IMG/VR virus record: IMGVR_UViG_3300033552_000025
Location: 1-39,539 of that record
DNA length: 39,539 nt
Direction: 5' to 3' (one strand)
From: a virus
Shown: positions 1 to 39,539 of the stretch, piece after piece
How the letters are laid out: each line of letters begins with the position of its first letter
Numbering within the stretch: position 1 is the first letter of the stretch
The notes under the pieces: model-generated
Seen by the model: the letters and a program-made list of their open reading frames with translations, nothing else
What the model was told of the DNA's origin: nothing
Databases searched by the model: none
Program-made: the position numbers and the translations under genes

Positions 1-127
1 TACGGTGGTCAGCGCCTCGCGCAACACTGTCACGGCGGATTTGGTTGAGTTGGTCATGGTCGGTCCTTAGTTGTTAGTTTCTTTGTCCAGCCAACGTATG
101 AAAGCACCGGACATCCAGCCTGCTACG
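1..127. repeat. Terminal direct repeat, left copy (identical to 39413..39539)
   Basis: First 127 nt are repeated exactly as the last 127 nt. This fits an assembly overlap of a circular or circularly permuted molecule. Positions 1..57 (-) duplicate the 5' end of the gene at 38612..39469. Confidence 0.95.
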
Positions 128-183
128 TAGTAGGCAAGAGCCTTCAAAATTCCGATTACCCATGGCTCGATGATGAAAGTCAT
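67..183 (-). CDS. Small hydrophobic protein, 38 aa (MTFIIEPWVIGILKALAYYVAGWMSGAFIRWLDKETNN)
   Basis: Hand-translated ORF below the 60-aa track cutoff. ATG lies 3 nt after the stop of the 187..1833 gene. It has one TM-like segment, and an AAGGA RBS for the next gene follows its stop. The ORF spans the artificial contig junction. Confidence 0.3.
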   Translation of the reverse strand: MTFIIEPWVIGILKALAYYVAGWMSGAFIRWLDKETNN

Positions 184-186
184 CGC

Positions 187-1833
187 TTACCCCTTCGCTT
201 TTGTAGCGTCAGCCGGGGTGGCGCTAGATGCGAGGGCGCGGATAGCGGCTTCGATAATTTGGGTGCGGAACTCGTTGTTTGCGCCAAGGATCGTTCCGTT
301 GTCCCAATCAGCATCACTCATATTGGCAAGCTTGAGAACCTTGAAGATGGCGCGTGCTGCATTGCTCTCAAACTCCGCCTCGTTCAGCACCTTGGCGCGG
401 CTGTCCTCGCTACATGGACGGCTGTCGAGCAGTTGGGCGATCTGGTAATTCAGACTCGGACGCCGCCAGCCCGCGACATGCGGCTTCAAAATTTCATTAA
501 TCGCATCTTCCAGTGGCAATTTGCTCGCCCCCTGTCCGCTCACTGGCGCAGCCGAAATAGACTGCTCGGGCTTGTCCAGAAGCCGCGCAAAGGCACGATC
601 AAAGGCGGCAAGCTCATGCTCCCAGTACGCGGCGCGGTCTAGTTCGCGGGCATTCAATTCGTGGTTGATGCATTCCGTGATCGCATCGCGCCATGCCGCC
701 CGGTGCGTGGTGAAATTGCCGGGAATATGCTGGCGGTCGCTCACTGGCGCAGACATGTAGGGCAACATCGCCTCAATCTGCTCGCCGGTGGCCGCTTCCG
801 GGTCGGACAGAACATCAAGGATATGCTCTGGTGCATCGTGCGCCCCAGCGATCTGGTAGGCGTAAGCGATGATCGTCAGCAGCTTCTCGGTCGGGCCGCT
901 CACTGGCGCAGCAGCACGGGCAGGCGGGGATTCTTCGGCCAGTCTGCATTTTATGGGGCAGATCGAGCCATCGCCGGGGCATGCTCCGCAATCAGGTACA
1001 GTAATCGTGGAGGGGGCACGGATTAAGCGCACAGCGGCGTCAAGCGTAGCCGAGATTGCCGCGTGCTGGATGCAATGGCTCTTACCAAGCTCGCGCGTGA
1101 TTTCCTCGAATATCGCGTTGATGTCGAACAACACATCCGGCACACACTGAGCAGGCAGGATTTCACCTGTCGCAGCAGCATCAAGCAACCTTTTGGCGTA
1201 CCGTGCAAGATTGTTGCCGTTGACCATACCGCCACTGGTCCCGGCGCAGTCGGTCAAGAACTTTTGTACTGATGCGCTCAAGAACTCACCTGCCGGCTGT
1301 GACGCACCAAAAACACTATCCGCGTATTGGCTTGGGTGCTCTTCGTGGTCCCAGGTTCTGGCGGCATACGGATTGCCATCGGCAACGTCTTCTGTTGCCG
1401 TTAGCGCTTGACGGGCGCATATTGCCATTGCGTTCGCATAACCTGAGTCGTAGGTATCCCCGCGTTGCTTGGCGTTTTCAGCGACGCTAAGCGATCCGCC
1501 CTCAAGCTGCCCCAGCGCTTCACGCAGAATGGCGATAGCGTTCACGAGCTCGTCAGTCGGCGCGCTTACATCAGCAGCCGGGGCGATAGGCTGCGCGCTC
1601 GGATAGGTGATCGTGCCTTCCGTGAATTCCTGCTTGGCAGGCATGCAATCGCATTGCGTAACTTTTTCGTCAGCGTAGACGCCATCGCAAGCCGTGCAGA
1701 TGTACGCCTTGCGAACGGTTGGCGGGGCGATAGGCTGCGCAGGGGTGGCAACAGCCTCCACAATAGCCGCACGGTTCGCCTCAGTCGGGCTGGCTGCGTA
1801 TGCCGTCATCGCGGCGTTGAATTTTTCGTTCAT
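187..1833 (-). CDS. Hypothetical modular early protein, 548 aa, with a Cys-rich (CxxC..CxC) N-terminal segment and repeated AQPIAP / APVSG linkers
   Basis: Longest ORF in the region and in line with the leftward operon. Internal exact DNA repeats encode the linkers. No family recognised. Confidence 0.7.
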   Translation of the reverse strand: MNEKFNAAMTAYAASPTEANRAAIVEAVATPAQPIAPPTVRKAYICTACDGVYADEKVTQCDCMPAKQEFTEGTITYPSAQPIAPAADVSAPTDELVNAIAILREALGQLEGGSLSVAENAKQRGDTYDSGYANAMAICARQALTATEDVADGNPYAARTWDHEEHPSQYADSVFGASQPAGEFLSASVQKFLTDCAGTSGGMVNGNNLARYAKRLLDAAATGEILPAQCVPDVLFDINAIFEEITRELGKSHCIQHAAISATLDAAVRLIRAPSTITVPDCGACPGDGSICPIKCRLAEESPPARAAAPVSGPTEKLLTIIAYAYQIAGAHDAPEHILDVLSDPEAATGEQIEAMLPYMSAPVSDRQHIPGNFTTHRAAWRDAITECINHELNARELDRAAYWEHELAAFDRAFARLLDKPEQSISAAPVSGQGASKLPLEDAINEILKPHVAGWRRPSLNYQIAQLLDSRPCSEDSRAKVLNEAEFESNAARAIFKVLKLANMSDADWDNGTILGANNEFRTQIIEAAIRALASSATPADATKAKG

Positions 1834-1851
1834 CTCATTCCCCTGTATGTT

Positions 1852-2265
1852 TTATGTGCGTGCCGGGCCGAAGAAATTGGCCGGTAAAGCGTACGGGTCG
1901 CGTACGTGGTTCAGCGGGTAACTCGTCACCGTCATCTGCTTCAGCATCTCGCCCTTCGGCGGTATCGAACCATCGCTCAAGCTGTACACCGCAACCCAAC
2001 CGGCACCCTTCAGCAGTCCGTTAGGCGTGCGCGTTGACACTGCGCGCCCTTCATTAATAAGCTTGCACATGTACTCGCGTACGGTGGTGGCGCTTGCTCC
2101 TGTGAACTCGATAAACTGCGAAACCTTCAACGGGCCATGCTGTTGCAGGAGGTCAAGCAGCACCTCGCGGAACATGTTGGCGTTCTCGCGCTGCCGCGCT
2201 TGCGTGATCTTCGCGCTGCGCTGTGGGACGGTGCGCGGGATTAGCACTGGTATTTGCAGGATCAT
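1852..2265 (-). CDS. Putative winged-helix DNA-binding protein, 137 aa
   Basis: ATG directly abuts the upstream stop (TGAATG). The segment LKVSQFIEFTGASATTVREYMCKLINEGRAV looks like a wHTH. The assignment rests on pattern only. Confidence 0.55.
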   Translation of the reverse strand: MILQIPVLIPRTVPQRSAKITQARQRENANMFREVLLDLLQQHGPLKVSQFIEFTGASATTVREYMCKLINEGRAVSTRTPNGLLKGAGWVAVYSLSDGSIPPKGEMLKQMTVTSYPLNHVRDPYALPANFFGPART

Positions 2266-2682
2266 TCAGTTCTCCCTGAAGTTGACGCCGTGCTGAGCGC
2301 CGAATGCGAACAGATATTCGATAAATTGCGCAGCTTCCTTGACGTAGAAGTCTCGGGACTGGATGCCAAGTTGAACAATGCGCCGACCGTCAAAACTTGG
2401 GATTACCCGGCCATCGTGGTGCAGTGGGGTTCCTGCCATCCTCATTTCGTCGGCAAATTCATCGATCAAAATCCGCTTCATGTCGTCGGCATCCCATTTG
2501 CGCCCGATGTGTTCGACATGCTTGGCAATATCGTCAATCATTGCGTGATACTTTTCCTCTTGCGCGCGCTTCTTAACTGGCTCTGATCCGACTACCATCC
2601 AGCCTTCCGGCCCTTCCAGGCAGAATTTGGCAGCATTGCGGCGCGCTTCCGGGTGGACAAGGAAGAAAGTTCGCTTTGTCAT
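2266..2682 (-). CDS. ninB: NinB/Orf-family recombination mediator, 138 aa
   Basis: Aligns by eye to lambda NinB (R..Q..K......D....VE..GR..DA...K ... Q.....V.E.A....Y..AFG...GV.F). The start at 2682 forms an ATGA overlap with the upstream stop. Confidence 0.72.
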   Translation of the reverse strand: MTKRTFFLVHPEARRNAAKFCLEGPEGWMVVGSEPVKKRAQEEKYHAMIDDIAKHVEHIGRKWDADDMKRILIDEFADEMRMAGTPLHHDGRVIPSFDGRRIVQLGIQSRDFYVKEAAQFIEYLFAFGAQHGVNFREN

Positions 2683-2981
2683 TTGCCGCCCCACGCTAAC
2701 GGCTTAAGTGCTGCCCGCTGAGCTGCCAGCGATTCAATCTGTGCCACGCACGCTTCCATCATCGTGATGGTGTTCTTGGCTGCTGCCATCAGCTCGTCAA
2801 CGCTGACCGGCACATCGTCGTTATCCGGCTGCATCCGGCGCAACACTTGAGTTGCCGTCGCTGCGAGCTGGCCGCACAGCATTTGGAGCGACTTCTTTGC
2901 ATCCTCGTGCGCCGCTCTCACGGTGCTATATGCCCCGCGATTCTCAAGCGTCACCGAATCTATTGTGGTCAGGTCGATCAT
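2679..2981 (-). CDS. Hypothetical protein, 100 aa
   Basis: ORF in operon register, coupled by ATGA to ninB. No family recognised. Confidence 0.5.
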   Translation of the reverse strand: MIDLTTIDSVTLENRGAYSTVRAAHEDAKKSLQMLCGQLAATATQVLRRMQPDNDDVPVSVDELMAAAKNTITMMEACVAQIESLAAQRAALKPLAWGGK

Positions 2982-3014
2982 GTTCGCTGGCGGGAGTTAC
3001 CCCGCCCCTTATGG

Positions 3015-3572
3015 TTAGCGTGCCAGCTTGGAGCGGCGGAGTTGCTTCGACGTTGCCTGAACATCGCAGCCGGTCAGGTTCAGAATGAATGGAATGTCAT
3101 CATCCATATCCGAGAAGTTCGGGGCTGGCTTCGGGTCGGGCCGAGTGCCTTGATACCCCTTCGGCACTGGCGCATCACGCTGGCCGGTGCCGCCCTGGTA
3201 GCCCTGCTGGCCTTGCGTTTCGCCGCCCGCAGACTTCCCGCCCAACATCTGCATCGACTCGGCCACGATATCGGTCGCGTACTTCTCGACGCCATCCTTA
3301 TCGGTGTATTTGCGGGTCTGCAAACGTCCCTCGACATAAACCGTGGAACCTTTTTTGAGGTACTGGCCGACTATTTCCGCAAGCTTGCCGAAGAAGGAGA
3401 TGCGGTGCCACTCGGTCAACTCCTTCTGCTCGCCCGTATTCTTGTCCTTTGACTTGAACGAAGTAGCGACTGCCACATTGGCGATGGCGTCACCGCTCGG
3501 CATATAGCGCATTTCAGGATCGCGCCCGAGATTTCCAATGATGATGACTTTATTAACTGATGCCATGTTCAT
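3015..3572 (-). CDS. ssb: Single-stranded DNA-binding protein (OB fold, Gly/Gln-rich linker, DDDIPF motif) with a 23-aa C-terminal extension
   Basis: N-terminus [18 protein letters not shown]...[37 protein letters not shown] is canonical SSB. The DMDDDIPF motif is present but is not C-terminal. Confidence 0.92.
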
Positions 3573-4462
3573 GCCCCTTCGGTTTGTGGTGTGGTGAGTT
3601 CTTCTTTGCGACCGTTGTAGACGTTCTTCACGGCGGTCAGGGCGTCCTCATTGCTGAGCGACTGTGCGTAGCGGTAAGCCGCCTTGTAGTGCGTTTGCAG
3701 CACTTCCAGCGACTCGGCCTCGATCATTGGGGCAATCAAGTCCGTAAGCTGGTCCTCGCTGAACTCGGGCGCCTCAACGCCAGTTGCGAGCCATGCCATG
3801 ATCGCGGCGCCGGTATCTGGCGTGATCACTTGCGGATCGCCGCCGAACAGTCCGGTGCGGTCTTTGGTGGCTGTGGCGTAGTGACCGCCGTGGACCAGAT
3901 CAAGCACGGTCGTGAACTCGTAAATGATCCCGTCGCGCTGCTCCGCCTTCATGCCGAGCTGTAGAATCTTGGTCTTGCCGTTGGAATCCTTCTCTGACGC
4001 GGTGTCGGTCTTGCTGCGCATGGTGACAATCACATGCATCTTGGCTTGCAAGATCGCATCAACAAAGGCGCGGTGGCGCGGATCGCTCTCCGACCATGCG
4101 GACCACGTATTGCCCTTGTACTTAGAAGCGGCCAGCTTCTCGTTAAGCTGCAACATGCCGCCCGTACCGTTCCACTCGTGCGTGATGCTGTCGATGATGA
4201 GCGTGTCATACCCGCCCGCCTCGGCTTCGCGGATCGCGGCAATGTAGCGCTCGGGACTGTAGGGCGCTGTCAACTCCATCACATCGAAGTCAAGCAGATC
4301 GCAGTACAGCGACGCGGAGCCGTGTTCGGTGTCGATGACGGCTACCTTGCCGCCCAAACCTTTCGCCAGGAGGATTGAAGAATATGTTTTTCCTGATCCT
4401 GATGGGCCGGTAAGCGCAAGCCTCAGCTTTGCCTGCTTCCGTACTGCCTTTGCGAATGCCAT
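3569..4462 (-). CDS. Sak4-like RecA-fold AAA ATPase (ssDNA annealing/recombination), 297 aa
   Basis: Walker A GPSGSGKT and Walker B LIIDSITH. The overall pattern matches phage AAA_24/Sak4 proteins, and the gene is adjacent to ssb. AAGAGGA RBS. Confidence 0.85.
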
Positions 4463-4491
4463 AGTGATTCCTCTTTCGGTGCTGCGGTTGG

Positions 4492-4656
4492 TTAAAAAGG
4501 TAAAAGTCCTGCGTCAATCTCGTGCTCACGCTGCCGTAGCTCTTGCTCTGGGACCGGTGGCGATGCCCAAGTCTTCGGGTTCTCGTGCCAGTCCAACGTT
4601 TCCCGCTGACGTTCGCGCTCCACTTTCACGCGCTCTCGGATGACTTCGATGTTCAT
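4492..4656 (-). CDS. Hypothetical protein, 54 aa (MNIEVIRERVKVERERQRE...)
   Basis: Internal ATG of the 119-aa track ORF. It forms an ATGA overlap with the stop of the 4653..4802 micro-ORF. Confidence 0.4.
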   Translation of the reverse strand: MNIEVIRERVKVERERQRETLDWHENPKTWASPPVPEQELRQREHEIDAGLLPF

Positions 4657-4802
4657 GTCTGGCCCCATTTCGTAACAGCTATAGCTGCGAACAAGAATGC
4701 GTAGATGCCAATAGCCGGGAGCCACGAGCGGCACATTGCGCGGTATATGCGGCGCGGGATGCTGCGGCGCGTGACTGTTGGGATGCGCGGGATGGCTCTC
4801 AT
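4653..4802 (-). CDS. Small membrane protein, 49 aa (MRAIPRIPTVTRRSIPRRIYRAMCRSWLPAIGIYAFLFAAIAVTKWGQT)
   Basis: Hand-translated, with ATGA overlaps at both ends and a C-terminal TM-like segment. It competes with the N-terminal part of the 4492..4851 track ORF. Confidence 0.35.
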   Translation of the reverse strand: MRAIPRIPTVTRRSIPRRIYRAMCRSWLPAIGIYAFLFAAIAVTKWGQT

Positions 4803-5038
4803 TTCGACTCCTGAGCTTTGATGCACAGGTCATGCCCTCGCCATGTGACATCCTTCTTTTCCACTAGCCCGCGCTCAAGCAACGCTCTTGCCGCTGGCGT
4901 GCATTTCGCATGAGTGTCCCAATGGTAGTAATACTCTTTCGGGTTGAAGCGGCCCGCATATGGCGAGAAGCTGACGCGGACGCCGGACGAGATGGCGTCA
5001 AGCAGATACTGTTGCGCCTTGCTGAGTTTCGCGCTCAT
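4799..5038 (-). CDS. Hypothetical protein, 79 aa (start MSAKLSKAQQYLL)
   Basis: Internal ATG of the track ORF 4799..5119. It forms an ATGA overlap with the upstream micro-ORF. Confidence 0.5.
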   Translation of the reverse strand: MSAKLSKAQQYLLDAISSGVRVSFSPYAGRFNPKEYYYHWDTHAKCTPAARALLERGLVEKKDVTWRGHDLCIKAQESK

Positions 5039-5136
5039 GCCAGCTTCCCCACGACCAACGCCAGGCACGCGACAGCAGCAGCGAGGGCGCATACGATAGG
5101 CTGGTTGCGGTCGGTCCATTCCATGTAAGCGGTCAT
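5035..5136 (-). CDS. Small membrane peptide, 33 aa (MTAYMEWTDRNQPIVCALAAAVACLALVVGKLA)
   Basis: ATGA overlaps at both ends and a hydrophobic C-terminal half. Confidence 0.35.
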   Translation of the reverse strand: MTAYMEWTDRNQPIVCALAAAVACLALVVGKLA

Positions 5137-5537
5137 ACTGGCTCTCCTTGATTGCCCTCGTGCTTGAGCGCTAATTCGCTCGCCTCGCTGAGAAACAGCC
5201 GAAACTGGAACGGTGATAGCTTCTCGCGGCATACGTCCATAAAAAACTTTGAAACATCCCTCGGCGCACGTGATCGGACGACTGGACGAAGCCGGTTAAG
5301 TTCTTTCTGTATGAAGTGCAGCTCGGTCTTCTCTGCATTCGTCAAAACGGATGTTGCGCGCACCGCCGTCAACCACTTCAGCCGCGCCTTCAAGCTGTCG
5401 CGCTTTTGCTCGGGCGTTAGGTTGGCAACAACATCCTCCCCGCCACCAAGCAAACCGAATCCTTTGCGCGATCCCTTGGTCGATTCATTGCCGGAGCGGC
5501 TGTAAAATTGCTCGGCTCGCGCCGCTACTTTGCTCAT
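5133..5537 (-). CDS. Hypothetical protein, 134 aa
   Basis: Track ORF in operon register, ATGA-coupled on both sides. Confidence 0.6.
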   Translation of the reverse strand: MSKVAARAEQFYSRSGNESTKGSRKGFGLLGGGEDVVANLTPEQKRDSLKARLKWLTAVRATSVLTNAEKTELHFIQKELNRLRPVVRSRAPRDVSKFFMDVCREKLSPFQFRLFLSEASELALKHEGNQGEPV

Positions 5538-5665
5538 TTTTGCCCCGCTACACGTTTAAAATAATCGGTCTGCTTAGCAGGCTGTACCTGCTGCTCGGCT
5601 GCGTACCAAAGCCACATAGCGCAGATCATGGCGATAGCGCATTGAAAGAGAAATGCGCGCTTCAT
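5534..5665 (-). CDS. Small membrane peptide, 43 aa (MKRAFLFQCAIAMICAMWLWYAAEQQ...)
   Basis: Internal ATG of track ORF 5534..5725. ATGA overlaps at both ends and an N-terminal TM/signal-like segment. Confidence 0.4.
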   Translation of the reverse strand: MKRAFLFQCAIAMICAMWLWYAAEQQVQPAKQTDYFKRVAGQK

Positions 5666-6039
5666 GCTGGCACCGGAGCTGGTGGGAAGCGCATCCAGTG
5701 GGTGATCCCAACTGTCAAATACCACTTCGTGTAAAGCTGCTTGCCGTCGTCATCAACGCCGTTGGTGATATCCGCGAAATACTGGTCAACATGGACCATG
5801 TCAACGCCGCCATCAGACCAGAGGGCCATCACCGAATAATCCCCCGCCTCTGGCAAGCGATCCTTCACGCTAATCCACTCGCTCGGCGCTGGTGCGGCTA
5901 CAGGTGCGGCAGGAATGCGCTGTACGTCAACCAGCTCGTAGTGCGAAGGGCTGCCGTCGAACTTGCAGCCAAACTCGCCCAAGATGCCGTTGTTATCGCC
6001 GGTCATCAGCACAGTCCATTTATCCGGTACATTCATCAT
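5662..6039 (-). CDS. DUF551-domain protein, 125 aa
   Basis: C-terminal half (WISVKDRLPEAGDYSV ... ITHWMRFPPAP) matches the DUF551 pattern (WISV.DRLPE ... THWMPLP). Confidence 0.7.
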   Translation of the reverse strand: MMNVPDKWTVLMTGDNNGILGEFGCKFDGSPSHYELVDVQRIPAAPVAAPAPSEWISVKDRLPEAGDYSVMALWSDGGVDMVHVDQYFADITNGVDDDGKQLYTKWYLTVGITHWMRFPPAPVPA

Positions 6040-6069
6040 TTCCCCTTGTGCGCACTCGGCGCTTAGTTA

Positions 6070-6327
6070 TTAGGTGGCCGCGAATGGCAGGCCGGAACTT
6101 TTGAGCGCAGCCATCGCACGTGCGGCTGTATCGTCACCAAAGTTTTGACCCTGAATAATCGATCCGCTGTGGAAGTCCGGGTCGCAAACGCGCAGTTCGT
6201 CAGCTTCGATAATGTCGAGCAATGGCCCGACTGAAGCGCCTGTATCCTCGACGGTGTGCGATGGATAAAGCTTCTTCAGGAAGCTAAGGGCGTTGCGGCG
6301 GTTGCATGTAGCGAATGCGAAACTCAT
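6070..6327 (-). CDS. Hypothetical protein, 85 aa
   Basis: Track ORF in operon orientation with a GGAGAG RBS upstream. Confidence 0.5.
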   Translation of the reverse strand: MSFAFATCNRRNALSFLKKLYPSHTVEDTGASVGPLLDIIEADELRVCDPDFHSGSIIQGQNFGDDTAARAMAALKSSGLPFAAT

Positions 6328-6724
6328 AGTTCTCTCCGTTAGTTATTAGGTGTGGTGGCCGGTAGTGAAAATCCGGCTTACGCGTGGTCCGCACTTTGCA
6401 GGTACGTTGAACTGGTTGGCATGTTCCGAAGACTCAGCGGCCAACCTCCCGCGCTGCTTTGGGGACTCCCCGCCTGCACGGGTTCCCCATCGTTAGGGCG
6501 CCACTACCGCCCATTCCCCCACACGACTGCTGACTAAGCGGCCACCGGTCCCCCTATCAGGAGGCGTCCTGCCAAGAGTAATCAGCAGTCGTGTGGTGCT
6601 TGTCTCTCCAAGCTGCCAGCGCTACGTAGGCTCTACGGCTTTCCAAGCAGGCCACCAACTCCACATTCGCGCGGTGAGGCACTAGCGGACGGATTGAACT
6701 AAGCTGCGCCGCGCAGCCCTAAAA
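6328..6724 (-). ncRNA. Candidate structured non-coding RNA / cis-acting RNA region within the PL operon (family unknown)
   Basis: About 400 bp with no credible ORF on the transcribed strand. A perfect 15-bp stem pairs 6519..6533 with 6582..6596. Several GC hairpins are present (GGTTGGC/GCCAACC, GGGGA/TCCCC with nested CCCG/CGGG, GGGCG/CGCCC). Three sense-strand GGTGGCC-type repeats are also present. Confidence 0.35.
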
Positions 6725-7006
6725 TTAGTAGCTCAGAACCCGCAGCACCCCGGCGCGCTCGTTCCGCTCCCACTGGTACGCATCGGCGGCAGCTTCGGTA
6801 CGCTGCTGCTTAGCCTCCCGCGCCAGCCGTGCATCAGCTATCTCGCCCATGCTCAGCAACGTTGCGCGGCCAAACAGCATCGTCAGGTCTATCGCGCTAT
6901 CAGCAGCAGTAACGATTTCAACTTCGCAGCCGTCTTCGTCTCGGCTCCCGTACAGGTTCAGCAGCAGGCCGTCGTGGTCGTATGAGCGGATGGTGAAGGC
7001 GGTCAT
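6725..7006 (-). CDS. Hypothetical protein, 93 aa; first gene of the leftward early operon
   Basis: AGGAG RBS 6 nt upstream, and the gene lies immediately downstream of the PL-like promoter. Confidence 0.55.
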   Translation of the reverse strand: MTAFTIRSYDHDGLLLNLYGSRDEDGCEVEIVTAADSAIDLTMLFGRATLLSMGEIADARLAREAKQQRTEAAADAYQWERNERAGVLRVLSY

Positions 7007-7055
7007 GGTCTACTCCTGTTCGTTGGCTCGTTTGCTGCGCTGAGCTGATGTATGA

Positions 7056-7084
7056 ATAATATCCCACCGATGGGATATACGCAA
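7056..7084 (-). promoter_or_regulatory. PL-like early-left promoter (TTGCGT-N17-TATTAT on the minus strand)
   Basis: The -35 is the reverse complement of 7079..7084 and the -10 is the reverse complement of 7056..7061. The 17-nt spacer contains an operator. Confidence 0.6.
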
Positions 7085-7097
7085 CCCATTTATGGGA
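7062..7097. promoter_or_regulatory. Operator pair OL: TCCCAccgaTGGGA (7062..7075) and ACCCAtttaTGGGA (7084..7097)
   Basis: 14-bp inverted repeats spaced 22 bp start to start. The same motif and spacing occur at 9065..9100. Confidence 0.65.
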
Positions 7098-7193
7098 TTT
7101 ATGGCCGAAAATCTATATACTCAATAGTTATATTGACGCGCTGTAACTATGGTATTTTTCGTACCAGTTGATTCATCGCTCGCAACCGCAGGC

Positions 7194-7217
7194 AAAAAAA
7201 TACCCGCTCAGGGCGGG
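7194..7217 (-). terminator. Rho-independent terminator (minus strand)
   Basis: On the minus strand, a CCCGC/GCGGG stem is followed by TATTTTTTT. Confidence 0.7.
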
Positions 7218-7240
7218 CTTAGGGAGGGGATGAGGGGCGC

Positions 7241-7269
7241 AAAAGCAAAGGCCCCACCGAAGTGAGGCC
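7241..7269 (-). terminator. Rho-independent terminator (minus strand), 8-bp stem with UUCG tetraloop
   Basis: Minus strand reads GGCCTCAC-TTCG-GTGGGGCC followed by TTTGCTTTTG. Confidence 0.7.
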
Positions 7270-7357
7270 CAGAATGTCGCTGCACGGGTTAGCAAGTCCG
7301 CAGTGCAGAGGCCTCTTGCGAGGACTTCAGCCTGATGCTAAGGCAGCGCAGGAACGG

Positions 7358-7717
7358 TTATGGTACAAAAATCTTCAATAGCGATGGCAGAAGTTGGGCG
7401 AGGAAAATTGCACTCACAACCCAAATAATGATGGACACTTTAGCCTCTGCGATGTCCGCCTTTAGGCCACCCTTGACTTCGGATAGGTCCGCCTTTGTCC
7501 CCATGCGCAACTCACCCATTACACCTTTCAATTCGGCTATATCAGACTTGGTAGCTCCATTGGCCTTAATCACCGCGACATCGATCTTGATGGCAGTGAT
7601 ATCGGCTTCGAGCTTGGCTACGCGTGCTTCCATGTCGCCATCATGCGGCGGACCGCCACCAATGTCAACCACCCCGCCAGGCGAATACTCAGAACCATCA
7701 ATTCTGCGGATCGACAT
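7358..7717 (-). CDS. Coiled-coil, C-terminally membrane-anchored protein, 119 aa (DUF1640-like heptad repeats)
   Basis: AGGAG RBS. The repeats KLEADITAIKIDVAVIKAN...KSDIAELKGVMGEL...KADLSEVKGGLKADIAEAK are followed by a TM segment IIIWVVSAIFLAQLLPSLL. The locus is AT-richer than the rest of the genome. Confidence 0.65.
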   Translation of the reverse strand: MSIRRIDGSEYSPGGVVDIGGGPPHDGDMEARVAKLEADITAIKIDVAVIKANGATKSDIAELKGVMGELRMGTKADLSEVKGGLKADIAEAKVSIIIWVVSAIFLAQLLPSLLKIFVP

Positions 7718-7934
7718 TGACGGCTCCTAAGGTGCGCGCGGTCCACTCTGGATCGTCGTCAAAAAACTCCGTATATCCACAATGCACGCATGTGTAAATT
7801 TCACCAACAAATCTCATGTCAATATCGTCATCAGCAACAAAGGAAAACTTTATATTCTTTCCGGTCGTCGGGTTAGGCCCATTGATCAGATGTAGTGCAC
7901 CATGCCCGTATCGGCAGGTAGGATCAACTTTCAT
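7698..7934 (-). CDS. Small zinc-ribbon-like protein, 78 aa (C..H ... CVHCGYTEFF)
   Basis: ATG at 7934 with an AAGGAA RBS; the track ORF starts at an upstream GTG. The C-terminal CxxCGYxEFF motif resembles the Zn-ribbon family. Confidence 0.6.
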   Translation of the reverse strand: MKVDPTCRYGHGALHLINGPNPTTGKNIKFSFVADDDIDMRFVGEIYTCVHCGYTEFFDDDPEWTARTLGAVNVDPQN

Positions 7935-7968
7935 ATTTCCTTTCACTCCCCGCGCCTACCTGGGCGGG

Positions 7969-8166
7969 TTATTCAACTTCTACCGAGGATGGGCAGGAGC
8001 CTTCATGAATTTGCCAAAACTTCTGACCGGCGTAGTTGTATTCGCATTTCCACATCCACTTGTAAGTGACGGTTTGAACCTGCTCTTGGCGACCCGTCCA
8101 AAAAGCCGTTGCAGCGTACGCTGGCGCGGCAACAGCAATTACCACTAATATCCATAGCTTTTTCAT
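7969..8166 (-). CDS. Small secreted protein, 65 aa, with a Sec-type signal peptide (MKKLWILVVIAVAAPAYA|A)
   Basis: GGGGGA RBS, a classical n-h-c signal with an AxA site, and two Cys in the mature part. Confidence 0.65.
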   Translation of the reverse strand: MKKLWILVVIAVAAPAYAATAFWTGRQEQVQTVTYKWMWKCEYNYAGQKFWQIHEGSCPSSVEVE

Positions 8167-8206
8167 GTAATCCCCCTTATTCGGCCAGAAGGCGGGCCGT
8201 TGCGCC

Positions 8207-8236
8207 GTTATATTTGGAAATATTGCGAATCGTCAA
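8207..8236 (-). promoter_or_regulatory. Sigma70-like promoter for the 3-gene cassette (TTGACG-N18-TATAAC, minus strand)
   Basis: The -35 is the reverse complement of 8231..8236 and the -10 is the reverse complement of 8207..8212. It lies about 40 nt upstream of the 8166 start. Confidence 0.5.
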
Positions 8237-8590
8237 TAATCATTCTGATCGGGTAAAAATCACGCATATACACTATTTATTTCTAACGTGCAATATCACA
8301 AAAACACTGTTACACTCGAATGTCACGCAATGTAAATTGCCTTGCACCAACTCAGCGACGGGCGTAATTTGAGACTGCGCCCCAAGAAATGTCGCTGACC
8401 TCTTGGCCCCGAAACCCCGCGCCAAGTTGTCAAATGAGAGTGCCGCCAGATGTACGCGGGTTAGTAGAGCCAGCTTGACCCCATCGTCCACGCCTAGAAA
8501 ATGCACAGACAAATTGATAATGAAATGCTCGCCCTTTTTGCCTCGATTAATGATGACGCCCAAGCAGAAGTATTGAAATTTGTCAGAGCT

Positions 8591-9040
8591 TTACGAATGC
8601 GTCATCCCCGGCGTCTTACCCTTGTCGCTCCCTGCGCCCCGCAGTCGGTCCCGAACGTTATCAGCAGCGATCTTGAACATCTCGCCTTCAATGTCGTTCG
8701 CATGCCTGAACATCGTAAGTAGCTCGCGTTCGTCCGCGTTCCTTGCCAATGGGTCAAGGGAGTCGGCAAACGGTATCGATTCGGTAGGTGTTGGCTGTGA
8801 TGATGCTGCCGCCTGGTGTTCGGCGAGTAACTGAACAACCGAAACGCCCAGCGCAGCTGCAAGCTTTTCCACTGTGTCGAGCTTCGTGGATACCTCGCCC
8901 TTCTTGACGCGGTCGATTGTTCCAGTTCCCACGCCCGAGCGCTTGTGCAATTTTGCGATCGTATCTAAGTCCGGGTTTTTCTGCATGAGATCGGACAGAT
9001 TCGCAGCCAGTATTTGTTCTAGTGTCATTATTTTTCTCAT
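8591..9040 (-). CDS. CI-like repressor, XRE-family HTH, 149 aa, with no S24 peptidase domain
   Basis: The HTH segment is LMQKNPDLDTIAKLHKRSGVGTGTIDRVKKGE..LDTVEKLAAALGVSV. The gene is divergent from the cro-like gene with operators between them. The start is MRKIMTLEQ (9040) or MTLEQ (9028); the longer track ORF would run through the operators. Confidence 0.8.
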   Translation of the reverse strand: MRKIMTLEQILAANLSDLMQKNPDLDTIAKLHKRSGVGTGTIDRVKKGEVSTKLDTVEKLAAALGVSVVQLLAEHQAAASSQPTPTESIPFADSLDPLARNADERELLTMFRHANDIEGEMFKIAADNVRDRLRGAGSDKGKTPGMTHS

Positions 9041-9064
9041 GACGGCACTTTGCCGCAAATAGCG

Positions 9065-9100
9065 TCCCATTTGTGGGTTGCATAAATCCCGTTTATGGGA
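9065..9100. promoter_or_regulatory. Operator pair OR: TCCCAtttgTGGGT (9065..9078) and TCCCGtttaTGGGA (9087..9100)
   Basis: Same inverted-repeat motif and the same 22-bp spacing as at 7062..7097. Confidence 0.65.
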
Positions 9101-9106
9101 TATTCT
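9078..9106 (+). promoter_or_regulatory. PR-like early-right promoter (TTGCAT-N17-TATTCT)
   Basis: The -35 is 9078..9083 and the -10 is 9101..9106. An operator fills the spacer, mirroring the PL arrangement. Confidence 0.6.
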
Positions 9107-9113
9107 GCAATCT

Positions 9114-9347
9114 ATGACTACCAAAACCATTCCCCGTGTCGAGTTTGTAGTGAGCCGTTTGCGCGCTGCAATGCCTCGTTTATGGCCCGAGATCGCCAAG
9201 CAAAGCGGCGTACCGGAAAAAACCATCTGCAAGATTGCTTACAGGGAGACAAAAGACCCCCGTACCAGCACGACCGAAGCGCTTCACGACTACTTTGACG
9301 CGCAGGACAAGCCCACCAAACGCCGCGCCCAAGTGACGCCGCCTTGA
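9114..9347 (+). CDS. Cro-like small DNA-binding protein, 77 aa (possibly leaderless)
   Basis: First ATG downstream of the PR -10, at about the predicted transcription start. Position and size fit Cro, and LWPEIAKQSGVPEKTICKIAY is HTH-like. Confidence 0.5.
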   Translation: MTTKTIPRVEFVVSRLRAAMPRLWPEIAKQSGVPEKTICKIAYRETKDPRTSTTEALHDYFDAQDKPTKRRAQVTPP

Positions 9348-9447
9348 CACATCAATGTGTCCAGGTGCTTTGTTGCGCCTGAAAAGTTGCAGTAAATCAA
9401 TTGACTACCCGAACCATTCCTGAAACCCGCACCACTAGGAAAACACA

Positions 9448-9699
9448 ATGAACCTGAACACTCGTCACAACAAGATCGAAATGCGCGCCAGCGACACGGA
9501 GCGCGAGAACTACAGGCAGCTTGGCATCGTGCTCGATGAGCCTTTCAGCACCGTGCTTCGTCGCCTCGCCAACCGTGAGGTACAGCGCCATGGTATCGGG
9601 GGTGATGGGCCAAAGGAATCCCGACACTGTCCGGGCGTTGGCAAGAAAGTTGCAAGCCGTGCCTCTGTTGGCATTGGGCGTATGCGGAGGCAGGTTTGA
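9448..9699 (+). CDS. Hypothetical protein, 83 aa, with an RHH-like N-terminal segment
   Basis: AGGAAA RBS. IEMRASDTERENYRQLGIVLDEPFSTVLRRLA resembles ribbon-helix-helix proteins. The C-terminal half is low quality. Confidence 0.35.
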   Translation: MNLNTRHNKIEMRASDTERENYRQLGIVLDEPFSTVLRRLANREVQRHGIGGDGPKESRHCPGVGKKVASRASVGIGRMRRQV

Positions 9700-9726
9700 G
9701 GGCTTCCGGCTACGAAGCGAGCAGGC

Positions 9727-9756
9727 AAAAAAATAGCCCGGTGTACGAGACCGGGC
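9727..9756 (-). terminator. Hairpin with a U-tract on the minus strand only (7-bp stem GCCCGGT/ACCGGGC)
   Basis: On the plus strand an A7 run precedes the stem, so the element reads as an intrinsic terminator only for leftward transcription. Confidence 0.4.
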
Positions 9757-9778
9757 CACAACTTACAGAAAGCATTCA

Positions 9779-9961
9779 ATGGACAAGATACCACATCCCG
9801 AATCGAAAGTCCTATCCAAGTGCGGCGACTTCTATGACGCTGAAATGTCGCGCCCTAAAGGCGATGTGTACGCCACAAAACGCGCCCTTTTGCTGTCAGT
9901 GACCGAGATGCGCCAAGCTAAGGCCGACGCCACCAAGAAAGCCGAGGCGCACCATGGCTGA
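9779..9961 (+). CDS. Hypothetical protein, 60 aa
   Basis: Track ORF in operon register. Confidence 0.4.
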   Translation: MDKIPHPESKVLSKCGDFYDAEMSRPKGDVYATKRALLLSVTEMRQAKADATKKAEAHHG

Positions 9962-10172
9962 CGTTGACGCCCTCGCATTCGACAATATCCGCGCCTACTT
10001 TCAAGAGTCCGGCGCAACAGCCTATCTTGCCGGTCATTCCCGCGACTCGCACGACCTCAATCCCCGCAGCCCTGCTATCCCCGACTTCGAAGCTGGATGG
10101 GATACCGCAGCATCAAGCCAGTTTGCCATCACGCCAGTTAAGCGTGTTGATGCGGCGCAGGTGGCGGCATGA
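9954..10172 (+). CDS. Hypothetical protein, 72 aa
   Basis: Track ORF that overlaps the upstream stop. Confidence 0.5.
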   Translation: MADVDALAFDNIRAYFQESGATAYLAGHSRDSHDLNPRSPAIPDFEAGWDTAASSQFAITPVKRVDAAQVAA

Positions 10173-10408
10173 ACGCGCAGCAGATCGCCATTGGCGAAAT
10201 CATGCAACTCAATCCAGACCCGGACATTACAAGCAATGCGATGTTCTGCGCCTGTCTGTTCGTCATCACTGAACCGAAACCATGGGGCGCGCAAGGCTAC
10301 GTGCAGGGCCTGGGTGCGAACGGTGAACGCGGCGGGCAAGCGCACTACCGCGCCAGGTGGGAGGAAATGGAGCCAACTGGCGGGCGCGCTGAATGGGTGC
10401 CAGCATGA
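10169..10408 (+). CDS. Hypothetical protein, 79 aa
   Basis: ATGA coupling to the upstream gene. Confidence 0.5.
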   Translation: MNAQQIAIGEIMQLNPDPDITSNAMFCACLFVITEPKPWGAQGYVQGLGANGERGGQAHYRARWEEMEPTGGRAEWVPA

Positions 10409-10533
10409 CGCCGAATCAAACGGCTATCCGCGCAGCCGAGAACATGCGCAACCTCCCCACACCAGCAGAGAAGCGCGCCCTGGCGCATGAACTGTGCCGC
10501 TACATGCTCGCCATCCTGAAGGGTGGCAAGTAA
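10405..10533 (+). CDS. Hypothetical protein, 42 aa (MTPNQTAIRAAENMRNLPTPAEKRALAHELCRYMLAILKGGK)
   Basis: Hand-translated. ATGA overlap upstream and TAATG overlap downstream. Confidence 0.35.
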   Translation: MTPNQTAIRAAENMRNLPTPAEKRALAHELCRYMLAILKGGK

Positions 10534-11351
10534 TGGCCGGCGAGTGGATTAAGGTCCGCACGAACCTGTGGGACGACCCGCGCGTTACAAAGCTGTGCGA
10601 CCTGACCGCCATGACTGAAGCAACCGTTATCGGTGGTCTGTACTGGCTTTGGGCAACTGCTGACGAACACACGGAAACCGGCCACATGCCGGGGTTGAGC
10701 ATCACAGGTATTGACCGCAAGACAGGTATCAAAGGCTTTGGCGCAGCACTCATCACGATCGAATGGATCACAGACACCGAGGGCGGGATCACCCTGAATC
10801 GCTTTGATGAGCACAACGGCGCCTCTGCCAAGAACCGCGTTACTACGGCTAAACGCGTAGCAAAACATGCTGCGAAGTCAAAATCTGACGCTAAGGCTAA
10901 CGCTCAACAAGCGGTAGATACACCAACTGCTAACGCACCGATCGTTAGCTCACCGTTACCTAGAGAAGAGAAGAGAAGAGAAGAAGAAAGTCAAAAGCTT
11001 CCCCATACCCCGCAAGCGGGGCTTGTCCGGAAATCTTCGAACGTAATCTCGCTCCGCACCTACCTCGAGCAATGCAAGGCAGCAAATGCCAAGCCGATTC
11101 CTGCTGACGATTCTGTTTTTGACTATGCCGACAAGGTGGGTCTTTCGAAAGACTTCCTCCTGCTGCACTGGTCGGAGTTCAAGGATCGCTACACCGCCGA
11201 AGGGGCGAAGCGCTACAAGTCCTGGACATCCGTGTTTGGTCGATCCGTACGTGGCAACTGGCTCAAGCTTTGGTACATGGACAACAACGGCGGCTTCTCG
11301 CTGACGACTGTAGGCCAGCAGGCAAAACGAATTCATGGGGAGGCGATATGA
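10533..11351 (+). CDS. Replisome organiser / replication initiation protein, 272 aa
   Basis: N-terminus MAGEWIKVRTNLWDDPRVTKL matches the phage replisome-organiser N-domain pattern (W.K....lfdD.k). The gene lies immediately upstream of dnaB and is ATGA-coupled to it. Confidence 0.6.
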   Translation: MAGEWIKVRTNLWDDPRVTKLCDLTAMTEATVIGGLYWLWATADEHTETGHMPGLSITGIDRKTGIKGFGAALITIEWITDTEGGITLNRFDEHNGASAKNRVTTAKRVAKHAAKSKSDAKANAQQAVDTPTANAPIVSSPLPREEKRREEESQKLPHTPQAGLVRKSSNVISLRTYLEQCKAANAKPIPADDSVFDYADKVGLSKDFLLLHWSEFKDRYTAEGAKRYKSWTSVFGRSVRGNWLKLWYMDNNGGFSLTTVGQQAKRIHGEAI

Positions 11352-12697
11352 CTCGCGAACTGTTTTCCCTGAGCGCCGAGCAAGCCGTACTCGGTTCGAT
11401 CCTGACCAGCAATGACGCGCTGGACAAAATCCCGGCACTGACCGACGCCGACTTCTACCGCGCCGACCATCGCCACATTTACGCCGAGATGGTCAAGCAG
11501 ATCGCCACCGGCAAGCGAGCCGACGCGATCACCCTGGCCGACACGCTCAAGGACAAGGTAGCCGACTGCCTGCCGTACCTGTTCCAGCTTCAGGCATCGG
11601 CCGGCAGCGCCGCCAACATCGTCAAGCACGCCGAGATTGTCCGGGACCGCGCCATGCTGCGTTCGCTCGAGTCGTTCGGCATGGAAGCGCAAGCCGAAGC
11701 GCACGGCGCCGTAGAGCCTGCAATCGTTGTCTGCGACCGCCTGGCGCAAAAGCTCGAGCTGCTTGCACAGAGCAAGGAAACCAGCGCACCAGTCAAAGCT
11801 GGCGACCTGCTGAGCGATTACGTGGAATTGCTGACCGCTCGCATGGAAGGCACGGTCAAGCCGATCAGCACCGGGTTCCGTGACCTCGACACCATGCTTG
11901 ACGGTGGACTCGAGCGCGGAACAATGTCGATCCTCGCGGCACGCCCTGGCATGGGCAAAACCGCGATGGGCCTGGCACTGTCCCGCAATGTCGGCATTGA
12001 CGGCGTGAGCCTGTTCCTCTCCATGGAAATGAGCAAGTCCCAAGTGAGCGACCGGAACATTGCCGCTCTCGGTGGCCTGTCCGTCTCCTGGCTGCGCAAG
12101 CCGAAGGAAACCGATCCGATGAATTGGGATCGCGTGACCGCTGCATTCAGTAAGGCGCAAGAGCTGAACATGTTCATTGACGACGAGACAAGCCTGTCGA
12201 TGCTCGAGATACGCGCCAAGGCTCGAGGCATCAAGCGCCGGCATGGGCTGGATCTGCTGGTGATCGATCAACTGAGCTTCATCACTGGCAGCGCGAGCAA
12301 GGAAAACAAGGCCTACGAGATTGGCGAGCATACGCGCGGCGCCGTCGCCCTGTCGAAGGAGCTTGACTGCGCCGTGCTGCTGCTGGCTCAGCTCAACCGG
12401 GATTGCGAGAAGCGGCAGGACCGGCGCCCGATCATGGCCGACCTGGCTATGTCCGGATCGATTGAGCAGGACGCGGCGAACGTCATTTTCCTGTACCGGG
12501 ATGAAGTCTACAACCCGAACACTCGAGACAAGGGCATTTGCGAAGTGATTACCGGCAAGCAGCGCCAAGGCAATCCCGGCACTGTCGGCTTAAATTTCCT
12601 CGGGTCATCAACCAACTTTGCCGATCTGCAATACGCATGGGTTCCGCCAAATGAGCGGGAGCAAGAACCTAAATCACGCCGGGGAGGCTTTGAATGA
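11348..12697 (+). CDS. dnaB: Replicative DNA helicase DnaB, 449 aa
   Basis: N-terminus AEQAVLGSIL, Walker A ARPGMGKTAMGL, then LFLSMEMS, LLVIDQLSF, LLAQLNR and RQG. Confidence 0.93.
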   Translation: MTRELFSLSAEQAVLGSILTSNDALDKIPALTDADFYRADHRHIYAEMVKQIATGKRADAITLADTLKDKVADCLPYLFQLQASAGSAANIVKHAEIVRDRAMLRSLESFGMEAQAEAHGAVEPAIVVCDRLAQKLELLAQSKETSAPVKAGDLLSDYVELLTARMEGTVKPISTGFRDLDTMLDGGLERGTMSILAARPGMGKTAMGLALSRNVGIDGVSLFLSMEMSKSQVSDRNIAALGGLSVSWLRKPKETDPMNWDRVTAAFSKAQELNMFIDDETSLSMLEIRAKARGIKRRHGLDLLVIDQLSFITGSASKENKAYEIGEHTRGAVALSKELDCAVLLLAQLNRDCEKRQDRRPIMADLAMSGSIEQDAANVIFLYRDEVYNPNTRDKGICEVITGKQRQGNPGTVGLNFLGSSTNFADLQYAWVPPNEREQEPKSRRGGFE

Positions 12698-12767
12698 CTG
12701 CCAAGAACAAGCTGTGGGCCGCTGAAATGCGGACCGTGGCGATGCTCAAGGGTAGCGGGGTGGCAGC

Positions 12768-13004
12768 GTGAGCGCGCCAATCTTCGCGCCTGGCGATGTG
12801 GTGCGCGTGATTGACCCGAAAGGCTTTCTCTCAGCCTTTGAAAAGAGAATATCGAATCGGGATGCAGTCGTTGAATGGGTTGGGCCGGATCGAATCGGGC
12901 AATGGCAAGGATACATGAAGGTTCGTTTTCTCAAGCGGGGCGGGCGCGGCTTGGAATTTACGGAAATCATGCAAATGCGCGACTTTTCCAAGGTGGCCGC
13001 ATGA
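12768..13004 (+). CDS. Hypothetical protein, 78 aa (GTG start)
   Basis: Track ORF in operon register. Confidence 0.45.
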   Translation: MSAPIFAPGDVVRVIDPKGFLSAFEKRISNRDAVVEWVGPDRIGQWQGYMKVRFLKRGGRGLEFTEIMQMRDFSKVAA

Positions 13005-13402
13005 CGCTTAAGCGCACAGCTATGTTGAGGAAGCGACCTGAAGCCGACTACGCGAGCGTACCTGTTCGCAAGGAAGCGAAGCGTATGAAGTCGAAGGGGC
13101 CGAAGATGACGCCAATTCGCAAGTCGGCACGCAATCAGGATTGCACTCTCTGCCTGCCGGGGGTGTGCAACCGCGACCCGGCCACAACGGTGCTTTGCCA
13201 TAGCAACTACCTCGCAGACGGTAAGGGCATGGGCTTGAAAGCGCCGGATACCGCCGCCGTGTATGGCTGTAGCGCCTGCCATGACGTTCTGGATGGTCGC
13301 AGGCCACGCCCTGACGGGATATCCAAGTTCGAGCTGGAAGGCGCGTTTTATGCCGCCATGCTGCGCACTCACGCGATATTGCGCGCAAAAGGGCTGCTAT
13401 GA
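13001..13402 (+). CDS. YbcO/Ref-family (DUF1364) nuclease, 133 aa
   Basis: SARNQDCTLCLPGVCNRDPATTVLCH ... GCSACHDVLDGR aligns by eye with E. coli YbcO (AARGRECQVRIPGVCNGNPETSVLAH ... ACSACHDEIDRR). ATGA-coupled start. Confidence 0.8.
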   Translation: MTLKRTAMLRKRPEADYASVPVRKEAKRMKSKGPKMTPIRKSARNQDCTLCLPGVCNRDPATTVLCHSNYLADGKGMGLKAPDTAAVYGCSACHDVLDGRRPRPDGISKFELEGAFYAAMLRTHAILRAKGLL

Positions 13403-13707
13403 GCTTTATGCGCAAAGCCGACGCCAACCAGCCCGCCATCGTCAAAGCACTGCGCGGCGCAGGTTGCACCGTTGAACACCTTCACGCAGTAGGACGGGGC
13501 TGTCCTGACCTCCTGTGCGCCATCGACGGGCAAGTGTTCCTAATCGAAGTAAAGGATGGAGCCAAAGCGCCAAGCGCGCAGAAGTTGACGCCGGATCAAG
13601 TCGTATGGCACACCGGCTGGAAAGCAGAAGTTCACGTTGTTAATTCGGTGGAGGCGGCTTTGGCTGTCGTCGCCATATATCGCGCACTCACCAAGGAAAC
13701 CACATGA
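13399..13707 (+). CDS. VRR-NUC / PD-(D/E)xK nuclease, 102 aa
   Basis: The GCPDLL ... FLIEVKDG motif with Q..W downstream, plus size and context typical of phage VRR-NUC proteins. Confidence 0.7.
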   Translation: MSFMRKADANQPAIVKALRGAGCTVEHLHAVGRGCPDLLCAIDGQVFLIEVKDGAKAPSAQKLTPDQVVWHTGWKAEVHVVNSVEAALAVVAIYRALTKETT

Positions 13708-13871
13708 ACCGCAAGCAAGCCGAAAAGATGCTCAAACGCCTGGCCGACACAGCCGAAATCCTCTCTGTCGCTCAAGCGTCACTGTCCGAGACGAACGCGG
13801 TACTTGTCGATCTGCTGGCGGCGGCAATGACCGAGCCAACGAGCGACAACACGCCGCAAACGATGCAGTAA
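13704..13871 (+). CDS. Hypothetical protein, 55 aa
   Basis: Hand-translated with an ATGA overlap to the upstream gene. Confidence 0.4.
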   Translation: MNRKQAEKMLKRLADTAEILSVAQASLSETNAVLVDLLAAAMTEPTSDNTPQTMQ

Positions 13872-13918
13872 CCAATTCGGGCAACCGCCCATAACGCAGC
13901 ACCACTAGGGAGCATCAC

Positions 13919-14128
13919 ATGAGTAATCAAAAAAATAATAGCAGCAGTAGTGGCATCGGCGTAGTCGGCCTGTTGGGCATCGTATTTGTGACGCTGAAAC
14001 TGCTTGGCATCACTGCTGTGGCTAACTGGTCGTGGTGGTGGGTAACGCTGCCATTCTGGGTTGGCATCCCGATTTTCATTATTGGCGCGCTCGGCGCGAT
14101 TGCCTACTACACCCTGCACCGCAAGTAA
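13919..14128 (+). CDS. Membrane protein, 69 aa (2 TM)
   Basis: GGGAG RBS and two hydrophobic segments. Confidence 0.55.
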   Translation: MSNQKNNSSSSGIGVVGLLGIVFVTLKLLGITAVANWSWWWVTLPFWVGIPIFIIGALGAIAYYTLHRK

Positions 14129-14177
14129 CGTCAACCCGAAGCCGCCCGGTAGCGCGGCAATAACGATAGGGGATGAA

Positions 14178-14339
14178 ATGAATAAGCCAATTGAATGTAG
14201 CGCGGAAGATAAGGCAGCAGCGAATGAGGCGTTTGAGTATTGCCTGTTTGCGCTACAGCGGCACGGCATTGATATATCTGGTGATGACGATGCTTGCCGC
14301 AAGTTGTTGCTGTCAATCGTACACGCCATTAAGGACTGA
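14178..14339 (+). CDS. Hypothetical protein, 53 aa
   Basis: Internal ATG of the track ORF with an RBS (GGGGA). Confidence 0.45.
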   Translation: MNKPIECSAEDKAAANEAFEYCLFALQRHGIDISGDDDACRKLLLSIVHAIKD

Positions 14340-14341
14340 CC

Positions 14342-14503
14342 ATGCCCACTCTCGCCTATATCCTCGGCTTCATCATTATTGGCTTCGTGTTAGCCGTCCT
14401 GTTCGGGCGCGCTGCACGTCTCGGCGGCGATCAGGAGGTGCCACCACCACCAAAGCCGACCACTTGCGAGAGTGCGGCTAGTCACGATGAGGGGCGCATG
14501 TGA
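14342..14503 (+). CDS. Small membrane protein, 53 aa (N-terminal TM, PPPP segment)
   Basis: Hand-translated. Its stop overlaps the start of the next gene. Confidence 0.35.
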   Translation: MPTLAYILGFIIIGFVLAVLFGRAARLGGDQEVPPPPKPTTCESAASHDEGRM

Positions 14504-14745
14504 TGAAGCAACTAAAGCCAAAATTAACCCCGCTTCCATGCCCTTTTTGTGGTGCAAAGCCAAAAGTTGGCCCCACAAACCCGGACCGAGACGGCAACGC
14601 GTGGGGTTATGTGCAATGCGCAAGCAAACGCTGCCCCATCAATCCAAGGGCTGAGGACGGCCAAGAAATGGCAGATGAGCGCGGCACGGGCGCATACATC
14701 GATTGCGCCATTAAGCGCTGGAACAAACGGAAGGTCGCGCCATGA
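14503..14745 (+). CDS. Lar-family restriction-alleviation protein, 80 aa
   Basis: The pattern LPCPFCGAKP ... WGYVQCASKRCP ... AIKRWNKR is the Lar-family pattern (CPFCG .. W.V.C..C .. AI..WN.R). Confidence 0.7.
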   Translation: MKQLKPKLTPLPCPFCGAKPKVGPTNPDRDGNAWGYVQCASKRCPINPRAEDGQEMADERGTGAYIDCAIKRWNKRKVAP

Positions 14746-15152
14746 CCCAAGCAAGCAACCTGCGCCGCGTGCGCAAAGACGACTCGCCATTCATCGAGCG
14801 CCGCACAGACGGACTCGATATCTGTCTCGACTGTTGGGTGCGATCTATGGCAACAGGGAGGGACGACAAAGACTTGGGAGTGCAGCGCCTGGAAATGCTG
14901 TGCGGGGATGGCGACGGCTACGGCAACGACGACACCGGCCAGCAGCGCCGGGATAACGAGATAGCCGTAGCGACAAATGCCATGATTGACAGCTTAAGCC
15001 GCGTTCATTGGTGGGCGATACGCCGAAAGATGGGGCTTGCAACCGTCTGGAACTATCCGAATCAGGACTATATGCACGTCGCAATCGAGGCGTGCATAGA
15101 ATTGACCGCCAAGCTGCGCCGGAACCCTACAACAGCAGTGTGGTTTCTTTGA
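14742..15152 (+). CDS. Possible late-gene regulator (Q-type antiterminator-like), 136 aa
   Basis: Last early-right gene, directly upstream of a strong promoter followed by two terminators. Resemblance to small Q proteins (W..W ... D..A ... helical C-terminus) is weak, so the call is mostly positional. Confidence 0.4.
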   Translation: MTQASNLRRVRKDDSPFIERRTDGLDICLDCWVRSMATGRDDKDLGVQRLEMLCGDGDGYGNDDTGQQRRDNEIAVATNAMIDSLSRVHWWAIRRKMGLATVWNYPNQDYMHVAIEACIELTAKLRRNPTTAVWFL

Positions 15153-15171
15153 TATTTCCCATCAAAAATGA

Positions 15172-15200
15172 TTGCATTTGGAAAGATTTCCGCGTAGAAT
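15172..15200 (+). promoter_or_regulatory. Late promoter (TTGCAT-N17-TAGAAT)
   Basis: Near-consensus sigma70 hexamers with 17-nt spacing, between the Q-like gene and the first terminator. Confidence 0.65.
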
Positions 15201-15233
15201 TCGGTTCACTGGGTGTTTTCTGACGCCTAGACA

Positions 15234-15267
15234 AAAGCCTGCCTCTTAATCGACGCGGGCTTTTTTA
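15234..15267 (+). terminator. Rho-independent terminator about 30-60 nt downstream of the late promoter
   Basis: AGCCTGC ... GCGGGCT stem (one G-U pair) followed by TTTTTT. Confidence 0.7.
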
Positions 15268-15292
15268 CGTTTACGCACCGATGCGAGGCGAT

Positions 15293-15451
15293 ATGACCAA
15301 GAAACCGGGACCGGCTCAACGCCGCAAGCGCGAGTATTTGGAGGATCGCACGCCAGAAGAAAGCCAGCCCGAGACCGACGCCGAAGCGTTGCGCTCGCTC
15401 GGCTGGTGGCTGATTCCCAATAATGGGGATGAGCCGGAGGTGCAAGAGTAA
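15293..15451 (+). CDS. Hypothetical hydrophilic protein, 52 aa (56 aa if started at 15281)
   Basis: Hand-translated ORF between the two late terminators. It has a weak RBS and no recognised family. Confidence 0.3.
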   Translation: MTKKPGPAQRRKREYLEDRTPEESQPETDAEALRSLGWWLIPNNGDEPEVQE

Positions 15452-15539
15452 CGGTGCTGCTCAGGTGGCCTGTTGAACCCGTAAATCTCGGGCTATATCG
15501 TTACAGATCAATGACTTAAGGTGGCCTGTTCGGTGCTGC
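15452..15539 (+). repeat. Mirrored direct-repeat pair: CGGTGCTGC-tc-AGGTGGCCTGTT ... AGGTGGCCTGTT-CGGTGCTGC
   Basis: Element A is at 15452..15460 and 15531..15539. Element B is at 15463..15474 and 15519..15530. A CCCG/CGGG hairpin lies between the two halves. Confidence 0.85.
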
Positions 15540-15599
15540 GCAACACGCGCAATATTTGCGCTAGTTCCCTCTCTCCCCTGCCGCTACCAAGCGCAGTTC

Positions 15600-15636
15600 G
15601 CCCCGCCCGCATCACTGCGACGGGGCTTTTTTATTT
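15600..15636 (+). terminator. Rho-independent terminator just upstream of the first late gene
   Basis: GCCCCG ... CGGGGC stem followed by TTTTTTATTT. Confidence 0.8.
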
Positions 15637-15652
15637 CTCTGATGGATACTAA

Positions 15653-17419
15653 ATGGCCGATAACATCCTAACCACAGACCGCACCACGGCGAATATCGCT
15701 ATTGCTGCGAAAGATGTGGCCGGTGTTCTGCTGCCCCGCAATATCATCACTGACCCGGCCGGCGCGGACATTACGCCGCTGACTGATGCCGCATTGCGCG
15801 CTGCCCCTGTTCCGGTGAGCGCAATCGCCTTGCCGCTTCCGAGTGGGGCAGCAACTGAAACCACATCGGCCGCAATCCTCGCCAAAATCATCGCCGCTCC
15901 TTCGACCGAAGCAACGCTATCCACGATCAATGGCAAGATTCCCGCAACAGTCGCCGGTTCGCAGCCCGTAACGTTACGCAACGCAGCCGGTACGGGTATC
16001 GCCTCCCTGGCACTGGCAACCACGCTTGAAGGCATTCTTACCTCGGCAGGCGCGACTGATTTCTTCTTCAGCACGGCAAACGCCACGACTGTGCAGCTTG
16101 CCGCATCAGCGACATTCACCGGCACCATCGAAAGCATCATTTCGGCGCAGGCGTGGTCGATCATCCTCACGAGTGACCAACCCGGCACGCTGACGCTTAT
16201 CGAATACATCGATGCAGCCGGTTTGCGTCCGACCTCGACCAAGACGATTGCCGTCGCTGCAAACGTTCCGCTTTCGCGCTGCTACACGGCAAACGGCAAC
16301 TACTTCAAGCTGACCTTCCAGAACACGGGCGCAAGCACGACGACCACGCTCAACATCAATACAGCATTCGGCGTGCTGCCAGCGGTAACGGGCTTGGGCA
16401 ATGGCCCTGTTGCGCTCAATGAGATCAACGGCACGGCGTTCAGCCTTGGGCAAGCTGCATCTGCCCTATCGCTGCCTGTCGCAATTGCAAGCGACACCGC
16501 AAGCGGGTCAATTACCACGCAAAACTTAGCGCCAGCTGGTGTTGCAACGGCTGGTTCGGCTGTCGAAATTACACTTAGCGGCGCGTCTACCCTGTCGATT
16601 CAGACTATGGGAACCTATACGGGTGCGCTAAGCCTTCAGGCTACATTGGACGGTACCACATGGGTAACGATGGGCGGTACGCCGCTTATCAACGTGAATA
16701 CGGGTGGCTACCTCGCATCGATCACATCGGCGCTGCAAAGCGTGTTTCAGGCTGACGTAGCAGGCTTCACCAAAGCACGCATTACCGGGCTGGCTGCTGT
16801 GACTGGCTCGGCCACTGTCACGCTGCGGACCACTGCCGGTGCTGCTGCCATGGTGGCACTCGATAACTCGCTACCAACTGGCGCGAACGTCATCGGTGCT
16901 GTTACCGGCTCAGGCACATTCACCGTTGACACGGAACTGATGGCAGCGGCCAACATTCTTGATGGACTCGCAGCTTCGACCACATCGCGTGTTGGCACCG
17001 ATAGTCTACTGTTCAACGGCACTACGTGGGATCGCGCCCGTGCCAACCTAAACACCACGACCGGCGACACTGGTGCAAAGACAGTCACTGGCAACGGCGC
17101 TACGCAAGTCAACTACAACGCTTCCGGCGCATACATCCTAATCAATATGGGAGTAGTCACCGGCACAACCCCAACGCTTGACGCCAAGGTGCAAGTGTCG
17201 ATGGATACCGGCACAACGTGGGTTGACCTCCCTGGCGCTGCGTTTGTTCAATTCACCGCTACCGGCACGAAGATGCTCGCCATCTACCCTGGCGTCACGG
17301 TTGCAGCCAATACCGCAGTAAGCGCCCCGCTTCCCCGCACCTGGCGCATTGTTTGGACAGTAGGCGGCACGACGCCTAGCTTTACGATCACGAATATCCA
17401 AGTGGCTTACATCGACTGA
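15653..17419 (+). CDS. Large Ala/Thr/Gly-rich, charge-poor protein, 588 aa, with about three beta-sandwich-like repeats (putative fibre or surface protein)
   Basis: Long ORF and first late gene. Related segments recur (LQATLDGTTWVTMGG vs VQVSMDTGTTWVDLPG). No family recognised. Confidence 0.75.
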   Translation: MADNILTTDRTTANIAIAAKDVAGVLLPRNIITDPAGADITPLTDAALRAAPVPVSAIALPLPSGAATETTSAAILAKIIAAPSTEATLSTINGKIPATVAGSQPVTLRNAAGTGIASLALATTLEGILTSAGATDFFFSTANATTVQLAASATFTGTIESIISAQAWSIILTSDQPGTLTLIEYIDAAGLRPTSTKTIAVAANVPLSRCYTANGNYFKLTFQNTGASTTTTLNINTAFGVLPAVTGLGNGPVALNEINGTAFSLGQAASALSLPVAIASDTASGSITTQNLAPAGVATAGSAVEITLSGASTLSIQTMGTYTGALSLQATLDGTTWVTMGGTPLINVNTGGYLASITSALQSVFQADVAGFTKARITGLAAVTGSATVTLRTTAGAAAMVALDNSLPTGANVIGAVTGSGTFTVDTELMAAANILDGLAASTTSRVGTDSLLFNGTTWDRARANLNTTTGDTGAKTVTGNGATQVNYNASGAYILINMGVVTGTTPTLDAKVQVSMDTGTTWVDLPGAAFVQFTATGTKMLAIYPGVTVAANTAVSAPLPRTWRIVWTVGGTTPSFTITNIQVAYID

Positions 17420-17682
17420 TGATTGCGCACCTCTACACCCTCCTGCTGAAAGCGGCAGGAGTCGTCACGCCCGCACCGCCAGCGCCTGACGAATGCAGCG
17501 CAACGATCATGCGCGAATCGATCATCAACACCGAAGTGACCGCCCTACTCGACCGCATAGCATCGCAGGCCGGGACGATGAGCGACACCTTGAACAGCAC
17601 CACGATCATGCGGGCCAATGCGGTCAACTCCACCGGCACCATGCGCGCCGACGAAATCAACCAGACTGCGGACCTACTATGA
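17419..17682 (+). CDS. Hypothetical protein, 87 aa, with TIMR..N repeats
   Basis: TGATG coupling to the upstream gene. Confidence 0.5.
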   Translation: MIAHLYTLLLKAAGVVTPAPPAPDECSATIMRESIINTEVTALLDRIASQAGTMSDTLNSTTIMRANAVNSTGTMRADEINQTADLL

Positions 17683-17990
17683 ACGTTGTCGAATACGGCA
17701 TTGCCCATAACCTGAACGTGAACTACAACATTTCCGCGTTCACGAGCCTGAGCCTTGTCTACACGCGCTTTGATGGCACCCAGTTCACGCGCACAAATGG
17801 TGATGTGACCGTGCCAGCCGTCCCGCTCGTGACAACCGATATGGGTACGTTCGCGGCCAACCAGTATGCCAAGTACATCTTCAAGGCTGGCGACCTGACC
17901 ATTGCAGGCACGTACACCGTGCGTCTGACCTACACCGACGCAAGCAAGCGCCTGGTGAGCGATCAGACTAGCTTTGTGGTGAGTGAGTAA
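17679..17990 (+). CDS. Hypothetical beta-rich protein, 103 aa
   Basis: Internal ATG of the track ORF with ATGA coupling. Confidence 0.55.
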   Translation: MNVVEYGIAHNLNVNYNISAFTSLSLVYTRFDGTQFTRTNGDVTVPAVPLVTTDMGTFAANQYAKYIFKAGDLTIAGTYTVRLTYTDASKRLVSDQTSFVVSE

Positions 17991-18463
17991 TGAGCGGAGT
18001 GACGCAATACAGCCAAGAGGTGGCCGCATCGATATGTGAACGACTGGCTAATGGCGAAAGCCTGCGCACGATCTGCTGTGATGTGGAGATGCCAGCGCAA
18101 TCCACCGTGTTCAAGTGGCTGAGCGAGCAAGCCGCGTTCTCGGAGCAATACACGCGCGCACGTGAGGCTCAAGCCGACTTTATGGCAGACGAGATTCTTG
18201 CGATTGCTGATGACGGGCTGAATGACACGTACGTCGATGAAGACGGCAGGAAGCGTACCGATCAGGACGTTATTGCCCGCTCTCGTCTGCGTGTTGATGC
18301 GCGCAAGTGGCTCGCTTCCAAGATGGCCCCAAAGAAGTACGGCGACAAGGTGCAAACGGAAGTCTCGGGCGGCTTGACCGTCAATTCAGTGAAAGAATTA
18401 ACCAATGAGCAACTGGCTACCATCGCCGCAGGAGGCAGCATCCGAGCTGCTGGCCCGGCGTAA
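17990..18463 (+). CDS. terS: Terminase small subunit, 157 aa
   Basis: The pattern YSQEVAASICERLANGESLRTIC...STVFKWL...F.EQYTRAREAQADFMADEILAIAD is typical of this TerS family. The gene is directly upstream of TerL. Confidence 0.8.
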   Translation: MSGVTQYSQEVAASICERLANGESLRTICCDVEMPAQSTVFKWLSEQAAFSEQYTRAREAQADFMADEILAIADDGLNDTYVDEDGRKRTDQDVIARSRLRVDARKWLASKMAPKKYGDKVQTEVSGGLTVNSVKELTNEQLATIAAGGSIRAAGPA

Positions 18464-19886
18464 AGCTAGTGAATCGCTGATCGACTTCACGACTTACACG
18501 AAGCCGGAGTTCCAAGTTGGGCAGCATCACCAGCAGATAGCAGAGGCGCTTGAGTCAGTTGAGCGCGGTGAGTGTGATCGGCTGATGATCTTTGCGCCGC
18601 CCCGACACACGAAGTCAGAGTTGGGGTCAAGGCGGTTCCCGGCGTGGTATCTCGGGCGACACCCTGACCACCAGATGATTTGCGCCACCTACTCGGGCGA
18701 TTTCGCGCTCGACTTCGGGCGCGATGTGCGGGGGATAGTGGGAAGTGAGGAATACGCCAATGTGTTCCCGGATGTGTCGCTGGCTGCTGACTCACGCGCT
18801 GGCAACCGCTGGCACACGAACAAGGGCGGCATATCAGTGTATGTGGGTGTTGGCGGGCCAATCACTGGCCGTGGCGCACACGTGGCGCTGATCGATGACC
18901 CGTTTAAGAATCGCCAAGAGGCAGACAGCGAGGCACGGCGCGAAATGGTGTGGAAGTGGTACACCTCGACGCTGCGCACGCGCTTGATGCCCGGTGGCGC
19001 GATTGTGCTGATTCTGACGCGTTGGCATGAGGACGACTTGGCCGGGCGACTGCTGGCGAAGAATGCAGGCGAGTGGAAGGTAGTTAATCTGCCCGCCGTC
19101 GCCAACGAAGGCACTAAGCACGAGCGCGCACTTTGGCCGGCATGGTATCCGCTGGACTCGCTCAAGCGCATCAAGGCTGACGTTGGGCCGCGTGACTGGT
19201 CTGCGCTGTACCAGCAGGAGCCAGCGCCGGCAGAAGGCACGTTCTTCAAGCGCGAATGGTTCCGCAGGTTCCGCAAGGGCGACGAGCCGAAGCACGTTCA
19301 CAAGTACATGACAAGCGATCACGCGCCAGCCGGAGGCGATGAGAGCGACTTTAACTGTGTGCGCGTCTGGGGCGTTGATCACGTCGGTGACCTGTACATG
19401 CTTGACGGATTCCGGGCGCAAGAGACGCTGGACCAAGTGGCTGACAAGGTTGTAGGCGACAAGAAGGAAAAGAAGATCGGGCTGATTCAGCGGCATAAGC
19501 CGATGTGCTGGTTCCCCGAGGACGACAACAATTGGAAGGCAATCGCCGGTTTCGTTACTCGCATGATGCGCGAACAGAGTGTCTATTGCCGTGTTGAGCC
19601 GATATCGCCACATGGCAGCGACAAGCCAACCAAAGCGCAGCCGTTCCAAGCTATGGCGTCAATGGGGCGCGTCTGGATACCCGAGGGGCCAGAAGGCGAT
19701 GACGTGATTGAGCAATACCTAAAGTTCCCTGTTGGCAAGAATGACGACGAGGTAGACGCAGCCGCAGTAATGGGGCGCGCACTGGATATGGCGCACCCGG
19801 CAATCCTGCCAATAGTTGAGCAGAAAAAGCCGCGTGACATTTACGCGATGGACGACGAAGAAGAGGAATCATGGCGGACTATTTGA
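18405..19886 (+). CDS. terL: Terminase large subunit, 493 aa
   Basis: ATPase motifs (FAPPRHTKSE, ALIDDPF) and nuclease-domain acidic motifs (NDDEVDA). Position is conserved. Confidence 0.92.
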   Translation: MSNWLPSPQEAASELLARRKASESLIDFTTYTKPEFQVGQHHQQIAEALESVERGECDRLMIFAPPRHTKSELGSRRFPAWYLGRHPDHQMICATYSGDFALDFGRDVRGIVGSEEYANVFPDVSLAADSRAGNRWHTNKGGISVYVGVGGPITGRGAHVALIDDPFKNRQEADSEARREMVWKWYTSTLRTRLMPGGAIVLILTRWHEDDLAGRLLAKNAGEWKVVNLPAVANEGTKHERALWPAWYPLDSLKRIKADVGPRDWSALYQQEPAPAEGTFFKREWFRRFRKGDEPKHVHKYMTSDHAPAGGDESDFNCVRVWGVDHVGDLYMLDGFRAQETLDQVADKVVGDKKEKKIGLIQRHKPMCWFPEDDNNWKAIAGFVTRMMREQSVYCRVEPISPHGSDKPTKAQPFQAMASMGRVWIPEGPEGDDVIEQYLKFPVGKNDDEVDAAAVMGRALDMAHPAILPIVEQKKPRDIYAMDDEEEESWRTI

Positions 19887-21961
19887 AAGAAAGCGACGGC
19901 GACAAGCTTACGCGCCTGGTGGGCTATTTCGAGTCCGCCGAGATGGCGACAGTAGAGTCACGCGCGCTTGCTGAGAAGTCCCGCGATTACTACGATGGCG
20001 ACCAATGGACCGCAGTCGAGCGCGAAGCGCTGAAGAAGCGCAAGCAGCCATGCACGACCATTAACCGCATCAAGCCGAAAGTTGATTTCCTGCTCGGCAT
20101 GGAGACGCAGCGCCGCAGCCTGCCGAAAGCCTACGCCCGCACGCCAAAGCACGAGGACGATGCCCAGGCAGCAAGCGATGCGCTTCGCTATGTGTCGGAA
20201 GATCAGCAACTTGAGGTGATCGGATCCAAGGGCTTTGAAAACCTATGCATCGAGGGCGTGTGCGGGGTCGATGTGGCTGTGGTCGAATCGAATGGCAAAA
20301 AGAACATCGTACTGAATGGCATGGAGTGGGACCGTCTGTTTTGGGATGCTCATAGCCGCAAGCGTGATTTCTCGGACGCGAAGTATAAGGGCCAAGTCGT
20401 CTGGATGGACTATGACGACGCGGTAGGCAAGTTCAAAGGCAAAGAGGGCGTGCTCTCGTCTACCTTGTCCAGTGAATCGCAAATGTCCGAGACACACGGA
20501 GATGTGCCGCGCATCCGGTGGGCTGATCCGAAGCGCAAGCGCGTCCGCGTGGTCGAAATCTGGCACAAAGACGGCGCCATGTGGCATCACTGCCAGTTCA
20601 CCAAAGGCGGCGTACTGTCGGCCATGGAATCGCCATACAAGAACGACGAGGACGAGTCTGTACCGGGCTTCATCTTCGGTTCAGCGTTCATTGACCGCGA
20701 CGGCAACCGCTACGGCGTGGTCAAGAACTGGATTGACATCCAGGACGAAATCAACAAGCGCCGCTCCAAGGCGCAACACCTGCTATCCGTTCGTCAAGTC
20801 AAGTATGAGCGCGGCGCAGTCGCTGACGCACGTAAGATGCAACAGGAGCTAGCCAAGCCTGACGGCGCAATCGAAGTTATGCCTGGCATGATGTTCGAAA
20901 CGCTCGACACCGGCGATATGGCAGCATCACAGTTCAGCCTACTCCAAGAGGCAAAGCAAGAAATCGACAGCGTAGGCGTGAATGCTGCGCTGGCCGGCAC
21001 CGATCAGCGGCAAATGTCGGGCCGTGCGCTGATTGCCCGCCAAGAGTCCGGCCTCTCCGAGCTTGGCCCACTGTTCGACGCCTATAAGCAATGGAAGCTG
21101 GATATCTACCGCGCCGCCTGGAGCCGCATTCAGCAGTTTTGGGATGAAGAAAAGTGGGTGCGTGTCACTGACGACGAAAAGAATGTCCGCTTCGTCGGCT
21201 TGAATCAGCCTGTCACGCTTGGGCAGCAGTTGATCGAGGAAGCGCAGTCGCAGGGCGTGGAAATCACACCTGATATGCAGGCGCAGGCCGAGCGCGACCC
21301 GTCCATGCAGCAGCGCGTAGCCATCAAGAACAACGTGGCCGAGCTGGACGTTGACATTGTGCTTGACGATACGCCCGCCTCCGCATCAGTGCAGGCAGAA
21401 CAGTTTGAAACGCTCGCCGGTTTGGCTAAGGCTGGCATCCAGATTCCACCGACCGCGATCATCAAGGCATCGAGCCTGCGCAACAAGGACGAGATATTGA
21501 AAGAAATGGGCGCTGGTGGCCCGTCGCCTGAATCGCAGCAGGCGCAGCAGCAGATTCAAGAGCTGCAAGGCCAATTGCAGTCGCTCGGCGAGAGTTTCGA
21601 CAAGCTGGAAGCGGGCGAGGCCGCAGCAGCAGAAGAGCGCCGCATCAAAGCGTACGACTCAACAACTAACCGACTCAAGGTGTTGGCCCCATTCCTCACG
21701 CCGACAATGGCATTGCAGCTTGCTCAAAACATTGGTCTTGACCTGAGTAACGATCCTGACCTAAGCCAGATGGGGATGCAGCCCGACCCTGGCGGCGAAC
21801 CACCCCCGGGACAGGATATGCCAGCCGAAGCGCAAGAGCAGCCACCCGAGATGATGGGCGAACCACCGCCCGAAGAAATGATGATGCAACCAGAACAGCC
21901 CGCCGATGCGGGTTTTTTTACGCCTGAAGAGGCTCCACCAACCGAAGCACCAGCCATCTAA
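19871..21961 (+). CDS. Portal protein, 696 aa, with an acidic/Pro-rich C-terminal tail
   Basis: N-terminal pattern SRDYYDGDQWT..E...L..RKQP..TINRI.PKVD, plus size and position after TerL. Confidence 0.9.
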   Translation: MADYLKESDGDKLTRLVGYFESAEMATVESRALAEKSRDYYDGDQWTAVEREALKKRKQPCTTINRIKPKVDFLLGMETQRRSLPKAYARTPKHEDDAQAASDALRYVSEDQQLEVIGSKGFENLCIEGVCGVDVAVVESNGKKNIVLNGMEWDRLFWDAHSRKRDFSDAKYKGQVVWMDYDDAVGKFKGKEGVLSSTLSSESQMSETHGDVPRIRWADPKRKRVRVVEIWHKDGAMWHHCQFTKGGVLSAMESPYKNDEDESVPGFIFGSAFIDRDGNRYGVVKNWIDIQDEINKRRSKAQHLLSVRQVKYERGAVADARKMQQELAKPDGAIEVMPGMMFETLDTGDMAASQFSLLQEAKQEIDSVGVNAALAGTDQRQMSGRALIARQESGLSELGPLFDAYKQWKLDIYRAAWSRIQQFWDEEKWVRVTDDEKNVRFVGLNQPVTLGQQLIEEAQSQGVEITPDMQAQAERDPSMQQRVAIKNNVAELDVDIVLDDTPASASVQAEQFETLAGLAKAGIQIPPTAIIKASSLRNKDEILKEMGAGGPSPESQQAQQQIQELQGQLQSLGESFDKLEAGEAAAAEERRIKAYDSTTNRLKVLAPFLTPTMALQLAQNIGLDLSNDPDLSQMGMQPDPGGEPPPGQDMPAEAQEQPPEMMGEPPPEEMMMQPEQPADAGFFTPEEAPPTEAPAI

Positions 21962-22056
21962 GTGACCGGCCCGAATGGGCTGATTGCTGCCTGCCGCCGA
22001 GGATTCGGGCGTGTTTTACGTGCCGCCGACGTATGGGCGTTTTAGGAGAAATAGCA

Positions 22057-22791
22057 ATGGACGATAACGCAACTGATTTGGGCAACATGCTAAACGACAG
22101 CGCCCCGAGCGTGCCGGAAGTGATCGACGCGCCGGAAGTGACTGACAAGGGCGAACAACAACAGGCTGAGCCGCCAGCAGCCAAGCAAGAACCCGATCTA
22201 GTGCCGCGCGCCGCCCTTATGGACGAGCGCCGCAAGCGTCAGGAATTGGAGCAATGGGTTCAGCAGAACAAGCCGGCAGAAGCTAAGCCGACCGCTGATC
22301 AGTTTGAAAGCAATGAAGCCTATCTTGAAGCACTTGCCGAGCGTAAAGCCGATGAGCGATTCAACGCATGGCAGCAGAAGCAACAAGCCGAGCAGCAGCA
22401 GCAGGCAGTAGCAAAGCAAACCACCGATGACCTCGCCGGGCTGCACTCTGCCGGTGCGGCCAAGTATGCCGACTTCGCCAATCTGGTCAACAACCCGGAT
22501 TTGCCGATGACGGAGACGATGGTCAACGCAATGCTCGTGGTCGATTCCGGCCACGAAATCGCCTACCACCTCGCCAAGAACCCGGCAGACGCCCTGCGCA
22601 TCGCCAACCTCGCCCCCACAGCGCAAGCGCGCGAAATGGGGCAACTGGCTAAGCGCCTGGCCGCACCACCTCCTGCATCGACATTGCCAGCAACCCTCAC
22701 CAACACCCGTTCGACGGACGGTCGTTTTACCAATGCGCAAGCTTGGGACGGCCCTTCGCCACTTAATGACATTCTCGGAAAGCGAAACTAA
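22057..22791 (+). CDS. Scaffolding protein (putative), 244 aa
   Basis: AGGAGA RBS, a Gln/Ala/Glu-rich helical protein, located between portal and capsid. Confidence 0.6.
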   Translation: MDDNATDLGNMLNDSAPSVPEVIDAPEVTDKGEQQQAEPPAAKQEPDLVPRAALMDERRKRQELEQWVQQNKPAEAKPTADQFESNEAYLEALAERKADERFNAWQQKQQAEQQQQAVAKQTTDDLAGLHSAGAAKYADFANLVNNPDLPMTETMVNAMLVVDSGHEIAYHLAKNPADALRIANLAPTAQAREMGQLAKRLAAPPPASTLPATLTNTRSTDGRFTNAQAWDGPSPLNDILGKRN

Positions 22792-22794
22792 ATC

Positions 22795-23901
22795 ATGGCT
22801 CTGACCACTGCACAACCAGGCTTGACCCCCAATCAATGGGACGACAAGTTCTTCACGGATTACGTCCGCGAATCCCGCTTCAAGAAGTACATGGGCACCG
22901 ATGAAAACAGCATCATCCAACTCAAGGAAGACCTGACCAAAAAGAAGGGCGACCGCATCACTATCGCCCTGGTCAACGAGCTGAAAGGCGCAGGCGTCAC
23001 CGGCAATGCAACGCTGGAAGGCAACGAGGAAGCACTCGGTAGCCGTTCGCACCAGATCGCCGTAGCACCACTGCGTCACGCTGTCGCCATCACCGAATGG
23101 GACGAGCAAAAGTCGGTCATCGACCTGCGCAACGCAGCCAAGACGATGCTGAAGATGTGGGCAATGACCAAGATGCGCGACGCCATCATTGGCGCGCTCG
23201 CCTCGATCAACGGTGTTGCTTACGCAACCTCGACCGCTGCACAGCGCAACGAGTGGCTGGCCGACAACGCCGACCGCGTGCTGTTCGGTGCTGCCAAGTC
23301 CAACAACGCGGGCAACGTGCATGCTACGTCGCTGGCGAACGTGGACAACACCGCTGACAAGCTGACCCCGGCTGCTATCTCGCTGCTGAAGCGCATGGCC
23401 CAAACCGCATCGCCAAAGATTCGTCCAATCCGCTTGTCGGAAGATGAAGAGTGGTACGTGATGTTTGCCGGCCCACGTGCGTTCCGTGACCTGGCAAACA
23501 ACACCGTCATGCAGCAGGCTAACCGCGACGCCCGCACTCGCGGCACCGATAACCCGCTGTTCACTGGTGGCGCGTTGATTTGGGATGGCGTCATCATCCG
23601 CGAAATCCCGGAAATAGGCGTGTTGACCGCTGTTGGTAACGACCCAGACGGCGCTGGTGCAGCCCTGGCTATCGACGTTGAACCGGCCTACCTGTGCGGC
23701 GCTCAAGCTTTGGGCATCGCATGGGCGCAACGTACGAAGTCCAAGACCGATGTACGCGACTACGAGTTCATTCATGGCGTTGCTATGTCGGAAATCCGTG
23801 GTGTGGACAAACTGACCTTCGGCACGGGCGTTGCTGATCTGGACGACCAGAAGGACAACGGCGTAGCTACTGGCTACTTCGCGGCAGTTGCCGACGCGTA
23901 A
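22795..23901 (+). CDS. Major capsid protein (N4/epsilon15-type, DUF4043-like), 368 aa
   Basis: The pattern W.DKFF.DY..ES.F.KYMG...NSIIQ....TKKKGD.IT..LV..L.G.GV.GN..LEGNEE.L is characteristic of this family. Confidence 0.88.
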   Translation: MALTTAQPGLTPNQWDDKFFTDYVRESRFKKYMGTDENSIIQLKEDLTKKKGDRITIALVNELKGAGVTGNATLEGNEEALGSRSHQIAVAPLRHAVAITEWDEQKSVIDLRNAAKTMLKMWAMTKMRDAIIGALASINGVAYATSTAAQRNEWLADNADRVLFGAAKSNNAGNVHATSLANVDNTADKLTPAAISLLKRMAQTASPKIRPIRLSEDEEWYVMFAGPRAFRDLANNTVMQQANRDARTRGTDNPLFTGGALIWDGVIIREIPEIGVLTAVGNDPDGAGAALAIDVEPAYLCGAQALGIAWAQRTKSKTDVRDYEFIHGVAMSEIRGVDKLTFGTGVADLDDQKDNGVATGYFAAVADA

Positions 23902-24122
23902 TGCGTGAGTTCACCTATTTAGGTGACGTGGAGGTGACCCTTTACGGGGTCACTTTTTCGCCTAACTCCCCTACTCCTGTGCCCGATGAGAAAACCACGC
24001 TTATCGGCAAATTAACCGGCAATCGATACTTCAAGGAACACCATGGCGACCAAGAGCGAGCTAGCGTTGCGCCTGCTGAAGAAATTGGGCGTCGTCGGCG
24101 CGGGCCAAACCGCAAGGGCTGA
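23901..24122 (+). CDS. Hypothetical protein, 73 aa (3' end overlaps the next gene by 80 nt)
   Basis: TAATG coupling to the capsid gene. The true 3' end is uncertain. Confidence 0.4.
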   Translation: MREFTYLGDVEVTLYGVTFSPNSPTPVPDEKTTLIGKLTGNRYFKEHHGDQERASVAPAEEIGRRRRGPNRKG

Positions 24123-24375
24123 TGATCAAGAGCTTGCTGAGGAAAAGATAGCAGCGGTGCATGACGCCCTGGTATCGTTCGGCAAACCGCGTTGGACCCT
24201 TGCTGCCGTACCTGAATACGCTGCCGAGGGCTATACCTTGATGGCTACCGTGCTTGCCGCTCCTGAGTTTGGCGCTCCTGTTGATGGTGGAGCATGGACT
24301 GCTGGTCTGCGCATGGTGTCTGCGGGCGCGGCTCTCGGCCCGTCATCCGACCCAATCACCTCGGAATACTTCTGA
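24043..24375 (+). CDS. Head-associated structural protein, 110 aa (decoration or connector candidate)
   Basis: AAGGA RBS. The call rests on position after the capsid gene only. Confidence 0.55.
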   Translation: MATKSELALRLLKKLGVVGAGQTARADDQELAEEKIAAVHDALVSFGKPRWTLAAVPEYAAEGYTLMATVLAAPEFGAPVDGGAWTAGLRMVSAGAALGPSSDPITSEYF

Positions 24376-24713
24376 TGAATCTCGCATTCGATGTAGCGCT
24401 GAATCGACCAGCCGGAATCCGTGATTTCGCGGCGTTCGTTGGCGACCAGTTCACGGTATCAATCGCCTTCTACGACAACGACGGCGACGCAGCCACGGCG
24501 AACCTGACGGGCAGCACTGCCACTATCGAAATCCTGCGCTGTGGCGATGTGGAAGTCTCGGTTGTTGGTGTAATTGTGGCTGGTGTGGCTACTTTCGATT
24601 TCGGCAGTGCTGACCTGTCGGGCATAGTCGGGCGCAACGTCTTCCGCTGCAAGCTGACGCGCTCGGGCAAGGTTGCCACTGTGGTGCGCGGCTCGTTCAC
24701 GGTGGCCGACTAA
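24375..24713 (+). CDS. Hypothetical beta-rich structural protein, 112 aa
   Basis: Internal ATG of the track ORF with TGATG coupling. Confidence 0.55.
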   Translation: MNLAFDVALNRPAGIRDFAAFVGDQFTVSIAFYDNDGDAATANLTGSTATIEILRCGDVEVSVVGVIVAGVATFDFGSADLSGIVGRNVFRCKLTRSGKVATVVRGSFTVAD

Positions 24714-24796
24714 TGACCCGCATCACCCTCACCGCAGCGTCATACGCCGCGCGGTCACTGATCGCGAGCGCGCAACGCTGCGTGATTATCGTGTAA
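24713..24796 (+). pseudogene. Orphaned original 5' end (27 codons) of the gp10-like gene
   Basis: MTRITLTAASYAARSLIASAQRCV matches [24 protein letters not shown] at 25375. It keeps the native TAATG junction with the upstream gene and GC-rich codons, and it ends at a TAA inside the tandem repeat. Confidence 0.75.
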
Positions 24797-24843
24797 ATCT
24801 ATACCCAGATCGTGTTATCGTGTAAATCTATACCCAGATCGTG
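24786..24843 (+). repeat. Perfect 29-bp tandem duplication (TTATCGTGTAAATCTATACCCAGATCGTG x2)
   Basis: 24786..24814 equals 24815..24843, with a partial third copy (TTA). It sits at the left junction of the insertion. Confidence 0.95.
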
Positions 24844-24874
24844 TTACCATTAAGCCACTTTAATGGGAGGTTTT

Positions 24875-25378
24875 ATGAAAACGCGCGAAGATTTGACTGG
24901 TAAGGTTTTTGGTAAGTGGGCCGTTGTTGACTTTGCCTACTCGAAGAATAGAGCCTCATATTGGAACTGCAAATGCGAATGCGGCTCTTCAGTAAAAGTT
25001 GTGATTGGCTCGACGCTCAAGAACGGCGCATCGCAATCGTGTGGGTGTGAAACATTAAAGAAATTCAAGGAACGAATCCACAGGCACGGGGTAGCGGATT
25101 CCAAAATACACATGATCTGGTGCTCGATGCGACAGCGATGCTCAAACCCCAACAACCGGGCGTACAAGAATTACGGGATGCGCGGCATTAAGGTTTGCGC
25201 CCGCTGGCAGAGCTTTGAGAACTTTTATGCCGACATGGGGCCAACGCATGTTGATGGGTTGACGATTGAACGAATCGACAATGATGGCGACTACGGCCCT
25301 GAGAACTGCAAATGGATTCTCAGAAGTGAGCAATCAAAAAATCGGCGCGATGCCAAACTTTGGAATAGAAAAAGATGA
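24875..25378 (+). CDS. HNH-type homing endonuclease-like protein, 167 aa
   Basis: GGGAGG RBS. The pattern [10 protein letters not shown]....... W.CKCECG....V....L..G...SCGC ... H.MW..MRQRC.NPN...YKNYG.RGI.VC..W..FENFY.DMG ... IERID.DGDY.P.NC.W is typical of phage free-standing HNH/AP2-like endonucleases. Confidence 0.72.
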
Positions 25379-26790
25379 CACGAATTGTCTTGACCAGTTC
25401 TTCGTATAGCTCGCGAAGCCTAATTGCGAGCTCACAAAGGGCAGTCAATCTGTACGCCGAGTTAAACCCGGTCGATGCTTCTGCGCCGATGACGTTTCAC
25501 GGGCGCCCCGGCCTGGTGCTGTGGTCCACCGTCCCCGGCTCGGGTGCTGTCCGCATGTTGTACGTGTCGAGCAATGGCGTGTTGTTCGCGGTGCGCGGCT
25601 ATGGCCTGTACCGCTACAGCGCGGGCGCATGGGTATTCGTGTCGAGCCTGACGACGAACGAGGGGCGCGTATACGCTGCTGACAATGGCATTGTTGCCGT
25701 CTTCGTTGATGGCACTACAAGCGCTCCCACGGTCAACCTGCTGACGTTCGCAGTCGGCATGATGGCCGGTGAAGGCTGGTACGGAGCTGACTTCGTTGAC
25801 TTCCTCGGCGGCTTCTTCATCTTCAACAAGCCAGGCACGCAGCAGTTTTACATCACCAGCGCATACGGCGTTGAGATTGACGCGCTCGATTTCGCGTCGT
25901 CCGAGTCGCAGCCTGACCCGATTGTCCGCTCGTATCGCGATCACTCCGAAGTGTGGTTCTTCGGTACACGCTCGACTGAGGTATTCACCAGCGTAGCGGC
26001 CACCTTCCCATTTGACCGTATTGGCGGCTCGGTGATGGAGGTTGGCTGTGCTGCCCCGGCATCCGTCGCCAAGCTGGATAACTCCGTGGTGTGGCTGAGC
26101 GCCGACGAACACGGTGACGGCATGGTGATGCGTGCGCAGGGTTACAACCCGGTCCCTATCAGCACGCGCGCCCTTGAGGAAGAGTTCCGCACGTACGCGA
26201 CCATCAGCGACGCGCAGGCGTATAGCTACCAACAGGGCGGGCACTGGTTCTATGTGCTGACCTTCCCGACTGCCAGCAAGACCTGGGCGTATGACGCATC
26301 TACGCAACTGTGGGCCGAGCGCGCATATCGCACGCAAAGCAACCAGACGCAGCGCGTGCGCGACAACTGCCACGCCTACTTCGACCGCAAGCACCTCGTG
26401 GGCGATTGGGAGAACGGGAACATTTACACGCTCGACCTCGATACGTACACCGACAATGGCGCGGAAATCGTGCGCGTGAAGTCGTTTCAGCACATGACGA
26501 GCGATAACCGCCGCCAGTTCTTCAAGAGCCTGACGCTCGATATGCAGGCTGGCGTGGGCAATGCGTCCGACCCTGACCCGCAAGTGTCGTTGCGCTGGTC
26601 CGATGACGGCGGGATCACATGGTCCGCGATGCTCACCACATCCATCGGCAAGGTCGGCCAGTACGGCTACAAGCCATGCTTTAACCGGCTCGGCATGGGG
26701 CGTGATCGCGTGTTTGAGGTATCGACCTCGGCTAACGCAAAGATCGCCTTGCAAGGCGCGTTCCTTGAGGCGCAGGTAGGTACATCATGA
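25375..26790 (+). CDS. P22 gp10-like packaged-DNA stabilisation / tail hub protein, 471 aa
   Basis: The call rests on size (P22 gp10 is about 472 aa), position, a beta-propeller-like repeat character and its start next to the connector genes. This is recall, not alignment. Confidence 0.55.
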
Positions 26791-27029
26791 CAGACAAGAA
26801 AAAATTCTCCATCGTGGATAACGTAACCGTCTTGCCAGTGGTAACTAGCCATGACATTCCAACTGAGCGCGTCTTAACTTCTGCGCTGACCTCCAACCTG
26901 CGGCGCGCAATCATCATAGGAGAGGATGAGAACGGCGACTTCTACTTCGCAAGTTCCAGCCCTGACGGCCCATCTGTGCTTTGGGATTTGGAAATGGCGA
27001 AGAAAAAGCTGCTGGATATCGCCTCATGA
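26787..27029 (+). CDS. Hypothetical protein, 80 aa
   Basis: ATGA coupling to the upstream gene. Confidence 0.5.
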   Translation: MTDKKKFSIVDNVTVLPVVTSHDIPTERVLTSALTSNLRRAIIIGEDENGDFYFASSSPDGPSVLWDLEMAKKKLLDIAS

Positions 27030-27496
27030 TTATCAAGCTAGACGAGGGTGCGCTACTCGCCGCAGGTTTCAGCAAAACGCACGTTGAACTGCTGCGTCAC
27101 CTTGTCGCGCAGATCGGCCCTGTGACCGGCGAAACCACGCTGCCAGAAGTGGCTGCGATGACCGACAACCTGACGCCGATTGTGACCGGGCTGACGATCA
27201 CGCTAACCGCAACGAATACCACTGTGGGCGAGATTCTTGCCGATAGCGCCGAATCGCCGCTGTCCGACCGCCACATCATGCGCCGCCTGGAAGACATGCA
27301 AGCCGAGTTCGACGCCGCACGCATCGAGCGCAGCAACCTTGTGCGCCAGGTCGAGGACTTGCAAGCCGAAGCCGAGCGCGCGCAGCTTGATCGCGCCGCC
27401 CTGCTCCGCGCCATCGAAGAACTGCGCACGGACCAATCAATAGATTTCAACATCGCCGCACTTTCCCGGCGCATCACCACACTTGAGGACGCTTAA
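27026..27496 (+). CDS. Coiled-coil virion protein, 156 aa (tail needle/plug candidate)
   Basis: ATGA coupling and a long heptad region (RRLEDMQAEFDAARIERSNLVRQVEDLQAEAERAQLDRAALLRAIEELR). Confidence 0.5.
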   Translation: MIIKLDEGALLAAGFSKTHVELLRHLVAQIGPVTGETTLPEVAAMTDNLTPIVTGLTITLTATNTTVGEILADSAESPLSDRHIMRRLEDMQAEFDAARIERSNLVRQVEDLQAEAERAQLDRAALLRAIEELRTDQSIDFNIAALSRRITTLEDA

Positions 27497-27498
27497 TC

Positions 27499-27846
27499 AT
27501 GGCTATGGAATACCGCAAACTGTTTGAGCCGGTCGCTCTCCCCTTGACCACGCCCACAACTATCTTCACCGTGCCAGCTACGGTATCAACGACGCTGCTG
27601 CGCGGCGGCATCCTGCGCATCACCAACACGACAGCGGGAGCTGTATCGGCCACCTTGTACGCAGTTCCGCAGGCTGGCACGGCAGGCGTGACCAACGCAT
27701 TCCTGTCCAACAAGGCGATTCCCGCGAATGACTTCGTTGATGTGCAAGTGCCGCAGATGAAGGCAGGCGACTTCGTGCAGGGCTTCGCTACCGCCGCTAC
27801 ATCACTGAACATTCAGGCGCTGGCCGGCGCGCTCTACTCGTCATGA
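27499..27846 (+). CDS. Hypothetical structural protein, 115 aa
   Basis: Track ORF in the late operon. Confidence 0.55.
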   Translation: MAMEYRKLFEPVALPLTTPTTIFTVPATVSTTLLRGGILRITNTTAGAVSATLYAVPQAGTAGVTNAFLSNKAIPANDFVDVQVPQMKAGDFVQGFATAATSLNIQALAGALYSS

Positions 27847-28352
27847 TCGTCAAGCCGGTGGCGAACTATGGCGCGGGGATTCTCCCGCACCGGGCGCCTG
27901 ATCTGGTTGCGATGCTTGACGGTGGCGAGCAAATGGCAACCCGGGCCAATATCACTGACCTCAAAAACCGTATGTTGGCGTCTGGCGACAACGTAGAGAT
28001 TCGATTCACTGAATCGCTGGTCGATGGCCTGTACACCCGCACCGTCTTTATCCCAAAAGGCGCGACAGTCGTTGGCAAGATTCACCGCAAACCGTGCGTC
28101 AACATCGTGGCAAGCGGCGATATCTCGATCATGACCGAAAGTGGCGCACTCCGCGTACAGGCTGGCTATACCGTCACGTCCCCGGCTGGCATCCAGAAAG
28201 TTGGATACGCCCACGAAGACACCATTTTCATCAACGTGTTTCGCACAGAAGAAACCGATATCGCACTGATTGAGGCTGACTTGATTGCGGAAAGTTTTGA
28301 AGCGCTTGAACACACTAAGGAGGCCGTATGGCTTGGGTTGCAACAGCAGTAA
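27843..28352 (+). CDS. Hypothetical protein, 169 aa (cupin-like beta-barrel suspected)
   Basis: ATGA coupling. The fold guess is weak. Confidence 0.55.
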   Translation: MIVKPVANYGAGILPHRAPDLVAMLDGGEQMATRANITDLKNRMLASGDNVEIRFTESLVDGLYTRTVFIPKGATVVGKIHRKPCVNIVASGDISIMTESGALRVQAGYTVTSPAGIQKVGYAHEDTIFINVFRTEETDIALIEADLIAESFEALEHTKEAVWLGLQQQ

Positions 28353-29074
28353 TCGGGGGCGCGGTTATCGGCGCATACTCCACCAACAAGGCGACCAAGG
28401 CGCAGAAGAAGGCCGGTGAGCAGGCCAACCAAACTACGCGTGAGACTGCGGAAAAGCGCCTGACATTTGAGCAAAAGCAAGCCGACCAAGCACGCGCAGA
28501 TAACGAGCCTTGGCGCGCAGCCGGCGCAAACGCGCTGACGCAGTTGCAGGGGAGAATGGCCCCTGGTGGCGACCTCATGCGGAACTTCGCGCAAAGCGAT
28601 TTCCAAGCGGACCCCGGCTACGCTTTCCGGCAGGCCGAGGGTATGAAAGGAATGAATAATTCCGCTGCTGCTCGCGGTGGACTGTTATCAGGCGCAGCAT
28701 TGAAAGCGGCCTCGCAGTACAACCAGAACTTCGCCAGCAATGAATTTGGCAACGCATTTGCCCGCTCCAACAGCAACCGAGACGGTCAGTACAACAAGCT
28801 CGCTTCACTGGCAGGTGTCGGCCAAGTCGCTGCAAACCAAAACGGACAAAATGCAATGCAACTTGGGCAATCTGGCGGCTCTGCGATGGGCCAAGCCGGA
28901 AATATGATCGCGCAGACGCAAATGGGCGTCGGAAACGCTCGCGCATCTGGCTATCTCGCCCAAGGCAATGCCCTAACCGGGGCCATCAACCAGGGCGTAA
29001 GCATGTGGGGCCAAGCTAACGCGGTGCCACGTGTCGGCGCTCAGAACATCACCCCCGGCTCTTGGAGCGCATAA
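28328..29074 (+). CDS. Internal virion / ejection-type protein, 248 aa (N-terminal TM, Gly/Gln/Asn/Ala-rich)
   Basis: AAGGAGG RBS. Composition and position are typical of podovirus internal proteins. Confidence 0.65.
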   Translation: MAWVATAVIGGAVIGAYSTNKATKAQKKAGEQANQTTRETAEKRLTFEQKQADQARADNEPWRAAGANALTQLQGRMAPGGDLMRNFAQSDFQADPGYAFRQAEGMKGMNNSAAARGGLLSGAALKAASQYNQNFASNEFGNAFARSNSNRDGQYNKLASLAGVGQVAANQNGQNAMQLGQSGGSAMGQAGNMIAQTQMGVGNARASGYLAQGNALTGAINQGVSMWGQANAVPRVGAQNITPGSWSA

Positions 29075-29075
29075 G

Positions 29076-30296
29076 ATGATTGATAACTCGATTTATAACA
29101 ACCTCCTGCGCCCGCCCAAGTCGATTGCTGAGTATGACGCTGAAGCGATGGCCGGACAGCAGAATAAGCTCGCGATGCAAATGAACCAGGCGAAAATGGG
29201 CGAGTACCAGCGGGGCATTGAGCAGGAAAACGCGCTCGGGCAGGCCTATAAGGCATCGACCGGCGCAGACGGCAAGATCGACCGCAACAAGCTCTATACG
29301 GGCGTGGCGCAGTCGGGCCTTGGAGCAAAGCTCCCCGGCATCCAGGAGGGTTTCTCCAAGCAGGATAAAGCCGACCTTGAGGTGGGCAAGGCAAAGCTTG
29401 AGGCGGGCTTAAAGCAGTACGAGGCGATGGCGCAAATCATGAGCGGTGTTCGCGATCAAGCCAGCTATGACGCAGCGCGCCAGCAGGCCATGCAAATCAT
29501 GGGGCCGGACGCTGCCGCCCGCATCCCGCCAGTGTACGACCCTGCCGCCGTCGAAGCTGGACGCTTGAAGGCGATGGGCATCAAAGATCAGATGGAGATG
29601 CACTACAAGGAAGTCGCCGCCGAACTGGCTAAACAGAAGTTCGGCCTCGATGTTGACCAGTTTGGCGAAGTCAAGCGCAGCAACCGTGCAGCGGAAGGTG
29701 ACCGCGACGCAACACGCGCTCAATCGGCAAGGCAGCACAGTGAGCGCATGGCTGTTGACAAGGGCGATACCGGGCCATCTGGCGCGAAGGGTGGCAAGGC
29801 TCCTGCTGGATATCGCTGGACCGCTGGCGGCGATCTTATCGCAATCCCAGGTGGCCCGGCAGACCTAAAAAACAATGCCGAAACCGTCAAGGCGGGACGC
29901 GACGCGGAAAGTGTTTTGTCGCTGCTTGATGAGGCGGATATTCTACTCCCGCAGGGAACGAATGGCTATGTCGGGACGGGTGTAGATAAGTTGCTTGGTC
30001 TTGGCGGCGTGTCCACTGTTGGTGGCAATGCTTCTGCACAGCTCCGGGCAATCGAGGGCGGGCTGATTTCCAAAATGCCAAAAATGTCAGGGCCACAGTC
30101 TGACAAGGACGTTTTGCTTTACAAGCAAATGGCCGGCCAAGTGGGGGACTCAACAATCCCTCGCGAGCAGCGTCAGGCGGCATCTCAGATTATCCGAAAG
30201 CTCAACGAAAAGCACGCTGGACGCCCGGCAGCAGCCCCGCCAAAACCGAAAGCTGCGTCAAACATTGATTCGCTGCTCGACAAGTACAAGGATTGA
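29076..30296 (+). CDS. Internal virion / ejection-type protein, 406 aa
   Basis: Start lies 1 nt after the upstream stop. The protein is helical and Gln/Ala/Lys-rich. Confidence 0.65.
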   Translation: MIDNSIYNNLLRPPKSIAEYDAEAMAGQQNKLAMQMNQAKMGEYQRGIEQENALGQAYKASTGADGKIDRNKLYTGVAQSGLGAKLPGIQEGFSKQDKADLEVGKAKLEAGLKQYEAMAQIMSGVRDQASYDAARQQAMQIMGPDAAARIPPVYDPAAVEAGRLKAMGIKDQMEMHYKEVAAELAKQKFGLDVDQFGEVKRSNRAAEGDRDATRAQSARQHSERMAVDKGDTGPSGAKGGKAPAGYRWTAGGDLIAIPGGPADLKNNAETVKAGRDAESVLSLLDEADILLPQGTNGYVGTGVDKLLGLGGVSTVGGNASAQLRAIEGGLISKMPKMSGPQSDKDVLLYKQMAGQVGDSTIPREQRQAASQIIRKLNEKHAGRPAAAPPKPKAASNIDSLLDKYKD

Positions 30297-30297
30297 T

Positions 30298-32091
30298 ATG
30301 GCCGATATTGCACAACTTGAACGGGCATTAATCAAGGCTGACGCGGCGGGTGATGCTGAAGCAGCCAAGGCATTCGCTGGCGAGATTCGGCGCTTGCGTG
30401 CCTCGCCAACTGAGGCTAAGCCAAAACTCCCCGCAGAGTCGCCCTCTCTGCTGCGCGAAGTTGGGCAAAGCGCGGGTAATCTTGTTGCTGGTGCAGTCCG
30501 TGGGGCTGGCTCCATTGGCGCAACGCTCCTTTGGCCGGTTGATAAGGCCACCGACATGATAAAGGGTGACCGTGGCCCGAGCCTGTCTGGACTAATCACC
30601 GGCACGAAGCCGCTATCTCGCAACGAAGAGCGTCGCCAGGCAATGGATGACGGCCTAGAAACCATGGGCGCGCAACCTGATTCGTTCGGCTATGGCGCGG
30701 GCAAGCTGGTCGGGGAGATTGCTGGCACGGCGGGCGCAGGCGGTTTGATCGGCCAAGGCGTCGTTCGTTCGGCCCCCCTTCTAGCGCGCGCGGGCGTATC
30801 GGCGCAAGCAGTCGCCAACACCAGCAGCGCACTGGCAACAGGTGGCTTTCGCGCAGGAACGGCGACCGGCAAAGCGGGTATTGCCTTGCGCGTTGGGGCT
30901 GGCGCAACATCGGGCGGCGTGTCCGCAGGTATGACGGATCCACGGAATGCAGGTCCTGGCGCTTTGATCGGCGGCGCGCTTCCGCCAGTGCTGAAGGGTC
31001 TTGGCAAGGCAGGTTCTCTTGTTGGCCGGAGCTTTGCAGTTGGCGACGCAAACCGCGAATTGGCGCGACAGGCCGTAAACCAATACGGCATTCCGCTCGG
31101 TATTGGGGACATTGCCGAAGGTGGGACGATTAAAGCTGTGCGCTCGCTGCTGAACGATGCTCCCTTTTCCGGTGGCTTGGGCGCGGCACAGCGTGAAGCG
31201 ACGCAGGAGGGCTTTAATAGCGCTGTGGGCGGCACGTTTGGCGCACCAGCCAAGAAACTGACTGCTAGTGTGGTCGATGCCGCCAAAAAGCGTATGGGCG
31301 AGGAATTTGACCGAATCTGGAACAGTAACTCGTTACAAGTTGACGCTGACATGATGCGCCAACTGATCGCGATGCAAAAACAAGCCGCAAAGTTGCCGAA
31401 GAACGAGGGCGCAAGTCTAACCGCAGAAATTAATGACATTCTCGGCAAAATGGTGCCGGATCAGAGCGGAGCAACAATCATCCCTGGCGACGTTGCGAAC
31501 AAGTTTCAATCCTATTTGCGGCGTCGCGCAGAAGGCTCGGCGGGCATGAGATACGAATTGGGCGATTTACGCCAATCGATCATCTCGGCCTTTAATCGCG
31601 GCATCAGGCAGGAGGACGCGGCAGCACTGACTATGAATCGCGGACAGTACAAGGCGTTCAAAACGGTCGAGCCATTACTTAATGGGGCAGAAGCTGGCGT
31701 AGCTGGCCGAATGGCTGGCGACGTTCCTGCTGCGCTCTTGCCAAGTGCGGTAGCTCGTCAGTATCCACAAGCTGCCGGTGTGCCACTCGCTGACCTGTCA
31801 AAAATCGGCTCACGCTTCATTGTTGATCGCACGGCCAAGACAGGCGGCAGCACCCGCGCTGCAATCCAGAACAGCCTTGTTGGAGGCGCGATCATGGGCG
31901 CGGGGTTCACGAATCCACTGCTTGCTGCGGGCGCGATACCCGGTGCGGTAGGAGTAAACGCCCTACTCGGCTCATCAAGTTTCGCCAAACTCCTGTTAGC
32001 GCAAGGTCAGCCGAATAGGCTAATGCAACTCATTGGGCCGCAAGCAGGGCAGCTAGGTTACCGGGCAGCGCCACTGCTTACCGACCAGTAA
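30298..32091 (+). CDS. Internal virion / ejection-type protein, 597 aa (Gly/Ala-rich, multiple hydrophobic segments)
   Basis: AAGGA RBS. Third of three consecutive large non-enzymatic proteins before the tailspike. Confidence 0.65.
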   Translation: MADIAQLERALIKADAAGDAEAAKAFAGEIRRLRASPTEAKPKLPAESPSLLREVGQSAGNLVAGAVRGAGSIGATLLWPVDKATDMIKGDRGPSLSGLITGTKPLSRNEERRQAMDDGLETMGAQPDSFGYGAGKLVGEIAGTAGAGGLIGQGVVRSAPLLARAGVSAQAVANTSSALATGGFRAGTATGKAGIALRVGAGATSGGVSAGMTDPRNAGPGALIGGALPPVLKGLGKAGSLVGRSFAVGDANRELARQAVNQYGIPLGIGDIAEGGTIKAVRSLLNDAPFSGGLGAAQREATQEGFNSAVGGTFGAPAKKLTASVVDAAKKRMGEEFDRIWNSNSLQVDADMMRQLIAMQKQAAKLPKNEGASLTAEINDILGKMVPDQSGATIIPGDVANKFQSYLRRRAEGSAGMRYELGDLRQSIISAFNRGIRQEDAAALTMNRGQYKAFKTVEPLLNGAEAGVAGRMAGDVPAALLPSAVARQYPQAAGVPLADLSKIGSRFIVDRTAKTGGSTRAAIQNSLVGGAIMGAGFTNPLLAAGAIPGAVGVNALLGSSSFAKLLLAQGQPNRLMQLIGPQAGQLGYRAAPLLTDQ

Positions 32092-32170
32092 AGCCACGGT
32101 AAATGCCGTACAGAAACGCCACGATGCACAAGACGGTGAATTTGATAATTAAAAAGTCAGTGTATTCCAT
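32078..32170 (-). CDS. Possible antisense micro-ORF, 30 aa hydrophobic peptide (MEYTDFLIIKFTVLCIVAFLYGIYRGFTGR)
   Basis: Hand-translated in a short AT-rich intergenic patch. A GAGGTGG lies 11 nt upstream. The ORF overlaps the 3' end of the upstream plus-strand gene by 14 nt. Confidence 0.2.
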   Translation of the reverse strand: MEYTDFLIIKFTVLCIVAFLYGIYRGFTGR

Positions 32171-32218
32171 CCCGTAAGAATACCACCTCTCCCCGCCTCA
32201 CCCTGAAATTACATCAAC

Positions 32219-32246
32219 AGCCCCGCTCAGTCGGGGCTTTTTCTAT
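32219..32246 (+). terminator. Rho-independent terminator directly upstream of the tailspike gene
   Basis: GCCCCG-ctcagt-CGGGGC followed by TTTTTCTATT. Confidence 0.75.
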
Positions 32247-32255
32247 TGGAACCAC

Positions 32256-34181
32256 ATGGCTACTTTTCTGATGCCCCCGGCGCGGCAACGCGGCTGGTCG
32301 AACTCTGGCGTGCCTGCTGCCAACTGCCTGCTGTACACGTATGAGGCTGGTACGACCACGCCTAAAGCGACGTATCAGGATGCAGCCGGAACGATCCCGC
32401 ATACCAACCCGATTGTGCTTGATGCCAAGGGCGAAGCGCTGATCTATTGGGACGGCAACTACCGCATTGACTTGCGTACCGCTGCTGGCGTGCAGATCAC
32501 TGGCTACCCGGTAGACAACTTTGAAACGCCTCTTATGGCATCGTCGCTGCTTGGCGGGGCAGGCGGCGGGATGATTGGCTTCAGCTATGGCAACACGTAC
32601 GGCGTCGGCACCCTCGCCCGCTGGCTGCAAGACTTGCTGCTCTCTGCTGGCGCGTCGTTTATCGGCTTCATCCAGTCAGGCGTTGGCGCTATCCTGCGCA
32701 CGATGCAGGACAAGGGGCGCGAGAATGCGACGCTGTTCGACTTCATCCCGAGCGCGCAGCACGCTGCTATCCTGGCAGGCACCAGCACCTACGATTGCAC
32801 CGCTGATGTGGTTGCGGCCTTTCTCGCGCATAACGTGGTTACGGCAGGCCCGGGGCGTTTCAATGTGTCCACGTTCAACCTCGCGGCCAACAAACATTTG
32901 CGGACGGCTGGCAAGGCGACCACGTTTGCACAGATCGCCGGTACACCACTTGGGACGCGGCCAATAAATATTGTTGGGTCGAATGTCTACGTCGGCACAA
33001 TGACCGTGCGCGGGAATATTGCAACCGACACGAACGAACAGAACCATTTCGTTTTCTGCCAAGCGACGGCAGCAACCGGGAACCTTTCCAATATTGTAGT
33101 CGGTGACATTGACGCCTACGACATTCGCGGTGATGCGGTGTATTTCGGCGCAAACTCGCCCAATACCCTGACCGGCTACAAGGCTGGGCATATCTACGGC
33201 GACAACATCCTGCGCAATGTGGTTTCGGTGTGTGGTGGCACTAGTGGCGAAATCCTATCGATCACTTGCGGCAGGACCGGGCTTACCGCGCTGGACGTTG
33301 AACCAGAGCCATATAATCAACCAGTAACAGGGCTTCGCGTCGGCTTCGTAAAAGGCCGCTCGGTTCAACTTGGCGCATCAAGCGCAACATCTCCTATCTC
33401 CGGCGTCGAGATTGGAACGGTGCTTTGCGACCCTGCTTTCTCGGCACCATGCGTCCCTGCGTACGCTGTGGGAGCAACCCTCAAAGATGGCTTGAGCCTT
33501 CGCAATGTCAAACATGCTCGTATTGAGCATTGCGAGATTAACGGCTTCGACCGTTGCGGCATATTTGAAACCTTTAACGTTAGCGAGATTGGCGCAAAAG
33601 TTGAATTTGGATACCTTTCCCTTACCAATTGCTCGCTAAATGATGCCGTTTATTCGGCCTACGCCCTGGTGTCGTCCGGTGCCCTGACGATTGAGCGGTT
33701 AGCAGGTGCGGTAAGTGTCACTGGCAAAGCTATGTTTTCATCGCTTAATAATAGCCATATTGACAGCGCAAATGTCACGCTGGTGGCTGGGTCGCAGTTT
33801 ATAAAGTCGTCCAACCATTGCTCCATCAAAAATGGCGTGATTACGGGCGGACTGATGCTCTCCGGTTGCACGTATATCCAAGTCAAAGACGTACAGTTTT
33901 CAGGCGAAATCCTCGCCAACTTCTGCACTAAGCTGACCTTCGATTCGGTGATTGCTACCGGAAGCACGTACGTTTTCAACGGTGCGAACGAACTGCACGC
34001 CATTGTGAATAGCACCCTTGGCGGCGTCTACTACGGCGCTGGCCTTACGGGGCGCTCCTACCTCAACACCATCCATTTCGGCACTTATGAACTGTGGGTG
34101 GACGCCACCGGCAAGCTGCGCATCAAGGGTGGCATCCCAACAACCGACCTCGACGGCACTGTCGTCGGCACTCAAACCTAA
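32256..34181 (+). CDS. Tailspike / tail fibre with a right-handed beta-helix (pectate-lyase-like) body, 641 aa
   Basis: The N-terminal adaptor pattern (YTYEAGTTTPKATYQDAAGT..HTNPIVLDAKGEALIYWDGNYRIDL) is common in phage fibres. The rest has a repetitive beta-helix-like character. Confidence 0.8.
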   Translation: MATFLMPPARQRGWSNSGVPAANCLLYTYEAGTTTPKATYQDAAGTIPHTNPIVLDAKGEALIYWDGNYRIDLRTAAGVQITGYPVDNFETPLMASSLLGGAGGGMIGFSYGNTYGVGTLARWLQDLLLSAGASFIGFIQSGVGAILRTMQDKGRENATLFDFIPSAQHAAILAGTSTYDCTADVVAAFLAHNVVTAGPGRFNVSTFNLAANKHLRTAGKATTFAQIAGTPLGTRPINIVGSNVYVGTMTVRGNIATDTNEQNHFVFCQATAATGNLSNIVVGDIDAYDIRGDAVYFGANSPNTLTGYKAGHIYGDNILRNVVSVCGGTSGEILSITCGRTGLTALDVEPEPYNQPVTGLRVGFVKGRSVQLGASSATSPISGVEIGTVLCDPAFSAPCVPAYAVGATLKDGLSLRNVKHARIEHCEINGFDRCGIFETFNVSEIGAKVEFGYLSLTNCSLNDAVYSAYALVSSGALTIERLAGAVSVTGKAMFSSLNNSHIDSANVTLVAGSQFIKSSNHCSIKNGVITGGLMLSGCTYIQVKDVQFSGEILANFCTKLTFDSVIATGSTYVFNGANELHAIVNSTLGGVYYGAGLTGRSYLNTIHFGTYELWVDATGKLRIKGGIPTTDLDGTVVGTQT

Positions 34182-34188
34182 TCCCCTC

Positions 34189-34210
34189 CCCGCTTCGGCG
34201 GGTTTTCTTT
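34189..34210 (+). terminator. Rho-independent terminator after the tailspike gene
   Basis: CCCGC-TTCG-GCGGG followed by TTTTCTTT. Confidence 0.7.
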
Positions 34211-34257
34211 GCCTGCCTCAGCCCCGCAGGCTATGCCGTCACAACCATAGGCTATTT

Positions 34258-34557
34258 ATGACCACCCCCGCATTACCAACAGCCGAACCGCGCCGCTTTA
34301 TCGACTTCCAACTATCCCTCCAAGCCGTCATTGCCGGGGCCGTCTCTATTGCTGGCTTCATGCTTTGGATGGGATGGCAGGCGGCACAGCAGACCAACAA
34401 CACTGAGCAATTAAAAGTGGGAATCGAAAACTTGGAAAAGCGCTTCGATGACCGTGACACGAAAGCCGACCTGATGCGCGAGCGTATGTCCAGTTTCGAC
34501 CGAACTACCGACAATCTTAAACTGCGTGTGGATGCGCTGGAACGGGTTCGCAAATGA
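34258..34557 (+). CDS. N-terminal TM plus coiled-coil protein, 99 aa (i-spanin-like or holin-associated)
   Basis: Internal ATG of the track ORF. A TM segment (VIAGAVSIAGFMLWMGW) is followed by a helical region. ATGA-coupled to the endolysin gene. Confidence 0.55.
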   Translation: MTTPALPTAEPRRFIDFQLSLQAVIAGAVSIAGFMLWMGWQAAQQTNNTEQLKVGIENLEKRFDDRDTKADLMRERMSSFDRTTDNLKLRVDALERVRK

Positions 34558-35036
34558 AACCTTCCGACCTCCTGTCCACTGCCATCATTCCCGCCCTAAC
34601 CCGCCTGAACATGGACAGCCTCGACGCGCGCCGCTTCATGCTCGCCATTGCCTTGCAGGAGTCGGGATTGATCGCCCGACGCCAGCGCAGCGCAGACGGC
34701 AGCGAGAACGGGCCTGCTGCTTCCTATTGGCAATTTGAAAAGAATGGCGGTTGCCGGGGCGTGATTACGCATCGCACGACCGCGCCAATAATGCGCCAAG
34801 TCTGCACCGATTTCAACGTGGAACCCAACGCCCTCGCGCTGTGGGAGGCAATGCGCTATCAGGATATCGTTGCCGCCTGCGCAGCGCGCCTGCTGATCTA
34901 CACGCTGCCGACGCCCATGCCGAAGACTGCCGCCGATGGATGGGAGCAGTACCTTGACGCATGGCGACCAGGCAAGCCGCATCCGGCAGTCTGGGCGGGG
35001 CATTGGGCGACCGCTGACGCCACGGTGAGAGCATGA
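34554..35036 (+). CDS. Endolysin, lytic-transglycosylase-like (SLT-type), 160 aa
   Basis: An ALQESGL catalytic-Glu context and an SYWQF motif, located inside the lysis cassette. Confidence 0.65.
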   Translation: MKPSDLLSTAIIPALTRLNMDSLDARRFMLAIALQESGLIARRQRSADGSENGPAASYWQFEKNGGCRGVITHRTTAPIMRQVCTDFNVEPNALALWEAMRYQDIVAACAARLLIYTLPTPMPKTAADGWEQYLDAWRPGKPHPAVWAGHWATADATVRA

Positions 35037-35167
35037 CCTACCTCACCCACTTCCTAGCCTGCATCGCTGGCATCTGGATCGGCGCTGGATTCGCCTTTTG
35101 GGCGGTCGATGTTATCCCGAGCAGCATCAGCAAAATTCTCAACCACTCACCGGACGATAAATCATGA
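35033..35167 (+). CDS. Small membrane protein, 44 aa (MTYLTHFLACIAGIWIGAGFAFWAVDVIPSS...)
   Basis: Hand-translated, with ATGA overlaps at both ends and one TM segment. Confidence 0.4.
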   Translation: MTYLTHFLACIAGIWIGAGFAFWAVDVIPSSISKILNHSPDDKS

Positions 35168-35586
35168 ACCCTCTTTTGATTGGCGGCGTATTCGATATGG
35201 GCATGAAGCTCGTTGAGCGCTTCTTTCCTGACCCGAGGGCAGCGAACGAAGCAAAGCTCGAACTGCTCCGCATGCAGCAAACGGGCGAACTGGCGCAACT
35301 GGCGGCAAACACGGACCTCGCCAAAGGTCAGCTTGAAGTCAACAAGGTGGAAGCGGCACATGATTCCATTTATGTGTCCGGATGGAGGCCCGCGGTAGGC
35401 TGGACATGCGCCGCGGCATTTGCCTATAAATTCGTCCTGGCACCCGCGGGAGCGTTCGCCATGGCCGCAGCAGGACACCCCATCGATTTGCCTGTGCTCG
35501 ACTTTACGGAGATGAGCACCATTTTGCTTGGCATGCTCGGGCTTTCGGGTATGCGTACGGTCGAGAAAATCAAAGGCGTGTCGTAG
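35164..35586 (+). CDS. Holin, GTA-type 3-TM family (DUF3154-like), 140 aa
   Basis: N-terminal FPDPRAANEAKLELLRMQQTGELAQL ... SGWRP.VGW matches the remembered GTA_holin_3TM pattern. Confidence 0.6.
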   Translation: MNPLLIGGVFDMGMKLVERFFPDPRAANEAKLELLRMQQTGELAQLAANTDLAKGQLEVNKVEAAHDSIYVSGWRPAVGWTCAAAFAYKFVLAPAGAFAMAAAGHPIDLPVLDFTEMSTILLGMLGLSGMRTVEKIKGVS

Positions 35587-35596
35587 CCTTAAACTG

Positions 35597-35848
35597 TTCC
35601 GCAAAACGCCGCGGTGAATCGCCATAGCCCGGAGGATTCGCCGCGATTGAGCTACTTTTGCGGAACGAGATTCGACCCTAAGTAGCTGTTAACGTTAAGT
35701 TAACCATCAGACTTAAAATCTCGTGCTCGCAAGGGCGTGCCGGTTCGATTCCGGCTCCGGGCACCAAGTAGCAGTAAGGTTACTTTGATATTTAGCAAAA
35801 TGCGGCCCGCACTTTACTTTTCCGCAAAATGAGCGCTTTTCCGCAAAA
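35597..35848. promoter_or_regulatory. attP region with putative arm-type sites TTCCGCAAAA
   Basis: The motif occurs at 35597..35606 (+), 35656..35665 (inverted), 35820..35829 (+) and 35839..35848 (+), flanking the tRNA-like core. Confidence 0.55.
35706..35766 (+). other. attP core: 3' portion of a tRNA-Leu(UAA) gene (anticodon loop CTTAAAA, long variable arm, T-arm GCCGGTTCGATTCCGGC, acceptor 3' strand plus CCA)
   Basis: The T-loop GGTTCGATTCC and the acceptor/CCA end were read directly. The 5' half is not tRNA-like, so this is a fragment. It is adjacent to int. Confidence 0.75.
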
Positions 35849-36958
35849 TCACTTGGTCGGCTTGACCAATTTGCCGCGGCGATGCCTCACATAATGCGCT
35901 GTCATGGCCGCGGTGGAGTGGCCTAGCTGGTCTTGTGCCGCGGCAATTCCGGACGATTCCTCTTTATCCGTTGCTGCTTTGGCACGCAAGTCGCGGAACT
36001 GGAATCCGCGGATGCCCGCTGCTAGGTCCGGATGCGCAAGTATCGCGGCATCCCGGGCGCGGTCGAACGCTCCGCGGAGCATGGCCTTAGTCATCGGCTG
36101 GCCGTCTTCGTCATTAATCAGCTTCAGCCCCATCACCTTTTGCGCACCGATCCGTGCCAGCGCCGCGGCTAACTCGCCCTCGATGGATATCCGGATCTTC
36201 TTTCCTGTCTTATTCTGATCGACCAAGAGCGCGCCGTCCTTAATGTCGCCGCGGGACAGCTTGAGTACGTCCGCGGGGCGCTGTCCGGACAGGTAGGCCA
36301 GATCCAGGGCGTCACGTAGGGCAGGTTCCGCGGATCCGCGCACCGCGGCAAGCACGGCATCATCGGTATAGGCGTCCCGTCCCCGTTCCCGAAATCCCGG
36401 GATCCCGGCGCAAGGGTTAGCCTTATCGGTCATTCCGGATCCGCGGGCGTAGTTCCATATATGGGAGAACAGCGCCTTTTCCCTGTTCGCCGGCACTTGC
36501 CCCTCATCTCCGCGGACTTTCTCGGCAGGCTTGCCCGCGGCTACTCGCTCAGAATTCCGGATCCGCTTCGCTTCGACCGTCTTTTGCACGCGCCAATCCA
36601 TAAACTGCCGGATCATTTGCGGCTGTATGTTCTCAAACGGCTCGGCGCGGTCATCAAAGAATGCGTACAGCATGTTCAATTCGCGCAGATTGATTTCCTG
36701 CGTGGCCGGCGCTTTGGTCGGAATCACATCGCGCACATACCGTTCAGCCACCATCCGGAACGTGATTAGCGCGCCCGGGTTGCCCTCGCCAAGCGTCAAC
36801 TCACCCCACTTGCGCACCGCAGCTACGTAGTCGGATCCAAGCGGGATTTCTCGCCGCGGCTTGGATCCGGTGTCGAAATAGTAGTACGTGACCTTCCCGC
36901 GGTGGCGCGCACGCATCCCGGTCGGTAAGTTCATGTTCCGTGTCGGCGTCCTGCCCAT
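35849..36958 (-). CDS. int: Tyrosine integrase, 369 aa
   Basis: A SAM-like N-domain and a catalytic domain with R..., HDLR-like FRDLRAKAAT, and LGHSTAAMTAHYVRH (H-x-x-R ... Y). The gene is next to attP. Confidence 0.93.
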   Translation of the reverse strand: MGRTPTRNMNLPTGMRARHRGKVTYYYFDTGSKPRREIPLGSDYVAAVRKWGELTLGEGNPGALITFRMVAERYVRDVIPTKAPATQEINLRELNMLYAFFDDRAEPFENIQPQMIRQFMDWRVQKTVEAKRIRNSERVAAGKPAEKVRGDEGQVPANREKALFSHIWNYARGSGMTDKANPCAGIPGFRERGRDAYTDDAVLAAVRGSAEPALRDALDLAYLSGQRPADVLKLSRGDIKDGALLVDQNKTGKKIRISIEGELAAALARIGAQKVMGLKLINDEDGQPMTKAMLRGAFDRARDAAILAHPDLAAGIRGFQFRDLRAKAATDKEESSGIAAAQDQLGHSTAAMTAHYVRHRRGKLVKPTK

Positions 36959-36961
36959 TGA

Positions 36962-37171
36962 TTACTTTCTCATTCCTGGCGGGATCCACGCCGCCTTTGG
37001 GATCACCGCGGCAGCTCCGCGGCCTTCGATCACACTCCGGGCGACGACAGCGCGCCCCGCGGGGTTGACCCAAAACGCGATTCCCATCTGTCGAAGGGAT
37101 TGTATCTGTCGCGCCTTCGTCTTGTAGCCGGTGAGCGCAATTACATCGTCCGCGGTAAGAAATGTCGTCAT
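36962..37171 (-). CDS. DUF4224-domain protein, 69 aa (excisionase/RDF candidate)
   Basis: LTADDVIALTGYKTKARQIQSLRQMGIAFWVNPAGRAVV matches the DUF4224 pattern. The gene is immediately upstream of int. Confidence 0.6.
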   Translation of the reverse strand: MTTFLTADDVIALTGYKTKARQIQSLRQMGIAFWVNPAGRAVVARSVIEGRGAAAVIPKAAWIPPGMRK

Positions 37172-37380
37172 ACACCCTCCCTATCAAACCTGCGCGGATC
37201 GTACGGCATCGCGCTCACATCACGTACCGCCCCATCCTGCCCCGGCCCGTCCTCTGTCGGAGCGCAAACGGGGCATCCTTTACCTGCACATTCGCACGGT
37301 GTCGGGGGAGGGTCGCGGAATATTGTGTCCCATCCTTCCGCGTAGCCTGCGCCGGGACGAATTCTTGAGCCCTTAGACAT
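37168..37380 (-). CDS. Hypothetical protein, 70 aa
   Basis: Track ORF in operon register with ATGA-type coupling. Confidence 0.5.
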   Translation of the reverse strand: MSKGSRIRPGAGYAEGWDTIFRDPPPTPCECAGKGCPVCAPTEDGPGQDGAVRDVSAMPYDPRRFDREGV

Positions 37381-37492
37381 TGGCCGACTCCTTCACCTTG
37401 ACGCTTATCGAAAAGCCGACGAACCACACTGTTTTGTAGCCGATGCCGTACATGCGCCAGCCCCAACCAATTCGCCCGAAATAGAGTCTCAT
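37373..37492 (-). CDS. Hypothetical small protein, 39 aa (MRLYFGRIGWGWRMYGIGYKTVWFVGFSISVKVKESANV)
   Basis: Internal ATG forming an ATGA overlap with the upstream stop. Confidence 0.3.
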   Translation of the reverse strand: MRLYFGRIGWGWRMYGIGYKTVWFVGFSISVKVKESANV

Positions 37493-38145
37493 GTCCCCTC
37501 TCCTGTTGTGGTGTGCAGCGCAGCGATAGCGGCGTCTATTTCGTCGCCAATTTCGCCTATCCCGCATTGCAGGTCATCGGCTATTGAGCAAGGTATTTGC
37601 TCGATGAGATAGACATACCGCGCCGACAGCTTGATTTCCTCAGCGAGCAGTTCCGTCGCTTCCTGCATTCCCTCCGCCCAGCCATCGCGCCGCGCCTGCT
37701 CGATTGGGTCCACCTCGTCCGCGTCCCTCTCTGCCGCGCTGTCAGCCGGTGCCGGGGTGGCGCGCCGTACCAATTCGGTCGCGGTCACATCGCGGTAGAT
37801 GTAGCGGTAGTCGGCAAGGGTGTTGTGCTTGTGGAATTGATAGCCCTTAATGCCGCCCGGGCTTGTCCATTCAATCAACCAGCCGACAGGCACCGCCTCT
37901 GCGCTCGTCCTCGGTATAGCGGGGACGGCGGGGGTGCGCTCATTCCAGGCTGCGATTGCGCTGGATTTCCAGTGCGATACGTCCTTGTAGTCGGTGCGCA
38001 CCTCGGGGCCAGCGCCGCAGCAAGTCAGCGCTCCCCACTTCACGCCATCAGCCAATTGAAAGATGGCGTCGTTCGTTACATCAGGCGATTCGCCGCACCA
38101 AGGGCAAGGTGCCGCGCGATCGGTTACTTCGTTGCTTGGGTTCAT
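37489..38145 (-). CDS. Lar-like zinc-ribbon N-domain fused to an uncharacterised acidic C-terminal region, 218 aa
   Basis: The pattern CPWCGESP ... W.ALTCCGAGP ... AIAAWNERT is the same Lar-family pattern as at 14503..14745. Confidence 0.6.
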   Translation of the reverse strand: MNPSNEVTDRAAPCPWCGESPDVTNDAIFQLADGVKWGALTCCGAGPEVRTDYKDVSHWKSSAIAAWNERTPAVPAIPRTSAEAVPVGWLIEWTSPGGIKGYQFHKHNTLADYRYIYRDVTATELVRRATPAPADSAAERDADEVDPIEQARRDGWAEGMQEATELLAEEIKLSARYVYLIEQIPCSIADDLQCGIGEIGDEIDAAIAALHTTTGEGT

Positions 38146-38615
38146 TCATCGCTCCCGGTGTCCGAATTGTGAATGGGTAATGGCATCCAGCCGTCCGGCT
38201 CGCTGGCCTTGTCAAACATGCAGCCGTTCCAGAAGTACCAACCAGCGTCAATTGCCGGATGATCCTCGATACAGTGCCCTCCCTGCATGTAGTGGCCGAC
38301 AAGGTACTTGCCGGGGATTCCGGCGCGCATCTTCACGCGCAACAGCACTTCGGCGCCGTCCAGTGGCGCGCTATCCATCGGCAGCACGTCACGGCTCGCC
38401 AGCTTGCGCGCTTCCATGATGGCGACGCGAAAGCCTAGCCATGCGCTTTCGGTGTCGCTGTCGATGAAGCGGCTGAACTTGCCGTTCACTTCCATTGCGC
38501 CCTCGGGGAAGTCCGCGATTTTGTGCTCGCGGAGATAGACCAGCCCCTTGAGGAACATACGGCGGATCTCGGCTACGCTGCCGGGGATGGTTGATAAGGT
38601 TGCGGCGCTGATCAT
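38142..38615 (-). CDS. Hypothetical protein, 157 aa, with a DUF551-like C-terminal half (…DGWMPLP)
   Basis: The call rests on the pattern LPMDSAPLDGAEVLL ... GWYFWNG ... PDGWMPLP. Confidence 0.55.
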   Translation of the reverse strand: MISAATLSTIPGSVAEIRRMFLKGLVYLREHKIADFPEGAMEVNGKFSRFIDSDTESAWLGFRVAIMEARKLASRDVLPMDSAPLDGAEVLLRVKMRAGIPGKYLVGHYMQGGHCIEDHPAIDAGWYFWNGCMFDKASEPDGWMPLPIHNSDTGSDE

Positions 38616-39469
38616 GTCGCACTCCCTGCTCGCTTGGCGAGGATGGCGCGATACACCACTTTGCCTTCGCTATCGAAGTCGTACAGCGGCGCCGGCCACT
38701 CGCCCGATGCAATTGAAGCGATGGACCTCATCAGTATTTCGCGCACGCCCTGCACGTTCGTGCCGCTGACTTGCAAGCCGTCGAAGCCATACACGCTCAA
38801 CGTAGTATCGATGCCAAGAGAATGCAGCACGCCGATAAGCTGCTCGTCAGTCACCGCCTGTGCTGGCGCAACCGGGGCGGCAGGCTTGCAGAGAATATCG
38901 GCAGCGCGCACGACAAACTCGTTGACCGACTTCATGCCGCCCTTGCCGTCAAAGCGCGCCAAGTTGTTGAGCAACTTCGTCGTATCATCGTCGGACAACG
39001 TGTTCTGTCCGGCGCACACTTTGCAGATCGTGCGGCGCTTGTGGCCCATGAAGCCGATACCGCAATCGCTGCATCGATTCTCATAGTTGCCATTCTCGTG
39101 TGCGAAGTCTTCCGACCAATCGGCGGCGGTCGCTACATAGCCCGCCTGCTCGGCTTTCGCCTCCTGATGGGCGGCAAGGCGACCAAGTGGCGTGGCGATT
39201 GCGCTTGGCGGGATGAAGTCCGCATAGAATTCGCTGCTCACGTCCATTGGCTCTTTACCGAAGAAAATCTCATGCCCGGTAGGCCATTCGTAGAGCCATG
39301 CCACAGCCTCGCCCGTAGTCTGGATAGCTGCGTGCTCGGTGGCGACTAGGACTGCGCGCGCGTCAGCTTCAATTGCGACATAGCCGGGGCCAACAGGCAG
39401 GCCCTCGTCTAGTACGGTGGTCAGCGCCTCGCGCAACACTGTCACGGCGGATTTGGTTGAGTTGGTCAT
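38612..39469 (-). CDS. Hypothetical protein, 285 aa, with a central Cys cluster (CSDCG...CKVC)
   Basis: Track ORF with an AAGGA RBS. Its 5' end lies inside the terminal repeat and so also appears at 1..57. Confidence 0.6.
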   Translation of the reverse strand: MTNSTKSAVTVLREALTTVLDEGLPVGPGYVAIEADARAVLVATEHAAIQTTGEAVAWLYEWPTGHEIFFGKEPMDVSSEFYADFIPPSAIATPLGRLAAHQEAKAEQAGYVATAADWSEDFAHENGNYENRCSDCGIGFMGHKRRTICKVCAGQNTLSDDDTTKLLNNLARFDGKGGMKSVNEFVVRAADILCKPAAPVAPAQAVTDEQLIGVLHSLGIDTTLSVYGFDGLQVSGTNVQGVREILMRSIASIASGEWPAPLYDFDSEGKVVYRAILAKRAGSAT

Positions 39470-39539
39470 GGTCGGTCCTTAGTTGTTAGTTTCTTTGTCC
39501 AGCCAACGTATGAAAGCACCGGACATCCAGCCTGCTACG
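39413..39539. repeat. Terminal direct repeat, right copy (identical to 1..127)
   Basis: Exact match to 1..127, read directly. Confidence 0.95.

Follow-up and report, generated by a model that had tools for sequence, protein, structure and literature searches.

The window analysed here, 39,539 nucleotides of viral DNA (IMG/VR record IMGVR_UViG_3300033552_000025), carries three small genes on the minus strand, g1 (7969..8166), g2 (7698..7934) and g3 (7358..7717), lying between a repressor gene and the left operator. The repressor gene (8591..9028, minus strand) encodes a 145-aa protein with an HTH_3/HTH_26 domain and opens the presumed immunity transcript. It is separated from a divergent cro-like gene, matching phrog_9425 (5.5e-18), by the two operator palindromes of OR (9064-9079 and 9086-9101). 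Two further 16-bp palindromes of the type ATCCCA-N4-TGGGAT, placed at 22-nt spacing (7061-7076 and 7083-7098), form OL and bound the immunity region on the left; the start of the early-left operon is at 7006. These two pairs are the sole sites of the window with at most two mismatches to the operator palindrome, and they lie within a 45-nt inverted repeat (7053-7097 versus 9065-9109). The three genes thus lie in the rex-equivalent slot, encoded on the same strand as the repressor and flanked by its gene and by OL/PL, as the first-pass annotation had it, and the coordinates that it gave for them hold. Each is preceded by a Shine-Dalgarno sequence: AAGGGGGA for g1, AAGGA for g2, whose ATG is at 7934, and AGGAG for g3. 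The first nucleotides of g3 coincide with the last 20 nt of g2, an overlap that points to translational coupling.

A gap of 424 nt without genes (8167..8590, GC 0.467) separates the repressor gene from g1. It contains no predicted minus-strand terminator and no operator. Patchy DNA similarity at a 366-nt offset raised the possibility of a decayed repressor copy, but the protein comparison is not significant (E = 4.9) and this reading was rejected. Searching positions 6900-9400 with Rfam gave a single match, STnc100, at chance level (18 bits, where the gathering score is 47). When the region and 24.5 kb of the window were compared with INPHARED by megablast, no close relative of the phage was found, and a repressor-based scan of viral contigs for relatives returned a single distant locus.

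The segment had been described as a moron with a promoter of its own. The hexamers of the candidate promoter, TTGACG-N18-TATAAC, are present 5' of g1 (8208..8237, minus strand), one base away from their original placement, and are a weak match to the consensus as read from the sequence. A promoter scan did not report them because the last position of the -10 hexamer is not a T, and the number of promoter-like sequences in the region (2) does not exceed that in shuffles (2.9), so that the candidate is no better than chance. Transcripts from the repressor promoter that run on into g1 are at least equally probable, since no predicted terminator separates g1 from the repressor gene. At the other end, the cassette is closed off by two minus-strand intrinsic terminators in tandem, in agreement with the initial description. 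The first (7239..7270) consists of a hairpin (7270-7249) with a 9-bp stem, GGGCCTCAC / GTGGGGCCT, and a UUCG loop, followed by the T-run TTGCTTTT; the second, distal one (7192..7218) consists of the hairpin GCCCGC-CCTGA-GCGGGT (7218-7202), followed by ATTTTTTT. Both were also found by a second, independent heuristic.

The base composition of the segment is foreign to the phage, and the early remark that it is AT-rich is borne out: its GC content is 0.514 versus 0.575 for the window, the ten 1-kb windows of lowest GC in the contig all start between 7301 and 7751 (minimum 0.485, about 3.8 sd under the mean), and GC3 of the three genes is 0.46-0.54 versus 0.73 in the neighbouring early gene. Foreign composition, insertion between conserved genes and a 3' terminator are features shared with the lambdoid morons of the HK97/HK022 type. 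The moron description stands for base composition and terminator, with a weak candidate as promoter, and it is simpler to regard the cargo as a continuation of the repressor operon than as an autonomous moron.

The product of g1 is a 65-aa protein composed of a predicted Sec-type signal peptide and a mature domain of 47 aa in which two cysteines are conserved. The signal has distinct n-, h- and c-regions, MKK, LWILVVIAVAA (Kyte-Doolittle 3.06) and PAYA↓A, with a predicted cleavage site AYA↓A. This pattern is kept in 41 homologues, where a variable hydrophobic N-terminus is followed by A-x-A and by a strongly conserved mature part, which fits the first view of g1 as a secreted protein; longer relatives have lipoboxes in place of the Sec cleavage signal. 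The mature domain is predicted to form a four-stranded β-meander. The model is confident and has no significant match in the PDB or BFVD (nothing below E = 0.08), g1 gives no PADLOC, NCBIfam or above-threshold Pfam match, and a translated search against annotated phages and plasmids found no match.

Homologues of g1 (79 in all) occur in varied neighbourhoods. In L005/L012 and L011, a g1-type gene lies on the same strand as an HTH or repressor-like gene and 3' of it, and in L014, L021, L026 and L027 the g1 domain forms the C-terminus of lipoproteins encoded 3' of a CI-like gene. An additional lipoprotein fusion is found in L018/L019, where no repressor-like gene was identified; the N-terminal parts of the fusions have no informative Pfam match. 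Peptidase_S24 is detected in 5 of the 25 scanned ORFs neighbouring g1 homologues, and other homologues adjoin tailspike genes or lie in chromosomal islets. Neither g2 nor g3 is ever found beside a g1 homologue (29 loci); in L005, the repressor gene and the g1 homologue flank a gene for a 79-aa protein, which is unrelated to g2. Judged from its sequence relatives, g1 is an independent mobile gene.

The 78-aa product of g2 is a putative zinc ribbon with the ligands C7-x3-H11 and C49-x2-C52, the latter in a CGYTEFFD knuckle. A word-indexed protein search found no homologue, but an exhaustive HMMER search gave 61 relatives, and the reading of g2 as an orphan gene was therefore dropped. Among 57 sequences of the family, C7, C49 and C52 never vary and at least 90% have H11. 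The AlphaFold2 model (pLDDT 89.7) is a three-stranded ribbon, and together with the four conserved putative ligands it upholds the initial description of a Cys/His zinc-ribbon-like protein. Comparison with Zn_ribbon_13/DUF2082 (PF09855) gives 15.7 bits (E = 0.017), short of the gathering score of 23, and similarly weak, sub-threshold matches are seen in 48 of the 57 relatives (best E 8.5e-4). Both families carry four metal ligands and a C-terminal CxxCGYTE(F/L)(F/Y) knuckle, while the N-terminal knuckle is CxxC in Zn_ribbon_13 and C-x3-H (PxCRYGHG) in g2. A literature search found no paper mentioning DUF2082. There is no PADLOC, NCBIfam or above-threshold Pfam match for g2; in translated searches it has a single match among annotated phages, in Paraburkholderia phage IPK, and none among plasmids. 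The best PDB match of the model has E = 0.3, and the matches listed are all generic zinc ribbons. The roles of g1 and g2 are not readable from their folds, as g2 resembles generic zinc ribbons and g1 matches nothing.

The third gene, g3, encodes a 119-aa protein. Its N-terminus is variable, it carries the conserved motif GGGPPHDGDMEARVAKLE and a coiled coil, and its transmembrane anchor is C-terminal, as expected from the earlier description of a heptad-repeat protein with a C-terminal membrane anchor. The predicted transmembrane segment (residues 96-114, mean Kyte-Doolittle hydropathy 2.33) is the single hydrophobic segment of the protein, and one such segment is present in 24 of 24 relatives checked. 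The protein matches phrog_3556 (9e-14) and has 238 homologues. It contains two repeats resembling β-layers, G-A-T-K-S-D and M-G-T-K-A-D (GTKADL), and its homologues carry 1-9 ATKADIAELR repeats. In DUF1640 proteins, the β-layer motif [aliphatic]-A-T-K-[polar]-[D/E] stands at the start of the stalk (PMC4786415). The g3 family profile matches the α/β coiled-coil construct of Tcar0761, 5APZ (E = 0.0015), and 6H9L (E = 0.0048). PF07798 itself is not matched by g3 at E <= 1, and precomputed PF07798 matches exist in longer g3 homologues (P0006-P0008, P0011, P0014 and P0020).

On these sequence grounds, g3 appears to belong to a DUF1640/CCDC90-like family, with the coiled-coil stalk and the C-terminal anchor of DUF1640/CCDC90 (MCUR1) proteins and with repeats that resemble their A-T-K-x-D/E β-layer type (PF07798; PMC4786415). 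It differs from them in being much shorter and in having its own N-terminal motif, GG-x-PP-x-D-G-x-ME-x-RV-x-KLE, and in phages such genes are coupled to an upstream gene for a small partner. The literature records no function for bacterial DUF1640/CCDC90 members. No NCBIfam or above-threshold Pfam match was obtained for g3, and a translated search against phages gave no match, probably because of the low-complexity filter. In PADLOC-DB 2.0, nothing was found for g1 or g2 and only a chance-level JetB match for g3 (E = 0.06), consistent with the original statement that none of the three proteins is a described defence component. Solitary close homologues of g3 occur in Oxalobacteraceae chromosomes (L054, L098 and L100), away from any partner gene or prophage, which implies that the coiled-coil protein has some function needing neither g2 nor a phage. 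The role of the g3-type coiled coil may be to serve as a scaffold and not as an effector.

The association of g2 with g3 is conserved. At all of the about 23 distinct loci where a g2-family gene was found, the next gene encodes a single-pass coiled-coil membrane protein; in 16 of 16 viral loci with a g2 relative this ORF starts at the g2 stop, and the g3 profile recognises 14 of the 16 partner ORFs. The pairing is also seen in four bacterial genome loci (L046-L049) and in the cultured Paraburkholderia phage IPK. Genes of the g3 family pair with other small proteins as well, so that three classes of partner can be distinguished: g2-type zinc ribbons, other double-CxxC zinc ribbons and cysteine-free proteins. 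More than 45 loci carry g3-type pairs, mostly temperate-phage contigs and prophages, many of them from Betaproteobacteria.

The position of the pair is equally reproducible: it usually lies 0-2 genes 3' of a CI/LexA-type repressor gene. In a picked set of 20 likely-repressor ORFs upstream of the pair, Peptidase_S24 is found in 11 and HTH_3 in 10, and a second, independent set, the upstream ORFs of 27 loci, gives 10 Peptidase_S24 and 12 HTH_3 matches; a repressor gene of either type is present upstream in roughly half of the related loci. In L037, L038 and L058 the pair directly follows the repressor gene, with nothing in between. A terminator is located within 170 nt 3' of the g3-family gene in 38 of 47 loci, versus a background of 8%. 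L046 has a non-prophage chromosomal context, where the pair adjoins SPFH/NfeD membrane-scaffold genes. The rex-slot position as such fits any lysogenic-conversion function.

Whereas the pair recurs in the same slot of many temperate phages, the trio that the first-pass annotation took as one module does not: g1 is absent from about 70 g2/g3 loci (L030-L101) except the contig of the window itself. Since homologues of g1 and of g2-g3 never adjoin elsewhere, the segment consists of two units and not of one conserved trio. An exported protein or lipoprotein is often encoded directly 5' of a partner-g3 pair (L030, L035, L040, L044, L047, L052, L061, L067, L082 and L090); these proteins are not homologous between loci and have no informative Pfam match.

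Lambda RexAB excludes superinfecting phages by membrane depolarisation, and genes beside phage repressor genes, RexAB and BstA among them, have repeatedly proved to be anti-phage systems. The g2-g3 pair resembles RexAB in consisting of two genes just 3' of a CI-type repressor gene on the same strand, encoding one cytoplasmic and one inner-membrane protein (localisation being predicted for g2 and g3); in the window, terminators close it before OL/PL is reached. Exclusion systems of two genes, one of them for a membrane effector, lie just 3' of CI in lambda (RexA/RexB) and in the Pseudomonas putida prophage P1, and RexA is a cytoplasmic DNA-binding clamp with the fold of PDB 8TWQ (PMC12894663). 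The two pairs are not homologous: g2 is a 78-aa zinc ribbon and not a RexA-like DNA clamp, and g3 has one C-terminal segment and a long coiled coil where RexB has four transmembrane helices. No RexA-like protein is among the PDB fold matches of the g2 model, and a profile search against PDB sequences gave nothing relevant. The overlapping exclusion genes of Pseudomonas phage Fc02 (PMC9936078) were rejected as relatives, being located upstream of the repressor and encoded in alternative reading frames.

For g1, the nearest functional parallels are different. Llp of T5 and Cor of phi80 and N15 are small exported or lipoprotein superinfection-exclusion proteins. Like them, g1 is small and exported, and it contains cysteines. 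Many of its relatives are lipoprotein fusions, and they are found in lysogen-expressed slots or beside tail-fibre and tailspike genes. Neither the sequence nor the predicted fold of g1 resembles a PDB entry.

We propose, with about even confidence, that the segment is cargo of the repressor operon, made up of two evolutionarily independent units in the rex-equivalent slot, expressed in the lysogen and excluding other phages. Transcription in the lysogen would probably result from read-through from the repressor promoter, possibly helped by a weak promoter of its own, and would stop at the tandem terminators just before OL/PL. The g1 gene would move alone between phages and islands, and its product, with the two conserved cysteines probably forming a disulfide, would most likely have its site of action in the lysogen's periplasm or envelope, where it might, for instance, mask or block a component that an incoming phage needs. 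The g3 protein is predicted to be a trimeric α/β coiled coil held by its C-terminal anchor at the cytoplasmic face of the inner membrane, and g2, a small cytoplasmic zinc ribbon found only with a g3-like partner, would probably bind it and give specificity. The pair would then most likely exclude or abort other phages at the membrane, as a functional analogue and not a relative of lambda RexAB. It is the position of the genes that suggests a defence or exclusion function.

Repressor-operon ends and the neighbourhoods of repressor and tailspike genes are typical positions of exclusion genes. RexAB is an example at such a position (PMC12894663). The strong and repeated association of the pair with the 3' end of repressor operons, and that of g1 with repressor and tailspike genes, accordingly speak against the best-surviving alternative, in which g1 and/or g2-g3 are lysogenic-conversion cargo unrelated to defence and alter the envelope or host physiology (stress tolerance, surface properties or membrane organisation). 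Housekeeping-looking chromosomal members of the g3 family, the pair beside SPFH/NfeD genes and the non-phage islets carrying g1 lend this view some plausibility, and we consider it rather unlikely.

A toxin-antitoxin addiction pair stabilising the prophage, with g3 as membrane toxin and g2 as antitoxin, would account for the small size and translational coupling of the two genes and for the combination of a changing upstream partner with a constant membrane protein encoded downstream. We have down-weighted this reading to an improbable one because close g3 homologues stand alone in chromosomes without a partner; moreover, family searches matched g2 and g3 to no toxin or antitoxin family, and the long coiled-coil stalk of g3 sets it apart from the short hydrophobic membrane toxins that are known. 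It is also quite improbable that the pair modulates the phage's own lysis-lysogeny switch or induction and not other phages: lambda RexAB reportedly influences the lysogenic-to-lytic transition, and the pair is predicted to be co-transcribed with a repressor mostly of the CI/LexA S24 type, but it has no DNA-binding or protease-related domain and occurs in the non-prophage chromosomal context of L046. A single three-component system of exported peptide, zinc ribbon and anchored coiled coil, suggested by adjacency, common strand and common terminators and by the non-homologous exported or lipoprotein genes 5' of other pairs, is very improbable, given that g1 and g2-g3 do not meet at any of the other loci, that the pair often directly follows the repressor gene and that g1 also lies beside tailspike genes and in islets.

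Exclusion of other phages by cargo of the repressor operon is thus the explanation that we retain, and the g2-g3 pair is a good candidate for a new prophage exclusion system. More tentatively, a small partner and a g3-type anchored coiled coil could define a new, widespread two-component family of membrane-associated anti-phage systems in prophages, in which a constant tail-anchored, trimeric DUF1640-type coiled coil is combined with an exchangeable small sensor or adaptor and regularly encoded at the 3' end of CI/LexA-type repressor operons; g1 would then represent a separate new family of small periplasmic exclusion domains. The idea is directly testable, as cultured sources exist in Paraburkholderia phage IPK and in the prophages of Massilia antarctica and Noviherbaspirillum humi. 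The rex-equivalent slot of this phage holds families without a described function, and the pair has a reproducible genomic signature: its genes are translationally coupled, keep their place behind the repressor gene and end in a terminator. An active pair would provide a first function for bacterial coiled-coil membrane proteins of the DUF1640/CCDC90 type, relatives of mitochondrial MCUR1, and would reveal a small modular sensor-plus-effector architecture.

The window, a contig of 39.5 kb with a GC content of about 57.5%, comes from a lambdoid temperate phage whose called genes include those for DnaB, NinB, SSB, and a Lar-like protein; the search found no close relative among cultured phages. 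Four 16-bp palindromes, ATCCCA-N4-TGGGAT, are the sole good matches to this motif across the whole window and form two pairs with 22-nt spacing (7061/7083 and 9064/9086, in the regions 7053–7109 and 9064–9109) that lie within a 45-nt inverted repeat and bound the immunity region. We interpret the two pairs as OL and OR. Each side carries two operators only, and none is present within the 424-nt gap described next. Between OL and OR, the minus strand holds, in order, a repressor gene (8591–9028, with HTH_3/HTH_26 domain matches), a 424-nt gap without a called gene (8167–8590), the exported-protein gene g1 (7969–8166), the zinc-ribbon gene g2 (7698–7934), the anchored coiled-coil gene g3 (7358–7717), and two terminator hairpins. 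The early-left operon starts at 7006, and a cro-like gene (phrog_9425, 5.5e-18) diverges from OR. The latter is called as 77 aa with an ATG at 9114; within 9099–9116, this ATG lies only ~10 nt downstream of a -10-like TATTCT that overlaps the second OR operator, so its mRNA may have little or no leader. No clear Shine-Dalgarno sequence precedes the repressor ATG (9028) either. The gap is the lowest-GC stretch (0.467), and patches of it resemble, 366 nt apart, the part of the repressor gene that encodes the HTH (8434–8456/8800–8822 and 8528–8545/8894–8911). It could represent a repressor-like gene that has decayed, but the protein comparison was not significant (E = 4.9).

The three ORFs are as the first-pass annotation described them, each preceded by a Shine-Dalgarno sequence, and the g3 ATG lies 20 nt inside the 3' end of g2. 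No part of the contig is more AT-rich than this segment: all ten 1-kb windows with the lowest GC begin within 7301–7751, and they go down to 0.485 (mean 0.575, sd 0.0235). GC3 is 0.46–0.54 for g1, g2, and g3, compared with 0.62 in the repressor gene and 0.73 in the early gene next to it. The two proposed terminators were also recovered by the terminator scan, as minus-strand hairpins followed by T-runs (7270–7249 and 7218–7202). As to a promoter of its own, the sequence TTGACG-N18-TATAAC does exist at 8237–8208, but it was missed by the promoter scan, and its -10 hexamer ends in C where the conserved position is T. Promoter-like sites in the region were no more numerous than in shuffles. The stretch from the repressor gene to g1 has no predicted terminator, so transcription that continues from the repressor promoter is the simpler expression model for g1–g3. 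The best sigma-70-like match of the region, TTGACA-N17-CATGAT (10/12, 7640–7668, minus strand), falls inside the 5' part of g3 and is probably due to chance. The 34-nt g1–g2 spacer contains a GC-rich imperfect hairpin without a T-run (7940–7966, CCCGCC-caggta-GGCGCGGG on the minus strand), which could be a leftover of a former g1 3' end or an RNA-processing site.

The g1 product has a typical signal peptide, with MKK, a hydrophobic core, and AYA|A, followed by a mature part of 47 aa. Its 79 homologues are of ~66 aa each, and 41 of these, when aligned, show a variable signal region and a strongly conserved mature peptide, with two invariant cysteines and the consensus ATAFWTGRQEQVQTVTYQxAWxCEYNYAGQxFWRxFxxSCPSSVEVQ. 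The AlphaFold2 model is confident (pLDDT 88) and adopts a four-stranded β-meander, for which the PDB and BFVD gave no significant match; Pfam, PHROG, NCBIfam, and PADLOC returned no family match for the protein.

The genomic contexts of g1 are diverse. At L005/L012 and L011, an HTH or repressor-like gene is followed by g1 on the same strand and then by the early-left operon. In other loci the g1 domain constitutes the C-terminal ~48 aa of lipobox-bearing lipoproteins of 128–233 aa, whose N-terminal parts have no Pfam match: those of 167–233 aa lie downstream of CI-like genes (L014, 3503–4147; L021, 3644–4147; L026, 3446–4147; L027, 3587–4216), and the 128-aa fusion is found at L018/L019 (L018, 3761–4147), where a repressor-like gene was not identified. 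Peptidase_S24 was detected in 5 of 25 scanned ORFs neighbouring g1 homologues, and a terminator lies downstream where the homologue ends the run after a repressor-like gene (5 loci). Some g1 homologues adjoin tailspike or tail-fibre genes. The window ORF at 32256–34181 (641 aa), probably a tailspike or tail-fibre protein, has an N-terminus ~62% identical to ORFs that two other phage contigs carry head-to-head with a g1 homologue (L010, 2304–2501; L028, 3727–3921). One homologue shares an island with DUF4062, ArdC, and SNase genes, and another lies next to a ParE toxin–antitoxin pair in a chromosomal islet flanked by T2SSE ATPase genes that we read as pilT and pilU (L001–L004; g1 homologue at 4001–4201 of L001, 80% identity over two-thirds of the protein). 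This islet, found in 51 environmental-assembly contigs, also holds two genes without assigned role (169 and 136 aa), with proC and a yggS-like gene nearby. At L024 (2401–2997), a gene whose product begins with a methylation motif like that of type IV pilins (N_methyl) precedes a g1 homologue by ~1 kb; pilin-like proteins encoded by prophages are reported as anti-phage factors (PMC12952977).

The g2 protein appeared orphan-like in a word-indexed search, which found no homologue, and an exhaustive HMMER search yielded 61 small relatives. The conserved residues of their alignment (invariant P5, C7, Y9, C49, C52, G53, Y54, E56, F58, and D59; near-invariant H11 and G12) give a predicted C-x3-H ... 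C-x2-C zinc ribbon. The g2 model is confident (pLDDT 89.7) and resembles generic zinc ribbons only (best E = 0.3); 48 of 57 relatives have sub-threshold matches to Pfam Zn_ribbon_13/DUF2082. Scanning viral contigs with the g2 alignment gave 16 loci, in 14 of which an ORF recognized by the g3 profile begins at the g2 stop codon or spans it; the two remaining loci have coiled-coil ORFs that share the g3 N-terminal motif. The same arrangement occurs in the cultured Paraburkholderia phage IPK and in four bacterial genome loci, from Noviherbaspirillum humi and three metagenome-assembled genomes (Aalborgicola, a Methylophilaceae bacterium, and Rhodoferax), and a contig of a second sample (L057) carries a pair identical to that of the window. 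Each of the 24 downstream proteins examined carries a single hydrophobic segment close to its C-terminus, and g2-type genes without a g3-type neighbour were never seen.

The g3 family comprises 238 homologues, many from Oxalobacteraceae and some named CCDC90 or DUF1640; g3 itself stays below every Pfam threshold. The family members consist of a variable N-terminus, the conserved motif GG-x-PP-x-D-G-x-ME-x-RV-x-KLE, one to nine ATKADIAELR-type repeats, and a C-terminal anchor, and the stalk is therefore of variable length. The repeats fit the β-layer motif described for DUF1640 membrane proteins (PMC4786415), and the family profile matches 5APZ, a construct of the Tcar0761 α/β coiled coil, as well as 6H9L. 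With the g3 motif as query, viral contigs yielded 39 further loci in which the stop of a small gene again meets the g3-family start. This partner belongs to the g2 family (9 loci), to non-g2 proteins of 90–133 aa with two CxxC knuckles (11 loci, a type also accompanying the close g3 homologues of Massilia antarctica, L052, and a JGI contig, L053), or to cysteine-free proteins (remaining loci). Given these three classes, the anchored coiled coil is the constant component and the small partner is exchangeable.

Upstream of the pair, 20 same-strand ORFs hand-picked as likely repressors gave 11 Peptidase_S24 and 10 HTH_3 matches, and a second set of 54 ORFs, the two largest per locus at 27 loci, gave 10 and 12, respectively. 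At 38 of 47 loci, the g3-family stop codon is followed within 170 nt by a canonical intrinsic terminator, compared with 8% of random windows of the same loci, and several loci have tandem terminators as in the window. With repressor domains upstream and terminators downstream, the partner–g3 pair consistently closes the repressor operon as its final cargo. In about one-third of related loci, an exported-protein or lipoprotein gene stands between the repressor gene and the pair, like g1 (L030, 3611–3970; L035, 3597–3944; L040, 3084–3920; L044, 3533–3931; L047, 4046–4699; L052, 2872–3669; also L061, L067, L082, and L090). Across most loci these genes lack homology to one another, although the L035 and L044 lipoproteins have a GxDTYS motif in common. 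Either envelope cargo has been stacked in this one slot repeatedly, or there is some loose link in function.

A simple toxin–antitoxin reading of g2–g3 is unlikely, and the coiled-coil protein has a phage-independent role, because close g3 homologues that are solitary chromosomal genes (CCDC90/DUF1640, Oxalobacteraceae) have neither partner nor prophage around them (L054, 4001–4345; L098, 5001–5444; L100, 5001–5459) and the Aalborgicola pair (L046, 2782–5499) follows two tandem SPFH/stomatin-like genes and an NfeD-like gene, before lgt, in a plain chromosomal context with no prophage genes nearby. No link of DUF1640 or DUF2082 to phage biology was found in the literature searched. Lambda cI-rexA-rexB and the RexAB-type system of a Pseudomonas putida prophage show the same arrangement after the repressor (PMC12894663), but g2–g3 shares nothing further with them: neither protein shows a RexA-like fold, and the g3 product has a single transmembrane segment rather than four. 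The three genes had also been proposed to form one module; none of 29 g1 loci has a g2 or g3 homologue nearby, and the segment is best described instead as two accessory units, independent of each other, that occupy the rex-equivalent slot. The g1 protein would act in the lysogen envelope, and g2 would bind the membrane-anchored g3 stalk on its cytoplasmic side. Because both units adjoin repressor genes, and g1 tailspike genes as well, their role would most likely be phage exclusion. Lysogen-expressed cargo beside the repressor gene is well known as a kind of thing; no library searched describes these gene families or the conserved module, and they may, as we tentatively propose, represent a new family of modular defence systems carried by prophages.

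Follow-up and report, generated by a model that had tools for sequence, protein, structure and literature searches.

The question raised by this locus is why a phage structural gene begins twice. In the window (the whole stretch of DNA that was analysed, 39,539 nucleotides of the IMG/VR record IMGVR_UViG_3300033552_000025), a short ORF starting at position 24713 repeats the N-terminus of a complete gene starting at 25375, and an ORF for an HNH-like protein is found between the two starts. Our answer, to which we give a probability of roughly 0.75, is that an intron-less homing-endonuclease cassette has been inserted near codon 24/25, within the 5' end of a head-closure gene of the P22 gp10 type, and that the gene still works because the cassette carries its own rewritten copy of the first 24 codons. 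Intron-less homing into codon 24 or thereabouts was the core of the original prediction, and it is supported by four other contigs in which this endonuclease lineage occupies the corresponding gene start, with a stub in two of them.

Organisation of the locus

The features of the locus are the following (coordinates are positions in the window):
24375..24713, + strand: upstream late gene, 112 aa from ATG 24375; its stop overlaps the ATG of the stub (TAATG)
24713..24784, + strand: stranded native 5' end of the head-closure gene (the stub), codons 1-24, GC3 0.83
24781..24846, + strand: 29-bp tandem array, 2.2 copies (Tandem Repeats Finder), at the left junction of the insert
24785..25446, + strand: whole cassette, about 662 bp (junction repeat/remnant, hairpin/RBS, endonuclease gene, replacement 5' end)
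24790..24816, + strand: target-like remnant RVNLYPDRV (CGT GTA AAT CTA TAC CCA GAT CGT GTT)
24840..24885, + strand: predicted RNA hairpin over the RBS and start codon, MFE -13.5 kcal/mol, z = -2.6
24842..24850, + strand: candidate extended -10 element TGT TACCAT, located by eye, low confidence
24875..25378, + strand: endonuclease-like ORF, 167 aa, 48% GC
25375..25446, + strand: cassette-borne replacement 5' end (start codon and codons 1-24), GC3 0.50
25375..26790, + strand: intact head-closure gene, 471 aa, phrog_578, PF11134

The gene at 25375-26790 matches phrog_578 ('head closure Hc3', E = 1.6e-111), and PF11134 is precomputed for it and for its homologues; it is a head-closure ('packaged DNA stabilisation') gene of the P22 gp10 type. 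The TAATG shared with the upstream gene is its native junction, and the ATG at 24713 opens, as originally described, an ORF of 27 codons (MTRITLTAASYAARSLIASAQRCV followed by IIV and the stop) that ends at 24796 (TAA at 24794-24796). The same description of the functional copy was also found to be correct: the complete gene of 471 aa starts at 25375 in low-GC codons (GC3 0.50 over the first 24, against 0.83 for the stub), and its ATG overlaps the TGA of the endonuclease-like ORF (ATGA, 25375-25378). The intact head-closure gene is a hybrid, composed of a cassette 5' end and a native remainder. GC content falls to 0.41-0.49 across the cassette, and the endonuclease-like ORF has 48% GC against 57.5% for the window. 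The claim that native codon usage returns after about codon 24 was retained in part: the low-GC tract is real, but the return is gradual and not sharp at codon 24 (in 12-codon windows, GC3 is 0.58 at codons 25-36, 0.67 at codons 31-42 and at least 0.83 from codon 37), and the right edge of the foreign tract is therefore placed somewhere between codons 24 and about 36. An intron or intein as housing of the endonuclease-like ORF is excluded, since this is a separate ORF and the downstream gene has its own ATG; no Rfam family, introns included, was detected at E <= 1 in 24300-25900. A frameshift suspected in the upstream adaptor gene was ruled out, the region being composed of two abutting genes (24043-24375 and 24375-24713) with a TGATG joint.

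Over their 24 codons, the stub and the new copy share 17/24 amino acids and 41/72 nucleotides. Matches are distributed over the first, second and third codon positions as 14, 19 and 8 of 24, and the codons themselves comprise 5 identical, 12 synonymously different and 7 non-synonymously different pairs. The better than random similarity on which the original prediction depended was recovered: the local alignment score is 83, while 20,000 shuffles gave a mean of 19.3 (sd 4.0, maximum 44), and a six-frame scan of the window found no other place scoring above 43 in this comparison.

The same gene start in other phages

Informative loci (designated here by L numbers) were collected through a search of 5.8 billion proteins and through contig look-ups. 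The four nearest homologues of the endonuclease-like ORF among these proteins (70, 66, 62 and 56% identity) are all encoded directly upstream of a PF11134 gene. The cassette is present in the window, L106, L107, L108 and L109 and absent from L001-L025, L110-L117 and L201, related genomes being polymorphic for its presence at this one locus. The ORF is intact wherever the cassette is present (five loci). L106 and L108 share the layout of the window, with native-type stubs of their own breaking at codons 23-25, and L107 has lost stub codons 2-22. Relatives without the endonuclease (L110, L112 and L114, at 75-77% amino acid identity, and L001-L024) have a single uninterrupted gene with a stub-type N-terminus, which abuts the upstream gene via TAATG or TGATG; the expectation that homologues lacking the HNH gene would have one N-terminus, and not both, was thus confirmed. 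We found no near-identical empty-site genome or donor, and because the closest relatives are only 75-77% identical at the protein level, the insertion event is not caught in the act. Searched at the nucleotide level, 50,697 phage records yielded nothing but short matches (68-77% identity). Scans of viral, genome and metagenome contigs gave, among the matches listed, no head-closure relative above 68% and no endonuclease relative above 54% identity, and the matches listed for the metagenome contigs belong to the broad family only. In L109, the endonuclease gene is accompanied by a re-coded 5' end but by no stub; the lineage can hence sit between genes without one, an observation that counts against our preferred explanation.

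The two 5' ends of the window have different affinities. The stub shares 55/72 nucleotides with L001, L110, L112 and L114, the new copy only 35-42/72; the stub fits the family consensus ...ARSLIASAQRCV and breaks where the homologues go on with NLYPE. Over its first 66 nucleotides, the copy in the window is 76% identical to the corresponding segment of the L106 cassette versus 59% to its own stub, and the L106 cassette copy has an identity of 0.53 with the L106 stub. GC3 ranges from 0.77 to 0.90 in stubs versus 0.27 to 0.59 in cassette copies. Because the copy is closer to its L106 counterpart than to its own stub, the re-coded 5' end moves with the ORF; the endonuclease gene takes flanking target sequence along with it, as in co-conversion. 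The native remnant groups with close relatives, unlike the inserted copy. The re-coding reflects divergence that a foreign copy had inherited, not rewriting within this genome, and this clustering of 5' ends by cassette bears out the proposal that the element brought an altered copy of the target 5' end.

The most conserved 15-mer among 20 endonuclease-less genes corresponds to codons 20-26. Inside this conservation peak, where the stubs break, codons 22-23 are altered in all 5 cassette copies (AGG GCA in place of CGC TGC in the window), and only two well-conserved positions, base 1 of codon 22 and base 2 of codon 23, are changed in 5/5 copies. Since the five copies share ancestry, these common changes do not represent five independent events. 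Each of them is also found singly in endonuclease-less genes (L011, L013, L116, L117, L009). The 'QRS' alleles of L116 and L117 were considered as former hosts of the cassette; they have neither the endonuclease nor cassette-type codon usage and look like natural variants. L201 has no endonuclease, yet it contains a cassette-type patch (AGG TCA ATA AAT) amid native codons, the footprint that would be expected after loss of the cassette through recombination between stub and copy.

The layout was also sought in other genes. We scored the duplication between upstream and downstream flanks at 143 other loci of the endonuclease-like protein family; the signature is absent from them (mean 37) except from L188, which scores 101. 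Five further matches of this screen (L162, L038, L050, L060 and L169) were inspected and rejected as GC-rich, low-complexity and out-of-frame. L188 and L198 show the succession of stub, endonuclease and re-coded copy in another gene: L188 carries a member of the family described below, with its Arg variant, and L198 a canonical, unrelated HNH-NUMOD3 enzyme, each enzyme being placed between a stub and near-identical re-coded 5' ends of one gene.

The HNH-like protein and the left junction

The 167-aa ORF matches phrog_374 ('HNH endonuclease', E = 2.8e-56; PHROG labels are annotations only), and no match was found in Pfam, HNH and HNH_3 included, or in NCBIfam. It has a Cys-rich N-terminal domain, unrelated to I-HmuI, and in its AF2 model (pLDDT 92.6) a C-terminal beta-beta-alpha unit (strands 129-133 and 145-149, helix 150-155). 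The family profile matches I-HmuI (1u3e), of the HNN type of Bacillus phages, over the HNH core (ieRid..peNcrW..akN against VDHKD..TNLRW..VEN) with an E-value of 0.18, which is marginal. Foldseek gave nothing significant against the PDB (best E 0.47), and the viral structure library matched only family members labelled HNH or AP2. In the profile alignment, E132, the invariant N144 and N156 (at least 90% conserved) correspond to I-HmuI D74, N87 and N96, so that the acidic residue and the two Asn (structural and metal-binding) of the superfamily are found on the beta-beta-alpha unit; the position of the general-base His (His75 in I-HmuI) is occupied by R133, invariant across 101 family sequences. 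We therefore consider the protein a putative homing endonuclease with an I-HmuI-type core of weak resemblance and a His to Arg replacement. The original label of HNH-type endonuclease stands as far as phrog_374 and the I-HmuI-like core residues go, and is weakened by the lack of a Pfam match, the marginal E-value and the missing His; because of these same three points, we only infer cleavage. I-HmuI itself is intron-encoded and nicks one strand. The placement of the ORF is not that of a packaging factor of the HK97 gp74 type, whose HNH gene adjoins the terminase and portal genes: the terminase ORF (18405-19886) is situated some 5 kb, and the portal ORF (19871-21961) some 3 kb, upstream of it, both functions being presumed from ORF size and order. 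The endonuclease-like ORF is found among head-completion genes and is absent from most relatives.

The perfect 29-bp tandem repeat reported at 24786..24843 was confirmed as two perfect copies (24786-24814 and 24815-24843). As Tandem Repeats Finder extends the array to 24781-24846, it starts on the last native bases, CGTG, and it probably represents a junction or repair duplication. This repeat is not filler: each unit holds a target-like remnant with conserved counterparts where other cassettes have their left edge. Indeed, RVNLYPDRV (second copy at 24819-24845) matches target codons 23-29 in low-GC codons, and the pattern [VI]NLY[PAD] occurs only 3 times in the six frames of the window, twice in the repeat and a single time in the real gene. 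The homologous remnants read CVNLYPDRV (L106), CINLYPVRV (L108) and CINLYDV (L107), and L106 has a single copy of an element homologous to the 29-bp unit. Simple insertion at a cut site does not predict a target-like remnant at the left edge, and this point counts against our preferred explanation. The candidate extended -10 element has counterparts, again identified by eye, in L106 (TGTTATAAT) and L107 (TGAGATAAT); a sigma-70 consensus scan of the insert found no promoter.

The 7-bp AT hairpin noted over the RBS is likewise present: CCATTAA (24847-24853) pairs with TTAATGG (24860-24866), which overlaps GGGAGG (24865-24870), the RBS for the ATG at 24875. In the minimum-energy fold, the RBS and the endonuclease start codon (24875-24877) are base-paired as well. 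Hairpins of unlike sequences that would occlude the RBS are predicted at the matching place in L106, L107, L108 and L109, hence in 5/5 loci with the window. Sequestering of the RBS in a hairpin is, according to PMC2988022, the usual control device of T4 homing endonuclease genes.

Mechanism, alternatives and precedents

In the mechanism that we propose, the endonuclease would recognise the conservation peak of the target, approximately GCG CAG CGC TGC GTG AAC (codons 20-25), in phages without the cassette and break the DNA there. In a mixed infection, the break would be repaired from the cassette-bearing genome, on the right side through homology of the gene body, which would give a seamless in-frame junction. 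On the left side, codons 1-24 of the recipient would remain as a stub joined to the left edge of the cassette, in the window through CGTG microhomology and the 29-bp duplication, while the cassette would supply its own RBS, its start codon and the diverged copy of codons 1-24. Neither copy could then be cut, the stub lacking the right half-site and the functional copy having a changed left half (codons 22-23). Synonymous divergence (8/24 matches at third positions) should suppress recombination between stub and copy, which would otherwise delete the cassette. Finally, expression of the endonuclease is probably throttled by the RBS-sequestering hairpin, and translation of the head-closure gene is probably coupled to that of the endonuclease ORF through the ATGA overlap.

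Ordinary mosaic or illegitimate recombination could instead have joined a left arm ending at codons 1-24 to a right arm in which the ORF already preceded a head-closure gene, the HNH-like protein being uninvolved (a DNA-binding or regulatory passenger, or a decayed nuclease). The family-wide replacement of the catalytic His by Arg and the lack of a match to any nuclease family model agree with such an origin, as do the CGTG microhomology and the duplication, which resemble non-homologous joining; moreover, the upstream genes of the window are unlike the single adaptor gene of its relatives, and the region is therefore mosaic. We nevertheless judge this origin unlikely. It needs breaks at codons 23-25 in three lineages (the window, L106 and L108), always beside one ORF lineage, must also yield the identical layout in a second gene, and leaves unexplained both the end of the low-GC copy near the end of the stub and the clustering in the conservation peak of the changes common to all cassettes; in addition, the family keeps the residues matching I-HmuI D74, N87 and N96, with intact ORFs at 5/5 loci. 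A tandem duplication of the 5' end in this genome, diverged in place and later separated by capture of the ORF, would account for two copies that form direct repeats around this ORF. We give it almost no weight, as the copy resembles the cassette of another phage (76%) more than its own stub (59%) and has cassette-like codon usage, and as its synonymous sites are saturated (8/24), yet the stub is still 76% identical to relatives. The window is a metagenomic contig, and an assembly chimera of strains with and without the endonuclease has to be envisaged; the recurrence of the layout in independent assemblies of unrelated samples (L106 from SRR29078153, L108 from SRR26787644, L188 and L198 from other projects) makes it extremely improbable, and neither the unique junction sequence nor the 29-bp duplication nor the remnant would result from a chimera.

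A further alternative concerns the left junction only and has the rest of the mechanism in common with the homing that we favour. The endonuclease gene would normally be located between the upstream and head-closure genes, as in L109, and would home by replacing the whole interval; a stub would be an accident, left only where the upstream genes lack homology and force end-joining on the left. We regard this as possible, if doubtful. The absence of the stub from L109 and of stub codons 2-22 from L107 speaks for it, together with an upstream gene in the window that is unrelated to the adaptor gene of relatives and left junctions that differ at every locus, with filler or duplications. Against it, stubs are found in 3/5 loci, L188 and L198, which form the second system, each have one, and the conserved remnant beside the stub suggests that stub and remnant were inherited as one arrangement and not made afresh.

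By analogy, the closest precedent for homing with replacement of a gene end is the fungal mitochondrial mORF that replaces gene 3' ends. Such mORFs with a foreign 3' end are known for atp6 of Allomyces macrogynus, atp6, atp9, cox2 and nad3 of Glomus sp., atp9 of Rhizopus and cox2 of Mortierella; according to PMC3630166, native ends in Glomus are 91-98% identical to a relative and the duplicated ends 64-81% identical to each other, against 76% (native remnant and relatives) and 57% (the two ends) in the window. In both systems, a free-standing endonuclease ORF moves with a diverged end of the target gene, joined in frame, and leaves the native end stranded, and both are read as endonuclease-driven horizontal transfer. 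However, the window cassette is the mirror image of the mORFs: it replaces the start of its target and leaves the remnant on the upstream side, which obliges it to bring an RBS and a start codon as well. The host gene is a structural gene of a dsDNA phage instead of a mitochondrial respiratory gene, the enzyme is HNH-like and not of the LAGLIDADG or GIY-YIG type, and the left edge has an additional target-like remnant and an RBS hairpin. The gene-end-replacing layout is thus known from fungal mitochondria, and its mirror-image form in phages appears to be what is new here.

Free-standing phage endonucleases with intron-less homing include SegF and SegG. T4 SegB and MobE are further cases (PMC2330249, PMC2790892 and PMC2988022). 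The T4 enzymes and the window element have in common a free-standing gene that is present or absent between related phages, the presumed cutting of an endonuclease-less allele followed by copying with flanking markers (co-conversion), and an RBS-sequestering hairpin, which in the window is predicted. They differ in that T4 genes are intergenic or divide a gene into two parts that both work (Aeh1 nrdA with mobE), and in that the activity of the T4 enzymes is demonstrated, whereas that of the window enzyme is putative. Duplicated or truncated gene ends are not mentioned in the T4 homing review (PMC2988022), and the open-access literature searched gave no phage case of an endonuclease that carries a duplicated or re-coded end of a gene, which is not proof of absence.

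Because one molecule keeps both the before and the after state, its sequence reveals the likely recognition site (codons 20-26) as well as the changes that would confer immunity (codons 22-23). The locus shows a route by which a selfish nuclease gene may enter an essential phage structural gene without an intron or intein. Synthetic 'home-and-rescue' or 'cleave-and-rescue' drives are inserted into an essential gene, for which they provide a re-coded rescue copy immune to cleavage. Their logic is that of the window element (a nuclease, an immune re-coded version of the portion that is cut, and disruption of the original by the insertion), with the difference that the latter is natural, is not RNA-guided and acts between co-infecting phage genomes. 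We tentatively suggest that stub, endonuclease gene and re-coded 5' end could define a general class of phage mobile elements, a natural 'home-and-rescue' drive of several unrelated endonuclease families, although we would not yet bet on this joint reading. In such a class, the nuclease module may be swapped within a fixed rescue cassette, as the Arg-variant of L188 and the HNH-NUMOD3 enzyme of L198 would suggest, and the left-edge remnant, doubled in the 29-bp repeat beside the candidate extended -10 element, may be an operator for self-repression. I-TevI offers an analogy, as it represses its own gene at an operator that resembles its homing site.

The layout provides a searchable signature, namely a short upstream ORF that repeats the N-terminus of the gene following an endonuclease ORF, the two differing in GC3. 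In phage metagenomes, this signature could serve to match endonucleases with their targets. Some puzzling short ORFs and chimeric gene starts of annotated phages are explained by it as well. The protein family, labelled 'HNH endonuclease', is very common in phages (526 cultured phage records), and its members are putative nucleases with an invariant Arg in place of the catalytic His. In Staphylococcus phage S-CoN_Ph1, a member of the family directly follows the DNA polymerase gene.

A head-closure gene that begins twice

The head-closure gene of the window does begin twice, as originally noted, and its interpretation as the target of a homing cassette that carries an altered copy of the target's 5' end is supported: the stranded start (the stub) is of native type and the re-coded start moves together with the ORF that separates them. 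The features concerned are listed below.

24713, + strand: ATG of the stub ORF (27 codons, MTRITLTAASYAARSLIASAQRCV-IIV*), in a TAATG overlap with the stop of the preceding gene
24786-24843, + strand: 29-bp tandem repeat, two perfect copies (array extended to 24781-24846 by Tandem Repeats Finder)
Between the two starts, + strand: hairpin overlapping a GGGAGG ribosome-binding site (RBS)
24875-25378, + strand: 167-aa ORF, GC 48% against 57.5% for the window
End of the 167-aa ORF, + strand: ATGA, in which its stop overlaps the start of the 471-aa gene
25375-26787, + strand: intact head-closure gene, 471 aa

The 471-aa protein hits phrog_578 ("head closure Hc3") at E = 1.6e-111, and PF11134 (Pfam, Phage_stabilise) is present in its homologues; the gene is therefore a head-completion gene of the P22 gp10 type. 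The Pfam scan of the protein itself returned no family at E <= 0.01; PF11134 is precomputed for the identical sequence in the protein database. Over 24 codons, the stub and the functional start share 17 residues and 41/72 nucleotides, with only 8/24 third positions identical and GC3 values of 0.83 (stub) and 0.50 (new copy). Their protein-level alignment score of 83 compares with a maximum of 44 among 20,000 shuffles (mean 19.3, sd 4.0), and no score above 43 was found in six frames over the rest of the window. The return of native codon usage, proposed after about codon 24, is not abrupt there but gradual, between codons 25 and 37.

The closest uninterrupted homologues are L110, L112 and L114, at 75-77% amino acid identity, together with two Janthinobacterium prophages, L023 and L024; others reach 66-68%. 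These relatives without the ORF have a single stub-type start (M.R..LT.ASY.ARSLIASAQRCVNLYPE) abutting the upstream gene via TAATG or TGATG. The stub shares 55/72 nucleotides with L110, L112, L114 and L001 (another such relative), against only 35-42/72 for the functional copy, and it diverges from all homologues exactly past codon 24 (plus one A). The stub is thus the original gene start and the functional start a foreign one.

A re-coded start that accompanies the endonuclease gene

A search of 5.8 billion protein sequences showed that the four nearest homologues of the window ORF (70, 66, 62 and 56% identity), on contigs from unrelated samples, all lie directly upstream of a PF11134 gene. 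In L106, a stub (MPRVILQSASYTARSLLASAQR-WE*) on the TAATG junction is followed by the endonuclease gene and then by a re-coded start, and L108 has the same layout (stub MRALLTSASYTAQSLKANAQRCI...). L109 has no stub, the endonuclease gene lying between the two genes. In L107 the native ATG is all that remains of the stub: codons 2-22 are deleted and the native start is joined in frame, via a CINLYD remnant, to the endonuclease ORF (193-774, 193 aa), so that translation of the enzyme may begin at the start codon that originally served the target gene through translational coupling. Immediately upstream of its coat gene, L109 also has a GIY-YIG gene in the reverse orientation (1854-2600, - strand), which would give the structural module of this phage two putative homing endonucleases.

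When translated upstream and downstream flanks were scored at 143 other loci with more distant family members, the mean was 37, against 83-101 for the three stub-bearing loci. Over their first 66 nucleotides, the window and L106 functional copies agree at 76% of positions, whereas the identity of each to its own stub is only 59% (window) or 53% (L106); this excludes divergence in place after a duplication. Stubs cluster with genes lacking the endonuclease (GC3 0.77-0.90, against 0.27-0.59 for cassette copies) and functional copies group by cassette, a pattern showing that the re-coded 5' end belongs to the mobile unit.

The left edge of the cassette carries a further trace of the target. Read in an alternative frame, the 29-bp unit (CGT GTA AAT CTA TAC CCA GAT CGT GTT) encodes RVNLYPDRV, matching target codons 23-29 in low-GC codons; of the three occurrences of [VI]NLY[PAD] in the six frames of the window, two are in the repeat and one in the real gene. 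At the corresponding position, a comparable remnant is present in L106 (one copy of CVNLYPDRV), in L108 (CINLYPVRV) and in L107 (CINLYDV); the filler between stub and remnant is different in each locus, and the window array begins on native CGTG. We read the remnant as a possible fossil of an earlier host's gene, now mobile with the cassette, whose remnant-bearing edge would have been joined to each new stub through imprecise repair; it may instead act as an operator. An RBS-occluding hairpin is predicted downstream of it in 5/5 loci, with differing sequences (z -1.3 to -3.5); hairpins of this kind are what normally controls homing endonuclease genes in T4 (PMC2988022).

Among known systems, the mobile ORFs of fungal mitochondria come closest. 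A LAGLIDADG or GIY-YIG gene moves there with a foreign C-terminal gene end, joined in frame, and leaves the native C-terminus stranded downstream (Allomyces atp6; Glomus atp6, atp9, cox2 and nad3). For Glomus, the identity of native ends to the close relative is 91-98%, and that of the two duplicated ends to each other 64-81% (PMC3630166). The phage cassette is the mirror image of this arrangement and, because the replaced end is the 5' one, must also bring along an RBS and a start codon. No phage description of this layout was found in the portion of the open-access literature consulted.

The putative nuclease, its probable target site and a second target gene

The description of the 167-aa protein as an HNH-type endonuclease holds in part. 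Its hits include PHROGs annotated "HNH endonuclease" (phrog_374 at E = 2.8e-56), but Pfam and NCBIfam gave none; its confident AlphaFold model (pLDDT 92.6) has a C-terminal beta-beta-alpha unit, and Foldseek gave no significant match in the PDB. A profile built from 101 family members aligns with precisely the catalytic core of I-HmuI (1u3e; E = 0.18), with E132, N144 and N156 opposite D74, N87 and N96. As the general-base His75 is replaced by R133, invariant in the family, we consider the protein HNH-like with a non-canonical active site rather than a proven HNH nuclease, and its cleavage activity is inferred from the genomics. The family (phrog_374 and relatives; alignment A3) is widespread, with 526 cultured phage records, and a Cys-rich motif (C.C.C...SCGC) is conserved at its N-terminus. 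In Staphylococcus phage S-CoN_Ph1 (OR354824.1), where the DNA polymerase is annotated in two pieces, one member (3495-3977) shares 14 nt with the 3' end of the second polymerase CDS.

Among 20 genes lacking the endonuclease, the best-conserved 15-mer spans codons 20-26 (GCG CAG CGC TGC GTG AAC). The L106 stub breaks off inside codon 23, those of the window and L108 one base past codon 24. Only two well-conserved positions are altered in all five cassette copies, codon 22 base 1 (CGN to AGR) and codon 23 base 2 (TGC to TCR or GCA), a description rather than five independent trials since the copies share ancestry. Codons 20-26 are thus probably the target site and the two changes candidate immunity changes. 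In L201, a head-closure gene without endonuclease (2794-2900) has AGG TCA ATA AAT at codons 22-25, identical to the L108 functional copy, amid GC-rich native codons; this patch looks like a footprint of cassette loss by stub/copy recombination, or of a co-conversion that did not include the endonuclease gene.

In L188, a 43%-identical family member lies between two copies of the start of another gene (stub MNYKLTNSTSIIRTADGAFIPADPANTDYA-EASHG*; intact gene of 130 aa, phrog_6034). Stub and new copy share 46/84 nucleotides, 19/28 residues and 8/28 third positions (GC3 0.83 and 0.48), closely matching the window's figures, and agree with the family consensus at 26/28 and 21/28 positions, respectively. 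L198 and L199 have the same target gene, a stub and a near-identical re-coded start (L198 2247-3393, also L199, compared with L188 254-1365), around a canonical HNH ORF with NUMOD3 repeats unrelated to the Arg-variant family of L188; L200 is the empty site. This suggests that a single rescue cassette can exchange its nuclease, or that one site was invaded repeatedly.

Genome setting

The window looks like the whole genome of a P22-like phage, with terminase-, portal- and scaffold-sized ORFs and then a capsid gene (Pfam Phage_capsid_3), in that order, upstream of the stub region. Two genes abutting through TGATG, 24043-24375 (110 aa, adaptor-like N-terminus) and 24375-24713 (112 aa, unrelated C-terminus), replace the single 218-229-aa adaptor-like gene that relatives have upstream of the head-closure gene, which makes the left flank mosaic. 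The stub may be the only left-hand homology open to other cassette-bearing phages. The lowest GC of the window, below even that of the cassette, is at 8001-8400 (0.458), which may be another foreign insert.

Follow-up and report, generated by a model that had tools for sequence, protein, structure and literature searches.

Why should a palindromic hexamer that is missing from nearly the whole of a phage genome be packed into the one short segment that carries its integration genes? The question is raised by the window analysed here, by which we mean the whole stretch of 39,539 nucleotides of the virus record IMGVR_UViG_3300033552_000025. When this 39.5-kb genome is scanned in its entirety, the strandless site CCGCGG is found 23 times, always between positions 35390 and 37155, where it recurs about once per 77 bp, and not once in the remaining 37.7 kb.

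Distribution of CCGCGG and architecture of the integration module

The total number of sites is unremarkable (23 against 27 ± 5 in dinucleotide shuffles of the window), and it is their distribution alone that is abnormal. The 37.7-kb remainder holds none, against 21.2 expected from base composition, 15.4 from a fourth-order and 23.7 from a second-order Markov model, and the 1.8-kb module holds 23 against 1.2 expected; the chance of the other 22 sites landing in such a small span is about 1e-28. An unbiased k-mer scan returns CCGCGG as the top-ranked k-mer of the module (P ~1e-60 versus the rest of the window). The 23 starts from 35390 to 37150 listed in an earlier note on this DNA match the computed count exactly, and its two quantitative claims, a bulk genome purged of tens of expected sites (15-24 by computation) and an excess in the module, survive the hexamer count against Markov expectation, which confirms the confinement of CCGCGG to the module; a comparable density was sought elsewhere in the window and the count there is zero.

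Twenty-two of the sites lie inside open reading frames, wherever the protein allows them, and one lies in an attP arm; no positional logic with respect to promoters or binding sites is visible. The module comprises the tyrosine integrase gene int (35849..36958, minus strand, 369 aa, Pfam PF00589), which contains 15 CCGCGG, 6 GGATCC and 7 TCCGGA, and the excisionase-like gene xis (36962..37171, minus strand, 69 aa, DUF4224, recognised by Pfam PF13986 and by PHROG excisionase families), which contains 4 CCGCGG and 1 GGATCC. The last CCGCGG of the array corresponds to codons 6-7 of xis and the first to about codon 76 of the GTA_holin_3TM holin gene (35164-35586, plus strand, 140 codons), so that both boundaries are where the earlier note had placed them. 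Its view of the holin boundary as a mosaic joint is doubtful: the patch of one TCCGGA and three CCGCGG in the holin gene (35377..35449, plus strand) is specific to this phage, the homologous holin of the related contig L109 is free of sites, and those of the window were gained by amino-acid changes (RPF to RPA, APF to APA). By way of context, a gene with a Lar-like restriction-alleviation domain (37489..38145, minus strand) is found two genes upstream of xis; its match to Pfam PF14354 scores 25.2 bits, under the curated cut-off of 28.6, and it also matches PHROG 599.

The attP region (35594..35850, no strand) consists of a core flanked by arm-type repeats TTCCGCAAAA, inverted at 35596-35606 and 35656-35666 and direct at 35819-35830 and 35838-35849, and the same repeats are present in L109 and L004. 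The core (35700..35766, plus strand), as read from the sequence, combines an anticodon loop CUUAAAA, a long variable arm, a T arm and a CCA end, features that resemble the 3' part of a class-II tRNA and are consistent with tRNA-Leu(UAA); its match to the tRNA clan is weak (E = 0.17), and ARAGORN detects no complete tRNA. The contigs L001, L003 and L005 terminate within this core, at the equivalent of window positions 35731-35739. The single non-coding CCGCGG (35609..35614, no strand) is situated between the inverted arm-type repeats, beyond the core from int, and would come to sit after integration at the prophage end opposite int. L109 (10624) and L004 (5723) have a CCGCGG at the equivalent spot between their arm repeats, and L002 has one 17 nt past the int stop (9889).

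With a tyrosine recombinase gene, an adjacent directionality factor, putative arm sites and a tRNA-like core, the module shares its gene content and architecture with the lambda-type integration modules, from which it differs by the hexamer array, restricted to a clade of integrases of at least 81% identity. The flanks of the hexamers differ from one copy to the next, and the repeats that were found are chance extensions around the hexamer; a dispersed repeat family (REP or MITE-like) is rejected because the copies have no common sequence beyond it. The hexamers are not weak Int arm-type sites (TCCGC...) either, since their flanks display no preference for T, which occupies 12 of 46 flanks in the window, and G, C or A dominate in L109.

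Codon-level saturation and conservation among related modules

In int, CCGCGG is realised at 15 of the 19 positions at which it is synonymously possible, in xis at 4 of 5 and in the holin gene at 3 of 6, versus 0 of 190 in all the other genes. The earlier note had proposed that codon-shuffled versions of int would reveal a trivial artefact, if there was one. Shuffling the codons within the gene gives 3.35 sites on average (maximum 9 in 1000 shuffles) against the 15 seen, and resampling with genome codon usage gives 2.5 (maximum 8), which rules out trivial codon or amino-acid usage.

All the evidence for the array comes from the comparative sequence analysis of eight related modules. Seven relatives, obtained from other samples and carried by unrelated backbones, possess an int with 81-91% amino-acid and 75-85% nucleotide identity to that of the window; 12-18 CCGCGG are present in each of these genes and 0-4 in xis, and none in the 1.0-18.9 kb of backbone belonging to each. 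Outside the module, the DNA of the clade members has nothing in common, bar a short overlap in L109. At the four-fold degenerate positions of int, identity within the clade is 0.88 inside the hexamers versus 0.46 outside, and all six positions of the hexamer are conserved at 0.82-1.00. The number of positions in int at which the site is possible is 16-21 in the clade, 14-15 in the 70% homologues and 2-12 in homologues of at most 64% identity, and lineage-specific replacements have created sites (GAG to GSG, RIK to RIR, GIK to GIP, DAA to GSA). Taken together, these data support a strong, long-term and hexamer-wide selection on the array, to whose sites the protein has been bent. The occurrence of the same pattern in seven related phages points to selection on the DNA itself. 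The suggestion of the earlier note that the palindrome array is functional is in this way upheld as far as sequence can tell, both by the hexamer-wide selection and by the site-creating replacements.

The comparison with homologues, also called for in that note, separates the seven relatives, which share the palindrome load, from the homologues of at most 71% identity, which do not: their int genes hold 0-3 CCGCGG and their modules have an ordinary palindrome content. The flanks of two 70% homologues still hold 4 and 2 copies. When about 180 loci that carry related integrases are scanned with a sliding window, CCGCGG clusters are confined to the clade. A scan of IMG/VR viral contigs for CCGCGG triplets was uninformative: the matches listed are for the most part tandem repeats or come from GC-rich genomes, and none of them is another integrase gene. 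Isolated phages include no close relative, the sole match in the GenBank phage collection being a 57-nt piece of the tRNA-like core. Among named terminases the nearest is that of Cupriavidus (64% identity), and the best integrases returned by a single scan of a reference-genome contig collection, from Duganella and Massilia, are at most 61% identical.

Could a mutational drive generate such conservation? Very-short-patch-type mismatch correction, or biased gene conversion on heteroduplexes between prophages, would push near-cognate hexamers toward a methyltransferase site during recombination of the module. Since the module is the only segment common to otherwise unrelated phages, heteroduplexes would form there, and the identity of the int alleles does vary along the gene. 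We nevertheless consider such a drive quite improbable, because six of six hexamer positions are conserved and not the methylated cytosine alone, because the variant alleles are not mainly C-to-T neighbours and because non-conservative amino-acid changes have been fixed. A repair bias limited to methylated cytosine or to T:G mismatches finds no support, all six positions being conserved. A separate drive would moreover be needed for each of the three specificities, even for GGATCC, which its known methyltransferase modifies to N4-methylcytosine. The backbone bears no deamination signature, the TG/CA neighbours of CCGCGG showing no excess (ratios 0.86 and 0.64), and this leaves the decay of backbone sites by deamination of 5-methylcytosine unsupported as well.

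The self-complementary hexamers might alternatively act in RNA, by structuring or dimerising the int/xis mRNA, for instance in retroregulation. In keeping with this explanation, the leftward transcript contains the array in its 3' part (xis, int, attP and antisense holin), and a perfect 11-nt hairpin is found at 36832-36869; compared with codon-shuffled controls, however, the int mRNA is not unusual in minimum free energy (z of +0.58 in the window, -1.86 in L109 and -0.89 in one outgroup). Furthermore, the enriched motifs are restriction specificities, and an RNA-level logic needs neither palindromes nor their genome-wide avoidance on both strands, which makes it very unlikely in our opinion.

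GGATCC, TCCGGA and the palindromes avoided by the phage

Two other palindromes accompany CCGCGG in the window. GGATCC, likewise without strand, occurs seven times in the module (36332, 36400, 36437, 36559, 36833, 36863 and 36982; span 36332..36987), at 6 of the 7 possible positions in int and at the only one possible in xis, and twice elsewhere in the window; five of the six int copies involve amino-acid replacements that only this phage has. TCCGGA, also without strand, occurs eight times between 35377 and 36754, seven of them in int, where eight are possible (35948, 36027, 36190, 36284, 36434, 36556 and 36754; span 35948..36759), and twice elsewhere. These figures agree with the earlier note, which had counted at least 7 TCCGGA and 6 GGATCC in the int stretch, and the 13-mer ATTCCGGATCCGC does recur at 36432 and 36554 in two different reading frames (GSGM versus RIRN). 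The near-saturation of int with GGATCC and TCCGGA is particular to this phage, and the relatives have no GGATCC in their available sequence.

The backbone avoids at least 14 further 6-bp palindromes, each present at less than 0.25 of expectation, and the module likewise avoids them (0 of 87 possible, 6.4 expected). The int genes of the clade also avoid these other palindromes; those of the four outgroups tested do not. This shared avoidance indicates that the module is exposed to the same restriction pressure as the backbone, its saturated sites constituting a specific exception. The backbone conforms to the restriction-site avoidance known in phages, as none of its roughly 190 possible CCGCGG positions is realised and at least 14 other palindromes are depleted. 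The module conforms to it for the other palindromes and departs from it for CCGCGG (23 versus 1.2); the avoidance is reversed there for one to three palindromes, near saturation and in a conserved manner, and theory predicts no such thing.

One reading put forward in the earlier note combined avoidance of a SacII-type specificity with the recent import of the integration module. The avoidance stands. The import, whether of a foreign module into a CCGCGG-avoiding phage or replaced by simple codon or amino-acid usage, would agree with the sharp edges at xis and within the holin gene and with the mobility of the module among backbones, and is nonetheless extremely unlikely: the codon shuffles of int yield 3.4 sites and not 15, the sites are about 20 times denser than composition predicts, and they are conserved over synonymously saturated relatives, the same saturated module residing in eight unrelated site-free backbones with its hexamers 88% conserved versus 46%. 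The GC content of the module is similar to that of the rest of the genome, and this, together with the shared palindrome avoidance and the conservation of the anomaly in relatives, leads us to reject a recently acquired foreign island.

The affected motifs are exclusively symmetric hexamers of classical Type II specificities, and the set of them varies by lineage, which fits variable restriction-modification (R-M) repertoires of the hosts better than a single dedicated regulator. Such a regulator would be a symmetric non-R-M protein, for example a silencer or nucleoid protein of the host or of the phage, that coats int and xis and whose motif is kept out of the other regions so that its effect stays local. 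A density obeying a "more is better" rule combined with strict exclusion elsewhere, the conservation of the whole hexamer and the centring of the array on int are all in keeping with a binding array. We hold it to be improbable, as six base pairs make a short regulator site, two more such proteins would be needed to explain the added saturation with GGATCC and TCCGGA, the motifs are those of restriction enzymes, and no candidate gene for a reader outside xis and int is common to all clade members. A small Cys-rich ORF upstream of xis is found in only some of them. The GIY-YIG gene of L004 was considered as a CCGCGG restriction enzyme and discarded, for it resembles I-TevI instead. In the window, a Pfam and PHROG scan covering 30 early, lysis and packaging ORFs detected no methyltransferase or restriction enzyme.

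Host restriction-modification enzymes as possible readers of the array

The explanation that we put forward, tentatively and with rather less than even confidence, is that the xis-int-attP array would be a set of Type II R-M targets maintained by selection, and the sole segment of the genome open to those enzymes. It is established that the sites are confined, saturated and conserved over the long term, that their saturation goes together with avoidance in the backbone, and that single lineages have added further specificities; the R-M enzymes as readers and a gain for the phage are what we infer. CCGCGG, the specificity of SacII, Cfr42I, Eco29kI and DraI, is at saturation throughout this integrase clade, and GGATCC (BamHI type) and TCCGGA (BspEI/AccIII type) have been added in this phage. 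The readers would be the homodimeric or tetrameric R-M enzymes of the phages' usual hosts, recognising the whole symmetric hexamer, and the integration module would be the only part of the genome that they can mark or cut. The integrity of int, xis and attP would then hinge on how far the phage DNA is modified: complete modification would leave a working module, and unmodified or under-modified DNA would be broken in the module and nowhere else. The phage might thereby gain a gate on lysogeny, or a recombinogenic break at a designated place, where the two convergent operons meet.

Cfr42I, a Type IIF enzyme cleaving CCGC/GG, is active only when two sites are bound (PMC2241918). As two copies are needed, closely clustered sites would suit enzymes of this type best, and isolated ones would be poor substrates. 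The motif of these two-site enzymes is identical to that of the array, and they would account for its sensitivity, not for the reason why sensitivity was selected.

The 23-38 sites make the unmodified genome restriction-sensitive, which seemingly cancels the benefit of the backbone purge and speaks against the proposed set of R-M targets. Since the module still avoids other palindromes, cutting it evidently does harm as a rule; any benefit must then be limited to particular "home-host" enzymes, or come from methylation instead of cleavage.

A bolder reading, which we judge unlikely, is that temperate phages of this lineage turn the restriction enzymes of their hosts into a programmed site-specific nuclease; all of the genome but the integration module would be hidden from these enzymes, and the module would be a super-substrate. 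Under-modified DNA would break at a single place, the int/attP junction between the two convergent operons. The break would either abolish the lysogeny functions or yield a linear molecule colinear with the prophage and feeding recombination, such as recombination-dependent replication or exchange with resident prophages sharing the module.

A rival explanation, to which we give a similarly low credence, is control by methylation alone, in which resident and possibly orphan cytosine methyltransferases would mark int, xis and attP, and dense methylation or hemimethylation would distinguish parental from newly replicated DNA, or home from foreign DNA, and tune Int/Xis expression or recombination. 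It explains why the other palindromes, as pure liabilities, are avoided and these retained, and it agrees with the conserved CCGCGG in the attP arm between the Int arm-type repeats. N4-cytosine methylation of CCGCGG is documented, the DraI system modifying N4 of the second cytosine (PMC10855626). However, three specificities with chemically different marks would need one read-out, the total avoidance in the backbone is not accounted for by methylation alone, and the scanned phage ORFs encode no recognisable methyltransferase; the known examples, besides, involve few sites at protein-binding sequences, with neither saturation of ORFs nor forced amino-acid changes.

These examples are the GATC clusters that gate DNA transactions at P1 pac, at oriC with SeqA, in IS10/Tn10 and in Mu mom, where a handful of sites, placed in sequences that proteins bind or cleave, depend on a single host methylase, Dam. 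The array resembles them in that a short palindrome, here a candidate methyltransferase target, is locally in excess in a function of a mobile element, CCGCGG being a known target of methyltransferases in other bacteria, and a common logic, the sensing of a modification or replication state, is plausible by analogy. It differs from them in that 23-38 sites take up every position open to them in coding sequence, 22 of the 23 CCGCGG being in ORFs and not confined to a protein-binding or cleavage sequence, and in that up to three specificities are involved, whose motifs are missing, or nearly so, elsewhere in the genome. The vertebrate CpG islands offer an analogy only: there too a methylatable CG motif is depleted genome-wide and dense in a short gene-associated island, but here the backbone depletion lacks a deamination signature, and the island stands far above the neutral expectation instead of being merely spared.

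In conclusion, phage genomics views restriction sites as liabilities that selection purges, and here the same hexamer is purged from 95% of the genome yet saturates one functional module, at the cost of amino-acid changes and with a stability that extends over long evolutionary time and across backbones. The literature searched on CCGCGG and palindromes, restriction-site avoidance and integrase/lysogeny modules contains no description of such an array or of selection on DNA of this kind. The ratio of realised to possible sites per gene is a simple statistic that can be applied to every temperate phage genome. If the array is indeed read by host enzymes, sequence alone could tell which R-M specificities the host of an uncultured phage possesses; these would be CCGCGG, plus GGATCC and TCCGGA for the present one. 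Were the programmed nuclease to prove real, it would represent a new class of interaction between phages and R-M systems, based on selected sensitivity rather than on evasion. Could restriction-modification be more than a barrier, and also feed into the decision machinery of lysogeny? Were the array read by R-M enzymes of the host, this is the role that they would play.

Distribution of CCGCGG and codon choice

A pattern search located 23 copies of CCGCGG in the 39,539-bp window, from 35390 to 37150, and none elsewhere, reproducing exactly every position and the confinement that the earlier note had reported by eye. The whole-window total is ordinary (27 +/- 5 in dinucleotide shuffles); it is the distribution that is extreme. 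The 1.8-kb module holds 23 copies against 1.2 expected from composition, and the remaining 37.7 kb holds none against 21 (composition), 15 (fourth-order Markov model) or 24 (second-order Markov model), the probability of the other 22 copies landing within such a small span being about 1e-28. The GC content is flat across the module boundary. An unbiased ranking of every k-mer from 4 to 8 nt, module against the rest of the window, places CCGCGG top by far (P ~1e-60), followed by k-mers overlapping it and by GGATCC and TCCGGA.

We listed all positions at which a synonymous change of codon could form the hexamer. The realised fraction is 15/19 in the integrase gene (int), 4/5 in the excisionase gene (xis), 3/6 in the holin gene and 0/190 in all other genes, and of the four positions left unrealised in int, those at 36016 and 36336 coincide in part with a CCGCGG or GGATCC that is realised. 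Synonymous codon shuffles within int contain on average 3.35 copies (maximum 9 in 1000) and resampling of int with the genome codon usage yields 2.5 (maximum 8), so that the enrichment is not the trivial product of amino-acid and codon usage that the earlier note had considered. The two other palindromes behave alike: GGATCC is realised at 6/7 positions in int vs 2/101 elsewhere, and TCCGGA at 7/8 vs 1/159. Inside int, a perfect 11-nt inverted repeat, CGGATCCAAGC / GCTTGGATCCG (36832-36869), carries one GGATCC per arm and a CCGCGG in its 16-nt loop. CCCGGG (SmaI/XmaI type) is partly enriched in related int genes (4/7 possible positions in contig L002, 3/6 in contig L109, and 3/9 in the window, at 36052, 36396 and 36774) and under-represented in the window backbone (4/116); it may be a further, weaker specificity handled in the same way.

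The integration module and its relatives

The window comprises the whole genome of a temperate phage, and an identical terminase is encoded on a 39,553-bp JGI/ENA contig. The host probably belongs to the Burkholderiales, since the nearest named relative of this terminase comes from Cupriavidus (64% identity). At the end of the late operon lie genes for a lysis-region protein (phrog_3108) and a GTA_holin_3TM holin (35164-35586, plus strand), with a small ORF between them. Antisense to the holin gene and overlapping it is an ORF of 195 aa with gene-like GC3 (35038-35625, minus strand); given the strong GTA_holin_3TM match on the plus strand it is probably spurious, and simple gene callers would be misled by it. 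There follow attP, in which the arm-type repeat TTCCGCAAAA occurs four times and surrounds a core resembling the 3' part of tRNA-Leu(UAA) (35700-35766), then the tyrosine integrase (35849-36958) and the DUF4224 excisionase (36962-37171), both on the minus strand. In gene content this is an ordinary lambda-type integration module. Contigs from relatives stop within the tRNA-like core (window 35731-35739), the outcome expected of samples that contain both free and integrated forms. The genome has just two copies of GTTAAC (HpaI type), at 35688 and 35699, directly adjoining the core, where about 6 copies are expected from composition for the window; contig L109 likewise has two at the equivalent place. 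In contig L004, whose int is orthologous, the whole attP cassette of arm repeats and core (L004:5707-5960) is inverted relative to int by comparison with the window (35594-35850) and L109 (10420-10650), and the 84 nt available from L002 before its contig ends (L002:9935-10018) match the window in this inverted orientation too.

Integrase homologues number in the thousands, and the DNA of the closest ones was compared. Seven independent relatives carry the same pattern (L109, a 41.8-kb IMG/VR viral contig, L002, L003, L004, L005 and L181/L182); contig L001 is in addition identical to the window. The integrases of these seven share 81-91% protein and 75-85% DNA identity with that of the window, and beyond the module their sequence is unrelated to it save for short matching stretches in some contigs, namely two blocks of early genes (0.3-1.5 kb) in L109 and roughly 0.1 kb in L003 and L004. 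In each relative int carries 12-18 CCGCGG, xis 0-4 and the attP arm usually one, with none in the available backbone (18.9 kb for L109, 8.6 for L002, 3.1 for L003, 4.4 for L004, 1.4 for L005 and 1.0 for L181/L182). Homologues at 57-71% identity, from Duganella, Massilia and metagenomic and viral contigs, and those of Pseudomonas at 27-48%, have 0-3 copies in int, and the flanks of the two homologues at 70% carry 4 and 2 copies. The homologue comparison proposed in the earlier note finds the CCGCGG load common to the clade and not shared at or below 71% identity. When every retrieved locus was scanned in sliding windows for clustering of any 6-bp palindrome, clade members alone were flagged.

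Selection and avoidance

Among clade members, four-fold degenerate positions are 88% identical inside CCGCGG vs 46% outside, where they are essentially saturated. All six hexamer positions are protected (0.82-1.00); five sites are kept in 6/6 aligned sequences and many more in 5/6, the remaining positions turning over. Comparison of the eight related modules thus points to selection and not history. The clade integrases offer 16-21 possible positions and use 75-90% of them; the 70% homologues offer 14-15 and use 3, and more distant integrases 2-12 and 0-1. The clade proteins have themselves adapted to accommodate the sites: replacements unique to L004 create them (NPG to RRG, SKA to TAV, AIL to AAA), and in the window 5/6 GGATCC and 3/7 TCCGGA sites of int depend on replacements seen in no relative, such as GAG to GSG, RIK to RIR, GIK to GIP and DAA to GSA. 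By comparison with the L109 holin, which has none, the three CCGCGG of the window's holin depend on the changes RPF to RPA, CGAA to CAAA and APF to APA.

A mutational drive is given lesser weight. Deamination decay of backbone sites is unsupported, CTGCGG/CCGCAG and CCGTGG/CCACGG not being in excess (ratios 0.86 and 0.64), and so is a repair bias confined to T:G mismatches, given that conservation extends to every hexamer position and that variants of all kinds occur. RNA structure is likewise unsupported, the folding energy of int mRNA against codon shuffles giving z = +0.58 (window), -1.86 (L109) and -0.89 (an outgroup at 70%), and a function in RNA also carries little weight.

The window backbone (1-35163 and 37172-39539) is depleted in many 6-bp palindromes. 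Besides CCGCGG, fourteen stand below one quarter of the codon-aware expectation: CTGCAG, GACGTC, GGGCCC, GTCGAC, GTGCAC and TGGCCA, each with 0 copies for 6-16 expected, and GGTACC, TTCGAA, GCTAGC, ACCGGT, CAGCTG, CGGCCG, GTATAC and CGATCG, all below 0.25. This implies a heavy and diverse restriction pressure on the phage lineage. In int and xis the same fourteen are realised at 0/87 possible positions (6.4 expected), palindromes that the backbone does not avoid being at the expected level (8 vs 5.8). Across the clade int genes the fourteen total 0, 0, 0, 3, 0, 2 and 0 for about 5.5 expected each, against 14, 7, 8 and 11 in outgroup int genes, relatives at or below 70% identity showing no such avoidance. 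The module is thus adapted to the same restriction environment as the backbones, CCGCGG (with GGATCC and TCCGGA in this phage) being the specific exceptions. Since it shares the backbone's avoidance, the recent import suggested in the earlier note is ruled out, and import or artefact receives lesser weight. The continued avoidance of other palindromes also argues that cleavage within the module generally does harm. None of the relatives' sequence examined, int included, contains GGATCC, which has switched from avoided to saturated in the window's lineage.

Candidate readers of the array

The facts needing explanation are symmetric hexamers of classical Type II specificity, a "more is better" saturation that follows no positional logic, the strict exclusion of the sites from the rest of the genome, the coupling of saturation to backbone avoidance, and the addition of specificities by lineage. 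We therefore propose as the best explanation, tentatively and at somewhat less than even odds, that the readers are the restriction-modification (R-M) enzymes of the habitual hosts, and that the module is kept as the sole part of the genome accessible to them, its integrity or state then depending on DNA modification. R-M systems recognizing CCGCGG are well documented. Cfr42I cuts only while bound to two copies (PMC2241918), so that the cluster would be an ideal substrate for an enzyme of this kind; in the DraI system, CCGCGG is methylated at N4 of the second cytosine (PMC10855626). The paradox is real: the sites render unmodified phage restriction-sensitive, and the benefit to the phage is only proposed. 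This benefit must be tied to particular, "home" enzymes, because the module still avoids other palindromes. In a first route, under-modified DNA would be cleaved at one set location, where the convergent early-left and late operons meet, to give a break colinear with the prophage map and within the one segment common with resident prophages. A second route would be methylation itself; as the whole explanation, methylation without cleavage is in our estimate unlikely. An array bound by proteins other than R-M enzymes has lesser weight still; hexamers as disguised Int arm sites were rejected.

Nothing beyond xis, int and attP is common to all clade members. No phage-encoded reader came to light: in the 30 ORFs scanned, from the early, lysis and packaging regions, Pfam and PHROG recognized no methyltransferase or restriction enzyme. 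Type II restriction enzymes are often unrecognizable from sequence, so that two large ORFs without any Pfam or PHROG match, of 548 aa (187-1833, minus strand) and 588 aa (15653-17419, plus strand), may have a nuclease role; neither is common to other clade members. The leftward operon that carries the array also encodes, two genes upstream of xis, a protein of 218 aa with a Lar-like restriction-alleviation zinc-ribbon domain (37489-38145, minus strand; PHROG 599, below the Pfam cut-off). Directly upstream of xis, a small Cys-rich ORF (MSKGS...C..C...CAPTDDGPGQ; window 37168-37380, minus strand; L003:2559-2747; L002:8373-8555) is present in some but not all clade members. The L004 backbone encodes a GIY-YIG nuclease resembling the I-TevI catalytic domain (L004:44-499, minus strand), with no detectable similarity to CCGCGG-specific GIY-YIG restriction enzymes.

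As an instance of restriction-site avoidance by a phage, the backbone is ordinary, as is the module in its gene content; what is out of the ordinary is that both are combined with a conserved array of targets at saturation. The nearest analogies are the Dam-site clusters of P1 pac, oriC, IS10 and Mu mom, which comprise a few sites, at protein-binding sequences, without the ORF-wide saturation by several specificities seen here. Full-text literature searches returned no description of such an array. Should the mechanism prove to be methylation sensing, the array would represent a far-reaching variation on this established principle.
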